Source of the DNA: Escherichia phage vB_EcoS_SD276
DNA length: 45,453 bases
Sequence record: OR911938.1
Reading direction: 5' to 3' (one strand)
This document shows positions 1 to 45,453 of this stretch, piece after piece (within the stretch, counting starts at the first letter, position 1; every line of letters begins with the position of its first letter). Below the pieces are notes generated by a model, which saw only the letters and a program-made list of their open reading frames with translations, was not told where the DNA came from and ran no database searches. A program made the position numbers and the translations under genes.

Positions 1-76
1 TATAATCCCCCTTAGATGGCAGGGCCGTCTCCTATGTTGCCGATGGTCGGCGCATATGAACAAAAGGGCTTATATC

Positions 77-628
77 ATGGCAGAAATCAAAGTTAAGGGC
101 CGACGCGCCAAACTGGACGGACGAGTAGCAGTAACCCCGCGCCGTAAACCAGGCGAGCAAACCGAGCATACCAATCTCGGACCGGAAATCGAATACGGAA
201 AGCGCCGTAAAGGCGGCAAATGTGGACGCCCTACTGACTACCGTTCCGTTTACTGCGACCAGCTTCGCCGCTATTTTGCCGACGCCGACGCCTGGCAGGT
301 CAACTACTCCGATAAAGGCGCTGCGCAAGTAATCCCTCGCAACAAAATGCCAACCTTCGGACGATTTGCCGCGGAAATCGGCGTGGGCGTAGCCTGCCTG
401 TATCGCTGGGCGCGTGCACATGAGGAGTTTGCCGAGGCGATGGCGGACGCAATGGAGTTACAAAAAACCTTCCTGATGGAAGCTGGCGGTGTGACCATCG
501 CGGCGGGCTTCGCTACATTCCTGCTTAAAGCAAACCACGGCGTCCGCGACGATGTACCGCTGGATGACGACGAAGATGATAACGGCGACGTCGTTGTCGA
601 ACCTTCCGGCAAAGGCCAGGGTGAATAA
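77..628 (+). CDS. terS: terminase small subunit (alternative upstream ATG at 56)
   Basis: ORF immediately upstream of and overlapping (TAATG) the large terminase; HTH-like segment GRFAAEIGVGVACLYRWARAHEEF; acidic C-terminus; AAAGGG RBS 8 nt before ATG 77. Confidence 0.6.
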   Translation: MAEIKVKGRRAKLDGRVAVTPRRKPGEQTEHTNLGPEIEYGKRRKGGKCGRPTDYRSVYCDQLRRYFADADAWQVNYSDKGAAQVIPRNKMPTFGRFAAEIGVGVACLYRWARAHEEFAEAMADAMELQKTFLMEAGGVTIAAGFATFLLKANHGVRDDVPLDDDEDDNGDVVVEPSGKGQGE

Positions 629-2013
629 TGCGTAACTATGCGGCAGAACACCGCGCACTGGAACGCGCGATCGCAAAGCGCAACCGACCACCACGCCCTA
701 CACGCGTTGCGCAGGCTGTCCGCCTTTACCAGCCGGATTGCTTGCCGCACCAGGTTGAACTATTGCGCGACACGAAGACTAAAATCCTCGGCCTGTGTTC
801 CGGCTTCGGCGGTGGCAAGTCATGGGTTGCCGCACGTAAGGTCATCCAGCTTCTGACACTTAACCCTGGTTATGACGGCATCGTGACCGAACCGACTATT
901 CCACTCCTGGTTAAAATCATGTACCCGGAACTGGAGAAGGCATTCGACGAGGCTGGCTTCCGGTGGAAGTTCAATAAGCAGGACAAGATCTACAATGTGC
1001 TGGTGAAAGGCAAATGGACTCGCGTTATCTGTGAGTCAATGGAGAACTATACCCGCCTGATCGGTATCAACGCCGCGTGGATTGTTGCCGACGAGTTCGA
1101 CACCACGAAACAAGACGTTGCTATGGCGGCATACCACAAACTTCTCGGTCGTCTGCGTGCAGGCGTAGTCCGCCAGTTTGTTATAGTGTCCACGCCGGAA
1201 GGCTTCCGGGCGATGTACCAAATATTCGAGGTGGAGAAAGACAATCAGAAACGCTTGATCCGGGCGAAGACCACGGACAACCACCATTTACCGGCAGACT
1301 TTATCGACACGCTGCGTAGTCAATACCCAGCTAACCTGATCGACGCGTACCTGAACGGCCTGTTTGTTAACCTTACGTCGGGCGCGGTGTACAAGATGTT
1401 CAACCGCGAGGAGAACGCAAGCACCGAAGAAGTGCAGCCGGAAGACACGCTGATTATCGGTATGGACTTTAACGTCACGAAAATGGCGGCGGTCGTGTAC
1501 GTCAGACGGCAGCGAGTCACTGAGAACAAGGAGTTCCGCGACGAGATTCACGCGGTGGATGAATTTGTGGACCTGTTTGACACCCCGGCGATGATTGAGG
1601 CGATCGAGGAGCGCTACCCCGAACATTGTGCCGCCGGTCGTGTTGTCGTCTACCCGGACAGCAGTGGCAAGTCACGCAAGACTGTTAACGCTTCGTCGTC
1701 CGATATCGCACAACTGGAAGACGCGGGCTTCGATGTGGAATATGACAGCGTTAACCCGCCTGTTAAAGACCGATTGATCGCGATGAATACGATGATGTGC
1801 AACTCGAAGGGCGTGCGCCAGTATTTTGTCAACCTGGATAAATGCCCTACACTAGCGAAATGTCTGGAACAGCAGGTGTATGACCTGAAGAAAGGCGAAC
1901 CGGATAAGACCGCCGGTGTGGACCACATGAACGACGCCGCGGGCTATCCTGTTGCGCACCTGTTCCCTGTGATTCGACCGATCGCCGTTGTTCCTACCGT
2001 AGACTTCTACTAA
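628..2013 (+). CDS. terL: terminase large subunit
   Basis: 461 aa; Walker A-like GLCSGFGGGKS, Walker B-like WIVADEFD, C-terminal nuclease-like acidic residues; position between terS and portal. Confidence 0.85.
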   Translation: MRNYAAEHRALERAIAKRNRPPRPTRVAQAVRLYQPDCLPHQVELLRDTKTKILGLCSGFGGGKSWVAARKVIQLLTLNPGYDGIVTEPTIPLLVKIMYPELEKAFDEAGFRWKFNKQDKIYNVLVKGKWTRVICESMENYTRLIGINAAWIVADEFDTTKQDVAMAAYHKLLGRLRAGVVRQFVIVSTPEGFRAMYQIFEVEKDNQKRLIRAKTTDNHHLPADFIDTLRSQYPANLIDAYLNGLFVNLTSGAVYKMFNREENASTEEVQPEDTLIIGMDFNVTKMAAVVYVRRQRVTENKEFRDEIHAVDEFVDLFDTPAMIEAIEERYPEHCAAGRVVVYPDSSGKSRKTVNASSSDIAQLEDAGFDVEYDSVNPPVKDRLIAMNTMMCNSKGVRQYFVNLDKCPTLAKCLEQQVYDLKKGEPDKTAGVDHMNDAAGYPVAHLFPVIRPIAVVPTVDFY

Positions 2014-2024
2014 GGAAACCGACC

Positions 2025-3545
2025 ATGACCGTTAACGTTGACAACCAGCACCCGCTCTATGCGCGCATCGCGCCAGAGTGGAAAATGATCCGTGACTGCG
2101 TAGCAGGGGAGCGCGCCGTGAAGGCGTGCGGCCCATTATACCTGCCACACCCAGCAAGCGGCGACACCACCGACCCGAAATCACGGGCACGGTATAAGGC
2201 GTATAAGCAACGTGCTGTCTTCCTGAACGCCACCGCCCGCACACTGAATGCATTGTTAGGCGTTGCCTTCGCCAAGCCGGTGAGTATAGACCTTACTGGG
2301 GCAATGGCGGACCTGATTGATGACGTAGACGGCAGCGGTATGCCTCTGGCGCAACTCCTGCGCGGCGCTATGTCGGAAGTGCTGCAATCAGGCCGTGCCG
2401 GTTTTATGGTGGACTACGACCGCCAGGCTAACTTTGATGAACTTGGTAACGTAGTGCCGCAGACAGCCGCTGAGATGGCGGCACACCGCCCGCTTATCCG
2501 CCTGTATACGGCAGAGCAGATCATCAACTGGCGGCAGACCCACGGTGTCGACACGCTAATCGTGCTGAAGGAAACGGACGAAATCAGCACCGAAGACCCG
2601 GACGACTTCGCAAACCACGAGGTAACCATCTGGACCGAGCTTCGCATGATTGACGGCAAGGCACATGGTCGACGCTGGTTTTACAACGCGGACACGTCAG
2701 ACGTGCAGATGGACTTGCCGCGCGGCTTCACCCGCACCGACTTAGTGCCGCTGGTGGATGCCTCCGGTAATGCGCTTACTCAACTGCCATTTTGCTGGTG
2801 TGGTGCTGTGGACAACAACGCGACGCCGGACGCCGCACCGCTGGCGGATATTGCATCCATCAACATTAAGCACTACAACGCCGAAGCAGACGTCGCCGAG
2901 ATTGCGCACATTGTGGGCCAACCTACACTCATTGCGACCGGTCTGACCCAATCATGGGCCGATAAAAACCTGAAGGGCGGCATCGCACTAGGCGCGACTA
3001 AGGGCGTTATCCTGGGGCAGAACATGGACGCTAAACTTCTTCAGGCGGAGGAGCGCAACTTGTCTGTTGCCCTGTGTGAGCGTCGAGAATTGCAAATGGC
3101 TAAACTGGGCGCTGCCCTGGTTGAGAAAGGGACTGCACCTAAGACGGCAACCGAAGCGGCCTACGATGCGCAGACCGATAACAGTATCCTGTCGCTTATT
3201 GCCGGTAATGTTGAGAAGGCTTTCAACCGTGCGCTGCAAATCGTCCAGCTATTCACGGGAGACACCGCAACCCAGCAAGTCACGTTGAATAAGTTTTACA
3301 CCGAGATCACGGTAGACGCACAGCTTATGACCGCGATGATGGCAGGTGTGCAGACCGGTACTGTCCGACTGGCTGACTTTATCAAGTGGATGATGGCCCA
3401 GGGCGTCATTGATGACTCGCAAACCGTTGAGCAGGTGGAAGACGAATTGCGAAATCAGAATCCATTGCCTCAAATGTCCCCGGATGCGGTAGAATCTACC
3501 GAAGAAGACCCGGACAAGGTAGCGGACAATGGCGAAGACAATTAA
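2025..3545 (+). CDS. portal protein
   Basis: 506 aa ORF directly after terL, acidic C-terminal tail; size and synteny typical of portal. Confidence 0.75.
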   Translation: MTVNVDNQHPLYARIAPEWKMIRDCVAGERAVKACGPLYLPHPASGDTTDPKSRARYKAYKQRAVFLNATARTLNALLGVAFAKPVSIDLTGAMADLIDDVDGSGMPLAQLLRGAMSEVLQSGRAGFMVDYDRQANFDELGNVVPQTAAEMAAHRPLIRLYTAEQIINWRQTHGVDTLIVLKETDEISTEDPDDFANHEVTIWTELRMIDGKAHGRRWFYNADTSDVQMDLPRGFTRTDLVPLVDASGNALTQLPFCWCGAVDNNATPDAAPLADIASINIKHYNAEADVAEIAHIVGQPTLIATGLTQSWADKNLKGGIALGATKGVILGQNMDAKLLQAEERNLSVALCERRELQMAKLGAALVEKGTAPKTATEAAYDAQTDNSILSLIAGNVEKAFNRALQIVQLFTGDTATQQVTLNKFYTEITVDAQLMTAMMAGVQTGTVRLADFIKWMMAQGVIDDSQTVEQVEDELRNQNPLPQMSPDAVESTEEDPDKVADNGEDN

Positions 3546-4632
3546 TCAATATATGGCGGATCGAATGATCCGCCGGCACATCTTCACCCAGCGCCTGAGC
3601 AATGGCCAGGCGCGAAGGGTGCTGGCTATGTGGGAGAAATTCCGGCCTACATTACTGGGGAAGCTGACCGAGTTGCTTGATGGCAAAAAGTCCATGAATA
3701 ATAAGGCACTTTCCACGCTGTTAACGCAACTCGACAAGACCGTTAAAGCAGAATTGCGCACCGAGTTTAAGGTGTTGGCTGAAAGCCTTCAGGAGTTTGC
3801 CGACACGGAGGCTGATTATCTCGCCGACACATTAACGGCAGCGATCCAGCCGGTGGTCGCCGTACCTGCGGTCGAGGTGGTTGGCGTAGTGACCGGTGCG
3901 CAGATCGCAGCGACGGCTATGAAAAACCCGTTCCAGGGAAATACCATGATGCAATGGCCTGATTCATTGTCTGAGTGGGCCAGGACGCAGATCAGGAATC
4001 AGGTGCGCGCTGGATTCATCCAGGGCAAGCCAACTATGGAAATTATAGCGGACGTGAGGCGCGCGCTCGGCGGTCGTAGTGCGCAAGCCATCTCGAGCGT
4101 TGTTAAGTCCGCAGTCAACCACTATGCGGCGACAGCCCGCGAACTAATGGTAAAAGCAAATGACGATATTCTCGAAGGTCGCCAATGGTTATCTACATTG
4201 GACACGCATACTTCTCCCATGTGCCAGCTACGCGATCGCCTGTTTTATCCGGTTGATGTTACTCCCGACACCAAAGGAAAGCGCGGCGGGAAAGTGGTGG
4301 CTGGGTCACAATATGGCGCTGGTCCGGGCAAGTTGCATTACTGTTGCCGGTCGACGGAGACGTGGAAGGTTAAAGGCATGGAAGATTGGCCCAGTGGTAA
4401 GCGTCCGGCACTGAAGGCTGACGCGGGTCGATTGCTGAGTGAGCAGGTCGACGCGCAGACTGATTTCTTCTCATGGGTGCAGCGCCAGCCGCGCCATATC
4501 CTGGAAGAATTATACGGAGTGCAACGCGCCGACCAGATTATGCGCGGCGTGAAAGTGCCAAAGATGTTCACCGATTCCGGCGAACTGATGACTATTGCAC
4601 AGCTTAAAAACCGGGGGTTGTGGCGTGATTAA
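3529..4632 (+). CDS. minor head / head morphogenesis protein (Mu F / SPP1 gp7-like)
   Basis: 367 aa after portal; C-terminal motif LSTLDTHTSPMCQLRDRLFYPVD resembles the Mu F-family domain. Confidence 0.6.
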   Translation: MAKTINQYMADRMIRRHIFTQRLSNGQARRVLAMWEKFRPTLLGKLTELLDGKKSMNNKALSTLLTQLDKTVKAELRTEFKVLAESLQEFADTEADYLADTLTAAIQPVVAVPAVEVVGVVTGAQIAATAMKNPFQGNTMMQWPDSLSEWARTQIRNQVRAGFIQGKPTMEIIADVRRALGGRSAQAISSVVKSAVNHYAATARELMVKANDDILEGRQWLSTLDTHTSPMCQLRDRLFYPVDVTPDTKGKRGGKVVAGSQYGAGPGKLHYCCRSTETWKVKGMEDWPSGKRPALKADAGRLLSEQVDAQTDFFSWVQRQPRHILEELYGVQRADQIMRGVKVPKMFTDSGELMTIAQLKNRGLWRD

Positions 4633-4954
4633 ATATGCAGCGATTGGACTGGTTATCGGTCTGGCGGTAGGATTCTGGCTAGGCGACTCCTATCGCGCTG
4701 GCGTAGTGGCGGGGGCGGCGCAAGAAGCGCAAGCCCAAGCCCAACGGCAGCAAACTAAAGTTGTTGAGCGCTCCGTGCAGGCCGAACAAGCCCGCGACGT
4801 AGAATACCGGACTATCACGAAAGAGGTTGTTAAATATGTTACGCGCCCTAACCGCCCTGATTGTAGTTTTGATGCTGAGCGCGTGCGGATCAAGCAACGC
4901 GCCGTTGATGCCGCTAACGGAGTCGGCACTGCGACCGCCGTGCAAGTTCGATAG
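4595..4954 (+). CDS. i-spanin (Rz-like); start may be GTG at 4625
   Basis: N-terminal transmembrane helix IKYAAIGLVIGLAVGFWLG followed by Q/A-rich coiled-coil segment; contains an out-of-frame lipoprotein ORF. Confidence 0.5.
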   Translation: MHSLKTGGCGVIKYAAIGLVIGLAVGFWLGDSYRAGVVAGAAQEAQAQAQRQQTKVVERSVQAEQARDVEYRTITKEVVKYVTRPNRPDCSFDAERVRIKQRAVDAANGVGTATAVQVR

Positions 4955-5066
4955 ACCGTCCGCAGACCCCGACGAAGATTTGATGATTGACGTGAAAAAT
5001 ATGGAATGCGGGGCGAAGCTAAGGGCGCAGGTGCTGGAGTTGCAGCAAATAATTAAGGGGCCATAA
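4827..5066 (+). CDS. o-spanin (Rz1-like outer-membrane lipoprotein), overlapping the Rz-like gene in another frame
   Basis: Signal peptide with lipobox LSAC-G, short Pro-containing mature part, embedded in and extending past the i-spanin ORF. Confidence 0.5.
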   Translation: MLNMLRALTALIVVLMLSACGSSNAPLMPLTESALRPPCKFDRPSADPDEDLMIDVKNMECGAKLRAQVLELQQIIKGP

Positions 5067-5079
5067 TGGCCCCTTTTTC
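5057..5079. terminator. bidirectional intrinsic terminator (GGGGCC-ATAAT-GGCCCC + T5)
   Basis: Perfect 6-bp GC stem with T-run; sits between convergent genes. Confidence 0.65.
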
Positions 5080-5080
5080 G

Positions 5081-5845
5081 TTAGCGCGGAATGCCGCAAA
5101 TCTCGTTGAGTGTTTTCACATCCAGCGCCACCGCCGTGGATTTTGGCTTGTCCGGGTATGGGATGAATTGCTCAACTTCAGGCCATGCCTTAATCAGCTT
5201 CTTGTCAGTGTTGTGCAGGTCCAGCACACCGGTAACGGTGAGTTTGAACGCATCATACTTCGCGCGCAACTCGCGACGGGCCTTGTCGTTGCGGTCCAGG
5301 CGCTTACAGAAGTCATGGTCCGCCGGGTAATCAACGCGACCGCGTGGGAGATATATCGGCAGCGCTTTCCCATCCTCGTCCACTTCGCACACTGACGCGA
5401 GCATAACTGTCTCGAACCCCGGAACGATATCGCCGAGATCAGGCGCGAGCTTATTCATATATTTCTCTTCCCAGTATCCGCGATGTACGCGGTATTGGCG
5501 ACCGTCACCGCTCAAGGACAAGGTGCGAACATTTCCGCCTGCGTTGATTTCGAAAGTGGCGTCGTAAACGCTGCCGATACCTTTCGGGCGGTCGGTGTTA
5601 TAACTATACGTCGCCTTGTTGGTGTATACGCTGACGCCGTACATCTGCGACTGGTCATCGCGGATTGACAGGATATGCTCGCGTAGCGAGGCGAATGTGC
5701 GAATGCCGTCCGGCATACAGTCCAGCGTGATTGCGTACGCCAGGTCGCGAGAGTCCATCATGATTGTTTTGGCTACGGTAGCGATTTCGTGGTCGCGCAG
5801 GATGTTAGCCAGGATCTGATTTTTAATGTCTTTTGTCAGTCTCAT
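5081..5845 (-). CDS. hypothetical protein (254 aa), antisense cassette gene 2
   Basis: Long ORF on opposite strand to flanking late genes, RBS GAGGACACAAAA-ATG, ends at bidirectional terminator 5057-5079. Confidence 0.6.
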   Translation of the reverse strand: MRLTKDIKNQILANILRDHEIATVAKTIMMDSRDLAYAITLDCMPDGIRTFASLREHILSIRDDQSQMYGVSVYTNKATYSYNTDRPKGIGSVYDATFEINAGGNVRTLSLSGDGRQYRVHRGYWEEKYMNKLAPDLGDIVPGFETVMLASVCEVDEDGKALPIYLPRGRVDYPADHDFCKRLDRNDKARRELRAKYDAFKLTVTGVLDLHNTDKKLIKAWPEVEQFIPYPDKPKSTAVALDVKTLNEICGIPR

Positions 5846-5884
5846 TTTTGTGTCCTCATTATTGGGGCTTTCGCCCCGATTGGT

Positions 5885-6199
5885 TTAGTTGAATTTGATG
5901 TTGCCACCGGTGGAAGTTAAGCGGGCACATACAGCTTCAACGGCATCGACGCACATGAAATCGTTAAAGGCTTCGACCAGGGAGTTTATGAAAGATGCCG
6001 GAACCAGGCCGCAAGCCGGATTATCGAATATCGCGGAGTTGATCGCCGCTTTTGCCGCTTCAGAAGCATTCATGCTCTGGCACAGATTCAGCGCTTCAGC
6101 GTTACGCATTGCGTGAAAGGTAAAGGTATTCGCTACGGTAGCTTTATTGAAACGGGCCATTGCGGCGTCTACTGGAGTTGCTACGGTCATGTTAGTCAT
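5885..6199 (-). CDS. hypothetical protein (~105 aa), antisense cassette gene 1
   Basis: ORF with RBS AAGGAAGACAAA-ATG downstream of a sigma70-like promoter (6235-6264, minus). Confidence 0.5.
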   Translation of the reverse strand: MTNMTVATPVDAAMARFNKATVANTFTFHAMRNAEALNLCQSMNASEAAKAAINSAIFDNPACGLVPASFINSLVEAFNDFMCVDAVEAVCARLTSTGGNIKFN

Positions 6200-6234
6200 T
6201 TTGTCTTCCTTCATATCTCTGTTGGTGTGCAACC

Positions 6235-6264
6235 AATATACCGCAACCAACATTCGCAATGCAA
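6235..6264 (-). promoter_or_regulatory. sigma70-like promoter for antisense cassette (TTGCAT-N18-TATATT)
   Basis: Hexamers read on minus strand; followed by GGTTGCACACCAAC and RBS. Confidence 0.5.
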
Positions 6265-6271
6265 GCGAATT

Positions 6272-6299
6272 TTGCGATTATTTTTATCGCTGATAATAT
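6272..6299 (+). promoter_or_regulatory. possible promoter upstream of scaffold gene (TTGCGA-N16-TAATAT)
   Basis: Hexamer match by eye, divergent from the antisense cassette promoter. Confidence 0.3.
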
Positions 6300-6353
6300 T
6301 AAGGCGTGAAGTCAAGCGGGTGGCCCGCTTTGCCACAATCCCAGGGGGATAGC

Positions 6354-7058
6354 ATGAAACTTACTAAAGCAGAATATGACGCGTTGCCAGAAGGCATGAA
6401 GGCTTTATTTGTTGCCGATGGCGATGGGTATAAATCCACGTTCATGACCGCCGAAGAAGTACAGGCGGAGATCAAGGGTCTGAAAGACAACAACGCGAAG
6501 CTGGTTAGCGAGAAGAAAGCAGAAGCCGAACGTCGCGCCGAAGCCGAGCGCCTTGCGAAAGAGAAAGAGGAAGCCGCCGCGCGCAAAAATGGCGACCTCG
6601 AAGCGATCGATAAGTCCTGGAAAGATAAGTTCGCAAAACATGAAGCGGACACATCTGGGAAGATCGAAGCCTACCGCAAGCAGATCCACGACCTAACCAT
6701 CGGCAGCGCTGCCAAAGATTTGGCCTCGAAGCTGTTCGGTAAGAATGCAGGCATCATGCAACGCCACGTTATGGACCGCCTCACGCTGGAAGACGGCGAA
6801 GACGGCAGCCTGAAGGTGCGGGTACTGAAGGACGGCAAACCATCCGCGCTGACTATGGAAGAACTGGAGAAAGAATTCCGTAGTAACGCCGATTTTGCAT
6901 CCGTCCTGGCGGGCACGCCAGCCGGCGGTGCGCCGAGCAAACCGACGCAGGTCGTAGAAGATGTGAAGTCGAAAATCACTATGGGCCACAGCTTCGGTAT
7001 CGCTGACTTGACGAAACAGGCAGGGGATATCATCGCTAAAATGGGCGACGACGAGTAA
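6354..7058 (+). CDS. head scaffolding protein
   Basis: Charged coiled-coil-like protein (KKAEAERRAEAERLAKEKEEAAARK) immediately upstream of major capsid gene; RBS AGGGGGA. Confidence 0.6.
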   Translation: MKLTKAEYDALPEGMKALFVADGDGYKSTFMTAEEVQAEIKGLKDNNAKLVSEKKAEAERRAEAERLAKEKEEAAARKNGDLEAIDKSWKDKFAKHEADTSGKIEAYRKQIHDLTIGSAAKDLASKLFGKNAGIMQRHVMDRLTLEDGEDGSLKVRVLKDGKPSALTMEELEKEFRSNADFASVLAGTPAGGAPSKPTQVVEDVKSKITMGHSFGIADLTKQAGDIIAKMGDDE

Positions 7059-7062
7059 GCAG

Positions 7063-7087
7063 ATCGCCCGCGAAAGCGGGCGATTTT
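7063..7087 (+). terminator. intrinsic terminator/attenuator after scaffold gene
   Basis: ATCGCCCGC-GAAA-GCGGGCGAT followed by TTTTG. Confidence 0.5.
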
Positions 7088-7155
7088 GCGAGCGCGTAAA
7101 TCTAAGGTAACATTAACGACACTGAGCGAATGCTCACAACTCAAAGGATTCTAAT

Positions 7156-8256
7156 ATGTCTTTAACAGTGTTCCAGCGTAAACTCGTCACCGCGGTTACG
7201 CAAATGATTCCCGATAACCTGAACGTGTTCAACGCTGCCGCTAACGGCGCTGTTGTTCTCGGCACGGGTGAAGTGCTGAAGGACGTTGTAGAAAAAATGT
7301 CCGTAGGCTTGATCGCCAACCTCGTTACCGACCGTAACGCCTACGCCCCTGTCGGTACTCCGGCGACCGCAAAAGTTCTGGCGCGTATGCTGACCAACTC
7401 GGTTAACCTTTCCGCGAAAGTGGGTCCGGTAGCAATCACTAAGGCCATGATGGCTAAGATTGAAACCAACGTTAACAGCGTTGCGGCTGAGATTGCGGCA
7501 CAGGCTACTCAAGCGATTATGCTGCATTACCTGAAGGCCGGTATTGGCGCGAGTAAAGCAGCGATCGAAAGCAACGAAGCGGCAAAATACACCCAACCGG
7601 CGCGCGTTGACGGCGTTGGTGGTCGTACCTTCCCGACCCTGGCAGACTTCCCGCTGGCGGCTTCCAAGTTCGGCGATCAGGCGTCTTTGATTAAATCCTG
7701 GTTTATGGACGGCGTTACCTGGGCAAACTTCATCGCTTACCAGGCGCTTCCATCTGCCGAGCAGGTATTCGCGATCGGCGATCTGCAGGTAATGGGCGAT
7801 GGCCTGGGCCGCCGTTTCATTATCTCCGATGCCGCTGCCGATGCAATGGGTGCGGGTAAAATGCTGGGTCTGGTCCCTGGCGCGGTTGCAGTTACCACCA
7901 ACGGCCTTGATATGCTGGCGCAGGAAAAAGGCGGTAACGAGAACATTGAGCGCTGGTGGCAGGGTGAGTTCGACTTCAACGTGGCTGTTAAAGGCTATCG
8001 TCTGAAGGCGTCCGCTCGCACTCCGATCGAAGGTGTGCGCTCGTTCAAACTGGGCGATATCACCACTTCCGCTAACTGGGAACTGGACCAGGGCCAGGTA
8101 GACAACGCACCGGCAACCGTTCAGGATGTTGGCGCTGTTGGTGACGGCGATACTAAAGGCCGTCGTAAGACCCAGGCTGCGCAGGAAGTGCCGACCCGTC
8201 ACATCAAGGAAACGGCGGGCGTACTGGTTACGCTGACCCCGACCAAAGCGTCCTGA
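7156..8256 (+). CDS. major capsid protein
   Basis: 366 aa ORF after scaffold with strong RBS AAAGGA and followed by a strong terminator; position and size. Confidence 0.7.
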   Translation: MSLTVFQRKLVTAVTQMIPDNLNVFNAAANGAVVLGTGEVLKDVVEKMSVGLIANLVTDRNAYAPVGTPATAKVLARMLTNSVNLSAKVGPVAITKAMMAKIETNVNSVAAEIAAQATQAIMLHYLKAGIGASKAAIESNEAAKYTQPARVDGVGGRTFPTLADFPLAASKFGDQASLIKSWFMDGVTWANFIAYQALPSAEQVFAIGDLQVMGDGLGRRFIISDAAADAMGAGKMLGLVPGAVAVTTNGLDMLAQEKGGNENIERWWQGEFDFNVAVKGYRLKASARTPIEGVRSFKLGDITTSANWELDQGQVDNAPATVQDVGAVGDGDTKGRRKTQAAQEVPTRHIKETAGVLVTLTPTKAS

Positions 8257-8274
8257 TCTACGCACATCCCAAAT

Positions 8275-8299
8275 GGGCGGGCTTATGCCCGCCTTTTTT
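8275..8299 (+). terminator. intrinsic terminator after major capsid gene
   Basis: GGGCGGGC-TTAT-GCCCGCC followed by TTTTTT. Confidence 0.7.
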
Positions 8300-8314
8300 A
8301 TAGGAGTGAATACA

Positions 8315-8815
8315 ATGTATGGCGACCCGCAAACCTTTGTTGATTATGCCGCAACGCGAGGCGTTGAAGTCACGCTGAGCGATGCAACGCGACACCTCAC
8401 CGTCGTTAATGACTTCCTTAACGGCATCAACTGGATCGGCGAACCCGCAGACCAGACCGGCATCGACGCATGGCCCCGCCTTAATTACCAGTCGGACGGT
8501 AAGCCGGTGCGCGACACGCTCACTGAAGTTTTGGCAGTAGTGCCTGCAGGGCAAATCGTAGACTTCGCATCAATCCCCGTTGCCGTTGAGCAAGCCGTTT
8601 ACAGGTTGGCGATGTTAGTGGCGGACGAGGTCGATATTTCTCCGGTTGGCAGTGGTAAGGAGACTATCCGCGAAACTGTTGGCCCGATCACGATGGAATA
8701 TGACCCTGCGACGATTGGTAGCGGTGTTTCGTTCCCGTGGTGGGATGGCTTGCTGGGGCACTGGATTGACGCAGACGGCAACGCAGCGGGTAATTTTGAC
8801 GTATTCCGGGGGTGA
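8315..8815 (+). CDS. head-tail connector / adaptor protein (putative)
   Basis: Position after capsid gene; RBS GGAG; track ORF start at 8273 lies inside the upstream terminator hairpin so start moved to ATG 8315. Confidence 0.4.
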   Translation: MYGDPQTFVDYAATRGVEVTLSDATRHLTVVNDFLNGINWIGEPADQTGIDAWPRLNYQSDGKPVRDTLTEVLAVVPAGQIVDFASIPVAVEQAVYRLAMLVADEVDISPVGSGKETIRETVGPITMEYDPATIGSGVSFPWWDGLLGHWIDADGNAAGNFDVFRG

Positions 8816-8816
8816 T

Positions 8817-8933
8817 ATGAATCCTGCATTACTGGCGGCTATTATCGCCGCAAATACTAAACGCCAACCAGAACCGGAACCAGCGCCAGAACCGGAACCA
8901 CCGGTACAGGAGGATGATAATGGCGGGCTTTAA
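8817..8933 (+). CDS. small hypothetical protein (38 aa, Pro/Glu-rich)
   Basis: Short ORF MNPALLAAIIAANTKRQPEPEPAPEPEPP between connector genes; no other support. Confidence 0.25.
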   Translation: MNPALLAAIIAANTKRQPEPEPAPEPEPPVQEDDNGGL

Positions 8934-9273
8934 TTACGCTGGCTTGAAGCGGAAAGTCAATCCGCTGATTAAAAAGTTCGGAATGACGGCTACGGTGACG
9001 CGTCCTGGTACAGTCGACCGCGTAGACGGCGACGAAGTTGTCATCCCTCCGACCTCGTTTGACGTCATCGGACTTCGCGAGGAGTACAAGCCAAGCGAGA
9101 TCGACGGGACGCGTATCGTTGCCGGGGATGTGAAGTTTTTGTGCCAGGCAGTAAAGCCGGTGCAGGTCGGGGATTTGGTTAGCCTGAACAATACAGACTA
9201 CAGGGTCATCAATCCAAACCCACTGCAACCGGCTGGAACAACCATGCTGTTTCAACTACAGCTAAGGGGTTAA
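8920..9273 (+). CDS. head-tail joining / head closure protein (putative)
   Basis: ATG 8920 is 6 nt after AGGAGG; small protein in neck-gene position. Confidence 0.45.
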   Translation: MAGFNYAGLKRKVNPLIKKFGMTATVTRPGTVDRVDGDEVVIPPTSFDVIGLREEYKPSEIDGTRIVAGDVKFLCQAVKPVQVGDLVSLNNTDYRVINPNPLQPAGTTMLFQLQLRG

Positions 9274-9274
9274 C

Positions 9275-9868
9275 GTGGCTGAGGTCTACTCATTCGCCGC
9301 CACTATTGCAACGTGGGTGGATAAGACGAAGGAGAACAACGACAAGGCGGTGCGTGCGTACGGTATGCAAATACTTGGACGCCTGATCGAGATCTCCCCG
9401 GTGGGCGACCCCCGCCGGTGGAAAATTAACAGGGCTTACGCGCTGGCCCGCCAGCACGCGAACAAGGTGAACGCCGCACAGCGTCGCAAGAATGGTGGCA
9501 AACTGAAGCGCGGGCAGAAGAAGCACGCCAGCGTGCTGGTATCATTCAAGACTAAAAACGGCAACGTCACGTTCCGCCAGCGTGGCTGGGCCGCGAAGAA
9601 TTACACCGGCGGACGCTTCCGTGGAAACTGGCAGGTGACGTTCGACCGCCCGGCTGTCGGAGCTATTGATCGCGTGGATAAGGCAGGAACGGCAACATTA
9701 GCAGCGGGGCGTGAAGTGCTGGCGCACTACGATTCGAGTGAATACGGGTCTATCTGGTTTACTAACAACGTGCCGTACGCGCAGCGCCTGGAGTATGGCT
9801 GGAGTAAACAAGCGCCCGCTGGGATTGTTCGCGTAGTAGCGGCAGAAATTAATTCGAAGGTGAAATAA
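9275..9868 (+). CDS. neck / tail completion protein (putative)
   Basis: GTG start preceded by AAGGGG; synteny between head closure and tail genes. Confidence 0.4.
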   Translation: MAEVYSFAATIATWVDKTKENNDKAVRAYGMQILGRLIEISPVGDPRRWKINRAYALARQHANKVNAAQRRKNGGKLKRGQKKHASVLVSFKTKNGNVTFRQRGWAAKNYTGGRFRGNWQVTFDRPAVGAIDRVDKAGTATLAAGREVLAHYDSSEYGSIWFTNNVPYAQRLEYGWSKQAPAGIVRVVAAEINSKVK

Positions 9869-10290
9869 TGAGCAATACTCTAATACGCAAGGCGCTTAAC
9901 CGCGTGGTGGAAGATTTATCAGTAAGCCTGAGCACCAGCCAGCGACCGATCCTTGTTAACTGGGAGAACGTGCAAGGGGGCCACGCAAACGGTAGTGGTG
10001 TCTACCTAGAGCCGTACCTACTACCGGCACCGACCCAGTTTGTGGGCTTCCAGCAAAAGGGGCGAATCTATGCTGGCGTTTATCAGGTTGCCGTGGTGTT
10101 CCCCGCGGGTACGGGCACACAGTACGCGAGCGAACTGGCGGACGCCATCGCTACGTCGGATAAGTGGCTGGCGGTAAAGATTTCCGGCGCTGCATTCCAG
10201 CTTCAGGACGCGCCATACACCAGTTCAGTGGTTGAGGACGTTGACCGCGCCCGCATCGTGGTTACAGTCCCCTACACATGTTGCGCCTGA
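9868..10290 (+). CDS. tail terminator / tail completion protein (putative)
   Basis: Overlapping start (TAATG) with previous gene, directly upstream of major tail protein. Confidence 0.4.
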   Translation: MSNTLIRKALNRVVEDLSVSLSTSQRPILVNWENVQGGHANGSGVYLEPYLLPAPTQFVGFQQKGRIYAGVYQVAVVFPAGTGTQYASELADAIATSDKWLAVKISGAAFQLQDAPYTSSVVEDVDRARIVVTVPYTCCA

Positions 10291-10351
10291 TTTGGCGCTA
10301 TTCTGCGCGTGCTGTATCATTGAACCGTATATCTAAACAGGAGCGTTCATT

Positions 10352-11077
10352 ATGGGTTATCAACTTCCTAACGGGTCTAGCGTCCAGATTGGGTCCGTAC
10401 TGGGCAACGGTATCGCTGTTACGGCAGCTACCAACGCCGCCGCGTCGATCTCTGATCTTACGAAAGGGTGCGTTATCACCTGCGCGGCTTCTCATGGCTT
10501 GAGAGTTGGTGACGTGGTTATGTTCACTAAAACCCCATGGGTCCGTGCGCTGAACCGCGCGTTCATCGTTGGTAAAGTGGCGACTAACGACGTTACGCTG
10601 GCGCGCTTCGACACCTCGGACGTCACCAAATATCCTGCCGGTGCTTTTGGGGCGGGAACCCCAGGCGAAGTGGTGAAAGTGTCGAATTTTATCGACTTCC
10701 CGTATATCACTAACGTTGCCGTGTCGGGTGGCGACCAGCAGACCACCACCTTCCAGCCGTTGCAGGTGAATACCGCGATCAGTCTGAACACCACGAAAAA
10801 CCCGTTGGTCCAGACCTACACTTTCACCCACGACGAAGAAGACCCGATCCGCCCGATTCTGGAAGACCTGGACGACACACAGAAAACCACTGTGATTAAG
10901 TTCACCAACCCGGCAGCGGCAAGCGGCAAAGGTGAGATCCGCATTTACCCGGCTAAGGTGTCTTTCCAGAAGATTCCATCGGCTGAAGTAAACAACGTGG
11001 AGACGGTGGAGTCCACCCTCACTATGCAGTCCGATATGGTTATTTACCGTAAGGACCTGGTTGAAGCGCTGTCGTAA
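10352..11077 (+). CDS. major tail (tube) protein
   Basis: 241 aa; position directly upstream of G/GT chaperone and tape measure; followed by strong terminator. Confidence 0.65.
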   Translation: MGYQLPNGSSVQIGSVLGNGIAVTAATNAAASISDLTKGCVITCAASHGLRVGDVVMFTKTPWVRALNRAFIVGKVATNDVTLARFDTSDVTKYPAGAFGAGTPGEVVKVSNFIDFPYITNVAVSGGDQQTTTFQPLQVNTAISLNTTKNPLVQTYTFTHDEEDPIRPILEDLDDTQKTTVIKFTNPAAASGKGEIRIYPAKVSFQKIPSAEVNNVETVESTLTMQSDMVIYRKDLVEALS

Positions 11078-11107
11078 TTTGGTCGCTTAAATAGCGGGTG
11101 ATAATAT

Positions 11108-11131
11108 GGGGCCAGTACGGCCCCTTTTTTT
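11108..11131 (+). terminator. intrinsic terminator after major tail gene
   Basis: GGGGCC-AGTAC-GGCCCC followed by TTTTTTT. Confidence 0.7.
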
Positions 11132-11147
11132 ATTGGAGAATACGACA

Positions 11148-11510
11148 ATGGCTAAAGCACCACTCTTTACACTCGACCCTAAGCCGACTTTTAAGCTGCC
11201 GATTGAAATCCCGCGCCCCGGCGAAAACGAACCGGGCAAAATGACGTTTACCGTGCGCCACCGCCCTATAGACGAATTTTCGCAGACCATGCAGGATACG
11301 GAGCGCAAGTTGTCGGAATATGACGACAATGATCCTGACGGCTTTAACGTTATGGTCGAGGCCATCATGCACGTCGCAGAAGGCTGGAATCTGCCGGACG
11401 AATTTAACGCGGAGAACGTCCGCCGCCTGGTGGTCAACTATCCGCGCGCGTTCGGCGTGTTCCACACTTCGTACTATCTCGAACTGATGGGATTGCGTGA
11501 AAAAAACTAA
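11148..11510 (+). CDS. tail assembly chaperone (G-like)
   Basis: Small acidic protein upstream of tape measure, ends LREKN* on slippery A_AAA_AAC; track start 11106 lies in terminator hairpin. Confidence 0.65.
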   Translation: MAKAPLFTLDPKPTFKLPIEIPRPGENEPGKMTFTVRHRPIDEFSQTMQDTERKLSEYDDNDPDGFNVMVEAIMHVAEGWNLPDEFNAENVRRLVVNYPRAFGVFHTSYYLELMGLREKN

Positions 11511-11824
11511 TTGAGGCGGCGCGACGCTTTTATGGCCCGCCGCCACCCTCCGAAGATTTAGCCGCGAGTTTATGGGGGGCGGCCCCGGAAGACGTTTGCC
11601 CTCCTGTTGCACTATGGCCCGACAACGCGAAGGTAGTCGCCGTCTTTACAGATTGCTCCACGCAATGGCGCACCGGATTCGGTGGCGCATACGGCATCGA
11701 CTACGGCGTACTGGAATGGCTTTTTAAGATGCACGGCATCGAAAACGCGCAGCGTGCGTTTAAAGATATCAAGCTAATGGAACGCGTTGCGCTGGATGAA
11801 ATGGCGCGGCAGAACCCAGCATAA
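11148..11824 (+). CDS. tail assembly chaperone GT-like fusion via programmed -1 frameshift at A_AAA_AAC (11501-11507)
   Basis: -1 frame is open for 105 codons (LIEAARRFYGPPPPSEDL...MARQNPA*) from the slip site to TAA at 11822-11824 without any in-frame ATG ORF call. Confidence 0.5.
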
Positions 11825-11828
11825 CGGA

Positions 11829-12142
11829 GCGGGACAAGCGGGACGTCCCGCTTGTCCCGCACCTCTAAAAACTGCATATTTACCCGCCAACATTGCATAA
11901 ATTAAAAGCGGGACAGGGTGCTGTCCCGATCTGTCCCGCCCACAAAATGTGAATATCTATTCAGTTTTCGTGCATAAAACAAACGGGACAAAAAGCGGGA
12001 CAGAATGGGGTGGGACAGATCGGGACAGCACCCTGTCCCCGCCAGTGCTGCCGCGGGTTTTAGCCGATCGGGACAGGCGGGACAAAGCCCAGTCTTTCAG
12101 ACTAGACGGGGGTCATTGGCCCCCCTCGTCTGAGACTGAATA
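11829..12142. repeat. GGGACA-rich non-coding element, copy A (32-bp perfect palindrome + repeat array + 53-bp hairpin module)
   Basis: At least 12 GGGACA/TGTCCC hexamers; palindrome GCGGGACAAGCGGGAC|GTCCCGCTTGTCCCGC at 11829-11860; module 12090-12142 identical to 40286-40338. Confidence 0.7.
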
Positions 12143-12206
12143 AGGTTTGTTTTAAATTCGCTGATACAATTAACGACGGCAACTGCATAAAAAGGGGGAC
12201 TGCATA

Positions 12207-14849
12207 ATGGCAGATCAGGCAGCGGGCATCACGCTAAAGGCGGACGTCGCGCAAATTAAAACGGCTAATACTGTGCTGGACACATTTGCGCAGAAATCCG
12301 AGAACACAGAACAGAAAGTAAAGAAATTAAACGACACCCTCGGCAAGTCGAAAAAGGTTACTGGCGACGCCGCGGGCGGAATGGAAAAGTTAGCGACTGA
12401 ATCGCAGCGTGCCGCCGATGGCATGACGAAACAGGAGCGACTCGCCAGCCGATTAGGCATGTCGACCAAAAACCTGGGATTCGCATCGCGGAACGCCGCA
12501 TTCCAGTTACAGGATATTGCGGTGACGCTTGAGATGGGTATGCCGGTGCACCGCGTTATGCTTCAGCAGTTACCGCAGCTTACTGGGGCGTTTGGCGGAC
12601 TGGGTAACACGCTGCGATATGTTGCGGGCTTTCTCGGCCCAGTGGGGATCGGCCTTTCGGCATTAACGGCGACGTTAGGCGTAGGGGTGGCAATTACGAC
12701 CCGCGCAGAGAACCAAGTGGCGGCGCTTAATAAGACGCTGGCGCTGTCCGGTAATATTTCAGGCCTCACAGCTAACCAGATCCTTGTGCTGTCCGAGAAC
12801 GCCGAGCGCATGGGCGGGTCATTTCGCAAGACGCGTGACACAATCCAGGCGCTGGCGGCGGCGGGGGTGAAAGCGGGTGGTGACTTCGGCGCATTGGCTA
12901 AGGTAGTTAATGACTTTGCGAAGGTGTCCAGCCAGCCGATCGAGGATGTGGTAGCGGCGGTAGCGAAGCTGTCAACCGACCCCGTTGGCGGACTGCGTGC
13001 GCTGGCGGATAAGTATCACGTCGTAAACGAAGCGCAGATCCAGCAGGTACAGTCGCTCGTTGATGCGGGTCGTGAGACAGACGCAGTTGCGTTGGCTAAC
13101 AAAACAGCCGCTGCGTCGTTCACCAGCATGACCAATGAGATCAAGGCGAACATGGGTACGCTTGAGCGATCTATGAACGTCGTCACATCGGCAGCCAAAT
13201 CAATGTGGGACGCCATCCTGGATGTGGGCCGCGCGCAGTCCTCCAATGAGTCCGAGATGAAAGCGCGCGAATCACTACAGCGCATGACCACGGCTTACTA
13301 TGCCGAGATGAAAGCGGTAAACGCTGCCGGTGGGGTAATGACTGAAGCGCAGAAAGCACGTATTAACATGCTTTACAGCGAACTGGTCGCCCAGGAAAAG
13401 GTAGTGGCGTCGCTCACCCTGCGTAACCGTGCCGAGCGAGACAACGCCCGCGCCGCAGACGAATCCGCAAAGGCGAACGAGGAGGCCAACCGCACCGCCC
13501 GCGACCGTGCCGCGTTTGAAAAGGAGTACGCAACTAACGCTAAGAAGCGCGCCGACGAGATCGCCCGCCTCAATTTGCTGAATAAGCGCGGCGTTATTGA
13601 TGAGAAAGAGCTTGCCGAGGCGGTGAAGCAGGTAAACGAGCGTTACAAAGACCCCGCACCGAAGAAGGCCGCCGCGGTACGAGTCGATGCCGGTATGAAA
13701 ATGCTGGAAGTCGCACGGAGCGAACTGGCCCAGCTTCGAGAATCCAGCAAGCAGATCGAAGCCAACGCATCTACGCAGACCCGCACGCAACGCGCTCAAG
13801 CGGCCTTAAACAAGCTGATCGCCGACAATGAGCAGTTAATCGCTGCGAGCAAAGAAAGAGCGCTAACGGCAGCAGAAAAGCAGCAGATGGTCGAATTCGG
13901 ACGCGTGAAGGAAGTGCGCGAGCAGATCGTCGAAGAAGCCAAATTGCTGGACGCGAAAGAGAAGCAGGTTAAGGCGCACGCGCAGATCGAGGCCTTCGTT
14001 AAGAACCAGAACGCCGAACTAAAAGCCACAGCCGCTGGCTATGCGCTTTCCACTCGCGAAGCGGCAAACCTGCGCGAAGAATTGCAGCTAATCGATCGTC
14101 TGAAGCGGGTTGGCGCTAACGATACCGATATTGGCAAGGCGGTGTCTAAGCTGCGGGAAGTGCAGGAGGCGCAGACCGGCGCTAACGCCTCGCTATGGGA
14201 TGGATTCAGTCGCGGGCTTAAGGATAGCGTGGATGAAATGGGTAACGGATATACGCAGATGGCGTCGCTCACGAAATTCACATTCAGCGCTATGCAAGAC
14301 ACGATGAACGAGTTTTTCGAGACTGGCAAGCTGAACGCAAAGGATATGGTTAAATCCATCCTAAGCGAGTTAATCAAGCTGGCTACCTCGCAGGCGTTCA
14401 AGTCGATCGTTAGCGCTTTCGGTGGTGACGGCGGCAAAAACGGATTGTTCGGCGCTATCTTCTCCGGCCTCACTAAGAATGCGGACGGCGGAGCGTACGC
14501 AGGAGGCAATCTCGCGGCCTATTCCGGTCAGGTAGTAAGCCAGCCCACCTTTTTCAGTTATGGCGTCCAGGCGTTCGCTAAGGGCGCAGGATTGATGGGT
14601 GAGGCTGGCCCCGAGGCCATCATGCCTCTGAAGCGCGGGCCGGACGGGAAACTGGGCGTTGCCGCTTCTGGCGCAGGCGGGGGTATGATCGTGACGACTA
14701 ACGTTTACACTGGGACCGGTAAAACAGACACCAGTGTGAGCGGCCCAGACCCACGCACCGCGCAGGCGTTCGGCAAGCAAATCACCGAGGCGGTGAAGGC
14801 CGAGATCGTGAAAGCGACGAAACCGGGTGGTGTACTTTACAAACGATGA
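12207..14849 (+). CDS. tail tape measure protein
   Basis: 880 aa, long Ala/Gln/Lys/Glu-rich helical protein with hydrophobic glycine-rich segments, downstream of G/GT. Confidence 0.85.
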   Translation: MADQAAGITLKADVAQIKTANTVLDTFAQKSENTEQKVKKLNDTLGKSKKVTGDAAGGMEKLATESQRAADGMTKQERLASRLGMSTKNLGFASRNAAFQLQDIAVTLEMGMPVHRVMLQQLPQLTGAFGGLGNTLRYVAGFLGPVGIGLSALTATLGVGVAITTRAENQVAALNKTLALSGNISGLTANQILVLSENAERMGGSFRKTRDTIQALAAAGVKAGGDFGALAKVVNDFAKVSSQPIEDVVAAVAKLSTDPVGGLRALADKYHVVNEAQIQQVQSLVDAGRETDAVALANKTAAASFTSMTNEIKANMGTLERSMNVVTSAAKSMWDAILDVGRAQSSNESEMKARESLQRMTTAYYAEMKAVNAAGGVMTEAQKARINMLYSELVAQEKVVASLTLRNRAERDNARAADESAKANEEANRTARDRAAFEKEYATNAKKRADEIARLNLLNKRGVIDEKELAEAVKQVNERYKDPAPKKAAAVRVDAGMKMLEVARSELAQLRESSKQIEANASTQTRTQRAQAALNKLIADNEQLIAASKERALTAAEKQQMVEFGRVKEVREQIVEEAKLLDAKEKQVKAHAQIEAFVKNQNAELKATAAGYALSTREAANLREELQLIDRLKRVGANDTDIGKAVSKLREVQEAQTGANASLWDGFSRGLKDSVDEMGNGYTQMASLTKFTFSAMQDTMNEFFETGKLNAKDMVKSILSELIKLATSQAFKSIVSAFGGDGGKNGLFGAIFSGLTKNADGGAYAGGNLAAYSGQVVSQPTFFSYGVQAFAKGAGLMGEAGPEAIMPLKRGPDGKLGVAASGAGGGMIVTTNVYTGTGKTDTSVSGPDPRTAQAFGKQITEAVKAEIVKATKPGGVLYKR

Positions 14850-14856
14850 TAAAATG

Positions 14857-14885
14857 GCCCTCACATTCATCGTGGGGGCTTTTTT
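14857..14885 (+). terminator. terminator-like hairpin after tape measure gene, abutting next start codon
   Basis: GCCCTCAC-loop-GTGGGGGC followed by TTTTTT then ATG. Confidence 0.5.
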
Positions 14886-15485
14886 ATGTCACAAGGTACG
14901 ATCACATTAACTAAGGGTAGTAAGACCGTTACAGGCGCGGGGACGGCGTTCCTTAGCGAGATCGGGAAGGTACTCGTATTCGCCCGCATCGACGGCAACG
15001 ACTACACCGGCAAAATTGCGGCGTTCAACTCGAACACGGTCATTACACTGAAAGATAACTGGGCCGGTCCAACGAAATCCGGGGCGGTATATGAGCTAAT
15101 CGAAGCGCACGACCCTCGATCAAACGAATGGCCCTATTACTGGCACATGCAATTGCAAGGCGGTGGAGACGTGCAGTTGGCTTTCCGGTCGGAGGAATTG
15201 CAATTCGGTAACGGTTACGGTCAGAACATCGCGGACGGCCCGAACGCCGAAACGAAACAATTTCCCGTGCAATTCGTCGGACTGACTACCGACAAGTGGT
15301 GTAATCCTAAACTGGTTTACAACTTCCTTCGCGGTCACTTCGTAAAACCGTTTGTCGTCACAGCACCGGATGGCGAAACAGGTTTATTCGTTGTCGAGCG
15401 TTCGAGCTTGTCGTACACGGACAACGGGCACTACACGGCAACGGTATCAGCCACCCTTAAAACAGCTATTGGATTCGTGAGATGA
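14886..15485 (+). CDS. minor tail protein (lambda M-like) with N-terminal fibre-like domain
   Basis: C-terminal half shows the FGxGYxQ pattern of M-type proteins; N-terminal ~50 aa resembles N-terminus of the lateral fibre ORF. Confidence 0.55.
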   Translation: MSQGTITLTKGSKTVTGAGTAFLSEIGKVLVFARIDGNDYTGKIAAFNSNTVITLKDNWAGPTKSGAVYELIEAHDPRSNEWPYYWHMQLQGGGDVQLAFRSEELQFGNGYGQNIADGPNAETKQFPVQFVGLTTDKWCNPKLVYNFLRGHFVKPFVVTAPDGETGLFVVERSSLSYTDNGHYTATVSATLKTAIGFVR

Positions 15486-16270
15486 ATAAACTATATCGTG
15501 AGGCGACGCGCTTTGACCCATCGGGTCGCGTTCGCCTGATTCACATTGACGCGCAGGACGTGGAACCAGGCGACGGTGCGATCGGCGCGGGCCATCACTA
15601 TTTCCACTATTGCTTTATTCCGCACACTGCCGAGGATATTGCTGCCGCTGGGGGTGACGAGGATAAGCTGAAGCCAAAATCCATCTTCTTCGACGGGCAG
15701 GAGTTCGAATTCTGGCCCTTCGAGCTGTCCGGCCTTAACTTCTCCACATCGACGGCAGCAGAACCGCAACTAACAATCGTCGATATTGGCGGCATAATAA
15801 CCCGGCTGTCGCTGAACCACGACCAGCTACTGGGCGCGAAGGTTGAGATCATTGATACGTTCGCGAAGTTCCTGGACAACGGGACAGATCCAGACCCGAC
15901 GCAGAAACGAGTTCAGGAGTATTACATCGACTCGCAGGTCGGGCGCAATCCGGGCAAGCAAATCACCTTCGCACTATCCTCACCTGCGGATATGGAAGGG
16001 CAGGTCGTCCCCCGTCGCCAAATCATGAATATGTGCGAATGGGCGCTCAACGGGAAGTACGCCAGCGGGGACGGGTGTACGTGGAACCTTGCGAAGCCTG
16101 GGATCAAGTATTACGACGAGCGTGGTAATGAAGTCATTGCGATGAATATGGACCGATGCGGCGGCTGTTTGTCCGACTGCTATCTTCGTTTTGGGCAAGG
16201 GCTTGCGGATCCTAAAGCTGCGGTGTTGGACTTCGGTGGTTTTCCTGGATCCAAATTGATTAAGGGGTAG
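15482..16270 (+). CDS. minor tail protein L-like
   Basis: Synteny M-L-K-I-J; Cys cluster DRCGGCLSDC near C-terminus as in L-type Fe-S tail tip proteins. Confidence 0.65.
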   Translation: MNKLYREATRFDPSGRVRLIHIDAQDVEPGDGAIGAGHHYFHYCFIPHTAEDIAAAGGDEDKLKPKSIFFDGQEFEFWPFELSGLNFSTSTAAEPQLTIVDIGGIITRLSLNHDQLLGAKVEIIDTFAKFLDNGTDPDPTQKRVQEYYIDSQVGRNPGKQITFALSSPADMEGQVVPRRQIMNMCEWALNGKYASGDGCTWNLAKPGIKYYDERGNEVIAMNMDRCGGCLSDCYLRFGQGLADPKAAVLDFGGFPGSKLIKG

Positions 16271-16272
16271 CC

Positions 16273-17013
16273 ATGTTAACGAAAAAGGTTAAAAGCGATA
16301 TCGCCGCACACGTTGCGGCGTGTCTGCCGGAAGAAGCCTGCGGGTTGGTCGTCATGGTTGGTCGTAAGCAAGTATTCGTCCCATGTCTGAACGTATTCGA
16401 AGATCCGACCGGCGTGCGCTCGCGTAAAGACGCGTTTACTATTAGTGATATGGCCTGGATGGATGCCGAGGATATGGGCGACGTCGTGCGCGTAGTCCAC
16501 TCGCATCCGGGCCAGCGAGAGCTTACCCCCTCACTGGGCGACGTTAACGGATGCAACGGCAGCGGCGTAGTCTGGACCATCACTAACGAATATGGCGACT
16601 TTATCGAGATCGACCCTGAAGACCCTCCGCTGGTGGGGCGTCGATTTGTTCTCGGAATTACGGATTGTTACGGCCTAGTCATGGACTGGCACAAAAAGCA
16701 GGGTGTAAACCTGCCAGACTTCCGCGTGCCGTATAACTGGTGGGAGACAGGCGAAAATCTGTATATGGATAATTGGTACGGCGCGGGCTTCAGGGAGTGT
16801 GAGGAAAATACGCCGGGGGCAATGGTCATCATGCAGATTAGCGCGCCAGTGCCTAACCACGCTGGGATATTCCTTCCGGGCAACCAACTACTACACCATA
16901 TCTACGGCAGTCTGTCGAGCGTAGTCCCCTTCCGGGCAGGATTTTTCCGCGACAATGTGGTTAAATGGGTCCGTCATAAAGACCTACCGGGGAATATCAC
17001 AGAATGGCAATGA
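16273..17013 (+). CDS. tail tip assembly protein K-like (MPN/JAB + NlpC/P60-type)
   Basis: Metalloprotease-like motif VVHSHPG...S.GD and downstream Cys/His region; synteny. Confidence 0.65.
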   Translation: MLTKKVKSDIAAHVAACLPEEACGLVVMVGRKQVFVPCLNVFEDPTGVRSRKDAFTISDMAWMDAEDMGDVVRVVHSHPGQRELTPSLGDVNGCNGSGVVWTITNEYGDFIEIDPEDPPLVGRRFVLGITDCYGLVMDWHKKQGVNLPDFRVPYNWWETGENLYMDNWYGAGFRECEENTPGAMVIMQISAPVPNHAGIFLPGNQLLHHIYGSLSSVVPFRAGFFRDNVVKWVRHKDLPGNITEWQ

Positions 17014-17621
17014 CAACGTTTAAATTGTACGGCGTTTTAGGGCGTCGATTCGGTAAAGTGCATAAGCTGGACTGCTTCACACCGGGCGAAGGAATCACCG
17101 GCTTGTGTGTGAAGTTGCCAGGGTTACAAGACTTTTTAATGTCGGCCCACCTGGACAACATGATGTTCAAGGTGCGCAAAGGCGACCACATAATGACCGG
17201 TTATGATGAGCTTGGCGAGTTCCACGGCAACCGCGTCGTCACCATCGCGCCGGTTATGACTGGCGCAAAAAGAGGATTGGGCCAATTGCTGGCGGGTGTC
17301 GCGATCGTAGTGGCGTCGTTCTATACGGGCGGACTTGCTACTGCCGCTTTCGGGGCTTCGGCGGCAACCGCTGCCGCTATCGGTACGGCTACGTTTTCGT
17401 TCGGCGTGTCGATGGCGCTGGGTGGCGTTATGCAATTGCTGTCGCCTCAACCGAAAGGATTGCAGACACGGCAGGACGTGGATAACAAGGCTTCGTATGC
17501 GTTCGGGGGGCCGGTAAACACGACCGCGCAAGGGACCGCACTTGGTGTATTATGGGGCGAGCGTGAGATCGGCGGCGCTATTATTTCAGCCGGAATCGTA
17601 ACCGAGGATTTGAACGAATGA
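17004..17621 (+). CDS. tail assembly protein I-like
   Basis: 205 aa, hydrophobic Gly/Ala-rich C-terminal half; between K-like and J-like genes. Confidence 0.6.
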   Translation: MAMTTFKLYGVLGRRFGKVHKLDCFTPGEGITGLCVKLPGLQDFLMSAHLDNMMFKVRKGDHIMTGYDELGEFHGNRVVTIAPVMTGAKRGLGQLLAGVAIVVASFYTGGLATAAFGASAATAAAIGTATFSFGVSMALGGVMQLLSPQPKGLQTRQDVDNKASYAFGGPVNTTAQGTALGVLWGEREIGGAIISAGIVTEDLNE

Positions 17622-20600
17622 CGATTATTTACGACGTCACGGGCCATAAAGGCGGCGGCGGCAAACAGCACACCCCACAGGAGACGCCAGATAGCCTGCA
17701 TTCGCTGGCTAAAATCCGCATCTTGCTTGCGCTGGGAGAAGGTGAGTTCGAAGGTATTCCAGACCCTAACGAATTACGGCGGCGCGTATATCTGGACGGA
17801 ACACCGATCCAGAACGCAGACCTGTCAGAAAACTTCCCCGGAGCGCGTGTGGAGTTCCGCCCAGGCACACAGCACCAGGATGTGATCCACGGATTTTCAG
17901 CGGTGGAAAGTGAGCAATCTGTCGGCGTAAAACTGGAAAACGGCACGCCGTGGGTGCGCCAGATTAACGATACCAGTCTGGACGCCGTTCGCATTCGCAT
18001 CGGCATTCCGGCCCTGTACACTAACGAAGATAATGGCGACCTGGTGGGCGGGCGCATCGACTATAAGATCGTTGTGTATACGGATAACGCCGACCCGCGT
18101 GAGTTCAGATTCGCCGCCGTTGGTAAAACAATGTCGCTATATGAGCGCGACCACCGCATCGAATTACCGCCGAACGTGAATACCGGCTGGCGAGTGGAGG
18201 TGCACCGCATAACGGCAGACTCCACATCTGCGAAAGTGGTTAATGATATCCGTGTGCAATCCATCACGGAGATTATCGACGCCCGCCTGCGTTACCCGCT
18301 AACCGCGCTGTTGTTTGTGGAGTTCGACGCTAAAGCGTTCCAGAACATCCCGCGCGTATCCATTAAGTGCAAAGGTCGCAAGGTGTTGATCCCGAACAAC
18401 TACGACCCGATTAATCATACCTATTCCGGTGACTGGGACGGCACGTTTAAACGCGCATGGACGGATAACCCTGCGTGGCACTGGTATGATATTTGTATTA
18501 CTGAGCGCTTCGGCCTCGGTCGGCGTATCAAACCGCAAATGCTAAACCGATACGCGCTCTACCAGATTGCGCAGCGCTGCGATCAGTTGGTCAGCGACGG
18601 CAACGGTGGTCGAGAAATCCGCTTTAAGAATGATATGTACATTCAGTCACAGACGGATGCCTGGACCGTGCTTAAGGATTTAGCCGCCATCTTCGCCGGA
18701 ATGACCTGGTGGGGCAACCAGATGTTGAATATCGTCAGTGACCAACCGGTCGCAGCAGTGTCGCACACTATCACCAACGCATCTGTTATTGATGGGCGAT
18801 TCGACTACGCATCTGGCAGCCAGAAAACTCGCTATTCCACATTCGCGGTAGCATACGGCAATCCGAAAAACCACTACGATGACGCCATCGCAACGGGCCA
18901 GCGCGTCGAACTGGTGCGCCGCCATAAGATTAACCGTCTTGATATTACGGCGATCGGCTGTACGCGCGAGTCAGAAGCGCAACGCCGGGGGCACTGGGCG
19001 CTAATCTCAAACCAGCTTGACCAGCAAGTTAGTTTTAAGGTTGGCATGGAGGGGTTATTCTTTATCCCAGGTAGCGTAGTCGCGATCGCAGATACAAACA
19101 TTTCTGGCGGATTCGAGACTCGCGGCGGTCGGCTGTTGTCGGACCCTGGAACGCGTACCGTGCTGAACACGGACAGCGAAATCACGTTCCGCCCTGGCGA
19201 TAAGTTCCTGGTGCGCACCGATAGCGGTAATGTGGAGACTCGCGAAATCGCCAGCGTCAACGGCAACAAGGTCACTCTAAAAACCGCACTGGATGCCGAC
19301 CCGATTCCAGACCAACCGTTTTGCGTTGATGGCGACGATATCCAGTTGCAGAAATTCCGCATCACCGATCTGGAGTATGACGACTCTACGAGCACTTTCT
19401 CGGTGCGCGGGATTGAGTACAACGATAGCAAGTATGATGCCGTTGATAATGGCGCGCGCCTTGACCCAGGCATCTTTACGCAAGTACCAGACGGGGTAAT
19501 GAAGGGGCCGGAATCCGTGACCATCACCCCGTCGCAGATTTCATCGCAAGGACAGCTAATCACCAACGTGGATATTGTTTTCCCGCCGGTGAAGGACGCC
19601 GTGGTGTATGAAATCCAGTGGAGGCGTACTAGCCTGCAGAATATGGAGATCCAGTGGGGTAACGACTGGGTGAATATCCCTCGCACGGCGTCGAATGGGG
19701 CGCACATCCCTAACGTGTTCTCCGGTAACTATCAGGCACGCGTCCGCGCAATTGGTATGGGCGAAATCTCGTCCCCGTGGGTGTCTTCCGAGATCACGCC
19801 GGTGGAAGGTCGCCTCGGTGGGCTTAACGCACCAATCATCACCAACGCGATTTCGGGTCTGCACCAAATTTTGTGGAAGTGGAACCACAACAACGCCGCG
19901 ACGGATATCTCTTACACCGAGCTTGAAGTGCGCAAGACGGGTGCGGAGGAATGGAAGTTCCTAACCAACGTCCCATACCCGGGGGCGGAGTATGCGCAAA
20001 CGTCACTGGAGTTCGGGATCTATCAGCAGTTGCGCGCCCGTGTAGCGGATAAAATTGGCAACCTGTCGGACTGGTCGGCCCCGTTTGAAGGGCAGGTGAG
20101 CGACAAAGTTGACGAGTACATGAAGGGGCTTGATAACGAGTTCTTGACTTCCGAGGATGGTAAACACTTCCAGGAAGCTATTAACACGATCCCGCAAGGT
20201 ATCTATGAGTCTATGCTTACGGACGCCCAGCAGCTATTCAATGCCCGCGCCGAGTATAAAGGGATTTACGCGGAAATCACGGTGGCGTATAACGTGGCGG
20301 CGGACGCGCATAAAGCAGTAGCGCAACTGGAAACGTTGATCGGCACGCGCCTGGATGACGCCGAAGCATCAATCCACACGTTGCAGACTGCGCAAAGCAC
20401 ACATGAACAAGCGTTCGCCCAGTACCAGCAAACTGTTGCCGCTAAGTTTTCGGAACAGGAAGCAGCCATCCAGCAGGTACAAACGGCAACGGCGGACGTG
20501 GCTGGCGCGCTGGCGGAGTATAAGACCCAGGTCGCGGCGCAGTTCGGTCAGCAGTCCGCCGCGATCGAGCAGAAGATGACGTCTTCGTTTAACCATGCGG

Positions 20601-21064
20601 GTGGCAGCGCCACGTACAGTCTTAAGGCTGGCGTGACGTATAACGGGACTTACTATGACGCCGGTATGCAGCTTTCAGTTGTGACGTCTGGCAACGCAGT
20701 TAAATCGCGTATTGCGTTCAAAGCAGACCAGTTCTATATCATGCACCCATCTAATGGGTCGCTTTCGTCCGCGTTTATCGTTGACGGCGGGCAGGTGTAC
20801 ATCGACACGGCACGCATCAAGGATGCGTCAATCAACTTTGCACAGATCACGGACACGCTTCAATCAAATAACTTCGCTTCCGGGTCACGCGGCTGGCGTA
20901 TCCAGAAAGGCGGCGCTGCGGAGTTTAACGAGGTAACGGTCCGCGGCAACCTGTACGCCACATCCGGTAACTTCGGATTCTCTGGTGGGACCGTGACGAT
21001 TGACAAGACAGGAGTAAACGTGCCGTTACCTGGCGGGGGAAGGGTGAAAGTCGGGACGTGGTAA
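17618..21064 (+). CDS. central tail fibre / host specificity protein J-like
   Basis: 1148 aa, largest tail tip ORF after I-like gene; followed by terminator hairpin. Confidence 0.8.
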   Translation: MTIIYDVTGHKGGGGKQHTPQETPDSLHSLAKIRILLALGEGEFEGIPDPNELRRRVYLDGTPIQNADLSENFPGARVEFRPGTQHQDVIHGFSAVESEQSVGVKLENGTPWVRQINDTSLDAVRIRIGIPALYTNEDNGDLVGGRIDYKIVVYTDNADPREFRFAAVGKTMSLYERDHRIELPPNVNTGWRVEVHRITADSTSAKVVNDIRVQSITEIIDARLRYPLTALLFVEFDAKAFQNIPRVSIKCKGRKVLIPNNYDPINHTYSGDWDGTFKRAWTDNPAWHWYDICITERFGLGRRIKPQMLNRYALYQIAQRCDQLVSDGNGGREIRFKNDMYIQSQTDAWTVLKDLAAIFAGMTWWGNQMLNIVSDQPVAAVSHTITNASVIDGRFDYASGSQKTRYSTFAVAYGNPKNHYDDAIATGQRVELVRRHKINRLDITAIGCTRESEAQRRGHWALISNQLDQQVSFKVGMEGLFFIPGSVVAIADTNISGGFETRGGRLLSDPGTRTVLNTDSEITFRPGDKFLVRTDSGNVETREIASVNGNKVTLKTALDADPIPDQPFCVDGDDIQLQKFRITDLEYDDSTSTFSVRGIEYNDSKYDAVDNGARLDPGIFTQVPDGVMKGPESVTITPSQISSQGQLITNVDIVFPPVKDAVVYEIQWRRTSLQNMEIQWGNDWVNIPRTASNGAHIPNVFSGNYQARVRAIGMGEISSPWVSSEITPVEGRLGGLNAPIITNAISGLHQILWKWNHNNAATDISYTELEVRKTGAEEWKFLTNVPYPGAEYAQTSLEFGIYQQLRARVADKIGNLSDWSAPFEGQVSDKVDEYMKGLDNEFLTSEDGKHFQEAINTIPQGIYESMLTDAQQLFNARAEYKGIYAEITVAYNVAADAHKAVAQLETLIGTRLDDAEASIHTLQTAQSTHEQAFAQYQQTVAAKFSEQEAAIQQVQTATADVAGALAEYKTQVAAQFGQQSAAIEQKMTSSFNHAGGSATYSLKAGVTYNGTYYDAGMQLSVVTSGNAVKSRIAFKADQFYIMHPSNGSLSSAFIVDGGQVYIDTARIKDASINFAQITDTLQSNNFASGSRGWRIQKGGAAEFNEVTVRGNLYATSGNFGFSGGTVTIDKTGVNVPLPGGGRVKVGTW

Positions 21065-21069
21065 ATGCG

Positions 21070-21093
21070 ATGGGGCCATCTGGCCCCATTTTC
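21070..21093. terminator. terminator hairpin between convergent J-like and antisense genes
   Basis: ATGGGGCC-ATCT-GGCCCCAT followed by TTTTC. Confidence 0.55.
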
Positions 21094-22057
21094 AATACAT
21101 ATTCGGGATGACGAGTAGCGGTGTTGGTACTGCAATATTTTTACCTGGCATCTGGAATTGCTGCCGCGAGTAGTTGCCGATGACGCGGTTTTTAGCGACG
21201 CGCACATTATTACCCGCCATGCGTATGCCGTTCATGCGGACGTGGTTATAGCCACCGTTGTTCTGAATCAGTGCTCCGGTGTATGAAAGCTGGATCAGGC
21301 GGTTTCCAATATTCTGGTCGCCCGTTCCGATGTTAATAGTGCGGTCATATACGAACGGCTTGTTCACCGTCGAGAACGTGACCTGATTCTGGTTATTCGT
21401 CATGGTGATCCCTGCCCCTGGCGTGGGTGGTGTGTTGTTGAATATCACCAAATCCATGTCCACCGAAGCCGCCACATCGTCGATGCCACCGTAGGACGCG
21501 TTGCGGACGATAATACTGCCGCCATCGAAGCCTACTGATACGTTGCCATCATCCCATCGGGCGAACGGAACACCGCCAACCGGCAAGGCCATACTACCGT
21601 TGACGCGCACGCGCTGTGCGTATCGGCAGGTCATTAGCTTAGACACGTTGGATATGGCGGTGAAGTCCGTCGAGTTGGCCACCAGTAAACCTGCGTTGCG
21701 CGACCCAACCGGCAGCACTTCCATTATGACGCCAGCCCATTGTGGTAAACCGGAGTACGCGCCATACGCATCCTCCCCGCGCAGGGTGATACCACTATTA
21801 CCGTTGCGAGTAACCGACGTAACGTAAAACGGGTCGGGAATTACCAGGGTCTGGTCAAACACCTCAATCACCTCTACCGGGCGAGTTAGCGCTACGATTA
21901 CCCGCGACCCATCCGTAAGCGGGGTGTTAATGGTTAGCGTCTTGTTGGACTGTGCCCGCTGGTTAAAGCTGGTGCAGAATGACGGCGCGCGGAGTCCAGC
22001 GGTTATCTCCATTACCGGCCTGCCATCGTTATAGTCGATAAGTATTCCAGCGCCCAT
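21092..22057 (-). CDS. hypothetical beta-rich protein, candidate receptor-binding protein (start could be GTG 22066)
   Basis: Antisense ORF downstream of J-like gene, translationally coupled to an upstream lipoprotein gene (TAATAATG overlap); Asn/Gly/Thr/Val-rich. Confidence 0.45.
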   Translation of the reverse strand: MGAGILIDYNDGRPVMEITAGLRAPSFCTSFNQRAQSNKTLTINTPLTDGSRVIVALTRPVEVIEVFDQTLVIPDPFYVTSVTRNGNSGITLRGEDAYGAYSGLPQWAGVIMEVLPVGSRNAGLLVANSTDFTAISNVSKLMTCRYAQRVRVNGSMALPVGGVPFARWDDGNVSVGFDGGSIIVRNASYGGIDDVAASVDMDLVIFNNTPPTPGAGITMTNNQNQVTFSTVNKPFVYDRTINIGTGDQNIGNRLIQLSYTGALIQNNGGYNHVRMNGIRMAGNNVRVAKNRVIGNYSRQQFQMPGKNIAVPTPLLVIPNMY

Positions 22058-22059
22058 TA

Positions 22060-22281
22060 TTACCACTCCCGTGATTTAACTGATACTGTGCCTGAGAAGT
22101 TGCCGTCGCTATCGGAGGACAGCCCAGTGAATCGCATGTCTACATCTCCTGCCGGTACTTTTTGCCCGTCAACGTAGCGCAACATGCAGCTACCGTAAGC
22201 AACCGTAACGCAATCTCCGTTGTTGCGTTCTACGGCGCAACCGGACAAAAGGACCGCACAAATCATAATTAAAGTTTTCAT
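22060..22281 (-). CDS. small lipoprotein, candidate superinfection-exclusion (Cor/Llp-like) protein
   Basis: 73 aa; signal peptide MKTLIMICAVLLSGC with lipobox; own promoter-like element upstream; located next to tail fibre genes. Confidence 0.55.
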   Translation of the reverse strand: MKTLIMICAVLLSGCAVERNNGDCVTVAYGSCMLRYVDGQKVPAGDVDMRFTGLSSDSDGNFSGTVSVKSREW

Positions 22282-22312
22282 GGTATCATCTCCTATATTT
22301 GGTTGAGTTTTA

Positions 22313-22340
22313 GTATTACACCGCTCAACCAGGATTGCAA
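22313..22340 (-). promoter_or_regulatory. promoter-like element upstream of lipoprotein gene (TTGCAA-N16-TAATAC)
   Basis: Hexamers on minus strand with TTGGTTGCAA motif. Confidence 0.35.
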
Positions 22341-22360
22341 CCAATTAAGAGGATTTAGCT

Positions 22361-24787
22361 ATGGCAGCGGGTACGCTATCCGTAACGAACAACAGCAAGG
22401 CGGTAGTAGGGGTTGGCACAACGTTTACCGCGTTTAAAGCAGGCGACTTTTTAACGCTGGTGGTAGGACAAGTCCCCTACACCGTAGCGATCGCGTCCAT
22501 TGAAAGCGCAACCGCGCTCACGCTGGTGTTACCGTTCGACGGCCCAACGGCAACCGGCCTTGCGTGGGACGGCGTTAAACGCGATACCATGTCACTGGCA
22601 ACGATGGGCGTTACCGTACAGGCACAGAAAGCGTTGCGATTGATGATCGCAGATGAAAACAACTGGCGCGCTATCTTCGGCGAAGAAGAAGAAATCTCGG
22701 TCACGCTACCGAACGGTCAAGTGGTGCAGGGTATGTCGTGGGGCTACCTGTCAAAACTGCTTAAAGACGTAGATCCTGTTGAATTGCAGGCTATCGCGGA
22801 CCGGACCATCACGGCTAAAAACCAGGCGCAAGGATTCCGTAACGAGGCGGAAGGCTTCAAGAACACCGCGAATACCGCGAAAGATGCCGCAGTAGCTGCG
22901 AAGACCGCGGCTGAAACGGCGCAGGGTAAAGCCGAGACAGCTAAAACGGCAGCAGAGTCCGCGAAGACTGCCGCCGAAACAGCTAAATCGCAGGCCGTAA
23001 CCGCTAAAGACCAGGCCAAAGGATTTCGCGACGAGGCTGAAGGCTTCGCAAACAGCGCGGACGCGTCAAAGAAAGTGCCGTATGCTGGCGTGGATATTGG
23101 AACGCCTGCTGGCATTAGGGATATGCTCAAGACGCTACGTGATACGGTCAAAGGTGGCTTTTGGCGGGTAACGAACTCGACGCAGTTCCCGGCTGGCGAA
23201 CTGACCCCCGGTAGCTATGGGCCTGGTGTGTGTGGTGGGGCGGGCGATACTTTCTTTGCAATCAACGTTGACTATCAAACCTCTCGCGTCAAAGTTTACG
23301 CTGGAAACAATGCCGCGATTAACGGCTCTTCGGGGAATGTGAGCGCCGTCGAACTAGCAAGGCTGGGTGCTAACGGGGACGTGGCGTTAGCGGACGGCGG
23401 GACCGGTGCATCGAACGACCAGGACGCGAGAAAAAACCTTCAGGCAATGCACGAGCGACAGGCATCGTTGGGTACTGAAGATCTTAACGAATTGAAAGGG
23501 GATAAGGCTGGATTTTACTTTCAGTCCATGTCGGCGAACGCCACCCCTGAGCGTAACTATCCAGTCGCCACGGCTGGTTGCTTGCTGGTGCAGCGTACTG
23601 GTGCTAACGTCGCGACAAGCTGCGTGCAGACTTTCACATCATACTTAGACGGGCGTCGGTGGATGCGCTGGATTAGCAACGGGGCAACTGGCACCTGGTC
23701 GCAGTGGTACGAACTGTATAACGCGGGGTCGTCGCCGACTTTTTCTGGGGTGGTCGCTGGCTCTTCGGTGGAGGCTAGAGGGAACGAAAAGCGCGCAGTT
23801 CTTCGCACCTGGCCTAATGATGTATCTGTTTCCAACTCGGCATCTAATAAATTCTTGCAATTAAGGGACAATGGTGAGCTTGCATATGACAACAAGCTGA
23901 TCGCGTATAATGGCCTTGTAGCAAGCGGCTCATTTTATATGCAAGTTCCGAGCATTAAGGTTAATACCGCTAATGGTGGCTTCCGTATCGACGGAACAAC
24001 GGCAACAAACGACCAACCACTGCACGTAACAGGCTACAACTCCGCAGGTACGCGTCTTTGGTTTTTAGGGAAGGACACTGGGGCGAACGCGCTATTCCTG
24101 AACGATGTTACATCGTCTAAGGTTGATCTGATCACAGACGGCGTTGTGCTTGGTACAAAGAATTTTGCGGGCAAGGCATACGTCCAGGCCGCAAGTTTGG
24201 AGATCGACCGTCCGAGCGGAAAGTATTTCAAAATGATGAACAACGGCGACTCGTCGCACCCCGCAACCTTCAAATTGTGGGGTAACGGGTCAGATCGCCC
24301 GGCGGTTATTGAGTTTGGGTTTGACGATGGTCCGGGGTGGCTTTTTTACGCCCAGTATAATAGCAACGGCACGCGTCAGATGAACGTTAACGGAACGGTA
24401 AACTGTACGACGGTAAACCAGTCTTCTGACCGCGAGTTGAAGGATAACATCAAGCCGATCGAGAACGCCCGCGCGGGCCTTGCTAAGATGGGTGGTTATA
24501 CCTACACCCTGAAAAAAGACGGTATGCCGTACGCCGGGGTGATTGCACAGGAAGTAATGGACGTTGTGCCGGAAGCCGTGAGCACGTTTGAGGACTACGA
24601 ATACCTTGCGGGGCCAACGCAAGACGGCGAGGAACTGGTAGGGCGTCAGCGCTTCTTCCAGGTGGATTATGGTGCTATTGCTGCATACGCGGTGCAAGTG
24701 TGTAAAGAGCAGGAAGAGGAACTGGTGTCTTTGCGTAGCGAACTGGAGGAATTGAAAGCTGCCGTAGCGGCACTGACTAAAGCATAA
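22361..24787 (+). CDS. lateral (L-shaped-type) tail fibre with C-terminal intramolecular chaperone (peptidase S74-like) domain
   Basis: 808 aa; internal Ala/Lys/Thr repeats (AKTAAETAK...); C-terminal region with conserved S...K motif and terminal coiled coil EEELVSLRSELEELKAAVAAL typical of autoproteolytic chaperone domains. Confidence 0.7.
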   Translation: MAAGTLSVTNNSKAVVGVGTTFTAFKAGDFLTLVVGQVPYTVAIASIESATALTLVLPFDGPTATGLAWDGVKRDTMSLATMGVTVQAQKALRLMIADENNWRAIFGEEEEISVTLPNGQVVQGMSWGYLSKLLKDVDPVELQAIADRTITAKNQAQGFRNEAEGFKNTANTAKDAAVAAKTAAETAQGKAETAKTAAESAKTAAETAKSQAVTAKDQAKGFRDEAEGFANSADASKKVPYAGVDIGTPAGIRDMLKTLRDTVKGGFWRVTNSTQFPAGELTPGSYGPGVCGGAGDTFFAINVDYQTSRVKVYAGNNAAINGSSGNVSAVELARLGANGDVALADGGTGASNDQDARKNLQAMHERQASLGTEDLNELKGDKAGFYFQSMSANATPERNYPVATAGCLLVQRTGANVATSCVQTFTSYLDGRRWMRWISNGATGTWSQWYELYNAGSSPTFSGVVAGSSVEARGNEKRAVLRTWPNDVSVSNSASNKFLQLRDNGELAYDNKLIAYNGLVASGSFYMQVPSIKVNTANGGFRIDGTTATNDQPLHVTGYNSAGTRLWFLGKDTGANALFLNDVTSSKVDLITDGVVLGTKNFAGKAYVQAASLEIDRPSGKYFKMMNNGDSSHPATFKLWGNGSDRPAVIEFGFDDGPGWLFYAQYNSNGTRQMNVNGTVNCTTVNQSSDRELKDNIKPIENARAGLAKMGGYTYTLKKDGMPYAGVIAQEVMDVVPEAVSTFEDYEYLAGPTQDGEELVGRQRFFQVDYGAIAAYAVQVCKEQEEELVSLRSELEELKAAVAALTKA

Positions 24788-24793
24788 CGAAAA

Positions 24794-24815
24794 GGGGCCG
24801 TATGGCCCCTTTTTT
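24794..24815. terminator. bidirectional intrinsic terminator between lateral fibre and leftward operon
   Basis: GGGGCC-GTAT-GGCCCC flanked by A-run and T-run. Confidence 0.7.
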
Positions 24816-25390
24816 CAGTTTGCGTTTTCCCAGTCCATTTTGCGCCTCACCAGCGGGCTTTCGTAGTATTCCTTACCTTCGACTTCCACTAAAGGCCAAT
24901 CGTTCACGATCACGTATGGCTCTGCTATATCCTCAATCACACCGTGCGCGCTATGCTGCCCGAACGACACACCGACCAGAATAACACCGGCAACGCGACG
25001 GGTCAGATACTCGCGAGCGCAACGGGCCTCTACCAGTCCGCGACGTATGCCGCTGGTGGCTTTAACCTCGTATGTCCATACGGCATCGATCGTATGTTCG
25101 CGGAAGTCAGGGCCGGACTTAACCTTGCGCTTGCCTACCATGATAATATCGCCGCGGTCAATGGTATTAGCGCTAAACAGGCCGGTACGCATTAGCAAAC
25201 CTTGCGGGATACAGCTACGCCCGCCCGCCTGCCCTTCGAGGTACATGCCTGCAAACATTTCGCCCAGCACACCGACGAGTCTGCTTTGCTTGCACGCGTC
25301 GGACTTTAAGCGCCACTGTTCAAACTCGATGCTTGCAATCATTGCCGCCAGGTGGAATTGTTTACCGGTTATTTCATATTCGCCGTACAT
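24815..25390 (-). CDS. hypothetical protein, possible PD-(D/E)xK-type nuclease fold
   Basis: 191 aa; motif D-x5-E-V-K (DAVWTYEVK); last gene of the leftward operon, ends at bidirectional terminator. Confidence 0.4.
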   Translation of the reverse strand: MYGEYEITGKQFHLAAMIASIEFEQWRLKSDACKQSRLVGVLGEMFAGMYLEGQAGGRSCIPQGLLMRTGLFSANTIDRGDIIMVGKRKVKSGPDFREHTIDAVWTYEVKATSGIRRGLVEARCAREYLTRRVAGVILVGVSFGQHSAHGVIEDIAEPYVIVNDWPLVEVEGKEYYESPLVRRKMDWENAN

Positions 25391-25432
25391 TATGAATCCC
25401 TCATTGATGCGGGCCGAAGCCCGCGATTAGAA

Positions 25433-25987
25433 TTATTTCAGTGCACCAGTCACCAGTGTTTTTTCCATGTTACGGAAATCTTCCTGCGTCATGCAGATTT
25501 TCGATCCGTCTTCGCCGGTGAGCACGACCATAGGCTGGACGTCCTGGGCTACAACTCCAAAATTGGCGGCCCTAACAGTCTTGCCGAACGAGGCCACCGT
25601 GTCCTCTGCAACGCGAATTGCGCTGTTATACGCATTAATCTCGCCGTCCAGGCGCACTGACAGGCCTTTGAGGCTATCGTATTGCGCTGCCGTTGTATCG
25701 ATCTGAATCTCGTCATGCACGGTCATGTAAGACTCGCCCAGCAGGGCGGCATACGCCACCAGATCCACGATGTTATCTTCCTGGTGCTTACGGTGCTGGC
25801 GCACCAGCTTCAGGCAGATCAGGAAAGTCCAGGCTTCTTGCTCGGTAAGGTCGCGCCCGGTAAGCGCGTTAAACACGGCGGCGACCTGTTTAGCGCTGCG
25901 TTCTTCTTTCGCGTTGTCATAGCCGTTTTCTTTTCCGCGCTGTTCCATAGTGGTGGCGGCGTTTTTGCAGTATTCGTATGCTTTCAC
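25433..25987 (-). CDS. hypothetical protein (184 aa; GTG start)
   Basis: ORF preceded by sigma70-like promoter (26034-26063) and leader hairpin. Confidence 0.5.
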   Translation of the reverse strand: MKAYEYCKNAATTMEQRGKENGYDNAKEERSAKQVAAVFNALTGRDLTEQEAWTFLICLKLVRQHRKHQEDNIVDLVAYAALLGESYMTVHDEIQIDTTAAQYDSLKGLSVRLDGEINAYNSAIRVAEDTVASFGKTVRAANFGVVAQDVQPMVVLTGEDGSKICMTQEDFRNMEKTLVTGALK

Positions 25988-26033
25988 AGTATTACCCTTT
26001 TAGCGAGGGGGCGGTATTGCCCCCGACACGTTT

Positions 26034-26063
26034 ACTATAGTGCAACCAACCTATTGGTTGCAA
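26034..26063 (-). promoter_or_regulatory. sigma70-like promoter (TTGCAA-N18-TATAGT)
   Basis: Hexamers on minus strand, GGTTGC boxes in spacer, followed by leader hairpin. Confidence 0.5.
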
Positions 26064-26521
26064 GTGAATTTTGCAACGTTTATTGCGTAAATTTTCGGGA
26101 CCAAATCACCACACGCCCGACGAATCGCCGCGATGTTCTTCTCGCAATCTTCAATGATGACCAGTTCCGATACGTCCGCGTAACAGACCATTTTGAACAC
26201 GGCGCACGCCTTAAACTCAGGCGGCGGGGTGTCGTCCAGCATGTGGCGCATAAACAACCGGCCTACTGGGAAGACCTCCAATTGCTCCGCGGTGGTGTCC
26301 CAACATTCTCGCTGCCGGTTGGTCAGATACGCGATCTCGAAGCCTTGCTCTTTATACATGCGCAACAACGGCAGCATATCCATGTTCAGGTCTTCGCGGA
26401 CGTGTGCTTTGTGCCACTTCGCCCAAAAGGTGGATTTAGTTTTTATGCCCGGCACCAGATCGGCACGCGCATCGCTTGAACCGTTAATAACGCCATCCAA
26501 ATCGCAAATCAATAATTTCAT
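26051..26521 (-). CDS. HAD-superfamily hydrolase (phosphatase-like)
   Basis: N-terminal HAD motif I LICDLDGVI and downstream acidic motif IIEDC. Confidence 0.55.
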   Translation of the reverse strand: MKLLICDLDGVINGSSDARADLVPGIKTKSTFWAKWHKAHVREDLNMDMLPLLRMYKEQGFEIAYLTNRQRECWDTTAEQLEVFPVGRLFMRHMLDDTPPPEFKACAVFKMVCYADVSELVIIEDCEKNIAAIRRACGDLVPKIYAINVAKFTCNQ

Positions 26522-26742
26522 TTTAAACTCTCAATAAGGGTGTAACGGGCGCTTCGCGCAGTAAAGGAGTTGCACACGAAATGGCAACGCTGAGTCATGA
26601 CAAGCCAACCGGTGAGGTCAAGGCCCATGATGTATTCGTGGCGAGACGCGCGCACCACACGATTGCGTCGCGGGTCAATACCGTAGTCTTTTTGCATTTG
26701 GTCTACTACCGCGGGGTCGCGGTCAACGATTAAGATATTCAA
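26518..26742 (-). CDS. hypothetical protein (74 aa)
   Basis: Overlapping start/stop with flanking genes in operon. Confidence 0.35.
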   Translation of the reverse strand: MNILIVDRDPAVVDQMQKDYGIDPRRNRVVRASRHEYIMGLDLTGWLVMTQRCHFVCNSFTARSARYTLIESLK

Positions 26743-27208
26743 GGAGTTCTCCTTCGCTCATTATTTCAATTTGTGCGCCGCCGAAGGGTGGCGCTTCGTC
26801 GAAGATTATCAATTGCTGGCACTTGTTATTGCTAGGCCCGACTTCGCCGGTGACGGCGTGTATAAATCTAATCCGCCAGTCCAGAAGAATTATCAGGTTT
26901 GCAGTCTTCCTGGCCAGCTTCGCCCACTTCGTCGACGTGTCCTGATTCAGTAGCATGACCGTCCGGCGTCCGTGCGCTGCGCACTTTACCCACGGCAGCG
27001 GATCGGAGTACGGCGGATTGCACCACTTCCACCCTTTCAACTCGGACCAGTCCACATCAAGCGCGCTGTGTTCTGCAGTGAAGTAACGCGGTAGCAGGTG
27101 GTTTGCATCGCTTGCCGCCATATCGTAACGGAATCGGTACTTCCGGCGAAGCGGTTTAAATAAAGCTGGTGGCGTGCGCCAGCTATCTTTTTGCTCACTC
27201 TTCAGCAT
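26723..27208 (-). CDS. DNA N6-adenine (or N4-cytosine) methyltransferase, phage Dam-like
   Basis: Catalytic tetrapeptide NPPY within WCNPPYSD; small size typical of phage Dam-family enzymes. Confidence 0.65.
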   Translation of the reverse strand: MLKSEQKDSWRTPPALFKPLRRKYRFRYDMAASDANHLLPRYFTAEHSALDVDWSELKGWKWCNPPYSDPLPWVKCAAHGRRTVMLLNQDTSTKWAKLARKTANLIILLDWRIRFIHAVTGEVGPSNNKCQQLIIFDEAPPFGGAQIEIMSEGELLEYLNR

Positions 27209-27659
27209 GGTCGGGATCTATCGCATACAGGGCAATCTTGTCACCTTTTTTCAGGATTCGCTGCAATCGCTGCGTCTCCGACACACCTAAAGGGCGCGCG
27301 TCCGGGTAGAAGTTGCCGTTTGTGGGGTTGCGCCACGCCATAAGCACCAGATCTTTCCGGTCGATCTTAGACTGGCGGCCCTTCGGTCGCACGTACTCCT
27401 CGGCCCGTTTGCAATGCTCGCGCAGACCTTCGGCGGTGACGCGGTTTAGTGCAACGCTGGTGGTGTATCCGGTGCGCTGCATAATCCCCATCAGTTCGAA
27501 AAGCAGTTCGAAGCGCTCCTCTAACTCTATGCGACGCTTTTCTTCCGTTTCATAGCTTAACAGGTAGGTATCCGCCAGCGCGTTCGCACGTTCGGCCTGT
27601 TCGCGGGCTTCGAGGCATTGCGCGGCCCAGTAATTTTTCTCTTCTTGTAAAATTTTCAT
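27195..27659 (-). CDS. hypothetical protein (154 aa)
   Basis: ORF downstream of promoter 27706-27734 (minus) and leader hairpin; start chosen at MKILQEE. Confidence 0.45.
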   Translation of the reverse strand: MKILQEEKNYWAAQCLEAREQAERANALADTYLLSYETEEKRRIELEERFELLFELMGIMQRTGYTTSVALNRVTAEGLREHCKRAEEYVRPKGRQSKIDRKDLVLMAWRNPTNGNFYPDARPLGVSETQRLQRILKKGDKIALYAIDPDHAEE

Positions 27660-27705
27660 CGTGTTGTCTCCAGGTATTAAAAAGGGCGTCCAACCGGACA
27701 CCCTA

Positions 27706-27734
27706 AATATAATGCAACCAATATGATTATGCAA
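27706..27734 (-). promoter_or_regulatory. sigma70-like promoter (TTGCAT-N17-TATATT)
   Basis: Hexamers on minus strand, TTGGTTGCAT repeated twice. Confidence 0.55.
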
Positions 27735-27739
27735 CCAAT

Positions 27740-28063
27740 TTACGCATAAAAGTTAGGATCGCGCGCTACGTCTACCAGATACAGGTTACTAATGCGGTTG
27801 CCGTAATGGCCTGGCGTGCGCTGACGGCACACAACGGCGAAGCCTGGGGGGATTGTATTGCCGGTCGCGATAATCCACGCCACGCGTGCGCCAGACAGCG
27901 TCTTGCCGTTGCATTCGATACGAGTACCGCCATCGGCAGTATTGAGGTTGCCAATCTTGCAGCCTGTTGACTTAAGGCGGATAACGCCGGTCTTGCTGTC
28001 GTAGGAAAAAAGCTGATTGGTCATTGCCACTGAAAAGTCGATGGCGTCGAATGCAGTATTCAT
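27740..28063 (-). CDS. HNH-like homing endonuclease-like protein (degenerate)
   Basis: 107 aa; overall pattern of small phage HNH/NUMOD4-like proteins (Gly-rich beta hairpin region, C-terminal H/N residues) but catalytic motif not clean. Confidence 0.35.
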   Translation of the reverse strand: MNTAFDAIDFSVAMTNQLFSYDSKTGVIRLKSTGCKIGNLNTADGGTRIECNGKTLSGARVAWIIATGNTIPPGFAVVCRQRTPGHYGNRISNLYLVDVARDPNFYA

Positions 28064-28755
28064 TTTAAATTTTCCTCGTTAACCGCTATCGCGAAGCCGC
28101 GCGGGGTGAGCGACCTGATTAATTTGGTGCGGGCAGATTTGCCTCCGAGGCGACTATACTGCTTCGAGTAACCTTTTTCAACGAAAACAGGTTTCTTCTC
28201 TGGCATACGGAAGCCGTTGCCGGTCCATAAGCAGGTCAACTTCGGATATGAATCGCGGGCGTTGATGTATTCAGGGAATAACGGGTGTACGTCATCCTCT
28301 GGCAAATAGCCTCCATACTCCCACGGGTCAAACGAGTGGTCCGGTTTACGCCATTGAGTGGAAAGCACACTGCGCGGATTCTCAATCATATACGGCACTT
28401 CGAAGAAATCACCCAGGTAAGCGGCGATCTTCGCGGTGCGCACCGCCTTAAGCTGGAAGGCAGGGTCTTTTGCACGCTTACGCGGGAACGCTGGCGCACC
28501 ACTAACCGCCAGATCCGTACACGGCGGGAATGCATAGATGATATCCGGCGTGCCGAAATCACCATTCATCGCGCGGTCCACGAAGTCCAGATCGATAAAC
28601 TCATTACGATATCGGATACCGCGCCCATAGATCCGGTAGTCCAGGTACGACCCGTGATCGGCTTCGGAGTAGTTGAAGCAATAACACTTATGCCCCATCT
28701 CGGCAGCACGCTCAATCATCAAGCCGCTGCCGTCAAACAATGACCAAATTATCAT
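28060..28755 (-). CDS. compact DNA cytosine-C5 methyltransferase-like protein
   Basis: Motif I SLFDGSG (FxGxG), motif IV FPPC (PC), motif VI ENP (ENV-like), QWRK after it; only 231 aa so variable/target-recognition region is very short. Confidence 0.5.
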   Translation of the reverse strand: MIIWSLFDGSGLMIERAAEMGHKCYCFNYSEADHGSYLDYRIYGRGIRYRNEFIDLDFVDRAMNGDFGTPDIIYAFPPCTDLAVSGAPAFPRKRAKDPAFQLKAVRTAKIAAYLGDFFEVPYMIENPRSVLSTQWRKPDHSFDPWEYGGYLPEDDVHPLFPEYINARDSYPKLTCLWTGNGFRMPEKKPVFVEKGYSKQYSRLGGKSARTKLIRSLTPRGFAIAVNEENLK

Positions 28756-30176
28756 TTGCGCGCCTTTTTAGCTTTCATGTATTCCATCAAGTCGTCCTGG
28801 ATATCGCGCTTACTGTCGCGACGCTCGGCGACCAGTTCATCCAGTGTGCCGCGCGCCTGGATAATGTAGACGAATACCGGACGAGGGTGTCCGGCTTGCA
28901 TCTGGCGGACAGGCCCGATACGCTCCACGATCTGCGCAAAGTGCTCATAGTTCCAGGTGTCTGAGAAGATAGCAAGGTGGTGCCCGCCATCCTGCAAGTT
29001 AAGGCCGTGACCCGCCGATGCCGGGTGTGCGAACATGATGGGGATCTCGCCCCTGTTCCACGCTTCCATATCCTTATTGCCTTGCTTACCCTTACCCATA
29101 GCGACGCCGTGTGGGAATTTCTTCTTAAGACGTGCCAGATCATGCTTGTACTGGTATGCGACGAGCAACGGTGCTCCGTTCAACTCCTCCACGATACTTT
29201 CCAGCGCGTCCAGTTTAGCGTCGTGAATTTTCACCCATTCGTCGGTGCGCTCGCCGTCTTCGTCGACTTTATATACGGCCCCGGAAGCAAGCTGAAGGCA
29301 CTTAATAGTCTTCGACGCGGCGTTAGCCGCCTCCACTGTTCCGCTTTCCAGTTCCGCAAATAGCTCCGCTTCGAACTGGTCATAAATCTTGCGGGCTTTC
29401 TTCGGCAGGTCCACAACAACCGGCGTATAGATTGGCTTGTCACATCCGAAGTATTCAGCCGCGTCAACGGTGAGCGATACGTCAGACAGGCGTTGTTGTA
29501 TTTCTTTCTCGGAGTTCTTTAGCGGGGCGTGCTGCATAGTGAAGCTGCCAGGCTTAACAGGCTTGCTAATAAACCAGCGGTCTGTGAATGCCTTATAACT
29601 ACTGCCGAGGCGTTCGCCACCGTCGACAAACCACGTCTGACCCCATAGGTCTTTCAGTCCGTTTGGTGCGGGTGTGCCGGTAAGGTTAATCCAGCGCTTG
29701 ACGCGCTTATGTGCGATCGCCGCCAGGGCGCGGGCGCGCTTACTTCCCTGCTTGCTGCGGTAGCCTTTCAGCTTAGTGGATTCATCGGCAACAACGACCG
29801 TAAAGGGCCACTCGTCGCCGCAATAGTCAACCAGCCACTCAACCACATCATAGTTAACACAAACCACGTTAGCGTCGCTCTCAAGCGCGGCGATGCGGTC
29901 CTTCTCTGACCCGGTGCCGTCTACTACCAGCAGGGCGGGGAAGCGCCATTTTTCTTGTTCCGGGGGCCATGTGCCCGATGCAACGCGCAGCGGGGCAAGC
30001 ACCAGTACGCGGTCCTCCTGGTTTGACAGGATGCCGGTCTGGAACATTTTATTCAGCGCCCACATGGTCGCGCCGGTTTTACCCGACCCCATTGTCGCCC
30101 AAATATTGCAGCGCTTATGCTTGAGGATGAACGCGGTTATCAACTTCTGATATTCGCGACGTCGGAAACGTGCCAT
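28752..30176 (-). CDS. ATP-dependent helicase (SF2, DEAD/SNF2-like)
   Basis: Walker A ATMGSGKTG, motif II VVADESTKLK, C-terminal helicase domain; start taken at MARF with SD AGGCGGA. Confidence 0.75.
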   Translation of the reverse strand: MARFRRREYQKLITAFILKHKRCNIWATMGSGKTGATMWALNKMFQTGILSNQEDRVLVLAPLRVASGTWPPEQEKWRFPALLVVDGTGSEKDRIAALESDANVVCVNYDVVEWLVDYCGDEWPFTVVVADESTKLKGYRSKQGSKRARALAAIAHKRVKRWINLTGTPAPNGLKDLWGQTWFVDGGERLGSSYKAFTDRWFISKPVKPGSFTMQHAPLKNSEKEIQQRLSDVSLTVDAAEYFGCDKPIYTPVVVDLPKKARKIYDQFEAELFAELESGTVEAANAASKTIKCLQLASGAVYKVDEDGERTDEWVKIHDAKLDALESIVEELNGAPLLVAYQYKHDLARLKKKFPHGVAMGKGKQGNKDMEAWNRGEIPIMFAHPASAGHGLNLQDGGHHLAIFSDTWNYEHFAQIVERIGPVRQMQAGHPRPVFVYIIQARGTLDELVAERRDSKRDIQDDLMEYMKAKKARK

Positions 30177-30180
30177 ATCT

Positions 30181-30405
30181 TTATTCCGCCTTTTTCCAGA
30201 CTTCGGTTTCACTGTTCCAGTTCCTTTTTGTGGCGTCGTAGTTGGTGCGGTGCCCGATGTGCACACCCGTCGCCCGGAAGCGCTTAAATTTTTGCCAGCA
30301 TACCGTCAACGGCAGCGGGTCATTTATGCCCGCAATAAACCATACGCGATCGCCTGGTTTGCATTCGCCCAGCTTGGTGAGTCGGTAATGTTCTTTCATC
30401 GTCAT
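30181..30405 (-). CDS. hypothetical protein (74 aa)
   Basis: ORF between helicase and zinc-ribbon genes. Confidence 0.35.
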   Translation of the reverse strand: MTMKEHYRLTKLGECKPGDRVWFIAGINDPLPLTVCWQKFKRFRATGVHIGHRTNYDATKRNWNSETEVWKKAE

Positions 30406-30441
30406 GCCCCCAAAAATGGCGGGGCAAGCCCGCCGTATTAA

Positions 30442-30615
30442 TTATTTTTGCTCTGCGCGGTAGCGGCGCTGCCGTTCGCGCTCTTTTTTATTGCGGCACG
30501 ATTTGCACTCTGCCCGATACCCGTCCGGGCTTCGCGCAGTCTTACCGGTGTATTTATGGAACTGGGATAGCGGTTTAACGCAGCCGCAATTACTGCAACG
30601 TTTTTCTTCAATCAT
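30442..30615 (-). CDS. small zinc-ribbon protein
   Basis: CSNCGC...CKSC four-Cys pattern, basic C-terminus; downstream of promoter 30647-30675 (minus). Confidence 0.4.
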   Translation of the reverse strand: MIEEKRCSNCGCVKPLSQFHKYTGKTARSPDGYRAECKSCRNKKERERQRRYRAEQK

Positions 30616-30646
30616 CTCTAAAACCCTCGATATGGCTAACCGGCAC

Positions 30647-30675
30647 ACTATACCGCTATGCGACCAATTCAGCAA
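30647..30675 (-). promoter_or_regulatory. sigma70-like promoter (TTGCTG-N17-TATAGT)
   Basis: Hexamers on minus strand upstream of zinc-ribbon gene. Confidence 0.45.
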
Positions 30676-30934
30676 CCAATAAATCACAGTCGGCAATGTT
30701 GTCTATAACGCGAACGTCAGCGCCGCGGCGGGCCATCCGCTCGTGTTCTCGTACCTGGTGCGGCTTAGGTTTGCCGCCTGGGCGCTTCACTTCGACGAAC
30801 ACTATTTTGCCGTTGATGATGATAATCAGATCGGGCGCACCCGAGCGCCCCTCCCATGCCACTTTGCGGCAGAATCCGCCGACGGCTTTCACCCGTCCCA
30901 TCAAGTGACTTTGAATCTTGCCTTCTGGTGTCAT
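30656..30934 (-). CDS. VRR-NUC domain nuclease
   Basis: Motif PDLIIIINGKIVFVEVKRPGGKPKPHQ (D...E-V-K...Q) typical of VRR-NUC; overlaps polymerase stop. Confidence 0.55.
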   Translation of the reverse strand: MTPEGKIQSHLMGRVKAVGGFCRKVAWEGRSGAPDLIIIINGKIVFVEVKRPGGKPKPHQVREHERMARRGADVRVIDNIADCDLLVAELVA

Positions 30935-33225
30935 TATTTCCTGTACCTGTACATAATGTCGCCTTCCGCTGCAAGCGGGAAGCCTTTCGCCCAAACCGGC
31001 AGGTCGCACATCAGCGCGCACAACTCCTCGGTTGTGTAGTCGTCGGTATCCGGCACTTCGGTTATCAGTTCATCGTGTACGGACAGTACGATCTCATACC
31101 CCGCAGCTTCAACGCCCGGCATGGACCATGCGAGGATATCGCGGCACAGCGCCTGCACGATGTTTTCCGTCAGTTTACCGCCGTAGGTGTACTGGAATCC
31201 CCACTGGCGCGTCGTCTGATTCTCACCCTGATATTTAATGCGGGTGCTGGTGCGCTTCTTGCCGGTGTCTTCGTCGATCTCGGTCGTGACAGACAGCGCG
31301 ATGCCGGGGTAGCTCATGATGCGCCCCGACGGTAACTCAATTTTCAACCACCACCCCGCGGCGTTCGGGTCGTCGCGCTCCTCGTCGAAGGTTGGGTCGT
31401 GCTTCGCCTTCGTGCGGACTATCTTGAGCGCTTTCCTACCATCCGGGCGAACGTTCGCGCCAGCCCAGTACGCTTTGCCAGGATTGCGGATCGCGCAGAG
31501 CACCGCGTCTTCCAGTTCAGCCCAAAATGCTACCGTCTTCGGGTGCGACTCACGCCACATACGTTTGATCGCATCACACGTCAGCCATACGTTTTTCGGC
31601 AGTATATAAGTTGGGCGCTCGTCTTTCTTGCCAGGCTTCGGCGGGCGCTTAGCTTCGTTAATGCGGGCGTATTCATATCCACGTTTCGCCGCTGCCCAAA
31701 TGTGATCGGGGAATGTGCCCTTCATGACGTCCGCCATCGCGTAAAGGTCGAGGCCCAGGTTTTTAGCGAACTGCAAGAACGCGGCAACGCCACCTCCATA
31801 GCCCAACCCCAATTCGCACGCCTTACCAATCTGGCGCAAGTCTTTGCGGTTGGCTTTAATGTATTCCGGGTCGAGGCCGAACATTTTACCGGCAGTCTCA
31901 CAATAAATATCGCGACCGGCCCTAAATACCATTAGCGCGGTTTTCTCGCCAGCGATCCAGGCGAGGCCACGCCCTTCCACGTTGGAGTAGTCCGCTACGA
32001 CAAACTTCTTGCCCTTCGCCGGAATAATGCACCCGCGAACGGTAGAGGCCGTTAGCTTCGATATGTCATATGCCCAGTGCGCTGTCCCGCGTAACAGGGA
32101 GTTGATGCCGTTGGTGAGCATGTGCGACCGCACCCAAAAGGATATATCGCTCTCGCCTTCACGGCGTTTAATCTTCCCTTCGTGGTCGTCGCTATACTCG
32201 CCGCGTGCCAGGTTTTGAGGCTGGAATCCTTTACCGGCCCAACGCAGTGTGCGCTTTGCCCCGCCATACTGGAGACACCCACGGCGGCGACCATCTGCGG
32301 ATAGGCCATTAACGAGCGGATTGTACTTAGTCGACGCCGTGGATGACGCACCGAGGCGCATCTCAATAAGAACTTTGCCTTCGTCGGGGAAGTCTGGATC
32401 TTCCAGCAGGTCGTTAAGCGTGGATTTCTGCGCGTTGTGGATTGTGAACGCAGGAGCGAGGTCGCGCAGCGCTGGCAGGAAGTCATTGCCTGTCAGCTTA
32501 CCGCCGAAGCGCTCCCAGGCTTCTTCCTTCAACTCTTCTTTATGCGCCTGTACCGCCTTGATCGCAGCGCGCGCCAGGTCAACGTCCACATAGAAGCCGC
32601 GGTCATTGATCAACTGGTCAATAAGCAGGATTTCGTCTTCCTTCGGCGTATTACCCCAGTCCGGTATGCGCCAATAGACTTCCCTCATCGCGATGATATC
32701 CAGCGCGGCATAGCGCAGGAATTTAGCCCATTCTTCAGGGTGAGTCTCGCGGGTGTAGCGGCGGATTTTGTAGGTCTTAGGGGTAGGCTTACAGAATCGT
32801 TTGATCAGCGCCTTGCCCGCCTTATCCTTCGCGTGATCTGCGTCAACTCCCAGCACCTGGCACTGCATATCGAGGCTACCAGGCAGCGCGTGCCGAAAGG
32901 CCATAATCATGGTATCTTCGATCTGACCTACCGGCAGGTCAATACCCCACTTCTCGCGAATAACCAGGCGGTCAAACAGGAGGCCGTTAGCCATCACGAT
33001 TTTTGCTTTCTTGCGCGATACCCGGCGGAGCGCCTTGCGCAGTTCACGCGGCATTGTGGGGGACTCGGTGCAATCCCATGTCTGCACGCGGCCCTCGTCG
33101 ATGGCGTATGTGCAAATCATAATCTCGGTAGTTGGGTGTTCCGCGTAGGCGTATGCGCCCACTTTCTTCAGATCCACCCCGCTAAATGTCTCGGTATCGA
33201 GAAACAGGCGTTCGAAGTCTTTCAT
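30934..33225 (-). CDS. DNA polymerase I-type (family A) with N-terminal 3'-5' exonuclease
   Basis: 763 aa; Exo I motif FLDTETF, polymerase motifs (R...GK...LG.GYGG motif A/B region, YGG, VHDE motif C). Confidence 0.9.
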   Translation of the reverse strand: MKDFERLFLDTETFSGVDLKKVGAYAYAEHPTTEIMICTYAIDEGRVQTWDCTESPTMPRELRKALRRVSRKKAKIVMANGLLFDRLVIREKWGIDLPVGQIEDTMIMAFRHALPGSLDMQCQVLGVDADHAKDKAGKALIKRFCKPTPKTYKIRRYTRETHPEEWAKFLRYAALDIIAMREVYWRIPDWGNTPKEDEILLIDQLINDRGFYVDVDLARAAIKAVQAHKEELKEEAWERFGGKLTGNDFLPALRDLAPAFTIHNAQKSTLNDLLEDPDFPDEGKVLIEMRLGASSTASTKYNPLVNGLSADGRRRGCLQYGGAKRTLRWAGKGFQPQNLARGEYSDDHEGKIKRREGESDISFWVRSHMLTNGINSLLRGTAHWAYDISKLTASTVRGCIIPAKGKKFVVADYSNVEGRGLAWIAGEKTALMVFRAGRDIYCETAGKMFGLDPEYIKANRKDLRQIGKACELGLGYGGGVAAFLQFAKNLGLDLYAMADVMKGTFPDHIWAAAKRGYEYARINEAKRPPKPGKKDERPTYILPKNVWLTCDAIKRMWRESHPKTVAFWAELEDAVLCAIRNPGKAYWAGANVRPDGRKALKIVRTKAKHDPTFDEERDDPNAAGWWLKIELPSGRIMSYPGIALSVTTEIDEDTGKKRTSTRIKYQGENQTTRQWGFQYTYGGKLTENIVQALCRDILAWSMPGVEAAGYEIVLSVHDELITEVPDTDDYTTEELCALMCDLPVWAKGFPLAAEGDIMYRYRK

Positions 33226-33398
33226 TGCTTAATCCTCACTACGGCGTCGGCGCTGCCGATCATGGAGAAGATACCATCGGAAAGGGTAATCTCCTCGCCG
33301 TTGTTGCGAATCTCGGCAACTGTGAAATATTCGCCCAGCATTTTGGACCATACTTGCATTCCGACTTTTACTTCGCTGGCTTTAATACGCATTTTCAT
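33222..33398 (-). CDS. small hypothetical protein (58 aa)
   Basis: RBS AGGACA before ATG, stop overlaps polymerase start (ATGA); below 60 aa so absent from track. Confidence 0.35.
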   Translation of the reverse strand: MKMRIKASEVKVGMQVWSKMLGEYFTVAEIRNNGEEITLSDGIFSMIGSADAVVRIKQ

Positions 33399-33403
33399 TG
33401 TCC

Positions 33404-33431
33404 TATTAAAAAGCCCGCATTAAGCGGGCTT
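33404..33431 (-). terminator. terminator-like hairpin (minus strand) after SSB-like gene
   Basis: AAGCCCGC-TTAAT-GCGGGCTT followed by TTTAAT on minus strand. Confidence 0.45.
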
Positions 33432-33449
33432 GAATAGTGGGCTTTGCCC

Positions 33450-34229
33450 TTAACGGCGGCGACGTTTACGTGGTGCTTCGTCTTCGTCGTCTTCGTCCTC
33501 ATCTTCATCGTCGCGCGGCTTACGACGTTTACGAGGTTTCTCATCTTCGTCGTCTTCGTCGTCATCGCGGCGCTTGGACTTTTTGGACTTGCGCGGCTTG
33601 TCGTCTTCGTCATCACGACGTTTTGACTTTTTGGACTTGCGCGGGCTTTCATCTTCGTCATCGTTGTCCAGGTCTTCGTCGGAGCAAGAAGACCCGCCAC
33701 CGCCGAAGGCTTCGCCGTCATCACGGAAGCGCAGACCTAAAAGACCAGCACCGAGTCCCTTGCCGTTGGTATTGTTCCACGCCCAAATATCCAGGGACAC
33801 GTTGCAATAACAACCGGAGTAGATCTCCTGGCCTTCGATCTCGTCGCCTTCTACGGTCAGACCTTGTTCAGTCTGCTTCTCGCCGAGTGACGTTTGAATG
33901 ATCGGCTGTTTGAACGATTTGGCGTTGATGTACAACATGCCTTCGAATTCTTCGGTTACTTCGTCGCGCTCGTCACCGTCGCGAACTGCGCATTCCTTAG
34001 AATCCTGTGCGTAGTGGCGGTCCATCCACTTATCGGCGTTCTTCTCGGATTTCAGCTTGTCGGTGAGCACTGCGCGCGCTGCCGCTTCCACTTTGTCCAC
34101 CTGCGGATCTTCTTTATCCAGAAGAATCACGGCACGGTATGCCGGTTTTTGTCCATCCTGTTTAGGGGTATCACGTTCCCAAATTTTCAGGAAACATACG
34201 CGCACATTTTTCAGGTTGACTTTAGCCAT
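33450..34229 (-). CDS. ssDNA-binding-like protein (gp2.5/DUF2815-like) with repetitive charged C-terminal tail
   Basis: N-terminus MAKVNLKNVRV and segment YSGCYCNVSLDIWAWNNTNGKGLGAGLLGLRF resemble phage SSB-like proteins; C-terminal PRKSKKSKRRDDEDD repeats. Confidence 0.5.
   Translation of the reverse strand: MAKVNLKNVRVCFLKIWERDTPKQDGQKPAYRAVILLDKEDPQVDKVEAAARAVLTDKLKSEKNADKWMDRHYAQDSKECAVRDGDERDEVTEEFEGMLYINAKSFKQPIIQTSLGEKQTEQGLTVEGDEIEGQEIYSGCYCNVSLDIWAWNNTNGKGLGAGLLGLRFRDDGEAFGGGGSSCSDEDLDNDDEDESPRKSKKSKRRDDEDDKPRKSKKSKRRDDDEDDEDEKPRKRRKPRDDEDEDEDDEDEAPRKRRRR
33555..33655. repeat. ~48-bp tandem repeat (2 units) inside SSB-like gene
   Basis: Near-identical DNA units encoding (S/K)PRKSKKSKRRDDEDD. 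Confidence 0.6.
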
Positions 34230-34294
34230 TTTCCAATTCCTCATTTTCACATGTATCGGGGTTATTGTGAGCCACCCCGTTCGGCTTGGTTGCT

Positions 34295-34323
34295 AATCTA
34301 CTTGGTTGCGCCTAAGCGGTCAA
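34295..34323 (-). promoter_or_regulatory. sigma70-like promoter (TTGACC-N17-TAGATT)
   Basis: Hexamers on minus strand upstream of SSB-like gene, GCAACCAAG boxes. Confidence 0.5.
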
Positions 34324-34562
34324 GCACTTTCATTAAAAAGATTTCTGGTCACGTAGTTGGTAGCGTTCTCGATCCAGCTTAACGGCGGTCGGTCGATGTT
34401 CTTCTCCACCCAGTCGACGGCAGCGTCACTATATCCGTCATCCAGCCAGCGGGTCGGATGGCGAATCATCCACGCCACCATTAACACGCCTTGCACGCAA
34501 TGCAGGATAAAGCCCAGCGCGCCGAGCAAAAACATCAATAAGATCGCAAATACTTTATTCAT
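34320..34562 (-). CDS. small membrane protein
   Basis: N-terminal hydrophobic helices (FAILLMFLLGALGFIL, VLMVAWMI). Confidence 0.4.
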   Translation of the reverse strand: MNKVFAILLMFLLGALGFILHCVQGVLMVAWMIRHPTRWLDDGYSDAAVDWVEKNIDRPPLSWIENATNYVTRNLFNESA

Positions 34563-35985
34563 TGCTTAAGTCCTCGTCAGTGGCCTCCGACCACGCAGGG
34601 CGCGGGTCGTCGATTGGTGCTAACACCGGTTTAGCCGGTGCGCGCGTGATTTTATCACATAATTTCGCCCACACTTTCGGCTTCTCGTCCTTCAATACCT
34701 TCTCGGCATCCGTAGGACTGAGCAATGTTTCTTTGTACATCACATCGCGCTTGATCCGGGCCTTCGTGAAGATTTCAATCACTTCGCTCTCGTCCGCCCA
34801 CTTACGGATCCCTTCCTTACCGGCAACCATCTTGAGGCCTAGCGATTCGCCATCGCCCGCCATGACCGCCTTGAATACCGCGTACTCGATAGCCTTGATG
34901 TGCTGGCGCATCGCATCAAGGCCTTCATAAGCCTTGCGCAGTTCCGCCGCGCTCATAGCGCCGGGGGCCGCTTCTTTCTTGCCACGCTTCGCACGTCGTG
35001 CCGCCTTGCGGGCTTCGCGGGCCATATTGCGGTCGTGATTGGCGCATTCTTCCTCGGTCGCCACGCTCACGTCGTCGCCCAGGTCTTCGTCGGTTGCCGT
35101 TGGTGGTGTCATCGTGTCAATTGCGGCCTTAGCGCGGGCACTACACTGATCCGCAAATCGGCACCACTGGCACGCATCAACGCTGGGCCGGAAGTCAGCG
35201 CGGGTTAATCCCTTCTTGCCGCGGGCGTATGCCTCGAGCGCGGCGATAGCACGCTTGGACGCAAACTTCGCGAATATCTCCAGGGCTTCTACCGAAATAT
35301 CCCACTCTGACGCCCCGCCGCAATACGGCTGGAAGATGACCAGGCGCACGGTCGTAATGTCGTACATGGTTTGCAGCTTGCGCAGCAGGCCCAGTGCGTA
35401 CAACATAAGCTGTTTGTTTTCTTTCGCCTCGACCTTATGTCGCCCGGTCTTCAGGTCGCCGACGATCAGCATGTACGTGCCGTCGGTCTTCTTCATGACC
35501 ATGACCATATCGGCAGTACCGAACGTTTTAATCCTGTTGCCGTCGATCTCGAAGCCTGAGTGAAGGACGCGGGTCAGATCGGTGCGCATCTCAAGCTGGA
35601 CAAACTCCGCCACCTCAAGGAGCGGTCGCCAGTGGTCGATGTATGCATCGCACTGTTTCACCATATCGTCGTTGACCAGTACGCCGCCTTTCGGTGCTTT
35701 TGGGTGGGCCTTTACCGGTCCCTTGCCTTCGTTCTCGACGTAGCACCCTTTATACGTCTTAGCGGTTATTTTCTTCTCACCGGCGATAATGCGGTTTAGC
35801 ACCACCTCCGATACGGTGTGCATACTCGTACCGTTAATCGCCGCCTGACCGGATTCGTTCGGGATATCTTTTTCGACCACCAGGGCGGCGGGACACCCCA
35901 TCCATTTTTTGGCACCGGATGGGCCAAGTAATGAGTGTTCCGTATTACTACCGGATTGCGTTTTACGTTTTGGTTTAATCGCCAT
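34555..35985 (-). CDS. Cas4/RecB-like PD-(D/E)xK exonuclease with Fe-S-type Cys cluster
   Basis: N-terminal SLLGPSGAKKWMGCP plus C-x2-C-x5-C (CQWCRFADQC) arrangement characteristic of Cas4/AddB-type nucleases. Confidence 0.65.
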   Translation of the reverse strand: MAIKPKRKTQSGSNTEHSLLGPSGAKKWMGCPAALVVEKDIPNESGQAAINGTSMHTVSEVVLNRIIAGEKKITAKTYKGCYVENEGKGPVKAHPKAPKGGVLVNDDMVKQCDAYIDHWRPLLEVAEFVQLEMRTDLTRVLHSGFEIDGNRIKTFGTADMVMVMKKTDGTYMLIVGDLKTGRHKVEAKENKQLMLYALGLLRKLQTMYDITTVRLVIFQPYCGGASEWDISVEALEIFAKFASKRAIAALEAYARGKKGLTRADFRPSVDACQWCRFADQCSARAKAAIDTMTPPTATDEDLGDDVSVATEEECANHDRNMAREARKAARRAKRGKKEAAPGAMSAAELRKAYEGLDAMRQHIKAIEYAVFKAVMAGDGESLGLKMVAGKEGIRKWADESEVIEIFTKARIKRDVMYKETLLSPTDAEKVLKDEKPKVWAKLCDKITRAPAKPVLAPIDDPRPAWSEATDEDLSNE

Positions 35986-36173
35986 TATTCCACCCTTGAA
36001 AACTGAGCAATGTAATATTCATGTTTAACACCGGCCCGCTTCGCGGCTTCGTTCATGGTAGCCGCCAAACCTCGGGCTTGAGTCCAGCAGCAATTCCAGT
36101 TCTGATTCATAACAATTTCTGGTTGCTCATCGCCGGTAATACGGCAACGAAATAAAACAAAGAATATAGCCAT
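35985..36173 (-). CDS. hypothetical protein (62 aa)
   Basis: ORF tightly packed between neighbouring genes. Confidence 0.3.
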   Translation of the reverse strand: MAIFFVLFRCRITGDEQPEIVMNQNWNCCWTQARGLAATMNEAAKRAGVKHEYYIAQFSRVE

Positions 36174-36425
36174 TTATTTTGTCTCCCAGCGGTCAATTGT
36201 TTTTGCTTCGGATGCAACTGCGAAGCGAATATATTCCAGATTGGAATCCGCCCAAATATAAAAGTCGGGGTTAGTAAAAGTGGTGCGCTTAATTTGCGCG
36301 GGGGTGTTGCGGCGTTTATCAATTACAGCAACGCGTGACTGAAAGCTGCCGATGCGTTCGAATAGCCAATAATATGGGCGCTGGTCGCGGGAATCCACCG
36401 CCTCGATTAGCGTGAAGCGTGCCAT
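36174..36425 (-). CDS. hypothetical protein (83 aa)
   Basis: RBS GAGGACGAGACA-ATG after terminator-like hairpin. Confidence 0.4.
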   Translation of the reverse strand: MARFTLIEAVDSRDQRPYYWLFERIGSFQSRVAVIDKRRNTPAQIKRTTFTNPDFYIWADSNLEYIRFAVASEAKTIDRWETK

Positions 36426-36437
36426 TGTCTCGTCCTC

Positions 36438-36465
36438 TAAAAAGAGGCCCGCAGATTGGCGGGCC
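36438..36465 (-). terminator. terminator-like hairpin (minus strand) after charged early protein gene
   Basis: GGCCCGC-CAATCT-GCGGGCC followed by TCTTTTT on minus strand. Confidence 0.5.
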
Positions 36466-36473
36466 GGATAATA

Positions 36474-37013
36474 TTAGTCTTCCAGTTCGAAATAAGTTTC
36501 GACGATTTCTTTTAGCTCGGTGTGGAAGTCTTCGACGTCGTCATCTTCCAGCTTGGCGATTGATTTGATCTCGAACGATTCCAGCAGGTCGTCAAATTCG
36601 TCGTTCGCATCGTCATCATCACCGCCCGCGATAATCGCGGCATACTGTTTGATCTCGTCGCGCATCTCTGCCAGCGGATCGGCATCTTTCTTACCTTTGC
36701 CTTTCGCTGGTGCTTTTTTACCCTTCGCCGGTTTTTCGTCTTCGGCTTCATCCTCGTCGTCATCCTCTACGACTTCTTTTTTGGCCTTACCTTTAGACTT
36801 GGTTTCTTTTGCCGCGCCTTTTTTCGCTTTGGGCGTATCTTCGACTTCGTCCTGATCGTCGTCTTCGACTTCGTTCTCCGGCTTGGCCTTGCCTTTCTTA
36901 GCGGTGCCGTTTGTTTTTGGGTCTACGGCAGCGCCAACGGTTTCATAATGCTTAGCGATGATTTCCAGTGCTACTACGCCGCGAGTGATCAGGTTTACGA
37001 TTTGCTCAAACAT
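36474..37013 (-). CDS. highly charged low-complexity early protein (179 aa)
   Basis: First gene of leftward operon; RBS GGAGATATACC-ATG; alternating Lys-rich and Asp/Glu-rich blocks. Confidence 0.5.
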   Translation of the reverse strand: MFEQIVNLITRGVVALEIIAKHYETVGAAVDPKTNGTAKKGKAKPENEVEDDDQDEVEDTPKAKKGAAKETKSKGKAKKEVVEDDDEDEAEDEKPAKGKKAPAKGKGKKDADPLAEMRDEIKQYAAIIAGGDDDDANDEFDDLLESFEIKSIAKLEDDDVEDFHTELKEIVETYFELED

Positions 37014-37208
37014 GGTATATCTCCGATTGGTTAAGTTTAGGTGTCGACCATTAACTTCGTCGGTGGCCTTAACATAGTGCCCGGTTGCGCGTTCTCCCTT
37101 TCGGGTAGTGGACCGGGTTATATAATCACGGTTGGGAATCCTGACACTTCGATCCGGCCCCTGCGTTGCCCCTCTCCAGTTTGCTTCCTGCATCCTGTCG
37201 ACGAGGTG

Positions 37209-37237
37209 AATATTAGATTGGTTGCAGAAGGGAGTCA
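37209..37237 (-). promoter_or_regulatory. leftward early promoter (TTGACT-N17-TAATAT)
   Basis: Hexamers on minus strand in the divergent control region, GCAACCAATC box in spacer. Confidence 0.55.
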
Positions 37238-37352
37238 ACAACTAATTTAAAAAAAAGCGCCGAAGCAAAATGCGACGGCGCTAACCAATAAGAGACAATG
37301 AGACGGGAATTATTATTACACGCGTGCGCGCCCGTTTCAATATCCAAAGGAT

Positions 37353-37381
37353 TTGACACCGTGCAGTTTTGGGTGTAGTTT
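37353..37381 (+). promoter_or_regulatory. rightward early promoter (TTGACA-N17-TAGTTT)
   Basis: Hexamers on plus strand ~30 nt upstream of HTH gene RBS. Confidence 0.5.
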
Positions 37382-37412
37382 CGTTGGTCATTAGCCAACA
37401 GGAGACTGAATT

Positions 37413-37742
37413 ATGAATATCAAAGAAGCAATTGAAGTGTTATCTAATGCAATCCGCGGCGAAGCGGGTAAATCCTGGTATTACACAAATGCGGTGGATA
37501 CTCTGTTATTTGAAGTGTCCAGATTATCGCGTGCTGAGAAGGAGCTTACCGCGAAGCTGGAATTACTCAACGGCACGGCAGCAAGCAAGCTGCAAAAGCA
37601 CAATGAAGAAATGGAAGAATACAAAAAACAGGTTATCCGTTTGCGCGCCGAGGGCAAATCCTGGGCAATGATCGCTGAGTTGACAGGAATTAATCAGAGC
37701 ACCGTGCGCTCCTGGGTACGCAATAATAAAACTTCGAAGTAA
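37413..37742 (+). CDS. HTH DNA-binding protein, putative transcriptional regulator
   Basis: C-terminal helix-turn-helix-like segment GKSWAMIAELTGINQSTVRSWVRN; first gene after rightward promoter. Confidence 0.5.
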   Translation: MNIKEAIEVLSNAIRGEAGKSWYYTNAVDTLLFEVSRLSRAEKELTAKLELLNGTAASKLQKHNEEMEEYKKQVIRLRAEGKSWAMIAELTGINQSTVRSWVRNNKTSK

Positions 37743-37752
37743 GGCAACGGCA

Positions 37753-40017
37753 ATGAGCTTAATTAAATTCGCGGTAACACGACCCGCTAAAAAAGGCGAA
37801 AAAGCCAGGGCGGAAAACTTCCAGATGACCACCGATGAATTTTTCGAATTTATCAATGACGCGAAAGAAATCTCCTCGGTGCATATCAACAAGACGGAAG
37901 ATAAAGCCGAGTATGCGCGCCGCAAGCGTAAGGCCGATGGCATCGTGGCATATACCAGTGACGGCTTACGCCGCAAGACCAGTGCGGTGGACCGCTCGAT
38001 CCTGTTCTTCGATATTGACCGTACCGACACCCGCACCCTACGCCGCTGCCGTAAGGCTTTCATCGACGCGGGGCTGGAGCATGTATTCCACACAACCACC
38101 GGCGACCGCCACCCACTGAAAGGCGGAACGCGTTGCGCTCGCTTCCTGGTACTCACTGACAAGCCTGTCCCGGCTGAAGACCTGGGCCGTGTCCAGTATG
38201 CGCTATTACACCAACTTGGTCTGTCAGATGTGGACTTCGACGATTGTACGAAGGACACAAACCGTCTTATGTACCTGCCTCACCAGCAGTCTGTCATTAA
38301 GTGCCACCACGGCAAGCGCGCCAATGTGCGGCGTCTGCTCCGCCTGGCGGACAAGCTGGGGGTGGAGAAAGAGGAAGTACGCCGCGAGCTTACCCAGGGC
38401 GACGACGCAGTGGCGGACGGTATTCTGGACTGGTGCTTCCAGGCAGGATTCGAGGAGTTATCTTCCGGTCGCGGTTATGAAGTTCCGTGCCCGAACGAGC
38501 ATCTGCACAGCGGCGAAGGGTCGACGGCTATCATGGTTAAGGATGGCGAGATCCGTTTCAAATGTATGCACACCGGCAACGAGTGTTGCTCGGAGCTAAA
38601 TAGACACCAGCACCTTGCGCTACGTCTTATCGGGATACCGGACCACCTGAACGTCGAGCCGCACAACATGTCCCGTAAGCAAATCGCCGCCATCCTCCCA
38701 GGGCTGGACGACGAGGAAGTCGAATCCTTATATGAACATATTGTTGATGCGGTTGGCGACGGCGAAGAATACGGCGTGTGCACCGATGCGGATCTGGATA
38801 ACGAGCCGGTTGCGCTGTTCAGTAAGCACGACCCGATCATCGAGGGGTTGATTAACTTTAAATCGACCTGGTATATGGCGGGTGAGTCGAATATCGGCAA
38901 GTCCTTCTACGTGCTGGGGCAGATGGGCGCGGTTGCCGCGGGGATCCCGTTTGGTGGTGCGAAGGTAGTCCAGTCGCATTGCTTCTATTTTGATGCGGAA
39001 GGCGGCGAAGCCTCCAACCAGCGCAAAGAAGCATTGCAGATTAAATATGAGCACGACCTGGACAAGCTGCACATTATAGACCTGCAATCCCGCGGCTGGG
39101 ATATCACCAGCAAGTCCGGTTTGCGCGAAGTTATCAGCTTTATCAACCGCACTGCTAACGGCGAACCGGTTGGCCTGGTGGCGTTCGACTCACTCAACCA
39201 GACTGTTGCGCTGCGGTCCGCCGATGCTAAACCGTTTGACGAGAACAACGCCAGCGATATGGGTGAAGTGGTCAAAGCGCTGAAAGCCATTGCGGAAAAT
39301 ACAGGTGGCAGTGCGGGCGTCATCCACCACCCGGCGAAGGGTGCAAACGGCAGCAGATCTCCCCGTGGGTCCGGCGCACTGCATGGCGCTGTCGATTCTG
39401 CGTTCTTCCTGGAACAGCCGGACGACAACCAGCCGGGACAACTTAACCTGTACCACGAAAAATCACGTAACGGCATCAAGCAAGCGCCGCGTGGCTTCGT
39501 CCTGCTCAAGTGCAAGGTGGAGGTGGATCTCCGCAAGTCAGAAGCGTTCGCGTCGCACCAGTCCACCAGCACCGGGCCGGACTTCGGAGACGTCGTTGCC
39601 GGTTGGGACGTCAAACCAATTGCGTCCACCCCGCGCGATGAGACTCTATACCTCGTACCGGTCGCCCTGGAACCGTTCGCTATAGAACAGGCGAAGGCGG
39701 CGGGCAAAGCCGCAGTTAAGGAAGAAAACGCCGCCGGTCCGCGCAACGAAAAAGAGAAAGTGCTTTATGCGGCCCTGGAAAAACTGATGGAAGATAACCC
39801 GAACCATACCGGCTTCAGTAAATCGGCAATTGTCCGCCAGGCTGGACTCGCGAAGGGTGGTACTTCGACGAAGGCAATCGACGATATGGTCGAGCGCGGC
39901 GTGATTGGTTTCTATTCAGATCCGCACACCGGGGCCATCTATGGGTCGTCGAATTTAGTCATCAAATCGGATATCCCCATAACGCTTTCGGCGACCGATG
40001 ATGACCTGAACGATTAA
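37753..40017 (+). CDS. primase-polymerase (AEP-like) / helicase-ATPase fusion protein
   Basis: N-terminal DxD motif ILFFDIDRTD, central Cys/His zinc-binding region, C-terminal RecA-like ATPase with Walker A GESNIGKS and Walker B LVAFDSLNQ. Confidence 0.7.
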   Translation: MSLIKFAVTRPAKKGEKARAENFQMTTDEFFEFINDAKEISSVHINKTEDKAEYARRKRKADGIVAYTSDGLRRKTSAVDRSILFFDIDRTDTRTLRRCRKAFIDAGLEHVFHTTTGDRHPLKGGTRCARFLVLTDKPVPAEDLGRVQYALLHQLGLSDVDFDDCTKDTNRLMYLPHQQSVIKCHHGKRANVRRLLRLADKLGVEKEEVRRELTQGDDAVADGILDWCFQAGFEELSSGRGYEVPCPNEHLHSGEGSTAIMVKDGEIRFKCMHTGNECCSELNRHQHLALRLIGIPDHLNVEPHNMSRKQIAAILPGLDDEEVESLYEHIVDAVGDGEEYGVCTDADLDNEPVALFSKHDPIIEGLINFKSTWYMAGESNIGKSFYVLGQMGAVAAGIPFGGAKVVQSHCFYFDAEGGEASNQRKEALQIKYEHDLDKLHIIDLQSRGWDITSKSGLREVISFINRTANGEPVGLVAFDSLNQTVALRSADAKPFDENNASDMGEVVKALKAIAENTGGSAGVIHHPAKGANGSRSPRGSGALHGAVDSAFFLEQPDDNQPGQLNLYHEKSRNGIKQAPRGFVLLKCKVEVDLRKSEAFASHQSTSTGPDFGDVVAGWDVKPIASTPRDETLYLVPVALEPFAIEQAKAAGKAAVKEENAAGPRNEKEKVLYAALEKLMEDNPNHTGFSKSAIVRQAGLAKGGTSTKAIDDMVERGVIGFYSDPHTGAIYGSSNLVIKSDIPITLSATDDDLND

Positions 40018-40127
40018 AATTTGCGCGCATTGGTTGCCGATATGGGAATTCCCATATCGCTAAAAGACTAAAATTTGCGCGCATTGGTTGCCATTTTGAG
40101 TGTTTTTAGCTGGTCGCATTGGTTGCC
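40016..40127. repeat. GCATTGGTTGCC iteron-like direct repeats (3 copies) with inverted copy at 40398-40409
   Basis: AAAATTTGCGCGCATTGGTTGCC at 40016-40038 and 40070-40092, GCATTGGTTGCC at 40116-40127; flanks 20-bp perfect palindrome GATATGGGAATTCCCATATC (40039-40058). Confidence 0.6.
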
Positions 40128-40153
40128 GTGTAGTGTAAATATAATGAATAGTT

Positions 40154-40338
40154 ATGCAGTTTTATTGCATAAAGTAAGCGGGACAAAAAGAGGGACAGAC
40201 CAGGGGCGGGACAAAGCGGGACAGCACCCCCGTCCCGCCCCGGATGACGCGGCCTGGCGGGGAGCGGGACAGGCGGGACAAACCCCAGTCTTTCAGACTA
40301 GACGGGGGTCATTGGCCCCCCTCGTCTGAGACTGAATA
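40154..40338. repeat. GGGACA-rich non-coding element, copy B
   Basis: TTGCATAAA-N-GCGGGACA array ending in the same 53-bp module as copy A (identical by eye). Confidence 0.7.
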
Positions 40339-40493
40339 AAATCCGGGATTGCAAAATACACGGCAGCACATTGGAAATCGCGGTCGTCGACGAACTAGGC
40401 AACCAATGCGAGATGCGGAATGGTGGGTGGAAAATGCAGTTTGCATTTGCAACGGATAGCGATCGACTTTTTCATACGCGTGATTAATATTGG

Positions 40494-40522
40494 TTGCATT
40501 CGTGCCCGCACCCTGCTAGATT
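40494..40522 (+). promoter_or_regulatory. sigma70-like promoter (TTGCAT-N17-TAGATT)
   Basis: Followed by GGTTGCACACCAAC, the same motif that follows the -10 of promoter 6235-6264. Confidence 0.5.
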
Positions 40523-40550
40523 GGTTGCACACCAACATGAGGACCGAACA

Positions 40551-40877
40551 ATGAAAGCGATTATCTGGAATTACGCAATGGCGATGGCGAAGGCACAAGA
40601 AGCGGCGGAGTTCGCCGGTGAGGGGGCGGAAGCAGTAGAAAGACTATCGGCCGCGTGGGCTGTTGTGCGGGTAACGCAGCAGGCCATCGCCGTTATGCTT
40701 GAGCGCCGCTTCGACACGATGGATGAGATCCAGCCACTGGCGAACGCCATCCAGGACTACGCGCTAGCATTCTCCCGCGAGCGCCTGGCATATCGCTTCG
40801 GGATCGGTGAGACGGCAGCGACAAACATCGCCAGGATTAAAGCCCAGCGCGAACTATTCGCCCAGCTTGCGAAATAA
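40551..40877 (+). CDS. hypothetical protein (108 aa)
   Basis: ORF with promoter 40494-40522 and RBS GAGGA upstream. Confidence 0.45.
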   Translation: MKAIIWNYAMAMAKAQEAAEFAGEGAEAVERLSAAWAVVRVTQQAIAVMLERRFDTMDEIQPLANAIQDYALAFSRERLAYRFGIGETAATNIARIKAQRELFAQLAK

Positions 40878-40886
40878 GGGGCCAAA

Positions 40887-41156
40887 ATGGACCGCAGACG
40901 AGCTAAACAGCTTTCGTGGCATATTCCACTGCATTGCATACGAATATGGGCTAAGAATGCGATTGAGGGCGATTCTGTGTTCTGGAGCTATCGCGACGAT
41001 GTGAAGCCATTAACGCAGACTCGCTATCTGCACCAGTTCGCCAGGGAGCATGGGCTTGCCATAAAAACGTCCTTGCGACCAATTGGCATCCGTATTACAT
41101 TACGCCGGAAGCCCGCAGTCGAGCGGGTAGGCAAACACTGGAGACTGAGCAAATGA
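40887..41156 (+). CDS. hypothetical protein (89 aa)
   Basis: RBS AAGGGG before ATG. Confidence 0.4.
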   Translation: MDRRRAKQLSWHIPLHCIRIWAKNAIEGDSVFWSYRDDVKPLTQTRYLHQFAREHGLAIKTSLRPIGIRITLRRKPAVERVGKHWRLSK

Positions 41157-41296
41157 CACCGGCACTAATGGCAGGATTCTCGCAGAAGTTTATTTCTGTT
41201 GATGCCTGCATAGCAGATTATGAGATGGACGGCATCGCTACTGTGTGCGATGGCGACACGAAAACTGCCGATGAGATTGAGGAGACAGCGCAATGA
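41153..41296 (+). CDS. small hypothetical protein (47 aa)
   Basis: Start and stop overlap neighbours (ATGA junctions), suggesting translational coupling. Confidence 0.3.
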   Translation: MTPALMAGFSQKFISVDACIADYEMDGIATVCDGDTKTADEIEETAQ

Positions 41297-41823
41297 AATT
41301 ACTATTCCGCCGCAAATCAGACGGCAAAATCCTGAGGCCAATACAGACCCTTGAGGCACACGTCCGCTTGCATCACGCCGCGAGTGATCTGGTTTGGTGG
41401 GCGAATAAGGCTAAGCTGCCGGAGAAATACGAAATCCTCACGCATGATATCGAGCGCGGCGATGTGCTGCGTGATATTCGCGACGGTAGTATGTGGATCG
41501 TTGAATATGTCGGTCTTCATGGCCTGCGTATGCAGAACCGCAAGGATGGCGTGGCTGGTATGACTTACTTCGGCCTTGTCAACTACGAACGAGTGGGCCG
41601 CAACTACAGCCTACGCGACCGCAAGTCGCAGCCCGCCTACGCAACCTACGACTCCCACCAGGTGCAGGCGAAGATGGGCCGCGCCGTACACGAAATCATC
41701 AATCGCTTTGATGCCGTGACGAATGCACAGCGCCATGCGCAGGAATACGGCGTTGGATTCATCCAGGTGGAGCGAGACGGCAGCATGAAAGCCATCGACC
41801 CGCGCTCGGTGATTCTGAAATGA
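41293..41823 (+). CDS. hypothetical protein (176 aa)
   Basis: ORF in operon with overlapping junctions. Confidence 0.45.
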   Translation: MKLLFRRKSDGKILRPIQTLEAHVRLHHAASDLVWWANKAKLPEKYEILTHDIERGDVLRDIRDGSMWIVEYVGLHGLRMQNRKDGVAGMTYFGLVNYERVGRNYSLRDRKSQPAYATYDSHQVQAKMGRAVHEIINRFDAVTNAQRHAQEYGVGFIQVERDGSMKAIDPRSVILK

Positions 41824-41966
41824 GTGCGACGATCCGTGATATGCTTCAGTACAACCGCTTTGAGATAGGCGGTCGGGTATTTCGCAATTACTTCGTGGCG
41901 CGTGCATGGGCGCGCCATATTGGCAAACCTGAAGGGGCAATTCGATGCTATACGTCTTCGCGGTAG
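41820..41966 (+). CDS. small hypothetical protein (48 aa)
   Basis: ATGA-coupled ORF. Confidence 0.3.
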   Translation: MSATIRDMLQYNRFEIGGRVFRNYFVARAWARHIGKPEGAIRCYTSSR

Positions 41967-42042
41967 TATGTGGCGGTAGTCTGGCGGCCCTGGTGCTGTT
42001 GGCGTCGGTTATTAGTCTGGTTAAATACCTATGGGGCAGATT

Positions 42043-42330
42043 ATGATTCATGATGTGATTTATTGGTTTGGTTTGATCTGCGGGTTGTGCCTGCTTACCG
42101 CGGTGTTGTTGGGCGTCCTGATGTTCGTAGTCTGGCCCGCCGTGGAAGCCGCCAGCATTACCCGCATGACGTTCGAGGTATACAAGCGCCGTGGAATCAC
42201 GGAGCACCCGACCAGGTTGCGCATGTGGTGGCTGTGGTATCGGGATATGATAGGCGGGCGAACATTCGAGGCCGTCAGGTCGAGTGGATGGGAGTGGAAA
42301 GGCGTCGGCAAGTGGTCCATTTTCGATTAA
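42043..42330 (+). CDS. membrane protein (alternative start 42031)
   Basis: N-terminal hydrophobic helices WFGLICGLCLLTAVLLGVLMFVVW. Confidence 0.4.
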   Translation: MIHDVIYWFGLICGLCLLTAVLLGVLMFVVWPAVEAASITRMTFEVYKRRGITEHPTRLRMWWLWYRDMIGGRTFEAVRSSGWEWKGVGKWSIFD

Positions 42331-42347
42331 TTATGCAAGCGTGATAT

Positions 42348-42382
42348 AGTCCCAGTGAGCTAAAACTTACTGGGACTTTTTT
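42348..42382 (+). terminator. terminator-like hairpin immediately upstream of holin-like gene
   Basis: AGTCCCAGT-12 nt loop-ACTGGGACT followed by TTTTTT then ATG. Confidence 0.5.
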
Positions 42383-42673
42383 ATGGATAAGCTAAACGAG
42401 TGGCTATTCGCCCTGGCATGTCTGGCGGGTGGCTTCGTAGGCGCACGCATTCATGGCGAGGCCACGAAAGGGCCACTAAACTTCGTTTTGTATGTTGTAG
42501 TTGGCTTCCTGTGTGCCATATTTGGCGCACCGGCTATTGCCGAGTGGGCTGGTTTGTCGGGCGAGCGCACTGTCGCCGGTTTAGGCTTCGTAACCGCAAT
42601 CTTCTGGATGCCAATCGCCGACCGGATCCGGGAGACTATTGCGTCGTTCCGACTTCCGGGGGGTGCAAAATGA
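42383..42673 (+). CDS. holin-like membrane protein
   Basis: 96 aa with three predicted hydrophobic segments, immediately upstream of lysozyme gene. Confidence 0.5.
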   Translation: MDKLNEWLFALACLAGGFVGARIHGEATKGPLNFVLYVVVGFLCAIFGAPAIAEWAGLSGERTVAGLGFVTAIFWMPIADRIRETIASFRLPGGAK

Positions 42674-42915
42674 TTATCTCCGTCCTGTTGTTTGTTATCA
42701 TAGGGGCTTCGTCCCTGTTTAACGTGTATGCGCCGTCCGTCCAGGATGGCATTTTCGGTCGGGTGCTGTATCTGTTAACGGCAATGGTCTGTATTATCGG
42801 ATTGTTGCAAACAGGAGACGTATCTGATACCACCTGGACCGCGTTAATCTGGCTGTTTGCATTGCGCACACTGCGTAATGCTGTTTTGAATGGGGTAAAA
42901 CATGCGATTCAGTGA
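42670..42915 (+). CDS. second small membrane protein (holin/antiholin candidate)
   Basis: 81 aa, hydrophobic segments; overlaps both neighbours. Confidence 0.4.
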   Translation: MIISVLLFVIIGASSLFNVYAPSVQDGIFGRVLYLLTAMVCIIGLLQTGDVSDTTWTALIWLFALRTLRNAVLNGVKHAIQ

Positions 42916-43393
42916 CAACGGTCTACGATTTACGGCAGCATGGGAGGCTTTCAGCCCGGTGCCGTATTTCGCGACCAAGAAAGAGCAGGCCCGCGGCCTG
43001 TACACCTGGGGTTATGGTCATACCGGCACTAACCCGCCGCGAAGCATTACCCGAGCGGAAGCGCTGGATCTGCTTAAGCGCGATGTGGCGTACGCTGAGG
43101 ACTGGGTGAACAAATACGCACATCCGAGCATTAACCAGGCGCAATTCGACGCGCTGGTGGACCTGGTAATCAACGCCGGTCCTGGTCCGATCGTACCGGA
43201 TGACGTCGCGAATGATTTCGATGATGCGGTGCGACTGGGCGACTGGGCGAAGGTCCGGGCTATACTGCCGCAGTTCCGCAAGCAAGGCGGGTCGGTGCTC
43301 TTAGGTCTGGTACGTCGCGCAATCGGCAGACAGGCGCTATTCGATGGTAAGCAGTGGGACGTTGCCGAGAAAATCGGGCGTAACGCAGCATAA
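42902..43393 (+). CDS. endolysin, lysozyme-like (GH24-type)
   Basis: N-terminal catalytic region with WEAF...YTWGYGHTG resembling phage lysozymes. Confidence 0.65.
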   Translation: MRFSDNGLRFTAAWEAFSPVPYFATKKEQARGLYTWGYGHTGTNPPRSITRAEALDLLKRDVAYAEDWVNKYAHPSINQAQFDALVDLVINAGPGPIVPDDVANDFDDAVRLGDWAKVRAILPQFRKQGGSVLLGLVRRAIGRQALFDGKQWDVAEKIGRNAA

Positions 43394-43409
43394 TACGAGG
43401 TAACACAGT

Positions 43410-43823
43410 ATGTTAAAAAGCATTCTTGATCATAACGCTGACGCGCTCGCCGCGCTGGCTAAAACCGAAGACCCTGGCGCACGCGCTATCATCGCGGACA
43501 CTATCAGCCATGCAGGCGTCTTTGACGCGAAGCTGCCGAGTGTGCCGGAAAGTAAGCCGGTGGCAAGTGCGACCGTAACCATCACCCCAGTGTCAGCCGC
43601 AGTTGGTGCGAAGGCCGCCGCTTCAGTTGCCGTCCTGCCATCCGACGCAACTAACAAGGCTGGGTCGTGGGTGTCTGCAAACCCTGACTGCGCGGCAATC
43701 GATCAGGCTACCGGCGAAATCACAGCAAAATCGGAGGGTAGCGTCCACATCTTTTGGGTGGCGTCCGATGGAGGCGGGGCGCTGGCGTCCGCCATCTTCA
43801 CCGTAACGGGAGCCGCGGAATAA
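43410..43823 (+). CDS. hypothetical protein with bacterial Ig-like (Big_2-like) C-terminal domain
   Basis: Pattern VTITPVSAAV...AIDQATGEITAKSEGSVHIFW typical of Ig-like domains. Confidence 0.45.
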   Translation: MLKSILDHNADALAALAKTEDPGARAIIADTISHAGVFDAKLPSVPESKPVASATVTITPVSAAVGAKAAASVAVLPSDATNKAGSWVSANPDCAAIDQATGEITAKSEGSVHIFWVASDGGGALASAIFTVTGAAE

Positions 43824-43830
43824 AACCACA

Positions 43831-43857
43831 AGCCCGGAATCGACCGGGCTTTTTATT
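43831..43857 (+). terminator. intrinsic terminator after Ig-like protein gene
   Basis: AGCCCGG-AATCGA-CCGGGCT followed by TTTTTATT. Confidence 0.6.
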
Positions 43858-43859
43858 GC

Positions 43860-43889
43860 TTGACTTGCAACCAACATAGACGCCATACT
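43860..43889 (+). promoter_or_regulatory. possible promoter (TTGACT-N18-CATACT)
   Basis: Weak -10; lies after terminator 43831-43857 and before phosphoesterase gene. Confidence 0.3.
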
Positions 43890-44060
43890 GCGACCAACCA
43901 AGAAGAGGAGTAATCAAGATGGCACGTAAAGACGTTTGGGTATTGGCAATCTGGACCGCCGCGGCTTTTATCGGCATGGTTATTTGCGAATTGAGATAGC
44001 CCGCCGCCATATGGACCGTGGTATATTGTCCACGGTCCAATAATCAGGAAGTAATTAAAT

Positions 44061-45203
44061 ATGCACCCGCAAACCAAAATTACCGACGAGCAATTGATCG
44101 CAGAAATTCAGGCAGGGACTACGGTTAAAGAGATTGCGAAGAAATACGGCATTGCACTTCGTAACGTCTACATGCGCAAAGCCCGCCTGTCTAAAAAAGG
44201 GATTGGTCACGGCAATGATGCAGTGATCCGTAAGCGCGTTGCAGATGGGTTTGGAGTTAAGCGCGTGTCTGCCCTGGTGCGCGGCAATGGCGAAGAGGTC
44301 ATGTCGTGGGTCATCACTGAGCAGGACAAGGAGCGCCAACTCGAAGCCATGCGCGCTGTTGTCGAGGGTATGAACAGCGAAATCACACCGGCAGCGCCAG
44401 TAAACGCCCCGCCAGTACCGGTCCATGCGCTCGACTTGCTCAACCTGTACACCGTGTCAGACTTTCACCTGGGAATGCTGGCATGGGGTGAGGAGACTGG
44501 CGAAGACTGGGATATGGCGATTGCTGAAGACCTGTTCTACCGCTGGTTTGTCGAAGCCTTCGCCCGCGCACCGGACGCAGGAACTGCCGTTATCAATATC
44601 CTCGGGGATATGGCCCACTTTGACAGCCTTGATGCCGTCACACCAGCAAGCGGTCACGTACTGGACGCCGACACACGATACCAGAAACTTGTCCGCTATA
44701 TGATTCGCATGGTGCGCAACGTCGTCGAACTTGCCCTGCAAAAACACCACAAAGTCAAACTGCTAATCGTCCAGGGTAATCATGACGAGTCAGGCATGAT
44801 TTGGCTTGCTGAGATGTTCAACACGCTGTACGAGAACGAGCCGCGCGTCGATGTGGATACGTCCCCGGACGTCTACAAAATGGTGCAGCACGGTAAGACC
44901 ACGCTGTTTTTCCACCACGGGCACAAAGCGCGATTCGATGCTATCGAGCAGGTTATGATCGCCAAATTCAGACAGGCGTTCGGGTCGAGCGAATACAGCT
45001 ACGCGCACGTAGGCCATTTGCACCACCAGAAGATTGTTGAATCCCGCAACATGATTGTTGAACAGCACCGGACGCTCGCAGCGAAAGACGCCTACGCCAG
45101 TCGTGGCGGTTGGATGTCCGGTCGCAGCGCAAACGTCATCACCTATAGCGCCAACTACGGAGAAGTAGCGCGCTTAACCATTAGCCCGGAAATGTTGAAA
45201 TGA
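44061..45203 (+). CDS. calcineurin-like metallophosphoesterase with N-terminal HTH
   Basis: Phosphoesterase motifs DFHLG, GDMAHFD, GNHDE, HHGH, GHLHH; N-terminal TVKEIAKKYGIALRNVYMRKAR. Confidence 0.6.
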   Translation: MHPQTKITDEQLIAEIQAGTTVKEIAKKYGIALRNVYMRKARLSKKGIGHGNDAVIRKRVADGFGVKRVSALVRGNGEEVMSWVITEQDKERQLEAMRAVVEGMNSEITPAAPVNAPPVPVHALDLLNLYTVSDFHLGMLAWGEETGEDWDMAIAEDLFYRWFVEAFARAPDAGTAVINILGDMAHFDSLDAVTPASGHVLDADTRYQKLVRYMIRMVRNVVELALQKHHKVKLLIVQGNHDESGMIWLAEMFNTLYENEPRVDVDTSPDVYKMVQHGKTTLFFHHGHKARFDAIEQVMIAKFRQAFGSSEYSYAHVGHLHHQKIVESRNMIVEQHRTLAAKDAYASRGGWMSGRSANVITYSANYGEVARLTISPEMLK

Positions 45204-45412
45204 TCAGACAAGTATTCATGAGCACGCAGGCCACCCGCCTGAAAGAGCTACGCAAACAACTCGAAGGCTTGCGCCGATTCGAACGAACGGCAGCGGCAAT
45301 AGGCATGTCTATCAGCGAGCGGATCGAGATACTATCTCAAATACGCTACACAGAAGGCGCAATACGCGAAGTAGAAAGCATGTTAACCCGATACTACGGT
45401 CGCGCCGTTTAA
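45200..45412 (+). CDS. hypothetical protein (70 aa)
   Basis: Overlapping start with previous gene. Confidence 0.4.
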   Translation: MIRQVFMSTQATRLKELRKQLEGLRRFERTAAAIGMSISERIEILSQIRYTEGAIREVESMLTRYYGRAV

Positions 45413-45417
45413 CCCTC

Positions 45418-45447
45418 CCAGCCTGCCGATTTGGTGGGCTTTTTTGT
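45418..45447 (+). terminator. possible weak terminator at end of window
   Basis: Imperfect GC-rich stem followed by TTTTTTG. Confidence 0.3.
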
Positions 45448-45453
45448 GCCTGT

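Follow-up and report, generated by a model that had tools for sequence, protein, structure and literature searches.

A predicted LptD-type receptor-recognition cassette between the tail-tip and lateral fibre genes of the Dhillonvirus phage vB_EcoS_SD276

Between its genes for the J-like tail-tip protein and the lateral fibre, Escherichia phage vB_EcoS_SD276 carries two leftward genes: which receptor do they serve, and what is the role of each of them? The window analysed here (OR911938.1) is the complete Dhillonvirus genome of 45,453 bp. A first-pass annotation made from the sequence alone had placed an antisense pair of a lipoprotein gene and a gene for a 321-aa protein at this site, and both open reading frames are indeed present on the minus strand. 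The features of the locus are as follows.

17618-21064, plus strand: J-like tail-tip gene, 1148 aa
20874-21064, plus strand: allele-specific 3' end of the J-like gene, proposed docking site of the receptor-binding protein (alignments of J)
21069-21090, no strand assigned: GC-rich hairpin, likely a bidirectional terminator (folding; position kept in relatives)
21092-22057, minus strand: predicted LptD(E)-binding receptor-binding protein (RBP) gene, 321 aa, DUF6453, all-beta, ATG at 22057 and TGA at 21092 (PF20051, 9RPT_C)
22060-22281, minus strand: predicted superinfection-exclusion lipoprotein gene, 73 aa, ATG at 22281 and TAA at 22060 (PF24052, phrog_4281, Rtp45 match)
22312-22340, minus strand: promoter-like element with a presumed function for the leftward two-gene unit (sequence reading and alignment)
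22361-24787, plus strand: lateral fibre gene, 808 aa

The J-like and RBP genes are convergent, with stop codons at 21064 and 21092, and the lipoprotein gene lies directly upstream of the RBP gene. The junction between the two leftward genes reads TAA-TA-ATG, leaving a 2-nt gap and no overlap, whereas the corresponding genes of Bas14 share one base. The layout of a rightward J followed by a leftward RBP gene and a leftward lipoprotein gene is common to Bas18, Bas14 and the Drexlerviridae phage Bas02. Over the region 20900-22500, nucleotide identity is 97% to Escherichia phage Gluttony_ev152 and 93% to Oekolampad (Bas18). Synteny of the pair extends to 63 phage records, counted as those covering at least 80% of this query region. 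At least one flank of the locus aligned in all 157 matching phage records, the middle section in only 63 of them. Because both ORFs score far above the Pfam gathering cut-offs and are syntenic in those 63 phage records, they are not chance reading frames. Ksap1, the Dhillonvirus trigger of Avs2 (PMC11564622), was considered as a possible member of the pair and rejected, being encoded by a separate 74-aa gene between the methyltransferase and phosphatase genes.

The 321-aa protein matches PF20051 (DUF6453) with 401.8 bits against a gathering cut-off of 25, over residues 4-297 of 321, and is assigned to phrog_1265 among the PHROGs. Its earlier description as Asn/Gly/Thr-rich is roughly right (G 10.6%, N 9.7%, T 7.5%), though valine reaches 10.3%. 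It had also been called beta-rich, in agreement with an AlphaFold2 model that is all-beta, with 24 strands and no helix of four residues or more (mean pLDDT 82, pTM 0.82). The protein is identical to Oekolampad bas18_0025 (RBPOeko) at 309 of 321 positions (96%). A sequence search of the PDB returned as its sole match chain C of 9RPT, 9RPW and 9RQI ('Tail fiber protein'), with E = 1.7e-205 over the full length for 9RPT_C. Structure prediction, as had been suggested, led to the same LptDE-bound RBP. The model superposes on 9rpt_C with a target-normalised TM of 0.98 and an rmsd of 1.1 A, and the structure search against the PDB gave no other match at E <= 0.001. The reading as a receptor-binding tail protein is thereby upheld, its 96%-identical Oekolampad counterpart having been solved on LptDE.

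According to Dunbar et al. (PNAS 2025; PMC12685063), whose cryo-EM structures 9RPT, 9RPW and 9RQI show the Oekolampad (Bas18) RBP on LptDE, the lipopolysaccharide translocon, in its open state, the protein inserts deeply into the extracellular side of open LptDE, with an interface of ~1,700 A^2 and 20 hydrogen bonds to LptD. In the same study, spontaneous LptD point mutants resistant to Oekolampad lost RBP binding in vitro, and the in vitro RBP-LptDE complex formed very slowly and needed a degraded jellyroll domain (PMC12685063). In the BASEL study of 2021, lptD mutants fully resisted seven small siphoviruses sharing the RBP module, including Bas18, and the locus type downstream of gpJ was tied to LptD via resistant mutants (PMC8594841). 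Resistance-conferring LptD changes in the literature include Y671N, D352Y and a deletion of Y658-Y678. Oekolampad belongs to the same genus and carries bas18_0025/bas18_0026 at the same locus, with the same gene order, orientation, promoter-like element and hairpin position. Compared with it, the RBP of the window carries 12 substitutions, conservative to moderate in kind, and the lipoprotein a single one, and the lateral fibre differs in its distal part (808 aa in the window, 606 aa in Oekolampad). Judged by sequence and model, the pair is very likely the LptD-type receptor-recognition cassette of Dhillonvirus, in the same allele as in Oekolampad (Bas18). We confidently predict from these matches that the window phage uses LptD/LptDE as its terminal receptor and carries the cognate exclusion lipoprotein. 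The receptor specificity had been expected to be new information; it was already known, from genetics in 2021 (PMC8594841) and from structure in 2025 (PMC12685063). More broadly, earlier publications on what are essentially the same genes cover the locus, its receptor and the structure of the RBP, together with the way in which the related Rtp45 excludes phage.

Could the 12 substitutions have shifted the specificity of the RBP, either towards another receptor or towards the LptD variant of a different host? Written from Oekolampad to the window, they are R15V, Y27F, A49D, Q52R, V54I, D95E, A139S, K148Q, S161G, T215A, S246G and S253R. With 12 of 321 positions differing, charge changes are included (R15V, A49D, Q52R, K148Q and S253R), and phages with Sodalis, Shigella or Acinetobacter as the recorded host carry nearly the same cassette. 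We consider retuning very unlikely, however, as the identity is still 96% and the C-terminal 68 residues (254-321) are identical to those of Oekolampad, with none of the 12 substitutions and with a conserved Gln299, the sole contact residue given in the main text of PMC12685063. Furthermore, the RBP-locus alleles of the BASEL phages track receptor specificity without exception (PMC8594841), and the JeanPiccard/Bas02 RBP, at 32.5% identity (tblastn), is linked to LptD too. The latter belongs to the type of Rtp44/Rtp45 of phage Rtp, an allele also present in Bas01, Bas02 and Bas14, which has the same PF20051 and PF24052 families, the same convergent arrangement with J, the same receptor LptD and the same Cys pair in the lipoprotein, with ~32-33% identity between its RBP and that of the window.

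The databases suggest another role, in which the pair would be a host-conversion 'moron' of membrane proteins unrelated to adsorption. The name of phrog_1265 is 'membrane protein', within the moron category, the RefSeq product names point the same way, and the two genes are oriented opposite to the structural genes. Yet the 321-aa sequence has neither a signal peptide nor a hydrophobic segment, and its counterpart from Oekolampad, which binds LptDE, is soluble and was purified with a yield of 10-15 mg/L (PMC12685063). Moreover, in Citrobacter prophages a DUF6453 homologue is located directly after J, on the same strand and among tail genes. The probability of a moron unrelated to adsorption is therefore close to negligible. 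No PF24052 lipoprotein was found beside the Citrobacter prophage DUF6453 genes; the small neighbouring ORFs have no Pfam match, and translation of two of them revealed neither a signal peptide nor a lipobox.

Both the RBP and J carry candidate contact regions for docking. The N-terminal ~27 residues of the RBP (M..G I.ID.NDG.P.M.ITAGLRAPS) are invariant or nearly so among 31 homologues, down to 32% identity, and Citrobacter phage HCF1 matches residues 1-34 only, at 79% identity. On the side of J, nucleotide homology to the FhuA-type phage SECphi18 ends at 20873, inside the 3' end of the gene, and the last ~49 aa of the window J cannot be aligned with the SECphi18 J. The last 60 aa are 68% identical to the J of Bas14 and 53% identical to that of Bas02, both LptD-type. 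The C-terminal ~50 aa of J thus vary together with the allele of the RBP, the same pattern as that of the receptor-specific GpJ C-termini in Fig. S12 of bioRxiv 10.64898/2026.04.02.716166. These alignments suggest that the allele-specific final ~50 residues of J are probably where the RBP is attached, without a covalent bond, and that on the RBP the contact is probably made by the conserved N-terminal ~27 residues.

An allele-specific J tip might also mean that the C-terminus of J itself binds the receptor, as in lambda, with the DUF6453 protein reduced to an accessory or a factor of assembly. Direct use of distal GpJ domains is indeed known from some small siphoviruses, for LamB, TolC or NupG (PMC8594841; bioRxiv 10.64898/2026.04.02.716166). 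However, co-variation of the J tip is equally expected of a docking surface. The 96%-identical Oekolampad protein alone binds LptDE over ~1,700 A^2, and resistance mutations in LptD abolish this binding, so that receptor binding by J is highly improbable here.

The second gene of the cassette encodes a protein whose N-terminus reads MKTLIMICAVLLSG followed by CAVERN. The lipobox noted earlier is correct, MKTLIMICAVLLSG and the next Cys carrying the canonical L-S-G-C, with Ala at +2. The signal peptide comprises 14 residues and ends in LSG just before this Cys, and the mature part contains Cys24 and Cys32. The lipoprotein matches PF24052 (Phage_lipoprotein) over residues 3-73 with 76.6 bits (gathering cut-off 27) and phrog_4281 with E = 1.6e-33, and it is identical to Oekolampad bas18_0026 (SEOeko) at 72 of 73 positions (99%). 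In a PDB sequence search it matches the solved Rtp45 chain 9RPS_D ('Phage lipoprotein') with E = 1.5e-8, and the disulfide pair Cys30/Cys38 of Rtp45 aligns with Cys24/Cys32. It thus combines the signal peptide with lipobox and the conserved Cys pair that mark Rtp45-type exclusion lipoproteins. The partner lipoproteins of Bas14 and Bas02 match PF24052 too.

As reported in PMC12685063, bas18_0026 was named SEOeko and shares 35% identity with Rtp45; expression of the Oekolampad lipoprotein failed, and a structure on LptDE exists for Rtp45 only. Rtp45 binds periplasmic LptD between LptE and LptM, with a hairpin reaching up the lumen, and displaces the extracellular loop EL4 of LptD by up to 20 A, making RBP binding impossible (PMC12685063). 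Blocking is hence a steric displacement of EL4 and not an allostery of the Llp type (PMC12685063). By extrapolation from the 35%-identical Rtp45, the window lipoprotein probably blocks LptD against further phage. Cloned rtp45 reportedly confers resistance to Rtp.

The lipoprotein had been proposed to be a receptor blocker of the Cor/Llp type. The blocking role is supported by homology to Rtp45; the sequence kinship to Cor or Llp does not, as the signal peptide alone matches Cor. A Cor-family protein that blocks FhuA and not LptD would be in line with the match to phrog_1119 (Cor; E = 5.4e-4) and with the first 16 residues, which are identical to those of the SECphi18 Cor. This weak match is confined to residues 1-30 because those first 16 residues are shared with Cor, and homology of the mature protein to the Cor family was not found. 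The mature part is unrelated to that of the SECphi18 Cor and instead resembles PF24052 and Rtp45, down to the conserved pair of Cys residues, which makes a FhuA blocker extremely unlikely. As for Llp, no Llp family is present among the Pfam and PHROG matches of the lipoprotein, and no Llp chain of the PDB was retrieved even at E <= 10. The four alternatives (retuning, moron, J as receptor binder and Cor-type blocker) are quite unlikely even when taken together, each being contradicted by structural and genetic data on near-identical proteins.

The LptD-type cassette follows the same logic as pb5/Llp of T5, which acts on FhuA: an RBP caps the central fibre and a small periplasmic lipoprotein disables the receptor. 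In the structures of both T5 pb5 and the Oekolampad RBP, the tail-proximal part of the protein is disordered. In contrast, the receptor of T5 is a TonB-dependent transporter, and the effect of Llp is allosteric over a long range, where Rtp45 physically displaces EL4. No sequence or fold relation to pb5 or Llp was found in Pfam, PHROG and PDB sequence and structure searches.

An own promoter-like element had also been ascribed to the lipoprotein gene. Such an element can be read by eye as TTGCAA (22340-22335), a 17-nt spacer and TG-T-AATACT (22317-22312), with 8 of 12 consensus matches plus an extended -10 TG, which is under the scan threshold. It is nearly unchanged in the window, Oekolampad, TheodorHerzl and SECphi18, the last being FhuA-type with a different cassette. 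A consensus promoter scan made no call in the 79-bp intergenic region upstream of the lipoprotein gene; the sole nearby minus-strand match (22289-22262) overlaps the lipoprotein start codon. The label 'promoter-like' is thus retained for this by-eye reading conserved in four phages, with a putative function. Each gene is preceded at 8 nt from its ATG by a Shine-Dalgarno sequence: AGGAG (22294-22290) for the lipoprotein, and GGGAG (22070-22066), within the end of the lipoprotein gene, for the RBP. At the other end, the hairpin at 21069-21090 has a 9-bp GC-rich stem and a 4-nt loop and takes up the 27 nt that separate the convergent stop codons of J and the RBP gene. Folding gives -18.5 kcal/mol for the plus strand (z = -2.9) and -16.5 kcal/mol for the minus strand (z = -2.6). 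TheodorHerzl and JeanPiccard have a hairpin of other sequence at the same position. It was not called by a terminator scan; we consider it a likely bidirectional terminator.

Combining these elements, the two genes would form one leftward unit, co-transcribed from a conserved sigma-70-like promoter located in the divergent intergenic stretch of 79 bp, and leftward transcription would end at the hairpin shared with the J gene. The 321-aa DUF6453 protein would act as the RBP capping the central tail fibre, as shown for the 96%-identical Oekolampad protein, and would probably dock via its N-terminus on the tip of J. From its sequence and the Lol rules, the lipoprotein is predicted to receive its lipid at Cys15 after export and to reach the outer membrane, in the inner leaflet; standard Lol sorting places a lipoprotein with Ala at +2 in the outer membrane. 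By homology to Rtp45, it may bind periplasmic LptD between LptE and LptM, with its hairpin pushed up the LptD lumen to displace EL4. Incoming or released virions would then be unable to bind infected cells or cell debris.

The significance of these results is mainly one of annotation, with little beyond. The public labels ('hypothetical protein', 'membrane protein', DUF6453 and the PHROG moron category) are uninformative or misleading and could be replaced by 'LptD-binding receptor-binding protein' and 'LptD-directed superinfection exclusion lipoprotein'. The additions over published work are minor, namely the co-variation of the J tip, the hairpin, and the finding that the Cor gene of FhuA-type Dhillonviruses has the same 16-aa signal peptide, ribosome-binding site and promoter-like element. 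Since LptD is an essential protein and a target for drugs, natural variants of the RBP, like this one with its 12 substitutions, are of modest use in finding out which positions tolerate change.

The same slot between J and the lateral fibre is filled by different cassettes. In TheodorHerzl, also a Dhillonvirus, and in JeanPiccard of the Drexlerviridae it is occupied by a second, divergent LptD allele, the Rtp type. In the FhuA-type Dhillonvirus SECphi18 (gp44, gp45, Cor), it holds two small plus-strand genes and a minus-strand cor gene, whereas the window has one DUF6453 gene on the minus strand beside its lipoprotein gene. The SECphi18 Cor gene has the promoter-like element, the ribosome-binding site and the first 16 residues (signal peptide) of the window lipoprotein, joined to an unrelated mature part. 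Against SECphi18, the alignment gives sharp recombination joints, one at ~20873 in the 3' end of J and one at ~22234 at the lipobox, and it is because the second joint falls at the lipobox that signal peptide, ribosome-binding site and promoter-like element are shared with Cor while the mature parts are unrelated. Two further ideas are tentative, and we hold them to be rather unlikely: the Oeko-type lipoprotein might block LptD differently from Rtp45 or guard against another set of LptD phages and, separately, the 'socket' of promoter, ribosome-binding site and signal peptide shared with Cor genes might, with the allele-specific J tip, provide fixed joints for the exchange of whole cassettes between phages.

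The 5′ part of the exclusion lipoprotein gene is shared with a gene of different content. Window positions 22234-22340 (minus strand), which hold the promoter-like element, the Shine-Dalgarno sequence and the signal peptide, match positions 1941-2041 of L002, at the Cor gene of the FhuA-type Dhillonvirus SECphi18. The 16-aa signal peptides of the lipoprotein and SECphi18 Cor are identical, and the DNA upstream, including the promoter-like element and the Shine-Dalgarno sequence, is nearly so. Since the homology ends at the lipobox, the J tip, the receptor-binding protein (RBP) and the mature lipoprotein appear to form the exchangeable unit.

The convergent J and RBP genes are separated by a hairpin:

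Window 21069-21090: hairpin, with a counterpart in the loci of TheodorHerzl and JeanPiccard (L003, L004)

In these two loci, which carry the Rtp-type allele, its position is kept although the stem has none of the window's sequence (AAAGCCCCG...GGGGCTTT), which points to selection acting on structure rather than on sequence.

Homologues of the DUF6453 RBP were also found in Citrobacter lambdoid prophages and in podoviruses:

L005-L007 (Citrobacter prophage contigs), 8001-8945, same strand as the J gene: DUF6453 homologue
L008 (Escherichia phage vB_EcoP_SU7, NC_070980.1), 2689-4690: J-type tip protein and DUF6453 protein

The prophage homologue shares 56% identity with the window's RBP and follows the J gene on one strand after 3 nt, and the next gene, at the edge of the prophage, codes for a 414-aa fibre. 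In L005-L007, no lipoprotein of family PF24052 was called adjoining the DUF6453 homologue. In Gordonclarkvirinae podoviruses, a protein of 322 aa has the J-type Phage_Tail_Tip domain (PF09327), and its gene is directly followed by that of a 343-aa DUF6453 protein (PF20051, E = 4.5e-25; 98.8% hhalign probability to the RBP family). The pairing of J tip and DUF6453 protein is common to the window phage and these podoviruses despite their different virion type, and hints that the Gordonclarkvirinae receptor might be an outer-membrane protein, possibly LptD.

Near-identical Dhillonvirus cassettes occur in phage records OQ221563.1, MG065671.1 and GQ502199.1, deposited with Acinetobacter baumannii, Campylobacter jejuni and Sodalis glossinidius as hosts. 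These labels look doubtful, because the phages carry an enterobacterial LptD-type RBP (62-96% identity).

Two further window genes were compared with those of Oekolampad (Bas18):

Window 22361-24787, plus strand: lateral tail fibre gene, product of 808 aa
Window 26518-26742, minus strand: ORF of 74 aa, with the gene for the Dam-like methyltransferase on one side and that for the phosphatase on the other

The Oekolampad lateral fibre measures 606 aa and is near-identical to that of the window across the first ~150 aa, whereas the distal parts are unrelated apart from a shared Peptidase_S74 intramolecular chaperone domain at the C-terminus. The window phage therefore probably differs from Oekolampad in surface-glycan specificity. 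The 74-aa ORF is, judged from its size and position, the homologue of Ksap1, the small protein by which Dhillonviruses set off the KpAvs2 defence (PMC11564622). The ORF product is 92% identical to bas18_0031, differing at residues 28, 34-37 and 67.

Follow-up and report, generated by a model that had tools for sequence, protein, structure and literature searches.

A genus-wide gene pair at the end of the early gene cluster of Dhillonvirus coliphages encodes a putative PD-(D/E)xK nuclease and a DUF6378 protein

DenA and DenB of bacteriophage T4 are small early endonucleases that degrade host DNA, and T4 modifies its own DNA. A 191-residue protein encoded at the end of the early gene cluster of Escherichia phage vB_EcoS_SD276 resembles them as a putative small early nuclease of a phage that modifies its DNA. 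However, all that links it to the T4 enzymes by homology is a weak, non-significant match of its predicted structure to a BFVD model annotated 'DNA endonuclease IV' (E = 0.7). The nearest solved structures in a Foldseek comparison are those of HincII, AspBHI, and DpnI, of the PD-(D/E)xK superfamily. The 191-residue protein resembles this superfamily in the placement of residues E44, D81, and E108/K110, the predicted order of the elements of the fold, its small size, and the position of its gene near those of DNA methyltransferases. It differs from PD-(D/E)xK members in an extra N-terminal strand and helix and a C-terminal beta/alpha extension, in the lack of a significant sequence or structure match to characterised members, and in belonging to a tiny, phage-only family. 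The preceding gene encodes a 184-residue protein with a DUF6378 domain (PF19905; PHROG 9871, 474, and 1167). In the literature the name of this family is mentioned and nothing more; the domain may resemble MazG-like all-alpha NTP pyrophosphatases. The 184-residue protein is like the family in its threshold-passing match over residues 16-85 and in the conservation of charged residues. Most DUF6378 proteins are stand-alone domains of about 94 residues, whereas the 184-residue protein adds a helical linker prone to insertions and deletions and, at its C-terminus, a conserved module of about 35 residues.

The control region of the pair has its closest counterparts in two other units of the same genome. 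Published experiments show that the defence system Tmn is inhibited by ORF35 of Dhillonvirus SM_S22 and that phages with a point mutation in nmad5 escape it (PMC11846954). The corresponding units in vB_EcoS_SD276 are on the same strand as the pair and have promoters composed of TTGCAN, a 17-18-nt spacer ending in TTGGTTGCR, and TATAKT. The promoter of the anti-Tmn unit is followed by a GC hairpin, as is that of the pair. In contrast, the anti-Tmn and Nmad5 proteins are unrelated to the proteins of the pair.

The window, which is the whole 45,453-nucleotide stretch of DNA that was analysed, is that of a Dhillonvirus (HK578-like coliphage). The gene pair is located where the rightward structural module meets the leftward early module, the latter with the order DNA polymerase, helicase, methyltransferases, Dam, HAD-type phosphatase, 184-residue protein, and 191-residue protein. 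The convergent tail-fibre gene of the rightward module ends at 24787. A homologue of the anti-Tmn protein, with 80% identity to SM_S22 CDS0035, is encoded at 27195-27659, and the gene at 5081-5845 encodes Nmad5 (Pfam E = 1.2e-58). The open reading frames of 184 and 191 codons described in the earlier note are both present, with GTG and ATG starts, respectively (Table 1). GTG is the first possible start codon of the 184-codon frame, and its use is supported by the relatives, in which GTG and ATG alternate at the same position, with an AAGGG Shine-Dalgarno sequence before the codon and the conserved AAAGCATACGAA after it.

Table 1 Positions of the features of the gene pair in the window
Feature	Position	Strand	Details
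191-aa CDS	24815..25390	-	ATG start; phrog_10558; putative PD-(D/E)xK-type nuclease; SD GAGGG at 25402-25398
184-aa CDS	25433..25987	-	GTG start; SD AAGGG at 25999-25995; DUF6378 domain, variable helical linker, conserved C-terminal module
Candidate catalytic segment of the 191-aa protein	25061..25150	-	D81 (25150-25148) ... E108-V-K110 (25069-25061); spans D102
Invariant acid E44 of the 191-aa protein	25261-25259	-	Conserved in 18 sequences
DUF6378 domain	25733..25942	-	Residues 16-85; Pfam PF19905, 37.8 bits vs cut-off of 27.1
Indel-prone linker of the 184-aa protein	25538..25705	-	About residues 95-150; predicted long helix 100-141
Putative sigma-70-like internal promoter	26034..26063	-	TTGCAA (26063-26058), 18-nt spacer, TATAGT (26039-26034)
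Inverted 9-mer pair	26041..26062	.	TGCAACCAA-TAGG-TTGGTTGCA; spans -35 box and spacer; candidate operator or promoter element
Leader stem-loop	26007..26024	-	GGGGGC-AAUACC-GCCCCC; centroid fold; about 3 nt after the predicted transcription start (~26027)
Intercistronic stem-loop	25409..25424	-	GCGGGC-UUCG-GCCCGC; separates the 184-aa gene's stop codon from the SD of the 191-aa gene
Bidirectional intrinsic terminator	24790..24813	.	Common to the pair and the convergent tail-fibre gene

The account that we favour, with a confidence slightly above even, and for which we infer promoter activity, hairpin function, nuclease activity, and biological role alike, is that the pair forms two distal cistrons of the early cluster, transcribed both from an internal promoter and by read-through, and encodes a PD-(D/E)xK nuclease together with a DUF6378 protein. 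The cistrons are part of the leftward early cluster of genes for DNA replication and modification and would be reached by two routes, from upstream genes and from the sigma-70-type promoter at 26063-26034. The hexamers and spacing of TTGCAA-18-TATAGT agree with the sigma-70 pattern, with a weak match to the consensus in nine of 12 positions. Sites of this kind are as frequent in shuffled sequences as in the 24-38 kb region (11.2 expected, 11 observed), so the promoter scan alone provides no evidence. The -35 box does not vary among 16 distinct Dhillonvirus sequences, all of which have TATAGT or TATATT as the -10 box at a spacing of 17-18 nt; the genes adjoining the promoter have dS values of 0.3-0.6 relative to the window. 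Two paralogous promoters are present on the same strand, one at 27734-27706 (TTGCAT-17-TATATT) upstream of a 154-residue protein gene, Dam, a 74-residue protein gene, and the phosphatase gene, and the other at 6264-6235 (TTGCAT-18-TATATT) upstream of a 104-residue protein gene and Nmad5. An independent repeat finder also identified a 28-nt direct repeat pairing 26022-26049 with 27694-27721. The promoter that the earlier note had placed directly upstream of the pair is thus backed by the conservation of its hexamers and by its two paralogous copies, and it is likely to be functional. A literature search for Dhillonvirus transcriptomes or transcription start sites identified none.

All three promoters contain the 9-mer TTGGTTGCR immediately before the -10 box. 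The 9-mer TTGGTTGCA occurs in ten exact copies in the genome, is found in intergenic pairs, and is over-represented in the window (25 matches with at most one mismatch, compared with 11.9 ± 3.5 in shuffled sequences). In slur06-type phages, the right-hand copy at the pair is inverted to the direct orientation and both hexamers are retained. This flip, with the hexamers unchanged, suggests that the 9-mer is a functional unit to which a protein may bind. According to our favoured account, the 9-mer in the spacer of the internal promoter would be a phage-specific element recurring at other promoters of the genome. This recurring promoter element is the most useful by-product of the analysis.

The earlier note had regarded the pair as an independently expressed unit, a description that is not supported. 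The -35 box (26063-26058) falls within the final codons of the HAD-phosphatase gene upstream, the stop codon of which is at 26053-26051, and no credible terminator was found between 27683 and 26063 or between the phosphatase gene and the pair. With no terminator in between, transcription from the promoter at 27734-27706 is expected to read through into the pair, and the promoter of the pair is internal to the cluster. The arrangement of genes around the DUF6378 gene also differs among relatives, which was counted against an independent unit: two relatives with 55-57% identity (L010 and L011) have an additional small gene immediately before the DUF6378 gene, and in L013 the DUF6378 gene overlaps the gene of the 191-residue protein by 4 nt.

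The position of the -10 box (26039-26034) puts the transcription start near 26027, and therefore the leader stem (26024-26007), the hairpin mentioned in the earlier note, is 2-3 nt from the predicted 5' end. In an alignment of 16 sequences, 96.6% of the cells of the stem are paired, compared with 50-73% in slid controls, and the loop varies. The covariation is modest, with one pair changed from G-C to A-U in two of the 16 sequences and a G-U intermediate in one sequence, and the observed score is reached by 29 of 500 shuffles. The free energy of the hairpin is unexceptional for its composition (z = -1.3). The hairpin lacks a U-tract, which rules it out as a terminator. It is probable that it stabilises the 5' end of the mRNA; RNA made from the internal promoter would start about 3 nt ahead of the conserved GC stem-loop, which would protect its end. 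The second hairpin, with a UUCG loop, would separate the two cistrons. It is nearly invariant even in relatives with 55-77% identity and diverged flanks (L004, L010, and L011), and this invariance yields no covariation; it is missing from L013, in which the two genes overlap. Conservation beyond its diverged flanks argues for a function of the intercistronic hairpin, such as that of a processing site or a barrier at the 3' end.

The pair ends, as the earlier note had described, at a bidirectional terminator, the stem of which (24813-24790) is strong on both strands. The 10-bp stem is followed by UUUUCGUU on the minus strand and by UUUUUU on the plus strand, as is characteristic of intrinsic terminators, and its folding energies are -20.7 and -22.0 kcal/mol, with z = -4.5 on the minus strand and -4.9 on the plus strand. 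The terminator is kept in eight relatives, and the WFI record annotates the same terminator. Transcription of the pair would stop here, at a site common with the tail-fibre gene. A search of positions 24600-28300 against Rfam did not identify any family at E < 0.5.

The 1.5-kb region of the pair matches 155-161 phage records, nearly all of which are Escherichia or Shigella Dhillonviruses (HK578, SO-1, JL1, BASEL phages, and others), and it is covered to at least 80% in 147 records. The gene of the 191-residue protein is present at an identity of at least 60% in 157 records, compared with 164 records that contain the capsid gene at an identity of at least 80%, which corresponds to the level of Dhillonvirus; both genes of the pair are found in about 157 of the 164. 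Relative to 20 relatives, the dN/dS ratio is 0.03-0.10 for the 191-residue protein gene and 0.02-0.2 for the DUF6378 part (residues 2-95) of its neighbour. Both genes are real and under strong purifying selection. Because it is near-universal in Dhillonvirus records, the pair is part of the genus core rather than a sporadic accessory cassette, and the term "accessory", used in the earlier note in the sense of variable, does not fit genes with this conservation and without patchy presence. Clear homology to core replication or recombination proteins, which would have spoken against the earlier description, was not found.

The 191-residue protein matches only PHROG 10558. The family is tiny and confined to phages. 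A set of 5.8 billion proteins contains seven clusters of it, a profile search returned 15 matches from 1.84 billion cluster representatives, and no bacterial homologue was detected in GTDB species genomes. Homologues with about 30% identity are present in 42 further records, mostly of T1-like Klebsiella phages. Profile searches relate neither the protein nor its family to a curated nuclease family in Pfam or NCBIfam or to PDB sequences. Profile searches of PDB sequences with both families of the pair returned only spectrin SH3 and eIF1A, at E > 0.3. Pfam scans of 18 members of the 191-residue protein family gave scattered single matches, and hhalign of the family against the VRR-NUC nuclease of the phage itself gave a probability of 0.2. 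Motifs similar to D...ExK are also found in non-catalytic proteins.

Residues G40, E44, G64, R68, D81, E108, K110, Y128, I161, and W165 are invariant in 18 members of the family with identities down to 23%. An AlphaFold2 model of the protein, built on only seven sequences, has a pLDDT of 83.5 and a pTM of 0.81. In the model, E44 is part of helix 34-54, D81 is at the start of strand 82-85, and E108 and K110 belong to strand 104-112, which is followed by helix 122-130 and strand 135-144. The loop of residues 86-103, corresponding to the beta2-beta3 hairpin, is variable and of low confidence. The predicted alpha-beta-beta-beta-alpha-beta order is that of the PD-(D/E)xK core, and the catalytic motif of this superfamily is matched by the acid E44 of the core helix, D81 of strand 2, and E108-x-K110 of strand 3. 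The earlier note had pointed out a nuclease-like D-x5-E-V-K motif. The motif is literally present (D102...E108-V-K110), and E108 and K110 are invariant, but D102 is invariant among close relatives only and is lost in distant members. A nuclease of the PD-(D/E)xK type is plausible, with D81 instead of D102 as the relevant aspartate.

Foldseek comparison of the model with the PDB placed HincII in all of the top 11 matches, and AspBHI and DpnI also appear; none of the matches to solved structures is significant (best E = 0.07, TM about 0.3). A structure search of viral models gave 13 matches at E < 0.001, all of them to uncharacterised phage proteins of 140-250 residues. Judged by the predicted structure and the invariant residues, the protein probably works like a PD-(D/E)xK nuclease. 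It would be a metal-dependent DNA endonuclease that uses E44, D81, E108, and K110 and acts during infection, either in the processing of phage DNA or in the breakdown of host DNA.

The surroundings of the family fit a DNA-directed activity, and the modules may share ancestry. In all seven independent phage contexts, the phrog_10558 gene is among the last genes of an early operon, and in most it is the very last, with two small genes following it in L018; beyond it is a convergent tail gene or a lysis cassette. Six of the seven genes are downstream of DNA methyltransferase genes (Dam, MT-A70 with a C5-like open reading frame, N6_N4_Mtase, and two methyltransferases of Klebsiella phages), which in most contexts are 3-5 genes upstream. 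A small HTH gene abuts the phrog_10558 gene in two contexts, in the manner of the controller proteins of restriction-modification systems. These neighbours raise the alternative that the enzyme recognises modification, cutting DNA that lacks the modifications of the phage (Dam-type, those of a second methyltransferase, or Nmad5-dependent) and thus degrading the DNA of the host or of competing phages while sparing the phage genome, in the manner of T4 DenA and DenB or of a phage-borne restriction enzyme with its methyltransferases encoded upstream in the cluster. Among solved structures, the best matches are to restriction enzymes of type II or of the modification-dependent kind, the pair has the type of promoter that drives the Nmad5 and Dam units, and the weak 'DNA endonuclease IV' match points in the same direction. 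However, the structural matches are non-significant, methyltransferases are common in early operons of phages, and shared ancestry of the modules may make the association non-independent. Moreover, E. coli itself is Dam+, so that GATC methylation cannot tell host from phage, and bacterial genomes yielded no homologue in a restriction-modification context. Such discrimination is unlikely on this evidence.

The 184-residue protein exceeds the gathering threshold of DUF6378, as do all 24 aligned relatives. Among 24 diverse members, G18, D24, E29, R30, S31, W53, L59, K60, R63, D71, D75, Y79, L82, and E85 are invariant, and the conserved residues are largely charged (D24, E29, R30, K60, R63, D71, D75, and E85). 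The AlphaFold2 model of the protein is of low confidence (pLDDT 62.7) and contains four helices over residues 3-89, the long helix 100-141, and then a beta-hairpin and a helix. The linker is absent or replaced in many relatives that are otherwise more than 90% identical. Homologues in Dhillonviruses are 130-199 residues long and conserve the N-terminal domain and the last ~35 residues. In our favoured account, the product would have three parts, namely a four-helix domain in which acidic and basic residues are conserved, a helical spacer that is dispensable, and a small module at the C-terminus. Profile searches of Pfam, NCBIfam, and PDB sequences did not detect relatives of known function, and Foldseek comparison of the model with the PDB gave only noise, as expected from its pLDDT. 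The label 'phosphofructokinase', attached to DUF6378 relatives in PHROG 474 and in one GenBank record, was rejected, as no kinase family is matched in Pfam or NCBIfam and none in the PDB. As a guess from its context, the protein could have a role related to nucleotides or nucleic acids.

The genes of the two proteins remain adjacent in relatives with identities down to 55%. The adjacency, together with the conserved intercistronic hairpin and the 4-nt overlap in L013, which suggests translational coupling, could indicate that the DUF6378 protein binds and regulates the nuclease, either inhibiting or activating it or serving as its targeting subunit, with the hairpin setting the ratio of their expression. 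Such control is very unlikely, however: the phrog_10558 genes of L014-L022 do not have a DUF6378 neighbour, and stand-alone DUF6378 proteins of ~94 residues, encoded on phage-sized contigs, are often the last products of early operons that lack the nuclease gene. As each family occurs without the other, an obligate two-protein system was rejected.

Because the same type of promoter drives the Nmad5 and anti-Tmn units, a role of the pair in the interaction with the host is possible. The common promoter is the sole pointer to such a role, and an indirect one. In a stronger form of this idea, one or both proteins would counter host immunity, for example by inhibition, by serving as a decoy, or by nucleolytic destruction of a signalling nucleotide, and would be co-expressed with the other counter-defence units. 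The promoter-leader module of the pair is paralogous to those of the anti-Tmn homologue and Nmad5, the pair is placed at the end of its operon, and the 184-residue protein contains a hot-spot of insertions and deletions among near-identical phages, as would a protein under diversifying pressure. However, anti-defence genes are typically sporadic, whereas both genes of the pair occur throughout the genus and show strong purifying selection on their conserved domains. Searches with PADLOC and anti-defence families gave no convincing match; the C-terminus of TmtA was matched at E = 0.0065 by only two of the 18 members of the 191-residue protein family, and this match is no more than a lead. The study of Tmn traced escape to ORF35 and nmad5 rather than to the genes of the pair (PMC11846954). 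We consider it improbable that the pair serves in anti-defence.

A bolder combination of these elements, which we regard as quite unlikely, is that the 191-residue protein founds a hitherto unrecognised, phage-restricted branch of restriction-endonuclease-like enzymes that tells phage-modified from unmodified DNA, and that it is co-regulated with the other units through a shared 9-mer operator, TTGGTTGCA, within their promoters. If this were true, a virulent siphovirus would have, in its DNA-modification, anti-Tmn, and nuclease units, a small regulon for 'self-marking plus non-self-cutting'.

Small PD-(D/E)xK-like open reading frames and DUF proteins are frequent at the ends of phage operons, and specialists would therefore not be surprised by the pair, which is plausibly a narrowly distributed restriction-endonuclease-like candidate with a DUF6378 protein and of modest interest. 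Dhillonviruses are common coliphages with uses in phage-therapy engineering, and the BASEL reference collection includes them. A nuclease assignment would provide a concrete, testable activity for one of two uncharacterised genus-wide genes. The shared promoter type suggests that Nmad5, the anti-Tmn homologue with Dam, and the pair make up a co-regulated set of three leftward units concerned with DNA identity and host defence, and such a set could guide deletion studies and rational phage design.

A leftward promoter-like sequence similar to that of the gene pair occurs at two other places in the window (Table). The copy at 27706-27734 precedes the genes of the anti-Tmn homologue, Dam, a 74-aa protein and the phosphatase. 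The copy at 6235-6264 precedes a 104-aa gene and Nmad5, a unit that forms a leftward island within the rightward structural module. In both putative promoters, the 9-mer TTGGTTGCA is positioned immediately 5' of the -10 box. The -10 box of the first copy (27711-27706) is directly followed on its 3' side by a terminator-like hairpin. The inferred start site of this promoter lies inside the 5' arm of the hairpin, and therefore transcription reading through from upstream could be stopped, whereas locally initiated transcripts could pass. The hairpin and promoter could thus constitute a coupled terminator-promoter arrangement.

Features of the window associated with the gene pair, its promoter and related promoters
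Feature	Coordinates	Strand	Details
Nmad5 ORF	5081-5845	-	PF18757, E = 1.2e-58
Promoter paralogues	6235-6264; 27706-27734	-	TTGCAT-17/18-TATATT
Indel hot-spot of 184-aa protein	25538-25705	-	residues ~95-150
HAD-superfamily phosphatase gene, upstream of pair	26051-26521	-	PHROG 415
154-aa ORF	27195-27659	-	80% identity to SM_S22 CDS0035
Terminator-like hairpin and U-tract	27683-27704	-	z = -3.3
9-mer TTGGTTGCA sites	6228-6250; 22336-22344; 26041-26062; 27713-27738; 30659-30679; 34286-34310; 37218-37226; 40030-40127; 40490-40529; 43866-43897		

Two of the genes behind these putative promoters may be related to evasion of the host defence system Tmn. The homologue of the 154-aa ORF in Dhillonvirus SM_S22, CDS0035, is wrongly labelled 'DNA ligase' in GenBank; judged by its number and position beside Dam, it appears to be ORF35, an experimentally demonstrated anti-Tmn protein (PMC11846954). 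Because homologues vary in activity, the same function of the 154-aa ORF is not assured in the phage studied here. A K-to-E mutation in the DNA-modification-associated nmad5 enables Dhillonvirus escape from Tmn (PMC11846954).

The phosphatase gene is variously labelled nucleotidase, phosphatase or polynucleotide kinase in sequence records, and all its Pfam matches are sub-threshold: Acid_phosphat_B reaches 23.8 bits against a cut-off of 27, and HAD_PNKP has E = 0.12. A HAD-type phosphatase, also with weak Pfam matches, accompanies the 191-aa family in a Dhillonvirus-like relative (L010) and two unrelated phages (L014 and L017). The 191-aa gene is uncalled in some GenBank records, including those of EK99P-1 (L007, NC_024783.1) and ZCEC12, in both of which it is replaced by a spurious antisense ORF labelled 'olfactory receptor' (L007 locus 1610-1852). 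The metagenomic protein P0131 (68 aa) matches only the C-terminal part of the 191-aa protein. The record of lambdoid phage mEp021 (MH706966.1) carries at its end, without annotation, a 37-aa piece (54408-54518) that shares 84% identity with this C-terminus and was probably left behind by recombination. Among phages more than 90% identical elsewhere, the hot-spot segment of the 184-aa protein is lost, swapped or lengthened, with protein lengths of 130-199 aa, and the parts on either side are conserved.

With one-mismatch variants included, the 9-mer is enriched in the window, with 25 matches (ten of them exact) against 11.9 ± 3.5 in shuffled sequences. The copies are almost exclusively intergenic and typically arranged in pairs spaced by 12-31 nt. 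The 9-mer may be the operator at which a regulator of the phage binds, or it may be a phage-specific promoter element.

Follow-up and report, generated by a model that had tools for sequence, protein, structure and literature searches.

This locus raises the question whether six consecutive genes in the early operon of Escherichia phage vB_EcoS_SD276 (sequence record OR911938.1) form a joint DNA-modification or anti-restriction module, as a first-pass annotation had proposed, or are independent genes. The window, by which we mean the whole stretch analysed, is 45,453 nucleotides long. The six genes were found where they had been placed by that annotation, all on the minus strand. The segment and its flanks read as follows, from upstream to downstream.

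28752-30176, minus strand: SNF2-family DNA helicase, upstream neighbour (Pfam SNF2-rel_dom, 3.6e-11; phrog_62, 4.5e-157)
28060-28755, minus strand: compact Dcm-like DNA cytosine-C5 methyltransferase, 231 aa (phrog_757, 2e-82)
27740-28063, minus strand: degenerate HNH_3-related protein, 107 aa (phrog_99, 4.2e-16)
27660-27739, minus strand: conserved intergenic regulatory element (repeats, -10-like box, hairpin, T-run)
27195-27659, minus strand: p154, 154 aa (phrog_10530, 1.1e-94)
26723-27208, minus strand: Dam-like DNA adenine-N6 methyltransferase, 161 aa (Pfam PF05869, 9.8e-36)
26518-26742, minus strand: Ksap1, 74 aa (phrog_10685; 84% identity to SECphi18 gp51)
26051-26521, minus strand: stand-alone HAD phosphatase, 156 aa (phrog_415, 1.9e-36)
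26034-26063, minus strand: promoter-like site TTGCAA-18-TATAGT, at the 3' end of the HAD gene
25433-25987, minus strand: DUF6378 protein, 184 aa, downstream neighbour (Pfam PF19905, 2.4e-9)

For the helicase, the start was set at Met31 of a 504-aa open reading frame, following the annotation of the corresponding genes of Oekolampad and BMA1, which are 1425 bp long. In RefSeq, the SECphi18 record names the DUF6378 protein 'Nucleotide modification associated protein'; it is given here as context only.

The 2.7 kb segment was matched by 157 phage records with 80–95% nucleotide identity and identical gene order, at least 80% of the query being covered in 144 of them; annotated relatives are Oekolampad/Bas18, BMA1 and SECphi18. 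The stretch comes from a Dhillonvirus (HK578-like coliphage), and the segment is an ordinary, already well-known part of the Dhillonvirus replication operon. It contains two independent solitary DNA methylases, Ksap1, a repair-type phosphatase, a decayed HNH gene and p154. Most likely, it is a vertically inherited piece of the replication (early/middle) operon, whose six accessory genes serve separate functions and are arranged as two blocks, each translationally coupled.

Genes are tightly packed. Stop and start codons overlap as ATGA at the helicase/Dcm-like, Dcm-like/HNH-like and Ksap1/HAD junctions, and the overlap reaches 14 nt between p154 and the Dam-like gene, and 20 nt between the latter and ksap1. 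The only intergenic gap among the six genes is the 27660-27739 element. It holds two direct TTGGTTGCA repeats (27738-27730 and 27721-27713), a -10-like TATATT box, and a hairpin, AGGGTGTCC-GGTT-GGACGCCCT, with TTTTT (27704-27683), followed by the p154 ribosome binding site. The hairpin folds at -16.4 kcal/mol (z = -3.3). The element is near-invariant across 6 Dhillonviruses; in L018 the hairpin sequence differs, with arms that, by reading of the sequence, are still able to pair. Judging from these features, the element is promoter/terminator-like and divides the helicase, Dcm-like and HNH-like genes from the p154, Dam-like, Ksap1 and HAD genes. The promoter-like site at 26063-26034 overlaps an inverted pair of TTGGTTGCA and reads into the DUF6378 gene. 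Of the internal promoters proposed earlier, these two candidates were retained, but a generic sigma-70 scan gave no overall enrichment (7 sites versus 5.1 +/- 2.1 in shuffled sequences).

The 231-aa protein is a real compact cytosine-C5 methyltransferase. It carries the motifs F7xG9SG11 (I), P77-P78-C79 (IV), E125-N126-P127 (VI) and RSLTPRG (X-like), and motifs I, IV and VI show no variation in 27 members of its family, which is spread over many unrelated phage groups. No Pfam match was found even at E <= 10. The best structural matches of its AF2 model (pLDDT 91) were all C5-MTases, the nearest being DNMT3A/B, a comparison also made in the preprint on phage K42 (10.1101/2023.08.16.553469). 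Like the Dcm of KarlJaspers (Bas06) and K42, the protein is compact (about 230-236 aa), and it is 54% identical, over its full length, to the product of the 711-bp KarlJaspers dcm gene (1e-86). With the K42 orthologue, nearly identical to the KarlJaspers enzyme, 5mC was detected by LC-MS and the CCWGG site was required, activity was lost in a C82A/E128A/K175A/K176A mutant, and the enzyme was found to trigger retron Ec86/Eco1, from which phages escaped through loss of dcm (10.1101/2023.08.16.553469). The catalytic Cys (C79 = C82) and Glu (E125 = E128), as well as K172 (= K175), are kept in our protein, whereas L173 stands in place of K176, one of the four residues jointly mutated in the dead mutant. 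The genomic position also differs, as the Dhillonvirus gene follows the SNF2 helicase, whereas that of KarlJaspers and K42 has small genes for neighbours, on a separate strand. By analogy with K42, the Dhillonvirus enzyme most likely writes 5mC at CCWGG.

The 161-aa protein is a Dam-like adenine-N6 methyltransferase of the small T1/VT2/HP1 phage-Dam type. NPPY is found at residues 64-67, within CNPPYSD, and the match to Pfam PF05869 scored 123 bits (cutoff 28). The score against TIGR01712 was 85.1 bits, under the NCBIfam equivalog cutoff of 97, and PADLOC labelled the protein an 'orphan methyltransferase' (2.3e-11). It shares with the T1, Stx/VT-2 and HP1 Dam proteins the NPPY motif, family membership, a solitary state without nuclease and a location in the replication-gene region, but is distant from small phage Dams, with 31.6% identity to the T1 dam gene, 36% to Stx-phage Dam and 31% to KarlJaspers Dam, which has 233 aa. 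GATC specificity, which we take from these family members (T1, Stx/VT-2 and HP1 Dam), makes m6A at GATC the most likely product.

Two small proteins of the segment had been left as unknown. The 74-aa one can be named, and is by its sequence Ksap1. Its gene has a TTG start with AAGGAG ahead, and its product is 84% identical to SECphi18 gp51, equal in length with twelve substitutions. SECphi18 gp51 lies between methyltransferase and phosphatase genes, which is the position of Ksap1 according to PMC11564622, and the gene of the 74-aa protein is likewise flanked by those for the Dam-like protein and the phosphatase. Residues L47 and T50, at which escape mutations fall, are present. With 14 differences, natural variants are already able to evade KpAvs2, to be compared with the twelve substitutions here. 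Klebsiella pneumoniae Avs2 binds Ksap1 and senses it, and SECphi18 escape mutants remain viable after losing portions of both ksap1 and the gene upstream of it (Bechon et al. 2024, PMC11564622); according to the SECphi18 gene order, this upstream gene is the Dam-like gene. The protein would be one that Klebsiella Avs2 senses, with no known function for the phage.

The other small protein, p154, is Dhillonvirus-specific and its function is unassigned. No Pfam or NCBIfam match was found even at E <= 10; a search returned 214 clusters, the best 120 of which were all at least 77% identical and came from contigs no longer than about 45 kb. The AF2 model (pLDDT 60) is one long helix, and does not contain an alpha/beta nucleotidyltransferase fold. 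p154 may therefore be described as a lineage-specific helical protein rather than a ligase. The name 'DNA ligase' given in some records was rejected, as the protein has no ligase features and the name of phrog_10530 is inherited. A longer, TTG-started reading frame extending to 27734 was also rejected as the p154 gene, since the PHROG match begins at Met26.

The HAD protein has motifs D7-L-D9-G-V (I), T67 (II), K104 (III) and E124-D125 (IV). Against Pfam Acid_phosphat_B it scored only 23.8 bits where the cutoff is 27, and profile comparison to the PDB gave Pnkp1 (4xrp, 4.7e-8), a class-B acid phosphatase (2i33, 1.2e-4) and T4 PNK (1ltq, 0.06); its PHROG match, phrog_415, is labelled 'polynucleotide kinase'. 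DxDGV, S/T-N-R, K and (E/D)D are common to Pnkp1 (4xrp), T4 Pnkp (1ltq), class-B acid phosphatases and the present protein. Unlike Pnkp1 and T4 Pnkp, it is stand-alone, with neither a kinase domain nor a ligase partner. It appears to be of the end-healing type, closest to the 3'-phosphatase domains of polynucleotide kinase-phosphatases, and would most likely heal broken ends of nucleic acids as a 3'-phosphatase, the alternative being a nucleotidase.

As to the HNH-like protein, Pfam HNH_3 was matched only at E = 0.11. An indexed search found five close clusters, all on contigs no longer than 46 kb, the only named one being from Escherichia phage SSL-2009a, and an exhaustive phmmer search found 15 matches in 1.84 billion representatives, of which the distant ones are genuine PF13392 proteins with or without AP2. 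Compared to HNH_3/AP2 homing endonucleases (PF13392 and PF00847), the N-terminal part and HNH_3 core are recognisable, with R60, W63, N89-R90 and N93-L94 kept, but A59-R60 stands where H-R is canonical, V78-C79 where D-H is, and N93-L94-Y95 where NLR is: the first His is replaced by Ala, the catalytic Asp-His by Val-Cys, and AP2 is absent. The gene also keeps to one position wherever Dhillonvirus loci carry it, whereas homing endonucleases are sporadic. The protein is probably a decayed homing-endonuclease relative. Its degenerate subfamily retains a His in a 'GHY' insertion, so that some residual nuclease activity is possible.

Only two of the six genes, those for the adenine-N6 and cytosine-C5 methyltransferases, therefore deserve the description of DNA-modification-type; HAD, HNH-like and Ksap1 have no base-modification function. 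Could all six nevertheless act as a single module for anti-restriction or DNA (hyper)modification, in which HAD and the small proteins would aid or extend the methylase chemistry? Their packing into 2.7 kb of a single strand, where stop and start codons overlap, the conservation of this arrangement in about 150 Dhillonvirus genomes and the label of the next downstream gene in SECphi18 would fit. Common descent alone, however, would give synteny within one genus, and clustering is not remarkable: among about 20 operon genes, P is about 0.28 for two given genes to lie no more than 3 positions apart, and nominally about 0.03 for four given genes to fall inside a run of 6, the latter requiring that HAD and HNH-like be accepted post hoc as 'modification-type'. 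Outside Dhillonvirus, linkage is lost. HAD, p74 (Ksap1), p154 and HNH-like homologues were found within 6 kb of the Dcm-like gene in none of 66 loci, and the Dam-like gene was near it in 2 of the 66 only; Drexlerviridae have both methylases, 6-8 kb apart on opposite strands, and the Vequintavirus and Krischvirus Dcm contexts, also examined, support gene independence. Within the genus, members are lost one by one: p154 is missing from L014 and L019, which keep Dam, Ksap1 and HAD; HAD and Ksap1 are missing from L018, which keeps Dam and p154; HAD is truncated in GeorgBuechner; and an extra gene is inserted into the cluster in Oekolampad and L018. The promoter/terminator-like element would moreover cut the cluster in two, p74 is identified as Ksap1, with viable partial deletions of ksap1 and its upstream gene, and family searches with the six proteins and their neighbours gave no base-hypermodification enzyme, the matches being only methylases, phosphatase, degenerate HNH and replication proteins. 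Finally, Dhillonviruses are still comparatively or moderately sensitive to the restriction-modification systems tested in BASEL phenotyping (PMC8594841, PMC11990801). We consider the joint module very unlikely, and the earlier proposal of one co-functional unit is not supported.

A more restricted unit would comprise p154, Dam, Ksap1 and HAD only, a PNKP-like phosphatase working with the adenine methylase (for example through end-healing or nucleotide-pool sanitation tied to methylated DNA) and p154 and Ksap1 being accessory or regulatory. These four genes overlap by 14, 20 and 4 nt behind one conserved promoter element. HAD homologues (25-36% identity) also lie about 0.9-1.7 kb upstream of an adenine methylase in Schitoviridae and jumbo phage SonariX, in the order PolA, HAD, membrane protein, Dam at all 15 loci examined, with PolA identities of 32 to 83% across them and an extra hypothetical gene after HAD in about half. 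That methylase (268 aa, DPPY motif) has no detectable similarity to the Dam of the window, however, and the recurrence concerns two lineages only, both in a replication module, where methylases are common. The losses in L018, L014, L019 and GeorgBuechner touch this block too, HAD homologues include no Drexlerviridae though that family carries Dam-like genes, and we know of no reaction linking a HAD phosphatase to SAM-dependent methylation. Such a block is improbable as a whole, though, given translational coupling and the Schitoviridae recurrence, some of its genes may still be functionally coupled. Even further from likely is a mobile methylase-nuclease pair, restriction-modification-like or homing cassette, made of the Dcm-like and HNH-like genes: their ATGA overlap couples them, HNH-like belongs to a homing-endonuclease family and the Dcm-like family is widespread, but HNH-like has lost its canonical Asp-His and AP2 DNA-binding domain, has few relatives, and was never beside Dcm in the 66 loci. 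The reading as an operon segment of separate genes is thus preferred.

Under the preferred reading of separate genes, the methylases would be expressed alongside replication genes and would each methylate new phage DNA independently, with no partner nuclease. Full methylation would shield it from restriction systems cutting unmethylated GATC or CCWGG, whatever the Dam/Dcm status or capacity of the host. Of the anti-restriction role proposed earlier, self-methylation by each enzyme is what remains sensible. Its protective benefit is putative, because in the small siphoviruses of BASEL restriction resistance did not follow simply from the presence of methylase genes (PMC8594841). The genome has 187 GATC and 153 CCWGG sites, and neither is avoided (observed/expected 0.88 and 0.92). 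As both enzymes are expected to write host-type marks (GATC and CCWGG), finding only host-type methylation in phage DNA would be no argument against modification. The Queuovirinae 7-deazaguanine operon is comparable in that it, too, is part of a small siphovirus's early/replication region and has members labelled 'modification', but Dhillonviruses are reported to be more restriction-sensitive than Queuovirinae (PMC8594841), and their segment, unlike hypermodification clusters, encodes two plain SAM methyltransferases, with no base-exchange, nucleotide-modifying or sugar-transfer enzyme in family searches. The methylases may also carry a price, since such enzymes are retron triggers (PMC12640716): Dcm is sensed by Eco1/Ec86, and Dam by Sen2.

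In a nucleotide search, 157 phage records aligned with the 2.7-kb region (26051-28755) at 80-95% nucleotide identity, 144 of them with a single match spanning 80% or more of it. The records come almost entirely from Escherichia and Shigella phages belonging to the genus Dhillonvirus, whose genomes measure 43-46 kb (BASEL, PMC8594841); with 45,453 bases and a G+C content of 52-58%, the window is in keeping with such a genome. The locus is already known: over 150 sequenced Dhillonviruses, BASEL reference phages included, have these genes in their annotation, and the gene order is kept in the annotated relatives Oekolampad (Bas18), BMA1 and SECphi18. All six open reading frames of the first-pass annotation are present at the coordinates given there, and its gene calls are largely right. 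They are part of a long operon on the minus strand, other products of which are a DUF2800/PD-(D/E)XK nuclease, an ssDNA-binding protein of the Enc34 type, a DNA polymerase of family A and an SNF2 helicase. With such products the operon is therefore a replication/recombination module, which fits its earlier description as an early operon. The features of the region are as follows.

26051-26521, minus strand: HAD-type phosphatase (HAD), with DLDGV; phrog_415, 1.9e-36
26518-26742, minus strand: Ksap1, 74 aa; 84% identity to SECphi18 gp51
26723-27208, minus strand: Dam-like methylase, with CNPPYSD; Pfam PF05869, 123 bits
27195-27659, minus strand: p154, 154 aa; PHROG match from Met26 of a longer TTG-started ORF
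27660-27739: intergenic element, with two copies of TTGGTTGCA in direct repeat, a TATATT box, and a hairpin ahead of a T-run
27740-28063, minus strand: HNH-like protein; phrog_99, 4.2e-16; Pfam HNH_3, E = 0.11
28060-28755, minus strand: C5-MTase-like (Dcm-like) protein; phrog_757, 2e-82

Reading of the sequence gave stop/start ATGA overlaps at the helicase/Dcm, Dcm/HNH-like and Ksap1/HAD boundaries, and overlaps of 14 nt at p154/Dam and 20 nt at Dam/Ksap1. The only intergenic gap of the cluster, 27660-27739, is nearly invariant in six Dhillonviruses, and its hairpin has a folding energy of -16.4 kcal/mol (z = -3.3). In one Dhillonvirus locus (L018) the hairpin differs in sequence, with arms still able to pair on our reading of the alignment. 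The element thus splits the cluster into two groups, [helicase, Dcm, HNH-like] and [p154, Dam, Ksap1, HAD]. Another site, TTGCAA-18-TATAGT, overlaps an inverted TTGGTTGCA pair at the end of the HAD gene. As to the internal promoters previously proposed for the cluster, the conserved element at 27660-27739 bears them out in part, and a generic sigma-70 promoter scan, which was not enriched (7 vs 5.1 +/- 2.1), does not; what convinces as a regulatory signal is the TTGGTTGCA element, specific to the phage, not generic sigma-70 sites. In some Dhillonviruses a further small gene, about 240 bp long, follows directly on this promoter/hairpin element and lies between p154 and the HNH-like gene (Oekolampad bas18_0034, at 5604-5846 of its locus L001; about 5480-5740 in L018); it is missing from the window.

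The six genes had been proposed to act as a joint anti-restriction or DNA-modification module. Eighty viral contigs encoding the Dcm-like protein were searched, within 6-kb flanks, for the other cluster proteins. The cluster was common to 14 Dhillonvirus-like loci. In the 66 others, where Dcm is 52-65% identical, HAD, Ksap1, p154 and the HNH-like protein were never found within the 6-kb flanks (0/66), and a Dam-like gene was in range in only two (64/66 without). The dcm gene is surrounded by small hypothetical genes in Tunavirus ISF001, Webervirus NJS1 and Krischvirus Phi1, and adjoins primase/helicase in Vequintavirus nomo. In Drexlerviridae possessing both methylases, Dam and Dcm are 6-8 kb apart, and on opposite strands in KarlJaspers. 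Among Dhillonviruses, p154 is missing in two loci (L014 and L019), HAD and Ksap1 are missing in L018, and HAD is truncated in GeorgBuechner. Neither co-occurrence across independent lineages nor joint loss or retention of the members was found, and for any two given genes out of the roughly 20 in the operon, a spacing of three positions or fewer arises by chance with P about 0.28. Given no conserved linkage outside the genus and independent variation within it, we concluded that the gene order reflects descent; the joint module, with 66 of 66 loci devoid of these four partners, single-gene losses and methylases 6-8 kb apart, is unsupported. Published restriction data point in the same direction: Dhillonviruses are comparatively or moderately sensitive to the RM systems tested (BASEL; PMC8594841, PMC11990801), and the methylase genes of small siphoviruses have no simple link to restriction resistance (BASEL; PMC8594841). 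The most fitting reading of the stretch is a pair of solitary methylases, independent of each other, with four unrelated accessory genes, one of them encoding the published Avs2 trigger Ksap1. Finding only host-type methylation on the phage DNA, which had been put forward as evidence against the module, would be non-discriminating, because Dam- and Dcm-like enzymes would be predicted to leave just these host-type marks.

An alignment of 27 members of the Dcm-like family showed invariant FxGSG, PPCT and ENP, and also WR, GGYL, LGGK and RSLxPRG. In the window protein the first three are motif I (SAM binding, FxGxG), F7-D-G9-S10-G11; motif IV, P77-P78-C79-T80, with C79 at the catalytic cysteine position; and motif VI, E125-N126-P127 where E-N-V was sought. 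The AlphaFold model (pLDDT 91, pTM 0.89) retrieved DNMT3A/3B catalytic domains with Foldseek (E about 1e-6), that is, the C5-MTase fold. No Pfam match, PF00145 included, was obtained even at E <= 10, nor any NCBIfam or PADLOC match, and a precomputed PF00145 match exists for only 3 of the 120 homologues listed; the PF00145 model does not capture so divergent and compact a family. Structure prediction and fold search were the only means of placing it structurally, direct PDB sequence searches being uninformative for this protein, the Dam-like protein and the product of a neighbouring DUF6378 gene. Members are 225-250 aa long, form 2,886 clusters in the protein database, occur in 1,511 phage records and extend over Dhillonvirus, Drexlerviridae (including Webervirus), Vequintavirinae, Krischvirus and Kagunavirus.

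One relative has been characterised. The 711-bp dcm of phage K42, an escape locus for retron Ec86, produces 5mC in Ec86 msDNA as detected by LC-MS; this activity requires a CCWGG site and is dead in C82A/E128A/K175A/K176A, and the K42 genome is 95.4% identical to that of KarlJaspers (Bas06) (preprint 10.1101/2023.08.16.553469). We found the 711-bp dcm of KarlJaspers, to whose product the Dcm-like protein is 54% identical over its full length (1e-86). Residues C79, E125 and K172 correspond to C82, E128 and K175 of the KarlJaspers/K42 enzyme, whereas L173 replaces K176 of K42 Dcm. The invariant motifs, the fold and the tested K42 relative together show that the C5-MTase call was correct, for a member of a known and characterised kind. 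By analogy with K42, we infer that the protein would make 5mC in DNA at CCWGG.

The Dam-like protein scored 123.4 bits against Pfam PF05869 (cutoff 28.1, profile positions 4-146 of 169), and its (D/N)PPY motif reads N64-P-P-Y67 within WKWCNPPYSD. Its best PADLOC match is 'orphan methyltransferase' (2.3e-11), and it shares 31.6% identity with the T1 dam gene, 36% with the Dam of Stx phage and 31% with that of KarlJaspers. We class it as a solitary adenine methylase of small size, and as a family member whose functional equivalence to curated members is uncertified, the score against the NCBIfam equivalog TIGR01712 being 85.1 bits for a cutoff of 97.05. Because the score falls under this cutoff, we infer, rather than assign, GATC specificity, with m6A as the presumed product. 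Enzymes of the Hia5/Hin1523 type combine DPPY and FxGxG motifs with a target-recognition region some 90 residues long (PMC3299994). We saw nothing to tie the Dam-like protein, which is small and has NPPY, to these non-specific adenine methylases, and dropped them as a lead; nor are Dhillonviruses broadly restriction-resistant (BASEL). The window contains 187 GATC and 153 CCWGG sites, with no sign of avoidance or enrichment (observed/expected 0.88 and 0.92), which is consistent with protection by methylation and proves nothing. As a separate observation, CTAG is scarce in the whole window (16 observed vs 52 expected under a Markov model, ratio 0.31).

Bechon et al. (PMC11564622) described Ksap1, a 74-aa protein encoded between methyltransferase and phosphatase genes of Dhillonvirus SECphi18 and bound by Klebsiella Avs2. 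The 74-aa protein of the window has the same Dam-like and phosphatase neighbours, is 84% identical to SECphi18 gp51, keeps L47 and T50, and by identity and position is assigned as Ksap1. This accounts for one of the two small proteins previously listed as unknown. SECphi18 escape mutants deleting part of ksap1 and part of the upstream gene are viable (PMC11564622); since, going by the gene order, that upstream gene is the Dam-like methylase, an intact Ksap1, and apparently an intact Dam-like gene, are dispensable on laboratory E. coli. Between the window and other Dhillonvirus loci (L007-L019), Ksap1 identity is 57-96%, falling to 31% in L019, and the flanking genes are far less divergent; in L007, HAD is 99%, Ksap1 59% and Dam 95% identical to the window protein. 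This divergence is consistent with the published escape from KpAvs2 of natural Ksap1 variants with 14 changes. The label 'acid phosphatase' given to gp51 in the SECphi18 RefSeq record (NC_073071.1; 2780-3004 in locus L120) is unsupported by our searches.

The remaining p154 had no Pfam or NCBIfam match at E <= 10, and 120 of the 120 relatives listed are at least 77% identical and lie on contigs of at most about 45 kb. Its AF2 model is mainly one long helix with short elements, at low confidence (pLDDT 60). Several records, including that of SECphi18 gp53, call it a DNA ligase, one of them remarking 'Possible DNA ligase but no evidence'. The KxDG adenylation motif of nucleotidyltransferases is absent from the sequence, and on sequence grounds only we rejected the label of ATP/NAD-dependent DNA ligase as unsupported.

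The HNH-like protein belongs to its family by homology: besides the phrog_99 match, phmmer connects it to PF13392-positive proteins, and its distant matches are genuine PF13392 HNH_3 proteins, some of them with AP2 domains, a domain that it lacks in the alignment. Its own HNH_3 score is 12.6 bits vs a threshold of 24.8, and an exhaustive phmmer search of 1.84 billion representatives returned only 15 matches. V78-C79 is found where bona fide PF13392 proteins have D-H, A59 occupies the position of the first His, the Asn-Leu-Arg position reads Asn-Leu-Tyr, and His-Arg reads Ala-Arg. Judged from these residues, the canonical active site has probably been lost and the protein is most likely an inactivated relic. 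The alternative, some residual nuclease activity, would draw on a His conserved within the 'GHY' insertion of the subfamily. As a partner nuclease for Dcm the protein was rejected, its catalytic positions being replaced and the gene being absent from 66 of 66 non-Dhillonvirus Dcm loci.

The HAD protein retains motifs I (D7-L-D9-G-V11), II (T67), III (K104) and IV (E124-D125), with D7, D9, R69 and D125 invariant in the alignment, and scores below the curated Pfam/NCBIfam thresholds (Acid_phosphat_B, 23.8 vs 27 bits; HAD-SF-IIIA, 15.2 vs 44.6 bits). A six-sequence profile searched against the PDB matched the RNA-repair enzyme Pnkp1 in its phosphatase domain (4xrp, 4.7e-8) and, more weakly, class-B acid phosphatase (1.2e-4) and T4 polynucleotide kinase (0.06, a weak match). 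Our best guess from these profile matches is that HAD would be an end-healing 3'-phosphatase or a nucleotidase; nothing links it to base modification. Distant homologues (25-36% identity) were observed in Schitoviridae and the Enterobacter jumbo phage SonariX (L090-L093, L109-L119). In 15 of 15 such loci they lie in a conserved block of PolA, HAD, a membrane protein and Dam, with an extra hypothetical gene after HAD in about half. The Dam of this block, 268 aa with a DPPY motif, has no detectable similarity to that of the window. Two unrelated phage lineages thus have this HAD subfamily at some 0.2-1.7 kb from a gene for an adenine methylase, which is a PF05869 Dam in Dhillonvirus and the DPPY enzyme in the other. 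This proximity is suggestive, and in Dhillonvirus HAD is moreover translationally coupled to Dam via Ksap1; it is limited, however, to two lineages, and in both the genes sit within replication modules. We therefore regard a functional tie between the PNKP-like HAD and phage adenine methylation as quite improbable. If it is real, p154, Dam, Ksap1 and HAD would together make up a methylation-linked unit that had gone unrecognised, and why Avs2 watches Ksap1 would become a tractable question.

Reading the stretch as two solitary methylases with unrelated neighbours, its practical value is corrective: the 'DNA ligase' label of p154 lacks support, the 'acid phosphatase' label of SECphi18 Ksap1 does not fit, and the cluster is not to be classed among DNA-hypermodification systems. 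Of the six proteins, two are, or belong to families of, published immunity triggers, the Dcm family for retron Eco1 (Ec86) and Ksap1 for Klebsiella Avs2. Known defence systems detect, or might detect, three products of this short stretch, Dam, Dcm and Ksap1, which makes 26051-28755 a convenient locus, of modest interest, for the trade-off between self-methylation and detection.

Two neighbouring genes were noted. Directly downstream of HAD lies the DUF6378 gene (25433-25987, minus strand), which bears the name 'Nucleotide modification associated protein' in SECphi18 and, in PHROGs, 'phosphofructokinase'; a PDB sequence search with its product gave no relative. Upstream of the helicase, a 57-aa ORF (30442-30615, minus strand) encodes a CxxC...CxxC zinc ribbon matching phrog_5558, 'Lar-like restriction alleviation protein' (6.5e-17), with no Pfam match; upstream genes of BMA1 are labelled 'Lar-like restriction alleviation' and 'restriction endonuclease'. 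The Lar-like label is ambiguous, as endonuclease VII and HNH zinc-ribbon families match too, and the ORF may be an anti-restriction gene outside the six-gene cluster.

The 9-mer TTGGTTGCA has 10 exact copies in the window, and 25 copies with at most one mismatch, vs 11.9 +/- 3.5 in shuffled sequences. A recurrence scan of the window placed TTGGTTGCA sites at the following positions.

6228-6250, TTGGTTGCA site
22336-22344, TTGGTTGCA site
26041-26062, TTGGTTGCA site
27713-27738, TTGGTTGCA site
30659-30679, TTGGTTGCA site
34286-34310, TTGGTTGCA site
37218-37226, TTGGTTGCA site
40490-40529, TTGGTTGCA site
43866-43897, TTGGTTGCA site

Most copies are paired, 12-31 bp apart; a start codon comes shortly after each of those checked, and in three cases a TATAxT box follows after one intervening base. 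TTGGTTGCA has the appearance of a phage promoter or operator motif used across the genome.

Finally, some matching records are named after unlikely hosts (Acinetobacter phage NJ01, a 'Campylobacter phage' and Sodalis phage SO-1). Their locus is more than 80% identical at the nucleotide level, or their HAD 99% identical, which suggests host mis-assignment or laboratory carry-over.

Follow-up and report, generated by a model that had tools for sequence, protein, structure and literature searches.

A conserved 9-bp word in the promoters of a Dhillonvirus and its candidate role as the site of a phage regulator

Nine promoters of Escherichia phage vB_EcoS_SD276 carry one or more copies of an asymmetric word of 9–10 bp, (A/G)TTGGTTGC(A), which we refer to as the box, and the same word recurs at promoters of phages with which this genome has no remaining DNA similarity. 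We propose that the box is most likely the site of a phage regulator of transcription. More specifically, we put at about one in two the probability that the phage encodes a DNA-binding protein which recognises this specific sequence and thereby controls these promoters, and the same regulator would perhaps also act in replication. The DNA that we analysed, a stretch of 45,453 nucleotides hereafter called the window, is nearly the whole genome of a Dhillonvirus, a lytic siphophage of E. coli from the HK578/SSL-2009a/JL1 group. Many database records are about 93% identical to this 45.4-kb window, SSL-2009a is colinear with it, and our gene map combines the list of open reading frames with the SSL-2009a annotation. 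About 8% of the window is non-coding, and Rfam and tRNA scans of it returned no matches. Pfam and PHROGs scans took in 26 of its proteins; neither the scanned proteins nor the annotated genes of relatives included an integrase or immunity-repressor family. As coliphages, Dhillonviruses are in common use for therapy and as models, represented in the BASEL collection and used in phage engineering. In the searchable literature on Dhillonvirus promoters and transcriptomes, on the motif string and on the eiAU genome, we found no description of the box.

The box and its promoters

What is the conserved unit? A preliminary description of this DNA had pointed to GGTTGC as an over-represented motif, which turns out to be the core of a longer unit and too short to define it. 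The hexamer itself is modestly enriched (49 copies, against 32 ± 6 in shuffled sequence), and the longer forms are enriched strongly: there are 19 exact copies of TTGGTTGC in the window where 1.3 are expected, and 10 copies of the 9-base form TTGGTTGCA where 0.38 are expected, a number that none of 100 shuffles reached. When all copies are aligned, TTGGTTGC is invariant, TTGGTCGC is tolerated, A is favoured on either side, and there is little information further out. A count of all intergenic k-mers, made independently of the preliminary description, placed GCAACCAA first among the 8-mers. Sixteen of the 19 copies of TTGGTTGC lie outside coding sequence (binomial P about 1e-14, given the 8% of the window that is non-coding) and two more fall in the last codons of a gene, so that 18 of 19 are intergenic or in a gene's last codons. 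The remaining copy, at 16880–16887 on the minus strand within a tail gene, is the only exact one deep in a coding region and is probably a chance occurrence. It is one of five copies that lie beyond the sites described previously; the other four, at 40030, 40084, 40119 and 40399, all read CGCATTGGTTGCC.

The nine sites at issue had been described as a phage-wide promoter family, and in silico that description holds: hexamer pairs at 17–18 nt, positions upstream of genes, fixed registers and phylogenetic footprints all support it. A σ70-like hexamer pair, spaced 16–18 nt apart, and at least one box are present at nine of nine sites. The degenerate hexamer pattern originally given for them is narrower than the family, however, and is followed strictly at four sites only (6235, 26034, 27706 and 40494). 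Each of the others departs from it in one hexamer, namely AATACT at 22313, TTGCTG at 30647, TTGACC at 34295, TAATAT at 37209 and CATACT at 43860. Every promoter lies upstream of, and in the same orientation as, a gene or operon, with a ribosome-binding site and start codon within 30–200 nt. A scan of the window with a generic σ70 consensus showed no enrichment over shuffled sequence, and these promoters are recognisable only with the box as an anchor.

The box had been placed in the spacer or just downstream of the −10 hexamer, and it is found there; in many promoters, however, the box itself supplies the −35 hexamer as TTGCAN. We counted registers, as the offset of the hexamer start from the box start, over 75 box copies from the window, LM40P1, eiAU and VLCpiS11a, for which about 0.4 copies are expected per offset. 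Three registers stand out, 20- to 30-fold above background. At +27 (13 copies) the box begins at −39, its TTGCAN serves as the −35, and a 17-nt spacer follows. At +10 (9 copies) the box begins at −22 and ends 2 nt ahead of the −10. At −4/−5 (16 copies) the box begins at −8/−7 and covers the end of the −10 and the start site.

In six promoters (6235, 22313, 26034, 27706, 30647 and 40494) the box points in the direction of transcription, and these six combine poor −35 matches (TTGCAN) with good −10 hexamers. The TTGG part of the box is invariant even though it lies outside the −35 hexamer. For example, in the promoter at 27706 (27706–27738, minus strand), a box at 27738–27731 supplies the −35 TTGCAT (27734–27729), the −10 is TATATT (27711–27706), and the 17-nt spacer holds a second box, 27721–27714, which ends 2 nt ahead of the −10; the promoter is predicted to drive 27195–27659, the Dam-like methylase gene and the genes downstream. 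Similarly, the promoter at 22313 (22312–22344, minus strand) takes its −35 TTGCAA (22340–22335) from a box at 22344–22337, followed by a 17-nt spacer and AATACT, and is predicted to drive a Cor-like lipoprotein gene (22060–22281). Likewise, at 30647 (30647–30679, minus strand) a box at 30679–30672 supplies the −35 TTGCTG, the −10 is TATAGT (30652–30647), the variant box TTGGTCGC occupies 30667–30660, and a gene for a zinc-ribbon protein lies directly downstream.

The promoter at 6235 (6229–6264, minus strand) has −35 TTGCAT (6264–6259), an 18-nt spacer with a box at 6250–6243, and −10 TATATT (6240–6235); a further box, 6236–6229, runs on as GGTTGCACACCAAC. It is predicted to drive 5885–6199 and the Nmad5 gene (5081–5845). 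On the plus strand, the promoter at 40494 (40490–40536) takes its −35 TTGCAT (40494–40499) from a box at 40490–40497; a 17-nt spacer leads to the −10 TAGATT (40517–40522), which overlaps a box at 40521–40528 that runs on as ACACCAAC, and the predicted targets are 40551–40877 and the lysis genes. One sequence had been said to follow the −10 in two of the sites, and we confirm this: TA(T/G)ATTGGTTGCACACCAAC occurs at exactly two of them, 6235 (minus strand) and 40494 (plus strand). The sixth forward promoter, at 26034 (26034–26063, minus strand), carries both orientations. Its −35 TTGCAA (26063–26058) lies inside an inverted box (plus strand 26054–26061), its forward box, 26049–26042, ends 2 nt ahead of the −10 TATAGT (26039–26034), and the two boxes are perfect inverted copies of each other over 9 bp, TGCAACCAA-CCTA-TTGGTTGCA.

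In the remaining three promoters the −35 is a canonical TTGAC(T/C) and the box is inverted, lying in the spacer or directly after the −10. At 34295 (34286–34323, minus strand; −35 TTGACC, 34323–34318; −10 TAGATT, 34300–34295), one inverted box lies in the spacer (plus strand 34302–34309) and another lies 1 nt after the −10 (plus strand 34286–34293); the genes predicted to be driven encode a gp2.5-like single-stranded DNA-binding protein and DNA polymerase. At 37209 (37210–37238, minus strand; −35 TTGACT, 37238–37233; −10 TAATAT, 37215–37210), the predicted promoter of the leftward early operon, the spacer holds one inverted box (plus strand 37218–37225). At 43860 (43860–43897, plus strand; −35 TTGACT, 43860–43865; −10 CATACT, 43884–43889), an inverted box at 43867–43874 is joined by the inverted variant GCGACCAA at 43890–43897. 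This promoter lies just past a terminator (43830–43851) and is predicted to drive 44061–45203 and to continue towards the terminase genes. As the TATA core of the −10 is a palindrome, a forward and an inverted register are in some cases one site read from opposite strands. One further promoter, a canonical TTGACA-17-TAGTTT at about 37355–37383 in front of the genes for a helix-turn-helix (HTH) protein and the helicase-primase, carries no box.

We propose that the box is built into the core of most σ70-type promoters of the phage. A protein bound over the −35, in the spacer beside the −10, or over the start site and the last bases of the −10 would compete with host RNA polymerase or shift its position. 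Such control would extend to promoters throughout the phage and depend on dose, and its main effect would be to repress promoters or shut them off, although a box that stands in for a poor −35 (TTGCAN) could also stimulate. The sequences themselves show the motif together with its enrichment, registers and conservation, whereas binding, the identity of the binder and the sign of regulation are inferred. A global repressor is unusual in a strictly lytic phage.

Conservation across phages

Every Dhillonvirus that we examined, including LM40P1 (about 80% identity) and Sodalis phage SO-1, has 19–23 copies of the box. Alignments of orthologous intergenic regions from six Dhillonviruses, down to 80% identity, show that boxes and hexamers are invariant and that spacers vary. 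In LM40P1, the promoters corresponding to 22313 and 26034 have been rebuilt to the same two-box form with a 17-bp offset. An invariant box amid drifting spacers is, on these alignments, the footprint of selection on the box itself.

The box is also not specific to this phage, since at least three other genera or lineages have it by sequence comparison. Edwardsiella phage eiAU (Eiauvirus), whose primase is 45% identical, has 23 copies of TTGGTTGC, which is its top intergenic word and occurs in the same promoter architectures. Klebsiella phage VLCpiS11a (Guernseyvirinae) and Serratia phage Smarc3 have 13 copies each. The lineages of eiAU, VLCpiS11a and Smarc3 thus have the box in common despite the lack of DNA similarity. 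Variant forms extend further: the IMG/VR contig L147 carries TATGGTTGC in two promoters, and Salmonella phage PhiSTP2 has no exact copy and three copies of ATGTTGGCTGC. Phages K1G and Bas72 have three copies each, all but one of them inside annotated genes, and T1 has eight, all in coding sequence; no promoter boxes were found in these three phages. The letters differ by lineage, with ATTGG in the Dhillonviruses, GTTGG in eiAU, VLCpiS11a and Smarc3, TATGG in L147 and TTGGCTGC in PhiSTP2. Because flanking and core letters shift in this way between lineages, a co-evolving phage factor fits better than one host factor, and from these comparisons we consider it likely that the binder is encoded by the phage rather than by the host.

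One conserved word at nearly all promoters would provide a ready promoter map for these phages. The box could also serve as a handle for the synthetic control of phage gene expression and as bait for finding its regulator. Furthermore, since it is common to phages that have exchanged most of their other genes, it could be a marker of regulatory compatibility in mosaic genomes.

Candidate binding proteins and the helicase-primase cluster

Which protein might read the box? We compared gene content between phages with and without it. The best candidate is a 57-aa zinc-ribbon protein with the pattern CxxC...CxxC and a basic tail (30442–30615, minus strand; PHROG name 'Lar-like'), whose predicted binding to the box is suggested by co-occurrence. 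Its reading frame was recognised only through comparison with eiAU. A standalone gene for this protein is present in every box-bearing lineage and in PhiSTP2, whereas in two phages without promoter boxes it is fused to a nuclease (Bas72) or absent (K1G). The co-occurrence spans about eight genomes and is confounded by their relatedness, and PhiSTP2 is a counter-case, with the protein present and only three variant boxes. In Dhillonvirus, VLCpiS11a, L147 and Smarc3 the gene immediately follows a promoter with a box, and in eiAU such a promoter is found at a distance of one gene. This position is weak evidence for autoregulation, because most promoters carry the box. PHROG relatives of the protein are zinc-finger modules joined to nucleases of the HNH and endonuclease VII types; for one of them there is a match to the end of a sigma-factor family. 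If this protein is the binder, the system would resemble Ogr of P2 and Delta of P4, in which a tiny four-cysteine zinc protein presides over many promoters. However, the Ogr/Delta sites are dyads, TGT-N12-ACA, centred near −55, Ogr and Delta have no sequence similarity to the candidate, and a Pfam search with the 57-aa protein returned no match to the Ogr/Delta family.

A second candidate is a 109-aa protein with a C-terminal, LuxR-like HTH (37413–37742, plus strand), which matches HTH_23 and Sigma70_r4_2 above the Pfam cut-offs. Its gene lies behind the box-free canonical promoter noted above and is confined to Dhillonviruses; there is no eiAU homologue even at an E value of 50, and we rejected it as a universal binder. 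The eiAU protein P858_54 is arranged alike, with HTH_7 at its C-terminus (E 0.013), and has no detectable similarity to the Dhillonvirus protein. XRE proteins encoded upstream of the primase in eiAU and VLCpiS11a were rejected as well, as they also occur in PhiSTP2 with its three variant boxes. The gene-content comparison thus found no HTH regulator common to the box-bearing lineages.

The third candidate is the helicase-primase (37753–40017, plus strand), with an AAA_25 core and a variable C-terminal domain. Immediately downstream, beginning 13 nt past its stop codon (40017) and within the gap at 40017–40550, the four CGCATTGGTTGCC copies form a cluster (40030–40406), three of them (40030, 40084 and 40119) on the plus strand and one (40399) on the minus strand. 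They flank an AT-rich stretch and a module of GGGACA repeats, a second repeat family. The cluster is promoter-poor, its boxes lacking matching hexamers. In the GenBank record of SO-1, the GGGACA repeat regions A and B are annotated and the box is not. In five of the five lineages examined that carry the box or a variant, boxes cluster where the helicase-primase gene ends or just beyond. The cluster comprises nine copies in eiAU (26868–27633), spans 4793–5374 in VLCpiS11a, contains the only three variant boxes of PhiSTP2 (16923–17254), and in Smarc3 consists of four copies that fall within the coding sequence itself, at its 3' end. The sequence context suggests that 40030–40406 is an origin-like or regulatory hub, and probably the replication-origin region. 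We rejected GC skew as an origin marker, as it merely tracks gene orientation and transcription.

These observations raise the alternative that the boxes are primarily origin iterons of the helicase-primase, comparable to the crr repeats of phage P4 alpha and bound by the enzyme's C-terminal domain at an origin beside its own gene, and that the promoter copies are secondary and couple transcription to replication. The presence of the cluster in all five lineages speaks for such iterons, as do the AT-rich stretch and second repeat family beside it. K1G and Bas72 also speak for them, since their primases have diverged further and another repeat occupies the 3' end of the primase gene. Variation within the protein is greatest over its last 110 residues, for which a predicted order of helix-helix-helix-strand-strand and a weak match to the winged-helix family Ribosomal_S25 (E 0.17) suggest that the domain may be a winged helix. 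However, the AlphaFold2 single-sequence model has a low confidence (pLDDT 45.6) that does not establish a fold, and the putative recognition helix is not conserved in an alignment of phages that share an identical box, which led us to reject the domain as the common reader. In addition, GC skew marks no origin here, and about 15 of the 19 copies lie in promoters at fixed registers, which is atypical of iterons. P4 itself offers a similar picture, in that octamer iterons at ori and crr, asymmetric repeats of 8–9 bp, adjoin the gene of the fused primase-helicase alpha, and the putative C-terminal winged helix modelled here, with its putative binding, would extend the likeness; however, the P4 iterons are confined to ori and crr, whereas about 15 of 19 copies here are in promoters elsewhere. 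We therefore regard iterons as a doubtful primary explanation, though the foremost of the alternatives, and prefer the site of a promoter regulator.

For such a regulator, the cluster could act as a high-occupancy hub, probably at the origin region, that links replication and transcription. We tentatively extend this to a speculation, to which we give only a modest chance, that Dhillonvirus, Eiauvirus and some Guernseyvirinae-like phages, all strictly lytic siphophages of enterobacteria, run a genome-wide circuit on one 9-bp word that couples origin and promoters. The word would stand at the replication-origin region and at three fixed registers inside nearly all promoters, and its reader would be either the 57-aa zinc-ribbon protein or the helicase-primase, through an end that binds the origin. 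If true, this would be a stoperator-like system without lysogeny, in which one DNA word wires replication to the transcription programme. Should the word define the origin too, it would reveal how the genes of a small lytic phage dependent on host polymerase are timed.

Alternative explanations and known systems

Is a binding protein needed at all? The fixed registers could also be compatible with direct reading by polymerase, so that the box would be an extended promoter element read by the host σ70 holoenzyme, or else a promoter cassette copied by descent. All nine sites look like functional promoters unaided, and in 13 of the 75 copies TTGCAN stands as a −35 at 17 ± 1 nt from a good −10. 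Against this, the invariant TTGG lies outside the known σ70 contacts, the box is kept across phages without remaining DNA similarity while spacers are not, and the copies in spacers, at start sites, in inverted orientation, in hexamer-free clusters and in the primase coding sequence of Smarc3 would be useless to polymerase recognition. Inverted boxes in promoters with a canonical −35, together with the hexamer-free clusters, imply that polymerase recognition alone is insufficient, and we find it unlikely that no extra factor is involved. The preliminary description had left the choice between a factor site and an extended promoter element; the in silico evidence supports the factor site, and the inverted copies and the promoter-poor cluster make the box more than an extended element.

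Could the factor belong to the host? The hosts (Escherichia, Shigella, Sodalis, Edwardsiella, Klebsiella and Serratia) are all Enterobacterales, and no dedicated regulator family is common to all box-bearing phages. The phages might then exploit the site of an Enterobacterales protein, for example a GntR/FadR-type regulator with the half-site TTGGT. ATTGGT is the half-site of the PdhR, UxuR and ExuR operators. With the GntR/FadR operators (PdhR, UxuR/ExuR) and the CytR octamer GTTGCATT the box indeed has letters in common, ATTGGT and, in a few copies, GTTGCAT(T). However, the palindrome and spacing of those operators are missing here, and the conserved positions of TTGGTTGC are not those read there. 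A PdhR-like operator is the palindrome TTGGT-N2/3-ACCAA. It is approached at two sites only, which read TTGGT-N5-ACCAA and so have N5 where GntR-type operators have N2–N3; the remaining sites are single and asymmetric, and the conserved TGC(A) is missing from GntR palindromes. Moreover, the letters vary between phage lineages even within one host genus, and the E. coli phages K1G, Bas72 and T1 do not use the box. A host factor consequently appears quite improbable to us, and we keep to a phage-encoded one. Resemblances to the CytR, PdhR, NtrC, sigma-54 and DnaA-box sites were likewise set aside for misfits in conserved positions or spacing.

The idea that the box is a DNA-modification target of the Dam-like adenine methylase or Nmad5, whose methylation state switches promoters, has very little to recommend it: the Dam-like methylase gene (26723–27208) does occur in all four box-bearing lineages tested and not in PhiSTP2, K1G or Bas72, but T1 has a related Dam without promoter boxes, 161-aa enzymes of this family are known for GATC or relaxed specificity rather than for a 9-bp asymmetric site and are probably too small to read or write one, SO-1 and Smarc3 keep the box without Nmad5, and the C5 methylase does not co-occur with the box. 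Deletion of Nmad5 is tolerated (PMC11846954).

How does a regulator site of the kind we propose compare with known systems? One close likeness is to stoperators, asymmetric repressor sites of 13 bp that are dispersed through the genomes of cluster A mycobacteriophages (L5, Bxb1). Like stoperators, the box is a short asymmetric site with about 20–30 copies per genome, nearly all intergenic and some overlapping promoters, and members of a phage group retain it in forms that vary by lineage. However, stoperators have one orientation with respect to transcription, whereas the box is forward in six promoters and inverted in three, and most boxes sit at fixed registers inside the core promoter. Furthermore, it is the immunity repressor of a temperate phage that binds stoperators, whereas this phage is lytic and no immunity repressor or integrase was recognised among its scanned proteins or its annotated relatives.

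Similarly, in the middle promoters of T4, where MotA and AsiA appropriate sigma, a phage box takes the place of the −35 and keeps a set distance to a good −10. In the present promoters this arrangement, with its poor true −35 match (TTGCAN, 3–4 of 6), holds for the forward −39 register only. The MotA box, TGCTTtA, is a different sequence and is centred near −30, whereas ours is centred near −35 and has extra copies in the spacer, at the start site and in inverted orientation. The Pfam and PHROGs scans of the 26 window proteins gave no match to the MotA or AsiA families. Stoperators, MotA promoters and the P4 iterons each have at least one defining feature that is missing here, which sets the box apart from those systems.

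Finally, we searched more widely for paired boxes. A scan of 185,579 species genomes for TTGGTTGCA-N6-10-TTGGTTGCA gave 120 matches scattered over unrelated taxa, as chance alone would produce; none of the matches listed came from Enterobacterales, and the scan carries no information on a host regulon. In IMG/VR, where we sought pairs of boxes no more than 30 nt apart, most of the matches listed were tandem repeats in coding sequence; the same scan also gave one Dhillonvirus contig and an unrelated array in L108.

The box and its candidate binder

The leading candidate binder of the box (the recurrent 9-bp promoter word TTGGTTGC), a CxxC...CxxC zinc-ribbon protein, is encoded at 30442-30615, within the window interval 30438-30696, with an ATG start and the ribosome-binding site GAGGG. 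It shares 62% identity with the product of an unannotated ORF of Edwardsiella phage eiAU (17627-17785). The ORF at 30438-30611 in the automatic ORF list, which has a TTG start, is in the wrong frame, the conserved gene being the one at 30442-30615. One predicted box-bearing promoter, P6235, drives the Nmad5-domain gene at 5081-5845 (Pfam E 1e-58), and in a published study of Dhillonviruses (PMC11846954) a point mutation in the Nmad5-domain gene was linked to phage escape from Tmn, a defence system.

Hairpins lie next to several box promoters. Directly after the -10 of P27706 (region 27683-27711) comes a hairpin (27704-27683) that resembles a terminator and has a T run; it would halt transcription reading through from the operon upstream, and transcripts initiated at P27706 are predicted to begin inside its stem. 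G+C-rich 5' hairpins likewise follow P26034 (26000-26030) and P34295 (34240-34290).

We also note a similar word in an unrelated virus of high G+C content (an IMG/VR contig), in which (C)TAATTGGTTGCATC and related words of the form (N)TGGTTGCAT recur about 20 times in a 500-bp intergenic array at 2720-3210, immediately upstream of a gene whose product starts with an HTH-like segment. This array could have converged on a similar word, or it could be distantly related to the same binding module.

Repeats around the helicase-primase gene and a second repeat family

Dhillonviruses, PhiSTP2, K1G, and Bas72 all carry the word G(T/C)GAATAGTT(ATGCA) 3' of the helicase-primase gene (window, 40145-40160; PhiSTP2, 17195-17240; K1G, 33339-33407). 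It occurs in phages both with and without the TTGGTTGC box, and is thus a deeper conserved element of the post-helicase-primase region. In Serratia phage Smarc3, box copies and a separate repeat occupy 39411-39532 and 39620-39690: four copies of TTGGTTGC lie on the antisense strand of the primase gene, inside the final 200 nt of its coding sequence, and several copies of the separate repeat, TGTGCGGAA/TTCCGCACA, are found directly 3' of the primase stop codon.

A second repeat family in the window, (G)CGGGACA, is intergenic in 11 of 13 exact copies and forms two modules of approximately 200 bp each (11829-12143 and 40150-40345), one before the tape-measure gene and the other after the helicase-primase gene, which are named repeat regions A and B in the SO-1 GenBank record. 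The modules are 87% identical to one another and have the long hairpin AGACGGGGGTCATTGGCCCCCCTCGTCT as their common end. RNA folding of module B is better than that of shuffled sequences (z = -3.7). Because TATAAT is found immediately upstream, at 40141-40146, module B may be transcribed.

The early operon leader and P37355

In the leftward early operon, a 52-bp stretch (37126-37177) of the long 5' leader is 92-94% identical to unannotated DNA of the T1-like phages slyngel, tunus, and Phunderstruck, whose DNA is otherwise unrelated to the window. Rfam and tRNA scans gave no match here, and the structure of the whole leader is not unusual (z = -0.45). Finally, the palindrome GTTGGTCATTAGCCAAC at 37384-37400 coincides with the predicted start site of P37355, the predicted box-free promoter that drives the HTH and helicase-primase genes. 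Its half-site, TTGGTCAT, is similar to the box, and the palindrome is kept in four of five aligned relatives, the exception being CHD5UKE2.

Follow-up and report, generated by a model that had tools for sequence, protein, structure and literature searches.

A compact Dcm-like cytosine-C5 methyltransferase, probably active on its own, in the replication block of an Escherichia coli Dhillonvirus

Can a protein of 231 residues, with the catalytic motifs of a DNA cytosine-C5 methyltransferase (C5-MTase) and little more than a hundred residues after the last of them, still be a complete enzyme? The question is raised by an open reading frame at positions 28060-28755 of the window, by which we mean the whole stretch of DNA analysed, 45,453 nucleotides of Escherichia phage vB_EcoS_SD276 (OR911938.1). 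The source genome is that of a Dhillonvirus, an HK578-like siphovirus of E. coli. An earlier note, written from the sequence alone, had proposed for this protein a minimal or non-specific methylase, a subunit needing a partner, or an enzyme repurposed for another C5 pyrimidine modification. We consider it very probable that the ORF encodes an active, stand-alone, orphan C5-MTase of a compact phage Dcm-like family, likely with CCWGG as its target. The object as such is already known, being a widespread and already annotated 'Dcm-like' orphan methyltransferase of phages with a characterised close relative.

Gene block and catalytic motifs

Reading of the sequence confirmed the 231-codon frame and placed it on the minus strand, which had been left unstated before; it runs from ATG to TGA, and the plus-strand reading of 28060-28755 is broken by many stops. 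The gene is part of a block on the minus strand devoted to replication and DNA metabolism, in which the following features were located:

26723..27208, minus strand: Dam-type N6-adenine methyltransferase of 161 aa (PF05869, E=9.8e-36), the second orphan methyltransferase of the block
27740-28063, minus strand: 107-aa HNH-like ORF, downstream of the MTase gene; the equivalent gene in phage HK1 is labelled 'HNH endonuclease'
28060..28063, minus strand: ATGA overlap of the MTase stop with the start of the 107-aa HNH-like ORF (read from the sequence)
28060..28755, minus strand: compact Dcm-like DNA cytosine-C5 methyltransferase, orphan, phage-encoded, 231 aa
28752..28755, minus strand: ATGA overlap of the helicase stop with the MTase start (read from the sequence)
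28752-30266, minus strand: SNF2-family helicase, upstream of the MTase gene (domains PF00176/PF00270)
30656-31021, minus strand: VRR-NUC nuclease
30934-33225, minus strand: family A DNA polymerase

Phage PC2 matches the region 27000-31000 at 95% identity, and at least 80% of this stretch is covered in 150 phage records. Copies of the MTase gene with at least 95% identity occur in at least 145 phage records. In GenBank the orthologue goes by the names 'DNA cytosine methyltransferase', 'putative DNA cytosine methyltransferase C5', 'Dcm' or 'hypothetical protein'. A near-identical gene is present in phage 'bob', the recorded host of which is E. coli K-12 MG1655.

The motifs I, IV and VI that the earlier note had recognised are found in this order in the protein, as FDGSG at residues 7-11, FPPC at 76-79 and ENP at 125-127. 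Together with the regions that follow them they are positioned as listed here:

28723..28740, minus strand: motif I / SAM-binding loop L6-F-D-G-S-G11, after strand 1 (residues 2-6); from the sequence
28498..28530, minus strand: motif IV F76-P-P-C79-T-D-L-A-V-S-G86 with the predicted catalytic nucleophile Cys79; from conservation
28375..28386, minus strand: motif VI I124-E-N-P127, Glu125 being the predicted N3 proton donor; from conservation
28219..28257, minus strand: variant motif VIII region R167-D-S-Y170-P-K172-L-T-C-L-W177-T-G, including core strand 7 (174-179); from conservation
28165..28218, minus strand: short variable loop, residues 180-197, in place of a target-recognition domain (TRD); from the AF2 model and conservation
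28063..28149, minus strand: C-terminal block L203-G-G-K-S...T210-K..R214-S-L-T-P-R-G-F-A in place of motifs IX/X, forming helices 208-215 and 219-229; from conservation

Motif IV fits the canonical PCQxFSxAG pattern. Translated in all six frames, the window contains F.G.G / PC / EN[VPIL] in this order a single time, and 12 of 200,000 shuffles of the MTase protein produced it. Conservation is the more decisive evidence. Across 78 diverse family representatives (34-55% identity) C79, G86, E125, P144, Y170, W177 and P185 are invariant. Near-invariant positions include K93 as well as F76/P77/T80, N126/P127, D168/K172/T174 and R214/S215/P218/G220, these four groups, the last with A224 added, being conserved in at least 90% of the set. 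This pattern is as expected for an enzyme that uses a Pro-Cys nucleophile and an ENV glutamate. Motif I reads SLFDxTG in the wider family and retains only its last glycine throughout; in motif II the clade of the window protein has Asn28 where an Asp is otherwise near-invariant.

Behind motif VI the protein departs from the canonical layout. Exactly 106 residues follow Glu125, and the earlier estimate of about 100, too few for a normal C-terminal part, thus holds. The canonical QxRxR of motif VIII is absent from the protein, in which an R167-D-x-Y-x-K172-x-T block precedes strand 7 instead, and no separate target-recognition or small domain stands between VIII and IX. That place is taken by some 18 variable residues (180-197), which differ in length among relatives, are poorly conserved and include the stretch after the invariant P185. 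The GN(A/S)V of canonical motif X was not seen in the protein sequence, and a single block, LGGKS..TK.IRSLTPRGFA, occupies the place of motifs IX and X. The C-terminal block IRSLTPRGFAIAV resembles motif IX (RxLTxRExARLQGFP) along an hhalign path that lacks statistical significance; it may also resemble the DNMT3 form of motif X (GRSWSVPV in DNMT3A).

Predicted fold and family

An AF2 model built from an alignment of 54 relatives has a mean pLDDT of 91.9 and a pTM of 0.90. It predicts a class I, Rossmann-like, seven-stranded SAM-methyltransferase core (strands at residues 2-6, 23-28, 47-51, 72-75, 122-126, 140-142 and 174-179) that is most like known C5-MTases, followed by three short C-terminal helices (198-203, 208-215 and 219-229). 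Confidence dips to a pLDDT of about 79 at the loop 180-197. In a Foldseek search of the PDB all 50 matches at E<=1e-3 were DNA C5-MTases, mostly DNMT3; they comprise DNMT3A/B/C, the prophage methyltransferase 3g7u, MET1 and DNMT1. The best matches in a library of viral structures were members of the family itself (TM 0.82-0.88) and other phage cytosine methylases of 200-250 aa. According to the model the protein is essentially the catalytic Rossmann domain of a C5-MTase alone.

Scans of the query against Pfam and NCBIfam gave no match at E<=10, and three relatives of 63% identity reach 24.7-28.5 bits with PF00145 (gathering cut-off 22) over motifs I-IV only. Neither phmmer nor two family profile searches found anything significant among the PDB sequences, the best C5-MTase being DNMT2 at E=0.63, and these searches revealed no member of the compact phage Dcm-like family with a solved structure. 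When the family profile was aligned by hhalign with E. coli Dcm alone or with an alignment of its orthologues, the E-values (0.055 and 0.07) were not significant, the motifs were colinear, and the Dcm-seeded set comprised only orthologues of at least 74% identity, too narrow for a good profile. Along this non-significant path motif I of the window protein pairs with DLFAGIGG of Dcm, and IRSLTPRGFA with RRLTPRECAR (motif IX).

The protein matches PHROG 757 'DNA methyltransferase' over nearly its whole length (residues 1-229, E=2e-82). A word-indexed protein search returned 2,886 close relatives and an exhaustive search of 50%-identity representatives (E<=1e-3) 823 clusters, nearly all of 210-280 aa, with median lengths of 232 aa and 234 aa, respectively; among the best 149 of the 823 representatives, 106 measure 200-290 aa and seven at least 300 aa. 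This tight distribution shows that the short length is a stable family trait rather than the result of truncation or of a mis-called start. The compactness that had appeared unusual in the single sequence is consequently a property of the family, in which some truncated members are shorter still (P0004, P0015 and P0113, 148-195 aa).

A tblastn search found a match in 1,511 phage records. Going by organism name, host and genome size, these include other Dhillonvirus, Drexlerviridae (ISF001, tunzivis), Kagunavirus and many Klebsiella phages of about 50 kb, as well as large phages (135-166 kb) of Escherichia, Salmonella, Enterobacter and Cronobacter, and Vibrio phages. A profile search of genome contigs with an alignment of the closer relatives yielded 30 loci in 185,579 species genomes (one genome per species), mostly on MAG contigs. 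The sole chromosomal copy examined, from Burkholderia cenocepacia, lies in a prophage beside a RecE-like exonuclease and a second DNA methyltransferase, with no recognisable restriction gene next to it. Judged from these searches, the family is large and almost purely phage-borne.

Activity and alternative explanations

The link to experiment runs through phage Bas06 KarlJaspers (MZ501090), one of the BASEL phages, in which a gene of 711 bp bears the label 'Dcm-like C5 cytosine methyltransferase'. Its product shows 54% identity to the window protein from end to end (E=1e-86), has 236 aa as against 231 aa, and shares the C-terminal block IRSLTPRGFA without a difference. Its residues C82, E128 and K175 align with C79, E125 and K172, whereas its K176 corresponds to Leu173. 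The host phages differ: KarlJaspers belongs to the Drexlerviridae (Hanrivervirus) and has the gene in another neighbourhood.

Phage K42 is a strain with 95.4% identity to Bas06, and the product of its 711-bp dcm triggers the defence by retron Ec86 (bioRxiv 10.1101/2023.08.16.553469; journal version Wang et al. 2024, Cell Rep 43:114857). All four escaper phages carried lesions within dcm or immediately upstream of it, Dcm is encoded in 34 of 35 Ec86-sensitive phages, and K42 Dcm expressed alone was toxic only when the retron was present (10.1101/2023.08.16.553469). When wild-type K42 Dcm was supplied by itself from a plasmid, the 5mC content of msDNA by LC-MS was high; it was low with the empty vector and with the C82A/E128A/K175A/K176A mutant, for which K175 had been picked as a substrate-binding residue (10.1101/2023.08.16.553469). 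Since the K42 enzyme methylated msDNA by itself, at least one member of the family is an active and self-sufficient C5 DNA methyltransferase. The same is to be expected, by homology, of the window protein. The suggestion of a minimal methylase is accordingly the part of the earlier interpretation that stands, a short loop of about 18 residues replacing the TRD.

A C5-MTase polypeptide lacking the C-terminal motifs is not without precedent. M.AquI and M.EcoHK31I are split, and in their manner the window protein might be one subunit, with a partner supplying the recognition domain and motifs IX/X. The strongly reduced C-terminal third, the missing GN(A/S)V and the translational coupling to the downstream 107-aa ORF would agree with such an arrangement. 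We nevertheless regard it as very improbable. M.AquI and M.EcoHK31I need a second polypeptide, whereas none was found adjacent to or inside the window gene: its neighbours are a helicase and an HNH-like ORF, the latter, which relatives have annotated as HNH endonuclease, is without a counterpart beside the Bas06 or KP36 genes, and the alternative-frame ORFs inside the MTase gene are not conserved in Bas06. Moreover, the family is found in many unrelated gene contexts with neighbours that differ between phage groups, the K42 enzyme worked alone from a plasmid, and the AF2 core is complete, closed by the C-terminal helices of the protein itself. The reading as a partner subunit is hence rejected. 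That of another C5 pyrimidine modification appears equally improbable. A carboxymethyl, hydroxymethyl or similar product is at odds with the strong and specific rise of 5mC caused by the wild-type homologue, and no genes for Cx-SAM synthase, hydroxymethylase or glycosyltransferase are annotated in a related Dhillonvirus genome. Structural scores to the cytosine C5-carboxymethyltransferase 8yf3 are no better than those to ordinary methyltransferases, DNMT3B scoring higher; an RNA target in the manner of DNMT2 fares no better, as the DNMT2 scores do not exceed those of plain DNA methyltransferases. The resistance of AAS23 and KP36 phage DNA to EcoRII, discussed below, would likewise fit plain Dcm-type methylation.

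We also have to consider that the Dhillonvirus copy might be decayed or catalytically dead, kept for DNA binding or for nothing. The replacement of the motif II Asp by Asn28, the Leu at the position of K176 of the K42 enzyme and the truncated relatives of 148-195 aa could be taken in this sense. Against it stand the full-length frame with every invariant family residue intact and the great number of near-identical phage copies. Asn28 is invariant in 54 relatives (58-72% identity), which suggests selection rather than decay, and a dead copy seems to us improbable, if marginally less so than a split enzyme. The preferred reading thus remains that of an active orphan methyltransferase, and the alternative of most weight concerns not whether it methylates cytosine but where.

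Target specificity and biological role

Two further relatives provide indications of the target. Gp52 of Pantoea phage AAS23 (235 aa, 52% identity to the window protein) gave an HHpred match of 99.7% to a Shigella cytosine methyltransferase structure, and the restriction patterns of AAS23 DNA indicate Dcm methylation (PMC8004638). Klebsiella phage KP36 encodes gp74 (230 aa, 44% identity), annotated only 'DNA methyltransferase', in which FPSC stands where the window protein has FPPC. Its DNA has 155 EcoRII sites and is uncut by EcoRII; no cytosine methylase of the phage was recognised, and the methylation was credited to host Dcm (PMC3620542). Both sets of EcoRII data fit CCWGG methylation, while the growth hosts may carry their own Dcm, a confounder throughout. 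In the window itself CCWGG is not avoided (153 observed, 167 expected), and both CCWGG and GATC are undepleted, which fits protection by methylation as weak evidence. The literature searched yielded no methylome or restriction data specific to Dhillonvirus, and no base-resolution data on the specificity of the compact Dcm-like family.

E. coli Dcm and the M.EcoRII type (PF00145 + PF18284) have motifs I, IV and VI colinear with those of the window protein and probably the same chemistry, possibly also the same target site. However, E. coli Dcm, at 472 aa, is twice the size of the phage enzyme, with a complete recognition domain and an extension at its N-terminus, and the phage enzyme has no Vsr partner. 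The catalytic domains of DNMT3A and DNMT3B, the nearest solved folds, are only 13-16% identical to the window protein; they measure about 285 aa, keep motifs IX and X, form oligomers with DNMT3L and read CpG.

The authors of the K42 study took the Dcm site as given, from host Dcm, and found that defence was lost when CCTGG of the msDNA was changed to AATGG, ACTGG or CATGG (10.1101/2023.08.16.553469). MG1655, the host of these experiments, carries dcm. We consider CCWGG the probable target, at somewhat better than an even chance, and go no higher because the control msDNA in this dcm+ host had little 5mC; a difference in dose alone could account for this, but so could phage and host enzymes that prefer different sites or substrates.

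An active C5 DNA methyltransferase with a specificity unlike that of Dcm, be it for a site that is shorter or degenerate, for the outer C of CCWGG, or for DNA in hairpin or single-stranded form, is therefore an alternative that we hold to be clearly less likely, yet serious. It would agree with the absence of a TRD or small domain, only about 18 variable residues separating strand 7 from the C-terminal block, with DNMT3A/B, readers of CpG only, as structural neighbours, and with the rise of msDNA 5mC over a low control in dcm+ MG1655. The msDNA mutations do not pin down the modified base, as defence was lost with either C of CCTGG. On the other hand, overexpression against a low dosage of host Dcm could explain the msDNA result, and the EcoRII resistance of AAS23 and KP36 DNA fits methylation of the inner C of CCWGG. 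Wild-type K-12 carries McrBC, which cleaves DNA with 5mC preceded by a purine, so that broad methylation would presumably be costly to a phage such as 'bob', which has the near-identical gene and is recorded on K-12 MG1655. The lack of a TRD leads us to entertain, tentatively, that the enzyme is either site-specific through an undescribed mode of recognition or differs from host Dcm in specificity or substrate preference. Candidate modes may be loops of the catalytic domain, or a homodimer spanning the palindromic CCWGG.

On the preferred reading, the MTase would be made from the minus-strand replication block, translationally coupled to the upstream SNF2-type helicase. By homology, the target cytosine would be flipped out and attacked at C6 by Cys79, and the methyl group of SAM would pass to C5 before the enzyme is released. 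In place of a recognition domain, DNA contacts may come from the loop 180-197, the conserved segment 128-173 and the basic C-terminal block. Methylation of CCWGG would shield the phage DNA from restriction of the EcoRII type and, as a side effect, would be an activity of the kind sensed by retron Eco1/Ec86.

We propose to name the gene Dcm-like orphan C5 DNA methyltransferase, as it is missed by Pfam and NCBIfam and is 'hypothetical' in many GenBank records. The family is in effect a minimal C5-MTase produced by nature, some 100 residues shorter than M.HhaI, and may be of use for structural work or as a compact tool enzyme. Two self-methylation activities against restriction would be at the disposal of this Dhillonvirus, the Dcm-like MTase and the Dam-type enzyme encoded 850 bp downstream. 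Read anew, the case of KP36 suggests that in some phages the DNA methylation published as due to "host Dcm" may have its source in a phage gene. The activity of this family is of the kind that makes phages visible to retron Eco1/Ec86, and if its specificity or substrate preference differs from that of host Dcm, this would explain how the retron tells phage from host methylation.

Genes flanking the C5 methyltransferase

The compact 231-aa cytosine-C5 methyltransferase (28060-28755, minus strand) of phage vB_EcoS_SD276 lies among the following genes:

26051-26521, minus strand: 156-aa protein, weak HAD/acid-phosphatase-B match (PF03767)
26723-27208, minus strand: Dam-type N6-adenine methyltransferase, 161 aa (PF05869, E=9.8e-36)
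27740-28063, minus strand: HNH-like 107-aa ORF, labelled "HNH endonuclease" in relatives
28752-30266, minus strand: SNF2-type helicase, longest ORF 504 aa from a GTG start

In the same strand block, some 850 bp separate the C5 gene from the Dam-type gene downstream of it, and the phage therefore has two orphan methyltransferases. Wedged between them is the 107-aa ORF, whose ATG overlaps the stop of the C5 gene and which has no Pfam match; it appears to be a homing-endonuclease-like gene that is short or degenerate. The true start of the helicase is probably an internal codon of the 504-aa ORF, because the orthologue in the related phage HK1 is annotated with 474 aa. We interpret the 156-aa protein as probably a polynucleotide kinase/phosphatase-like enzyme, because the annotation of the polynucleotide kinase of Klebsiella phage KP36 also cites PF03767, a family that the window protein matches with 23.8 bits, under the cut-off of 27.

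Shortened and fused relatives

Several close relatives of the C5 enzyme are considerably shorter, namely P0004 (195 aa), P0011 (165 aa), P0015 (148 aa, with 24 member sequences) and P0113 (148 aa, with its match split into three stretches). These much shorter or piecewise-matching relatives display 84-99% identity, and several related genomes align to the C5 gene region in two to three pieces with approximately 240-460 extra bases. That such close relatives are far shorter, or match in several pieces only, suggests internally deleted or interrupted gene copies in some Dhillonvirus-like phages.

Enlarged architectures are likewise observed, in P0218 (453 aa), P0224 (414 aa), P0245 (401 aa) and the viral structure library (BFVD) entries A0A6J5SE15 (1397 aa) and A0A6J5NPY6 (1126 aa). 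In a few relatives the compact core is fused behind some 180 additional N-terminal residues that lack any Pfam match; in others the core lies inside very large phage proteins, one of them described with a helicase/UvrB N-terminal domain.

Three records carry non-enterobacterial host labels, yet closely match coliphage sequence. Acinetobacter phage NJ01 (OQ221563) is 92.7% identical to window positions 27000-31000, and Campylobacter phages A147 (MG065644) and A136 (MG065687) possess methyltransferase copies at 53% and 44% identity, respectively. The host labels of all three look doubtful.

Target sites and the source of methylation in KP36

The presumed target sites of both phage methyltransferases are not depleted in the whole window, GATC being present at 187 sites (O/E 0.88). 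CTAG is strongly under-represented throughout the window (16 observed versus 52 expected from a Markov model), and CTGCAG (4 versus 11 expected), GGWCC (O/E 0.65) and GGCC (O/E 0.72) are also low.

The compact C5 family includes a gene of KP36:

NC_029099 47552-48244, minus strand: gp74, annotated solely as "DNA methyltransferase", 44% identity to the window enzyme

The DNA of KP36 was reported in 2013 to be EcoRII-resistant; its authors found no phage cytosine methylase and credited the methylation to the host (PMC3620542). KP36 gp74 is a plausible alternative source of the methylation in KP36 DNA.

Follow-up and report, generated by a model that had tools for sequence, protein, structure and literature searches.

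The replication module of Escherichia phage vB_EcoS_SD276 (OR911938.1; the window, here the whole analysed stretch of 45,453 nucleotides) encodes a protein that binds single-stranded DNA (an SSB) and whose C-terminal region alternates between acidic and basic runs and ends in oligo-arginine. Textbooks and structural papers ascribe an acidic C-terminal tail to all bacterial and phage SSBs, and the locus raises the question of what such an unusual tail is and what it could do. The genes that bear on this question are:

33450..34229, minus strand: SSB gene, 259 codons plus stop, for a T7-type, Enc34 ORF6-like ssDNA-binding and annealing protein
33705..34229, minus strand: ssDNA-binding domain with an OB fold (residues 1-175), after which comes the linker GGGGSSC (AlphaFold2, Foldseek)
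34555..35985, minus strand: DUF2800 PD-(D/E)XK exonuclease (Pfam PF10926, PF12705)
30934..33225, minus strand: family A DNA polymerase (Pfam, PHROG)
37753..40017, plus strand: helicase-primase (AAA_25, Pfam)

The open reading frame around the SSB gene spans 33450-34250 on the minus strand, with the ATG at 34229 as its probable start. The phage is assigned to Dhillonvirus, of which at least 155 records show 80% or more nucleotide identity. The gene lies in a replication module, with the DUF2800 exonuclease upstream and the family A polymerase downstream, and the same exonuclease-SSB-polymerase order is seen in SECphi18, Tsm2, VSiA, SETP13, Sciku, BPP-1, Enc34 and metagenomic contigs.

Profile searches with the SSB recovered Pfam PF10991 (Enc34_ssDNA-bd, formerly DUF2815; E 3.5e-31, 108.7 bits over residues 10-200, the cut-off being 26) and PHROG 112, the Gp2.5-like SSB/annealing proteins (E 9e-57), with sequence matches in the PDB to 4klk, 4jg2 and 5odj. 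In the AlphaFold2 model residues 1-170 are predicted with a pLDDT of 93-98, and Foldseek searches with this model retrieved 4klk (1e-12), the Enc34 SSB 5odl (3.6e-12) and T7 gp2.5 1je5 (3e-6), each with a probability of 1.00; the best structural matches in the PDB are thus DUF2815 proteins, the Enc34 SSB and T7 gp2.5. A preliminary description, made from the letters alone, had called the product SSB-like and had proposed a structure prediction of an N-terminal OB-fold; both the family and the predicted fold bear it out. There is no Pfam match to the bacterial SSB family PF00436 in the protein, and its C-terminus, PRKRRRR, shows no DDDIPF-like tip. The exact protein of the window is absent from a collection of 15 billion proteins. 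As one part of the reading developed below, we take the gene product to be, probably, the replication and recombination SSB of a Dhillonvirus, a monomer with the T7-type OB fold that belongs to the Enc34 ORF6/DUF2815 family.

Beyond the OB domain, the tail and its coding sequence can be divided as follows:

33648..33683, minus strand: proximal acidic block (residues 183-194, SDEDLDNDDEDE), with the S/T-D-E/D-D-L motif inside it (alignment, motif scan)
33453..33647, minus strand: mixed-charge repeat region, residues 195-259, in which four basic and three acidic blocks alternate
33615..33644, minus strand: basic block 1, PRKSKKSKRR, residues 196-205
33567..33596, minus strand: basic block 2, PRKSKKSKRR, residues 212-221, missing from several close relatives
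33513..33536, minus strand: basic block 3, PRKRRKPR, residues 232-239, missing from SECphi4 and others
33453..33473, minus strand: terminal basic block, PRKRRRR, residues 253-259
33552..33662, no strand assigned: 48-bp DNA tandem repeat encoding both PRKSKKSKRR-acidic units (Tandem Repeats Finder)

Residues 184-259 read DEDLDNDDEDES-PRKSKKSKRR-DDEDDK-PRKSKKSKRR-DDDEDDEDEK-PRKRRKPR-DDEDEDEDDEDEA-PRKRRRR, followed by the stop codon. The preliminary description had seen a tail of about 80 residues built from repeats and ending in RKRRRR; the repetitive tail and its basic end are real, but it comprises 76 residues, and the exact PRKSKKSKRR unit is present in two copies only, with PRKRRKPR and PRKRRRR being degenerate basic blocks. 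These 76 residues include 28 K/R and 35 D/E (83% charged), for a net charge of -7 or -0.09 per residue. The kappa value is 0.53, against 0.096 +/- 0.045 in 300 shuffled sequences (maximum 0.27), so that the tail is far blockier than chance would make it. The SCD of -1.69 is only modestly below that of the shuffles (-0.40 +/- 1.06, or about 1.2 SD lower), because the blocks are short, at about 9 residues. Over long range the charges of this tail are only modestly segregated, and it is this property that is most closely linked to strong self-association. AlphaFold2 assigns the tail a pLDDT of 48-61 and no secondary structure past residue 187. A charged fraction of 0.83, near-neutrality, non-random blocks and low pLDDT are together the marks of a mixed-charge disordered region, and we describe the tail as a two-layered polyampholyte that is finely blocky and predicted to be intrinsically disordered. 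It is not the long purely acidic tail of the family, with only the proximal 12 residues being purely acidic and the end being basic; the departure concerns a single accessory feature and leaves the homology of the OB domain untouched.

Comparison of the Dhillonviruses reveals that the number of basic blocks is 1, 2, 3 or 4 among phages with 94-100% identical OB domains, and that the tail indels are in frame in every intact gene, in agreement with the length-variable module that the preliminary description had suspected and had proposed to examine through copy number. In phage welsh the tail is reduced to SDEDLDNDDEDEAPRKRRRR, with one basic block and no internal repeats; given that this is an isolated phage, the internal units are dispensable for viability and could be merely mildly beneficial. 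The ends of the tail are fixed within the genus rather than simply variable, a point that had escaped the preliminary description: the proximal acidic motif is invariant, with D191 nearly invariant in 70 homologues, and PRKRRRR terminates all intact Dhillonvirus sequences examined with 94-100% identical OB domains. The most divergent Dhillonvirus sequence examined, L016, ends in PRSRRNRR. The pN/pS ratio is 0.17 for the tail and 0.08 for the OB domain.

Word-indexed homologue searches favour similar low-complexity tails, and the survey of more distant relatives was therefore redone with the OB domain alone, blind to the tail. In this survey the mixed-charge type is found in 8 of 147 relatives, the majority having short acidic tails; the tail of a typical relative comprises 27 residues, of which 1 is K/R and 9 are D/E, so that the tail of the window is, as had been noticed at the outset, unlike those usual for phage SSBs. 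Mixed-charge tails nevertheless recur in distant lineages with up to 11 blocks and with the same grammar. Across 118 such tails with 485 basic blocks, many of them attached to OB domains only 27-40% identical to that of the window, proline occurs within the first 4 residues in 82% of basic blocks, internal basic blocks end in arginine in 82% of cases and are followed by aspartate in 89%, and the median length is 9 residues for basic and acidic blocks alike. The distant relatives have arginine-rich tails, whereas the blocks of Dhillonvirus are rich in lysine. When 245 OB domains were placed on a neighbour-joining tree, 16 parsimony changes in tail type were counted, although the tree is too weak to separate repeated gain from poor resolution. 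Salmonella or Escherichia phages make up a large part of the records from cultured phages that have this type of SSB, and in the genera of this group that were examined, namely Dhillonvirus, Jerseyvirus, Kagunavirus and Cornellvirus, basic blocks are present in the SSB tail in all four and an arginine end in three. A literature search for SSBs with mixed-charge or alternating acidic-basic tails found no description of one, with acidic tails alone being reported.

The proximal block has a further connection, which had gone unnoticed in the preliminary description: its SDEDL matches the C-termini of the phage's own helicase-primase and exonuclease. The pattern [STAV][DE][DE]D[LFI] has four matches only in the window, namely the C-terminus of the helicase-primase (SATDDDLND, 39988-40014), an internal site of the exonuclease (TATDEDLGDD, core 35080-35094), the C-terminus of the exonuclease (EATDEDLSNE, 34558-34587) and the SSB tail. 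The motif is also common to SSB, exonuclease and helicase-primase in SETP13, Tsm2, VSiA and Sciku, with helicase and exonuclease of the latter both ending in VTEEDLE, and Enc34 shares it too (PFDDEDEV, AYDDEDEDDDEV and AYDEDEDEWDEDEV), which brings the other genera with this pattern to five; the helicase/primase copy was not seen in BPP-1 or two metagenomic lineages. When exonuclease C-termini were scored against SSB tails, cognate pairs gave a summed score of 420 versus 349 +/- 19 for non-cognate ones (p ~2.5e-4 for 18 lineages, p ~0.003 for 11), and at the sequence level the peptide match between the two proteins co-varies across lineages.

Given that the same S/T-D-E/D-D-L peptide ends the helicase-primase and the exonuclease, the proximal block is most likely a replisome docking peptide, the putative counterpart of the acidic tails that gp2.5 and gp4 carry in T7. 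In the T7 acidic tails a C-terminal aromatic residue is essential, whereas the motif here has a leucine and is non-terminal in the SSB, and the analogy is therefore inexact. The leucine lies 2-3 residues before the end in the helicase-primase and exonuclease but 72 residues before it in the SSB. The tail of T7 gp2.5 anchors on a front basic patch of the polymerase gp5, where the tail peptide of gp4 also has its site (PMC12339929), and by analogy with gp5 the polymerase of the window is a candidate receptor of the motif. This polymerase is itself devoid of the motif and has the C-terminus MYRYRK; the polymerases compared with it likewise lack the motif and end in YRYRK, an ending that is only suggestive of binding by a polymerase patch.

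Among characterized systems, the Enc34 ORF6 SSB (5ODJ, 5ODK, 5ODL) has a homologous OB domain, the same order of exonuclease, SSB and polymerase genes, and a disordered C-terminal tail whose motif is copied on the C-termini of exonuclease and primase, as in the window. Its 29-residue tail, with 16 D/E and no basic blocks, is however purely acidic and ends in DEDEV, in contrast to the 76 residues, 28 K/R in four blocks and PRKRRRR end of the window's protein. In Enc34 the tail occupies the groove of an adjacent molecule, with 842 A2 being buried, and the SSB without its tail gains dsDNA binding (PMC5686142). Preferential binding of ssDNA has been demonstrated for Enc34 ORF6, with aromatic stacks, Lys46 and Arg112 as DNA-contact residues, and is implied for the SECphi4 SSB. 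T7 gp2.5 likewise has the T7-type OB fold, the role of an SSB and annealing protein (as annotated in PHROG) and a tail of the same kind as that of the helicase-primase, which docks on the polymerase, and this tail even has one small basic-to-acidic junction (KASKPR followed by DEE); yet the protein is only about 12% identical and ends in an essential acidic stretch with Phe, whereas in the window the docking-like motif is internal and is followed by repeats and oligo-arginine. The SSBs of the Dhillonviruses SECphi4 and SECphi18 are orthologues with tails of the same type, the OB domain of SECphi18 being 99.4% identical and the SECphi4 protein having three basic blocks, without PRKRRKPR; this orthologue is a published trigger of Retron-Eco8, and the papers on SECphi4 SSB omit the flexible C-terminus. 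Bacterial SSBs share the succession of OB domain, disordered linker and partner-docking acidic peptide, and in distant relatives of the window's SSB the repeats lie, linker-like, between the proximal motif and an acidic-hydrophobic tip. However, bacterial SSBs belong to a different OB family, are tetramers, and have an uncharged Gly/Pro/Gln-rich linker and a DDDIPF tip, whereas the SSB of the window has no acidic-hydrophobic tip. Finally, eukaryotic mixed-charge domains (R/D, R/E and RS-like, as in nuclear-speckle proteins) are also disordered alternations of basic and acidic tracts, which some distant homologues of the SSB (RDRDRGRSRDRDD) closely resemble; this likeness is without homology and serves as a lead only, the eukaryotic domains being dipeptide repeats while the tail of the window has blocks of about 9 residues that are lysine-rich in Dhillonvirus.

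We propose, with a probability of roughly 55%, that the SSB tail combines a proximal docking peptide with distal charge-alternating units that tune electrostatic contacts. The proximal acidic block would be the conserved layer that docks at the replisome, where the common receptor may be either the polymerase or the groove that the concave beta-sheet forms in an adjacent SSB, the site of the Enc34 tail in the crystal. The distal units, numbering one to four per tail and each composed of a basic block that opens with Pro and an acidic block, both about 9 residues long, replace the short spacer and acidic-hydrophobic tip usual in the family and would provide multivalent electrostatic contacts that are sensitive to salt. 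As long as the protein is off DNA, its basic blocks could neutralise or mask the acidic ones; on DNA, they could attach to the backbone or to acidic tails, be it those of a neighbouring SSB, the exonuclease or the helicase. The outcome would be a tuning of cooperativity, strand annealing and partner recruitment, with the number of units shifting whenever the 48-bp DNA repeat slips in frame or recombines unequally.

A different view would be that the region matters as DNA or in another frame. The tandem repeat, with the period of about 48 bp given in the preliminary description, does exist: Tandem Repeats Finder reports a period of 48, 2.3 copies, 85% matches and a score of 159, the top score in the window, over part of the tail coding sequence. 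Such a repeat might constitute iterons, an origin or a pac site, while a 109-codon alternative-frame ORF (33395-33724, minus strand) covers the tail and three database proteins are read in this frame. The DNA-level element was nevertheless rejected on the synonymous rates, with a pS of 0.335 in the tail versus 0.305 in the OB domain, and this equality implies that there is no extra nucleotide constraint. An overlapping gene or programmed frameshift was rejected too: an open +1 frame is expected from composition, being stop-free in 80% of codon shuffles, and Ioannina, the single frameshifted entry inspected at the DNA level, has lost 1 nt from a GGCGGCGG run, while its other frame still encodes the complete normal tail. 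We regard both forms of this view as very improbable; selection acts on the tail peptide and not on the DNA. This leaves the question of whether the peptide is more than a neutral low-complexity expansion, in which a tolerant linker grows as replication slips in a purine-rich repeat, and has a charge pattern with no function beyond being harmless. The differing block numbers of near-identical phages, the existence of a one-block phage, the tandem repeat itself and a tail pN/pS twice that of the OB domain would all fit such an origin. Against it, the tail pN/pS is still well under 1, and the two paralogous PRKSKKSKRR copies differ at 4 nucleotides, of which 4 are synonymous and 0 non-synonymous. 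Likewise, PRKRRRR is invariant among closely related Dhillonviruses, all indels of intact genes are in frame, homologues with 27-40% identical OB domains carry such tails, and the pooled tails keep a strict grammar of proline at the block start, R-D at its end and equal lengths. We consider a purely neutral origin unlikely.

The charge pattern could alternatively point to a condensate scaffold, with the SSB phase-separating by complex coacervation with itself, DNA and acidic-tailed partners into a replication factory in which block number sets valency. An 83% charged, near-neutral and blocky tail is in line with this, as are the arginine-rich distant relatives and those with up to 11 blocks; arginine-rich mixed-charge domains undergo length-dependent condensation in eukaryotes (bioRxiv 10.1101/771592), and E. 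coli SSB phase-separates via its disordered linker (bioRxiv 10.1101/797431). However, the SCD of the tail is near that of shuffled sequences, the Dhillonvirus blocks are rich in lysine, a poor substitute for arginine (bioRxiv 10.1101/771592), and T7-type SSBs are monomers or dimers, so that oligomeric valency is low; we hold this explanation to be rather doubtful. Evasion of defence, in which an arms race with SSB-sensing systems (Retron-Eco8, ShosTA, type III Sir2-HerA) drives the variation of the tail, could invoke the differing block number among isolates, the triggering of Retron-Eco8 by the orthologous SECphi4/SECphi18 SSB and that of type III Sir2-HerA by a Dhillonvirus SSB. Yet the published escape mutations seen are all in the OB domain (T56P, F106V and N152H in the orthologues) or the promoter, and the ends of the tail are invariant rather than diversifying, which makes this a distinctly improbable cause. 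The preliminary description had also offered a nuclear-localisation-like signal, and the K/R clusters are compositionally like a classical NLS. This was rejected, since the E. coli host has no nucleus and a 45-kb siphovirus of the genus Dhillonvirus is no nucleus-forming jumbo phage; the resemblance is therefore compositional only, and an import role has practically no chance of being correct.

One feature outside the coding sequence touches on the defence literature:

33411..33431, minus strand: hairpin AAGCCCGC-TTAAT-GCGGGCTT, between the SSB stop codon and a 56/58-aa ORF (33222-33398), read from the sequence

The terminator scan did not call this hairpin, and SECphi4 escape mutations, including ATTAA to TTAAT, fall in the intergenic region that holds it.

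A more speculative and rather unlikely extension of our main proposal is that the tail is a tunable valency module, which turns a monomeric SSB into an electrostatic scaffold of a replication/recombination compartment and whose basic blocks capture S/T-D-E-D-L tails. Were this true, the captured tails would be those of the helicase-primase, the exonuclease and neighbouring SSBs, the material properties and the fitness of the compartment would depend on how many repeats there are (1-4 here, as many as 11 elsewhere), and short terminal peptides would form a co-evolving code that keeps the phage replisomes of this module together and in which the SSB tail is both ligand and receptor.

The T7-type SSB family and the Retron-Eco8-triggering orthologue were already known; none of the papers found describes the tail, and the match of its SDEDL to the C-termini of helicase-primase and exonuclease is reported here as new. 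The occurrence of basic-block tails across the Salmonella and Escherichia phage genera examined runs counter to the statement that acidic tails are universal, and the SSBs of this group are now model triggers of anti-phage defence systems in which the tail has been ignored. The DUF2800-DUF2815 replication module is very common but biochemically unstudied, and the docking-like peptide of its SSB, exonuclease and helicase-primase offers a directly testable map of replisome contacts. Likewise, the one to four blocks on a constant OB domain constitute a natural allelic series for how charge-patterned disorder tunes an SSB.

The SSB (single-stranded DNA-binding protein) of vB_EcoS_SD276 has its likeliest start at the ATG at 34229, giving 259 residues; the SECphi18 orthologue is annotated at 261 aa. 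Searches recovered Pfam PF10991 (Enc34_ssDNA-bd, formerly DUF2815; E 3.5e-31, residues 10-200), PHROG family 112 (Gp2.5-like ssDNA-binding and annealing protein; E 9e-57) and, by sequence in the PDB, the Enc34 SSB together with two structures of DUF2815 proteins. An AlphaFold2 model, with 70 homologues as input, has pLDDT of 93-98 across residues 1-170, and Foldseek against the PDB matches it to 4klk (1e-12), 5odl (Enc34 SSB with ssDNA; 3.6e-12) and T7 gp2.5 (3e-6). It thus belongs to an established family, and the SSB identity proposed in the preliminary description is borne out, as is, in the predicted structure, the N-terminal OB-fold. Past residue 180 pLDDT falls to 48-61, and secondary structure is absent except for one turn at 184-187. 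A nucleotide search with the region gave 155 phage records that are 80-99% identical, nearly all of them E. coli Dhillonviruses (including SSL-2009a, HK578, SECphi18 and SO-1). The host labels of two records, OQ221563.1 (Acinetobacter phage NJ01) and MG065648.1 (Campylobacter phage A144), look doubtful, perhaps through contamination or mislabelling; both share 95-98% identity with E. coli Dhillonviruses here.

Features of the replication module
30934-33225, minus strand: family A polymerase (Pfam/PHROG); past it in the module come VRR-NUC, SNF2 helicase, then Dam
33222-33398, minus strand: 56/58-aa ORF (PHROG 10102), between SSB and polymerase
33395-33724, minus strand: alternative-frame ORF of 109 codons across the tail (ORF scan)
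33411-33431, minus strand: GC-rich hairpin (ATTAA in the loop), past the SSB stop codon and before the 56/58-aa ORF
33450-34250, minus strand: SSB ORF (ORF scan)
34320-34562, minus strand: 80-aa membrane ORF, between exonuclease and SSB
34555-35985, minus strand: DUF2800 PD-(D/E)XK exonuclease (Pfam/PHROG)
37753-40017, plus strand (opposite to SSB): AAA_25 helicase-primase (Pfam)

Published SECphi4 defence-escape mutations (ATTAA to TTAAT, +TT, G to T) are intergenic, upstream of the 56-aa protein, and lie in the same intergenic region as the hairpin. Spurious product names are spreading through databases, among them 'mature oligodendrocyte transmembrane protein' for the 80-aa membrane ORF and 'cell envelope-associated transcriptional attenuator' for the GRNsp27 SSB (NC_069147.1).

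The last 76 residues of the SSB read DEDLDNDDEDES-PRKSKKSKRR-DDEDDK-PRKSKKSKRR-DDDEDDEDEK-PRKRRKPR-DDEDEDEDDEDEA-PRKRRRR, with 28 K/R and 35 D/E (83% charged, net charge -7) in short blocks of about 9 residues. The underlying 48-bp tandem repeat (33552-33662; 2.3 copies, 85% matches) has the highest Tandem Repeats Finder score in the window, 159, and all 4 nucleotide differences between the two PRKSKKSKRR copies are synonymous. Charge patterning is strong, with a kappa of 0.53 versus 0.096 +/- 0.045 in 300 shuffles (maximum 0.27); therefore the charged-repeat tail described from the sequence is real rather than a chance of composition. Longer-range segregation departs only modestly from shuffles (SCD -1.69 versus -0.40 +/- 1.06). 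The earlier suggestion of a nuclear-localisation-like signal is wrong, the host being E. coli.

The alternative-frame ORF at 33395-33724 was rejected as a gene: the +1 frame is stop-free in 80% of codon shuffles, so the ORF is a composition artefact. Three database SSBs, those of Ioannina (L026, OQ589852.1, 686-1540), vB_EcoS-22664B1 (P0005) and P0008, owe their K/T/M-rich tail to being read in the +1 frame. The Ioannina frameshift, a 1-nt deletion within a GGCGGCGG run, is probably a sequencing error; in the other frame the usual tail and its stop codon are intact, and the annotated 284-aa protein is erroneous.

Among the compared Dhillonvirus loci the OB domains are 94-100% identical, except in L016 (86%), and the number of basic blocks differs, as the preliminary description had supposed of tail length. 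Phage welsh (202 aa, ending SDEDLDNDDEDEAPRKRRRR) has one block; locus L011 and the homologues P0003, P0283 and P0286 have two; loci L003, L009, L010, L012 and SECphi4 have three; the window and most of the others have four. At least six distinct deletion or duplication architectures occur in the genus, all in frame. The proximal SDEDL...DDEDE and the terminal PRKRRRR are kept in every SSB with a 94-100% identical OB domain, and only slightly altered forms of both occur in the divergent L016. Nei-Gojobori counts over pairs drawn from 17 sequences gave pN/pS of 0.083 for the OB domain versus 0.167 for the tail, with similar synonymous rates (0.305 and 0.335); the tail peptide is under purifying selection and its DNA under no additional constraint. 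The grammar is strict: across 485 basic blocks in 118 mixed-charge tails, proline is among the first four residues in 82%, arginine ends 82% of internal blocks, aspartate follows 89%, and median length is 9 residues for basic and acidic blocks alike. In T7 gp2.5, too, the tail has a small junction from basic to acidic (SAKASKPRDEESWDEDD), and it obeys the grammar of the window's repeat units, x-P-R followed by D-E.

A word-indexed homologue search returned 111 mixed-charge tails in 117 matches; such a search is biased to similar low-complexity tails, and the survey was therefore rerun with the OB domain alone, yielding 2088 matches (E <= 1e-3) from 1.84 billion cluster representatives. In the best 147 of these, for which a full-length domain match was required, the median tail has 27 residues with 1 K/R and 9 D/E; 18 have any basic block, 5 a basic cluster at the tail end, and only 8 at least two basic and at least two acidic blocks. 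Mixed-charge tails thus form a minority, but numerous divergent lineages have them, reaching 11 blocks and 192 residues. A neighbour-joining tree, too weak to rely on, suggests several origins. Distant long-tail homologues retain the gene order exonuclease, SSB, polymerase, SNF2 helicase. Of the 779 cultured records that have a homologue, the majority are Salmonella (354) and Escherichia (243) phages. A Hevea brasiliensis hypothetical protein (GH714_044142; P0115) with a phage SSB tail and DUF2800 annotation is probably phage contamination of the plant assembly. At the contig end of locus L014 (IMGVR_UViG_3300045988_003101) the SSB frame ends in AVSYTHLRAHET, resembling translated Nextera adapter; if it is so, the contig carries untrimmed adapter.

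The canonical SSB tail consists of an acidic motif with Phe or Leu (motif 1), a short spacer and an acidic-hydrophobic C-terminus (motif 2). In loci L023, L028 and L041 a series of mixed-charge units has taken the place of the spacer, with motif 2 retained; in Dhillonvirus, in Jerseyvirus and Kagunavirus (both Guernseyvirinae) and in phage Tsm2, motif 2 is lost and the chain ends in arginines. Motif 1 recurs in other replication proteins, beyond the coordinates of the preliminary description. The window's SSB tail starts SCSDEDLDNDD (ATDDDLGDDD in close relatives), its exonuclease ends WSEATDEDLSNE (EATDEDLSNE) with an internal copy TATDEDLGDD, and its helicase-primase ends SATDDDLND. When the whole window was scanned in six frames (ORFs of 80 aa or longer), [STAV][DE][DE]D[LFI] matched only these four sites. 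The peptide is common to all three proteins in each of five further phages.

Tail type and common peptides (helicase-primase or primase C-terminus; exonuclease C-terminus; SSB)
Sciku (Kagunavirus; 1 basic block, basic end): VTEEDLE; VTEEDLE; SVDDLEDD
SETP13 (Jerseyvirus; 1 basic block, basic end DDLEDDEDETPRRERRRNR): TTEGDLE; VTEDDLEA; SVDDLEDDE
VSiA (Cornellvirus; 2 basic blocks, acidic end SYEDDEE): SEEDDLEN; ATDSDLDD; ATDDDLDD
Tsm2 (Guernseyvirinae; 3 basic blocks, basic end RRSRRRR): ATYDDLE; ASDVDLA; ATDDDLEG
Enc34: PFDDEDEV; AYDDEDEDDDEV; AYDEDEDEWDEDEV (C-terminus)
BPP-1 (Rauchvirus; 0 basic blocks, canonical acidic tail, DLV end): no sharing by the primase seen; ADDFADVSGETVEDLV; EDEFDDITEGAAAADLV (C-terminus)

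The Enc34 small terminase (EADDDEV) and ORF3 (GEEEEV) have similar C-termini. In canonical-tail lineages, such as BPP-1, the whole SSB tail is copied on the exonuclease; L040 has AEAFV at the end of both proteins and L041 SEFDD in both. Cognate exonuclease and SSB tails match better than non-cognate ones (sum 420 versus 349 +/- 19, p ~2.5e-4, permutation test on 18 lineages; p ~0.003 in 11 well-separated lineages). The motif is absent from every polymerase examined (polymerase end YRYRK), and no sharing by the primase was seen in L023 or L025, as in BPP-1. In the window's exonuclease, residues ~296-345 (35000-35100, minus strand; TATDEDLGDDVSVATEEE...REARKAARRAKRGKKE) comprise the motif, an acidic stretch and a basic block, the order of the first SSB tail unit; this segment is an insertion relative to the DUF2800 model.

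Each of the 5 lineages examined from Dhillonvirus and Guernseyvirinae has a cognate exonuclease and helicase-primase that terminate in motif 1 only. The window's tail therefore comprises two layers: a conserved docking-like peptide and a variable-length accessory module of patterned charge with a fixed basic end. Motif 1 probably docks on a shared receptor, the polymerase or else the groove of a neighbouring SSB; the Enc34 crystal has the traceable tail segment, AY motif included, in the adjacent SSB's beta-sheet groove (842 A2 buried), and in T7 the front basic patch of gp5, where a gp4 tail peptide is seen, anchors the gp2.5 tail (PMC12339929). Off DNA, the basic blocks would neutralise the acidic ones; on DNA, they could touch either its backbone or the acidic tails that nearby proteins carry, thereby tuning cooperativity, annealing and recruitment. 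Unit number may change by repeat slippage or unequal recombination. That the repeats reflect merely neutral expansion appears unlikely, though the idea stays alive because the one-block phage welsh is viable and the internal units are hence non-essential. A role in condensates is possible, but neither the modest SCD nor the lysine-rich blocks favour it. These roles of the tail are inferred.

Published work has treated the acidic tail as characteristic of all prokaryotic and phage SSBs; that of Enc34 is purely acidic (16 D/E in the last 29 residues), and without it the protein can bind dsDNA (PMC5686142). The SECphi4/SECphi18 SSB triggers Retron-Eco8, and its published model covers residues 1-186, the flexible C-terminal residues being left undisplayed; Table S2 of that study lists T56P and a promoter change as Retron-Eco8 escapes, and F106V and N152H in ShosTA rows (Stokar-Avihail et al., bioRxiv 10.1101/2022.08.27.505566). 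None of these mutations lies within the tail. Retron-Eco8 activation by T7 gp2.5 is unaffected by C-tail deletion, and type III Sir2-HerA is also triggered by a Dhillonvirus SSB (PMC13434337). A literature search for SSB tails of mixed charge, or in which acidic and basic parts alternate, turned up no report of one; the window's tail is an SSB tail variant not described before. Well-studied enteric phages commonly carry it, and it contradicts the general statement that SSB tails are acidic. The Dhillonvirus tails of one to four blocks constitute a natural allelic series, and the motif common to the replication proteins brings to light a putative replisome peptide code that can be tested.
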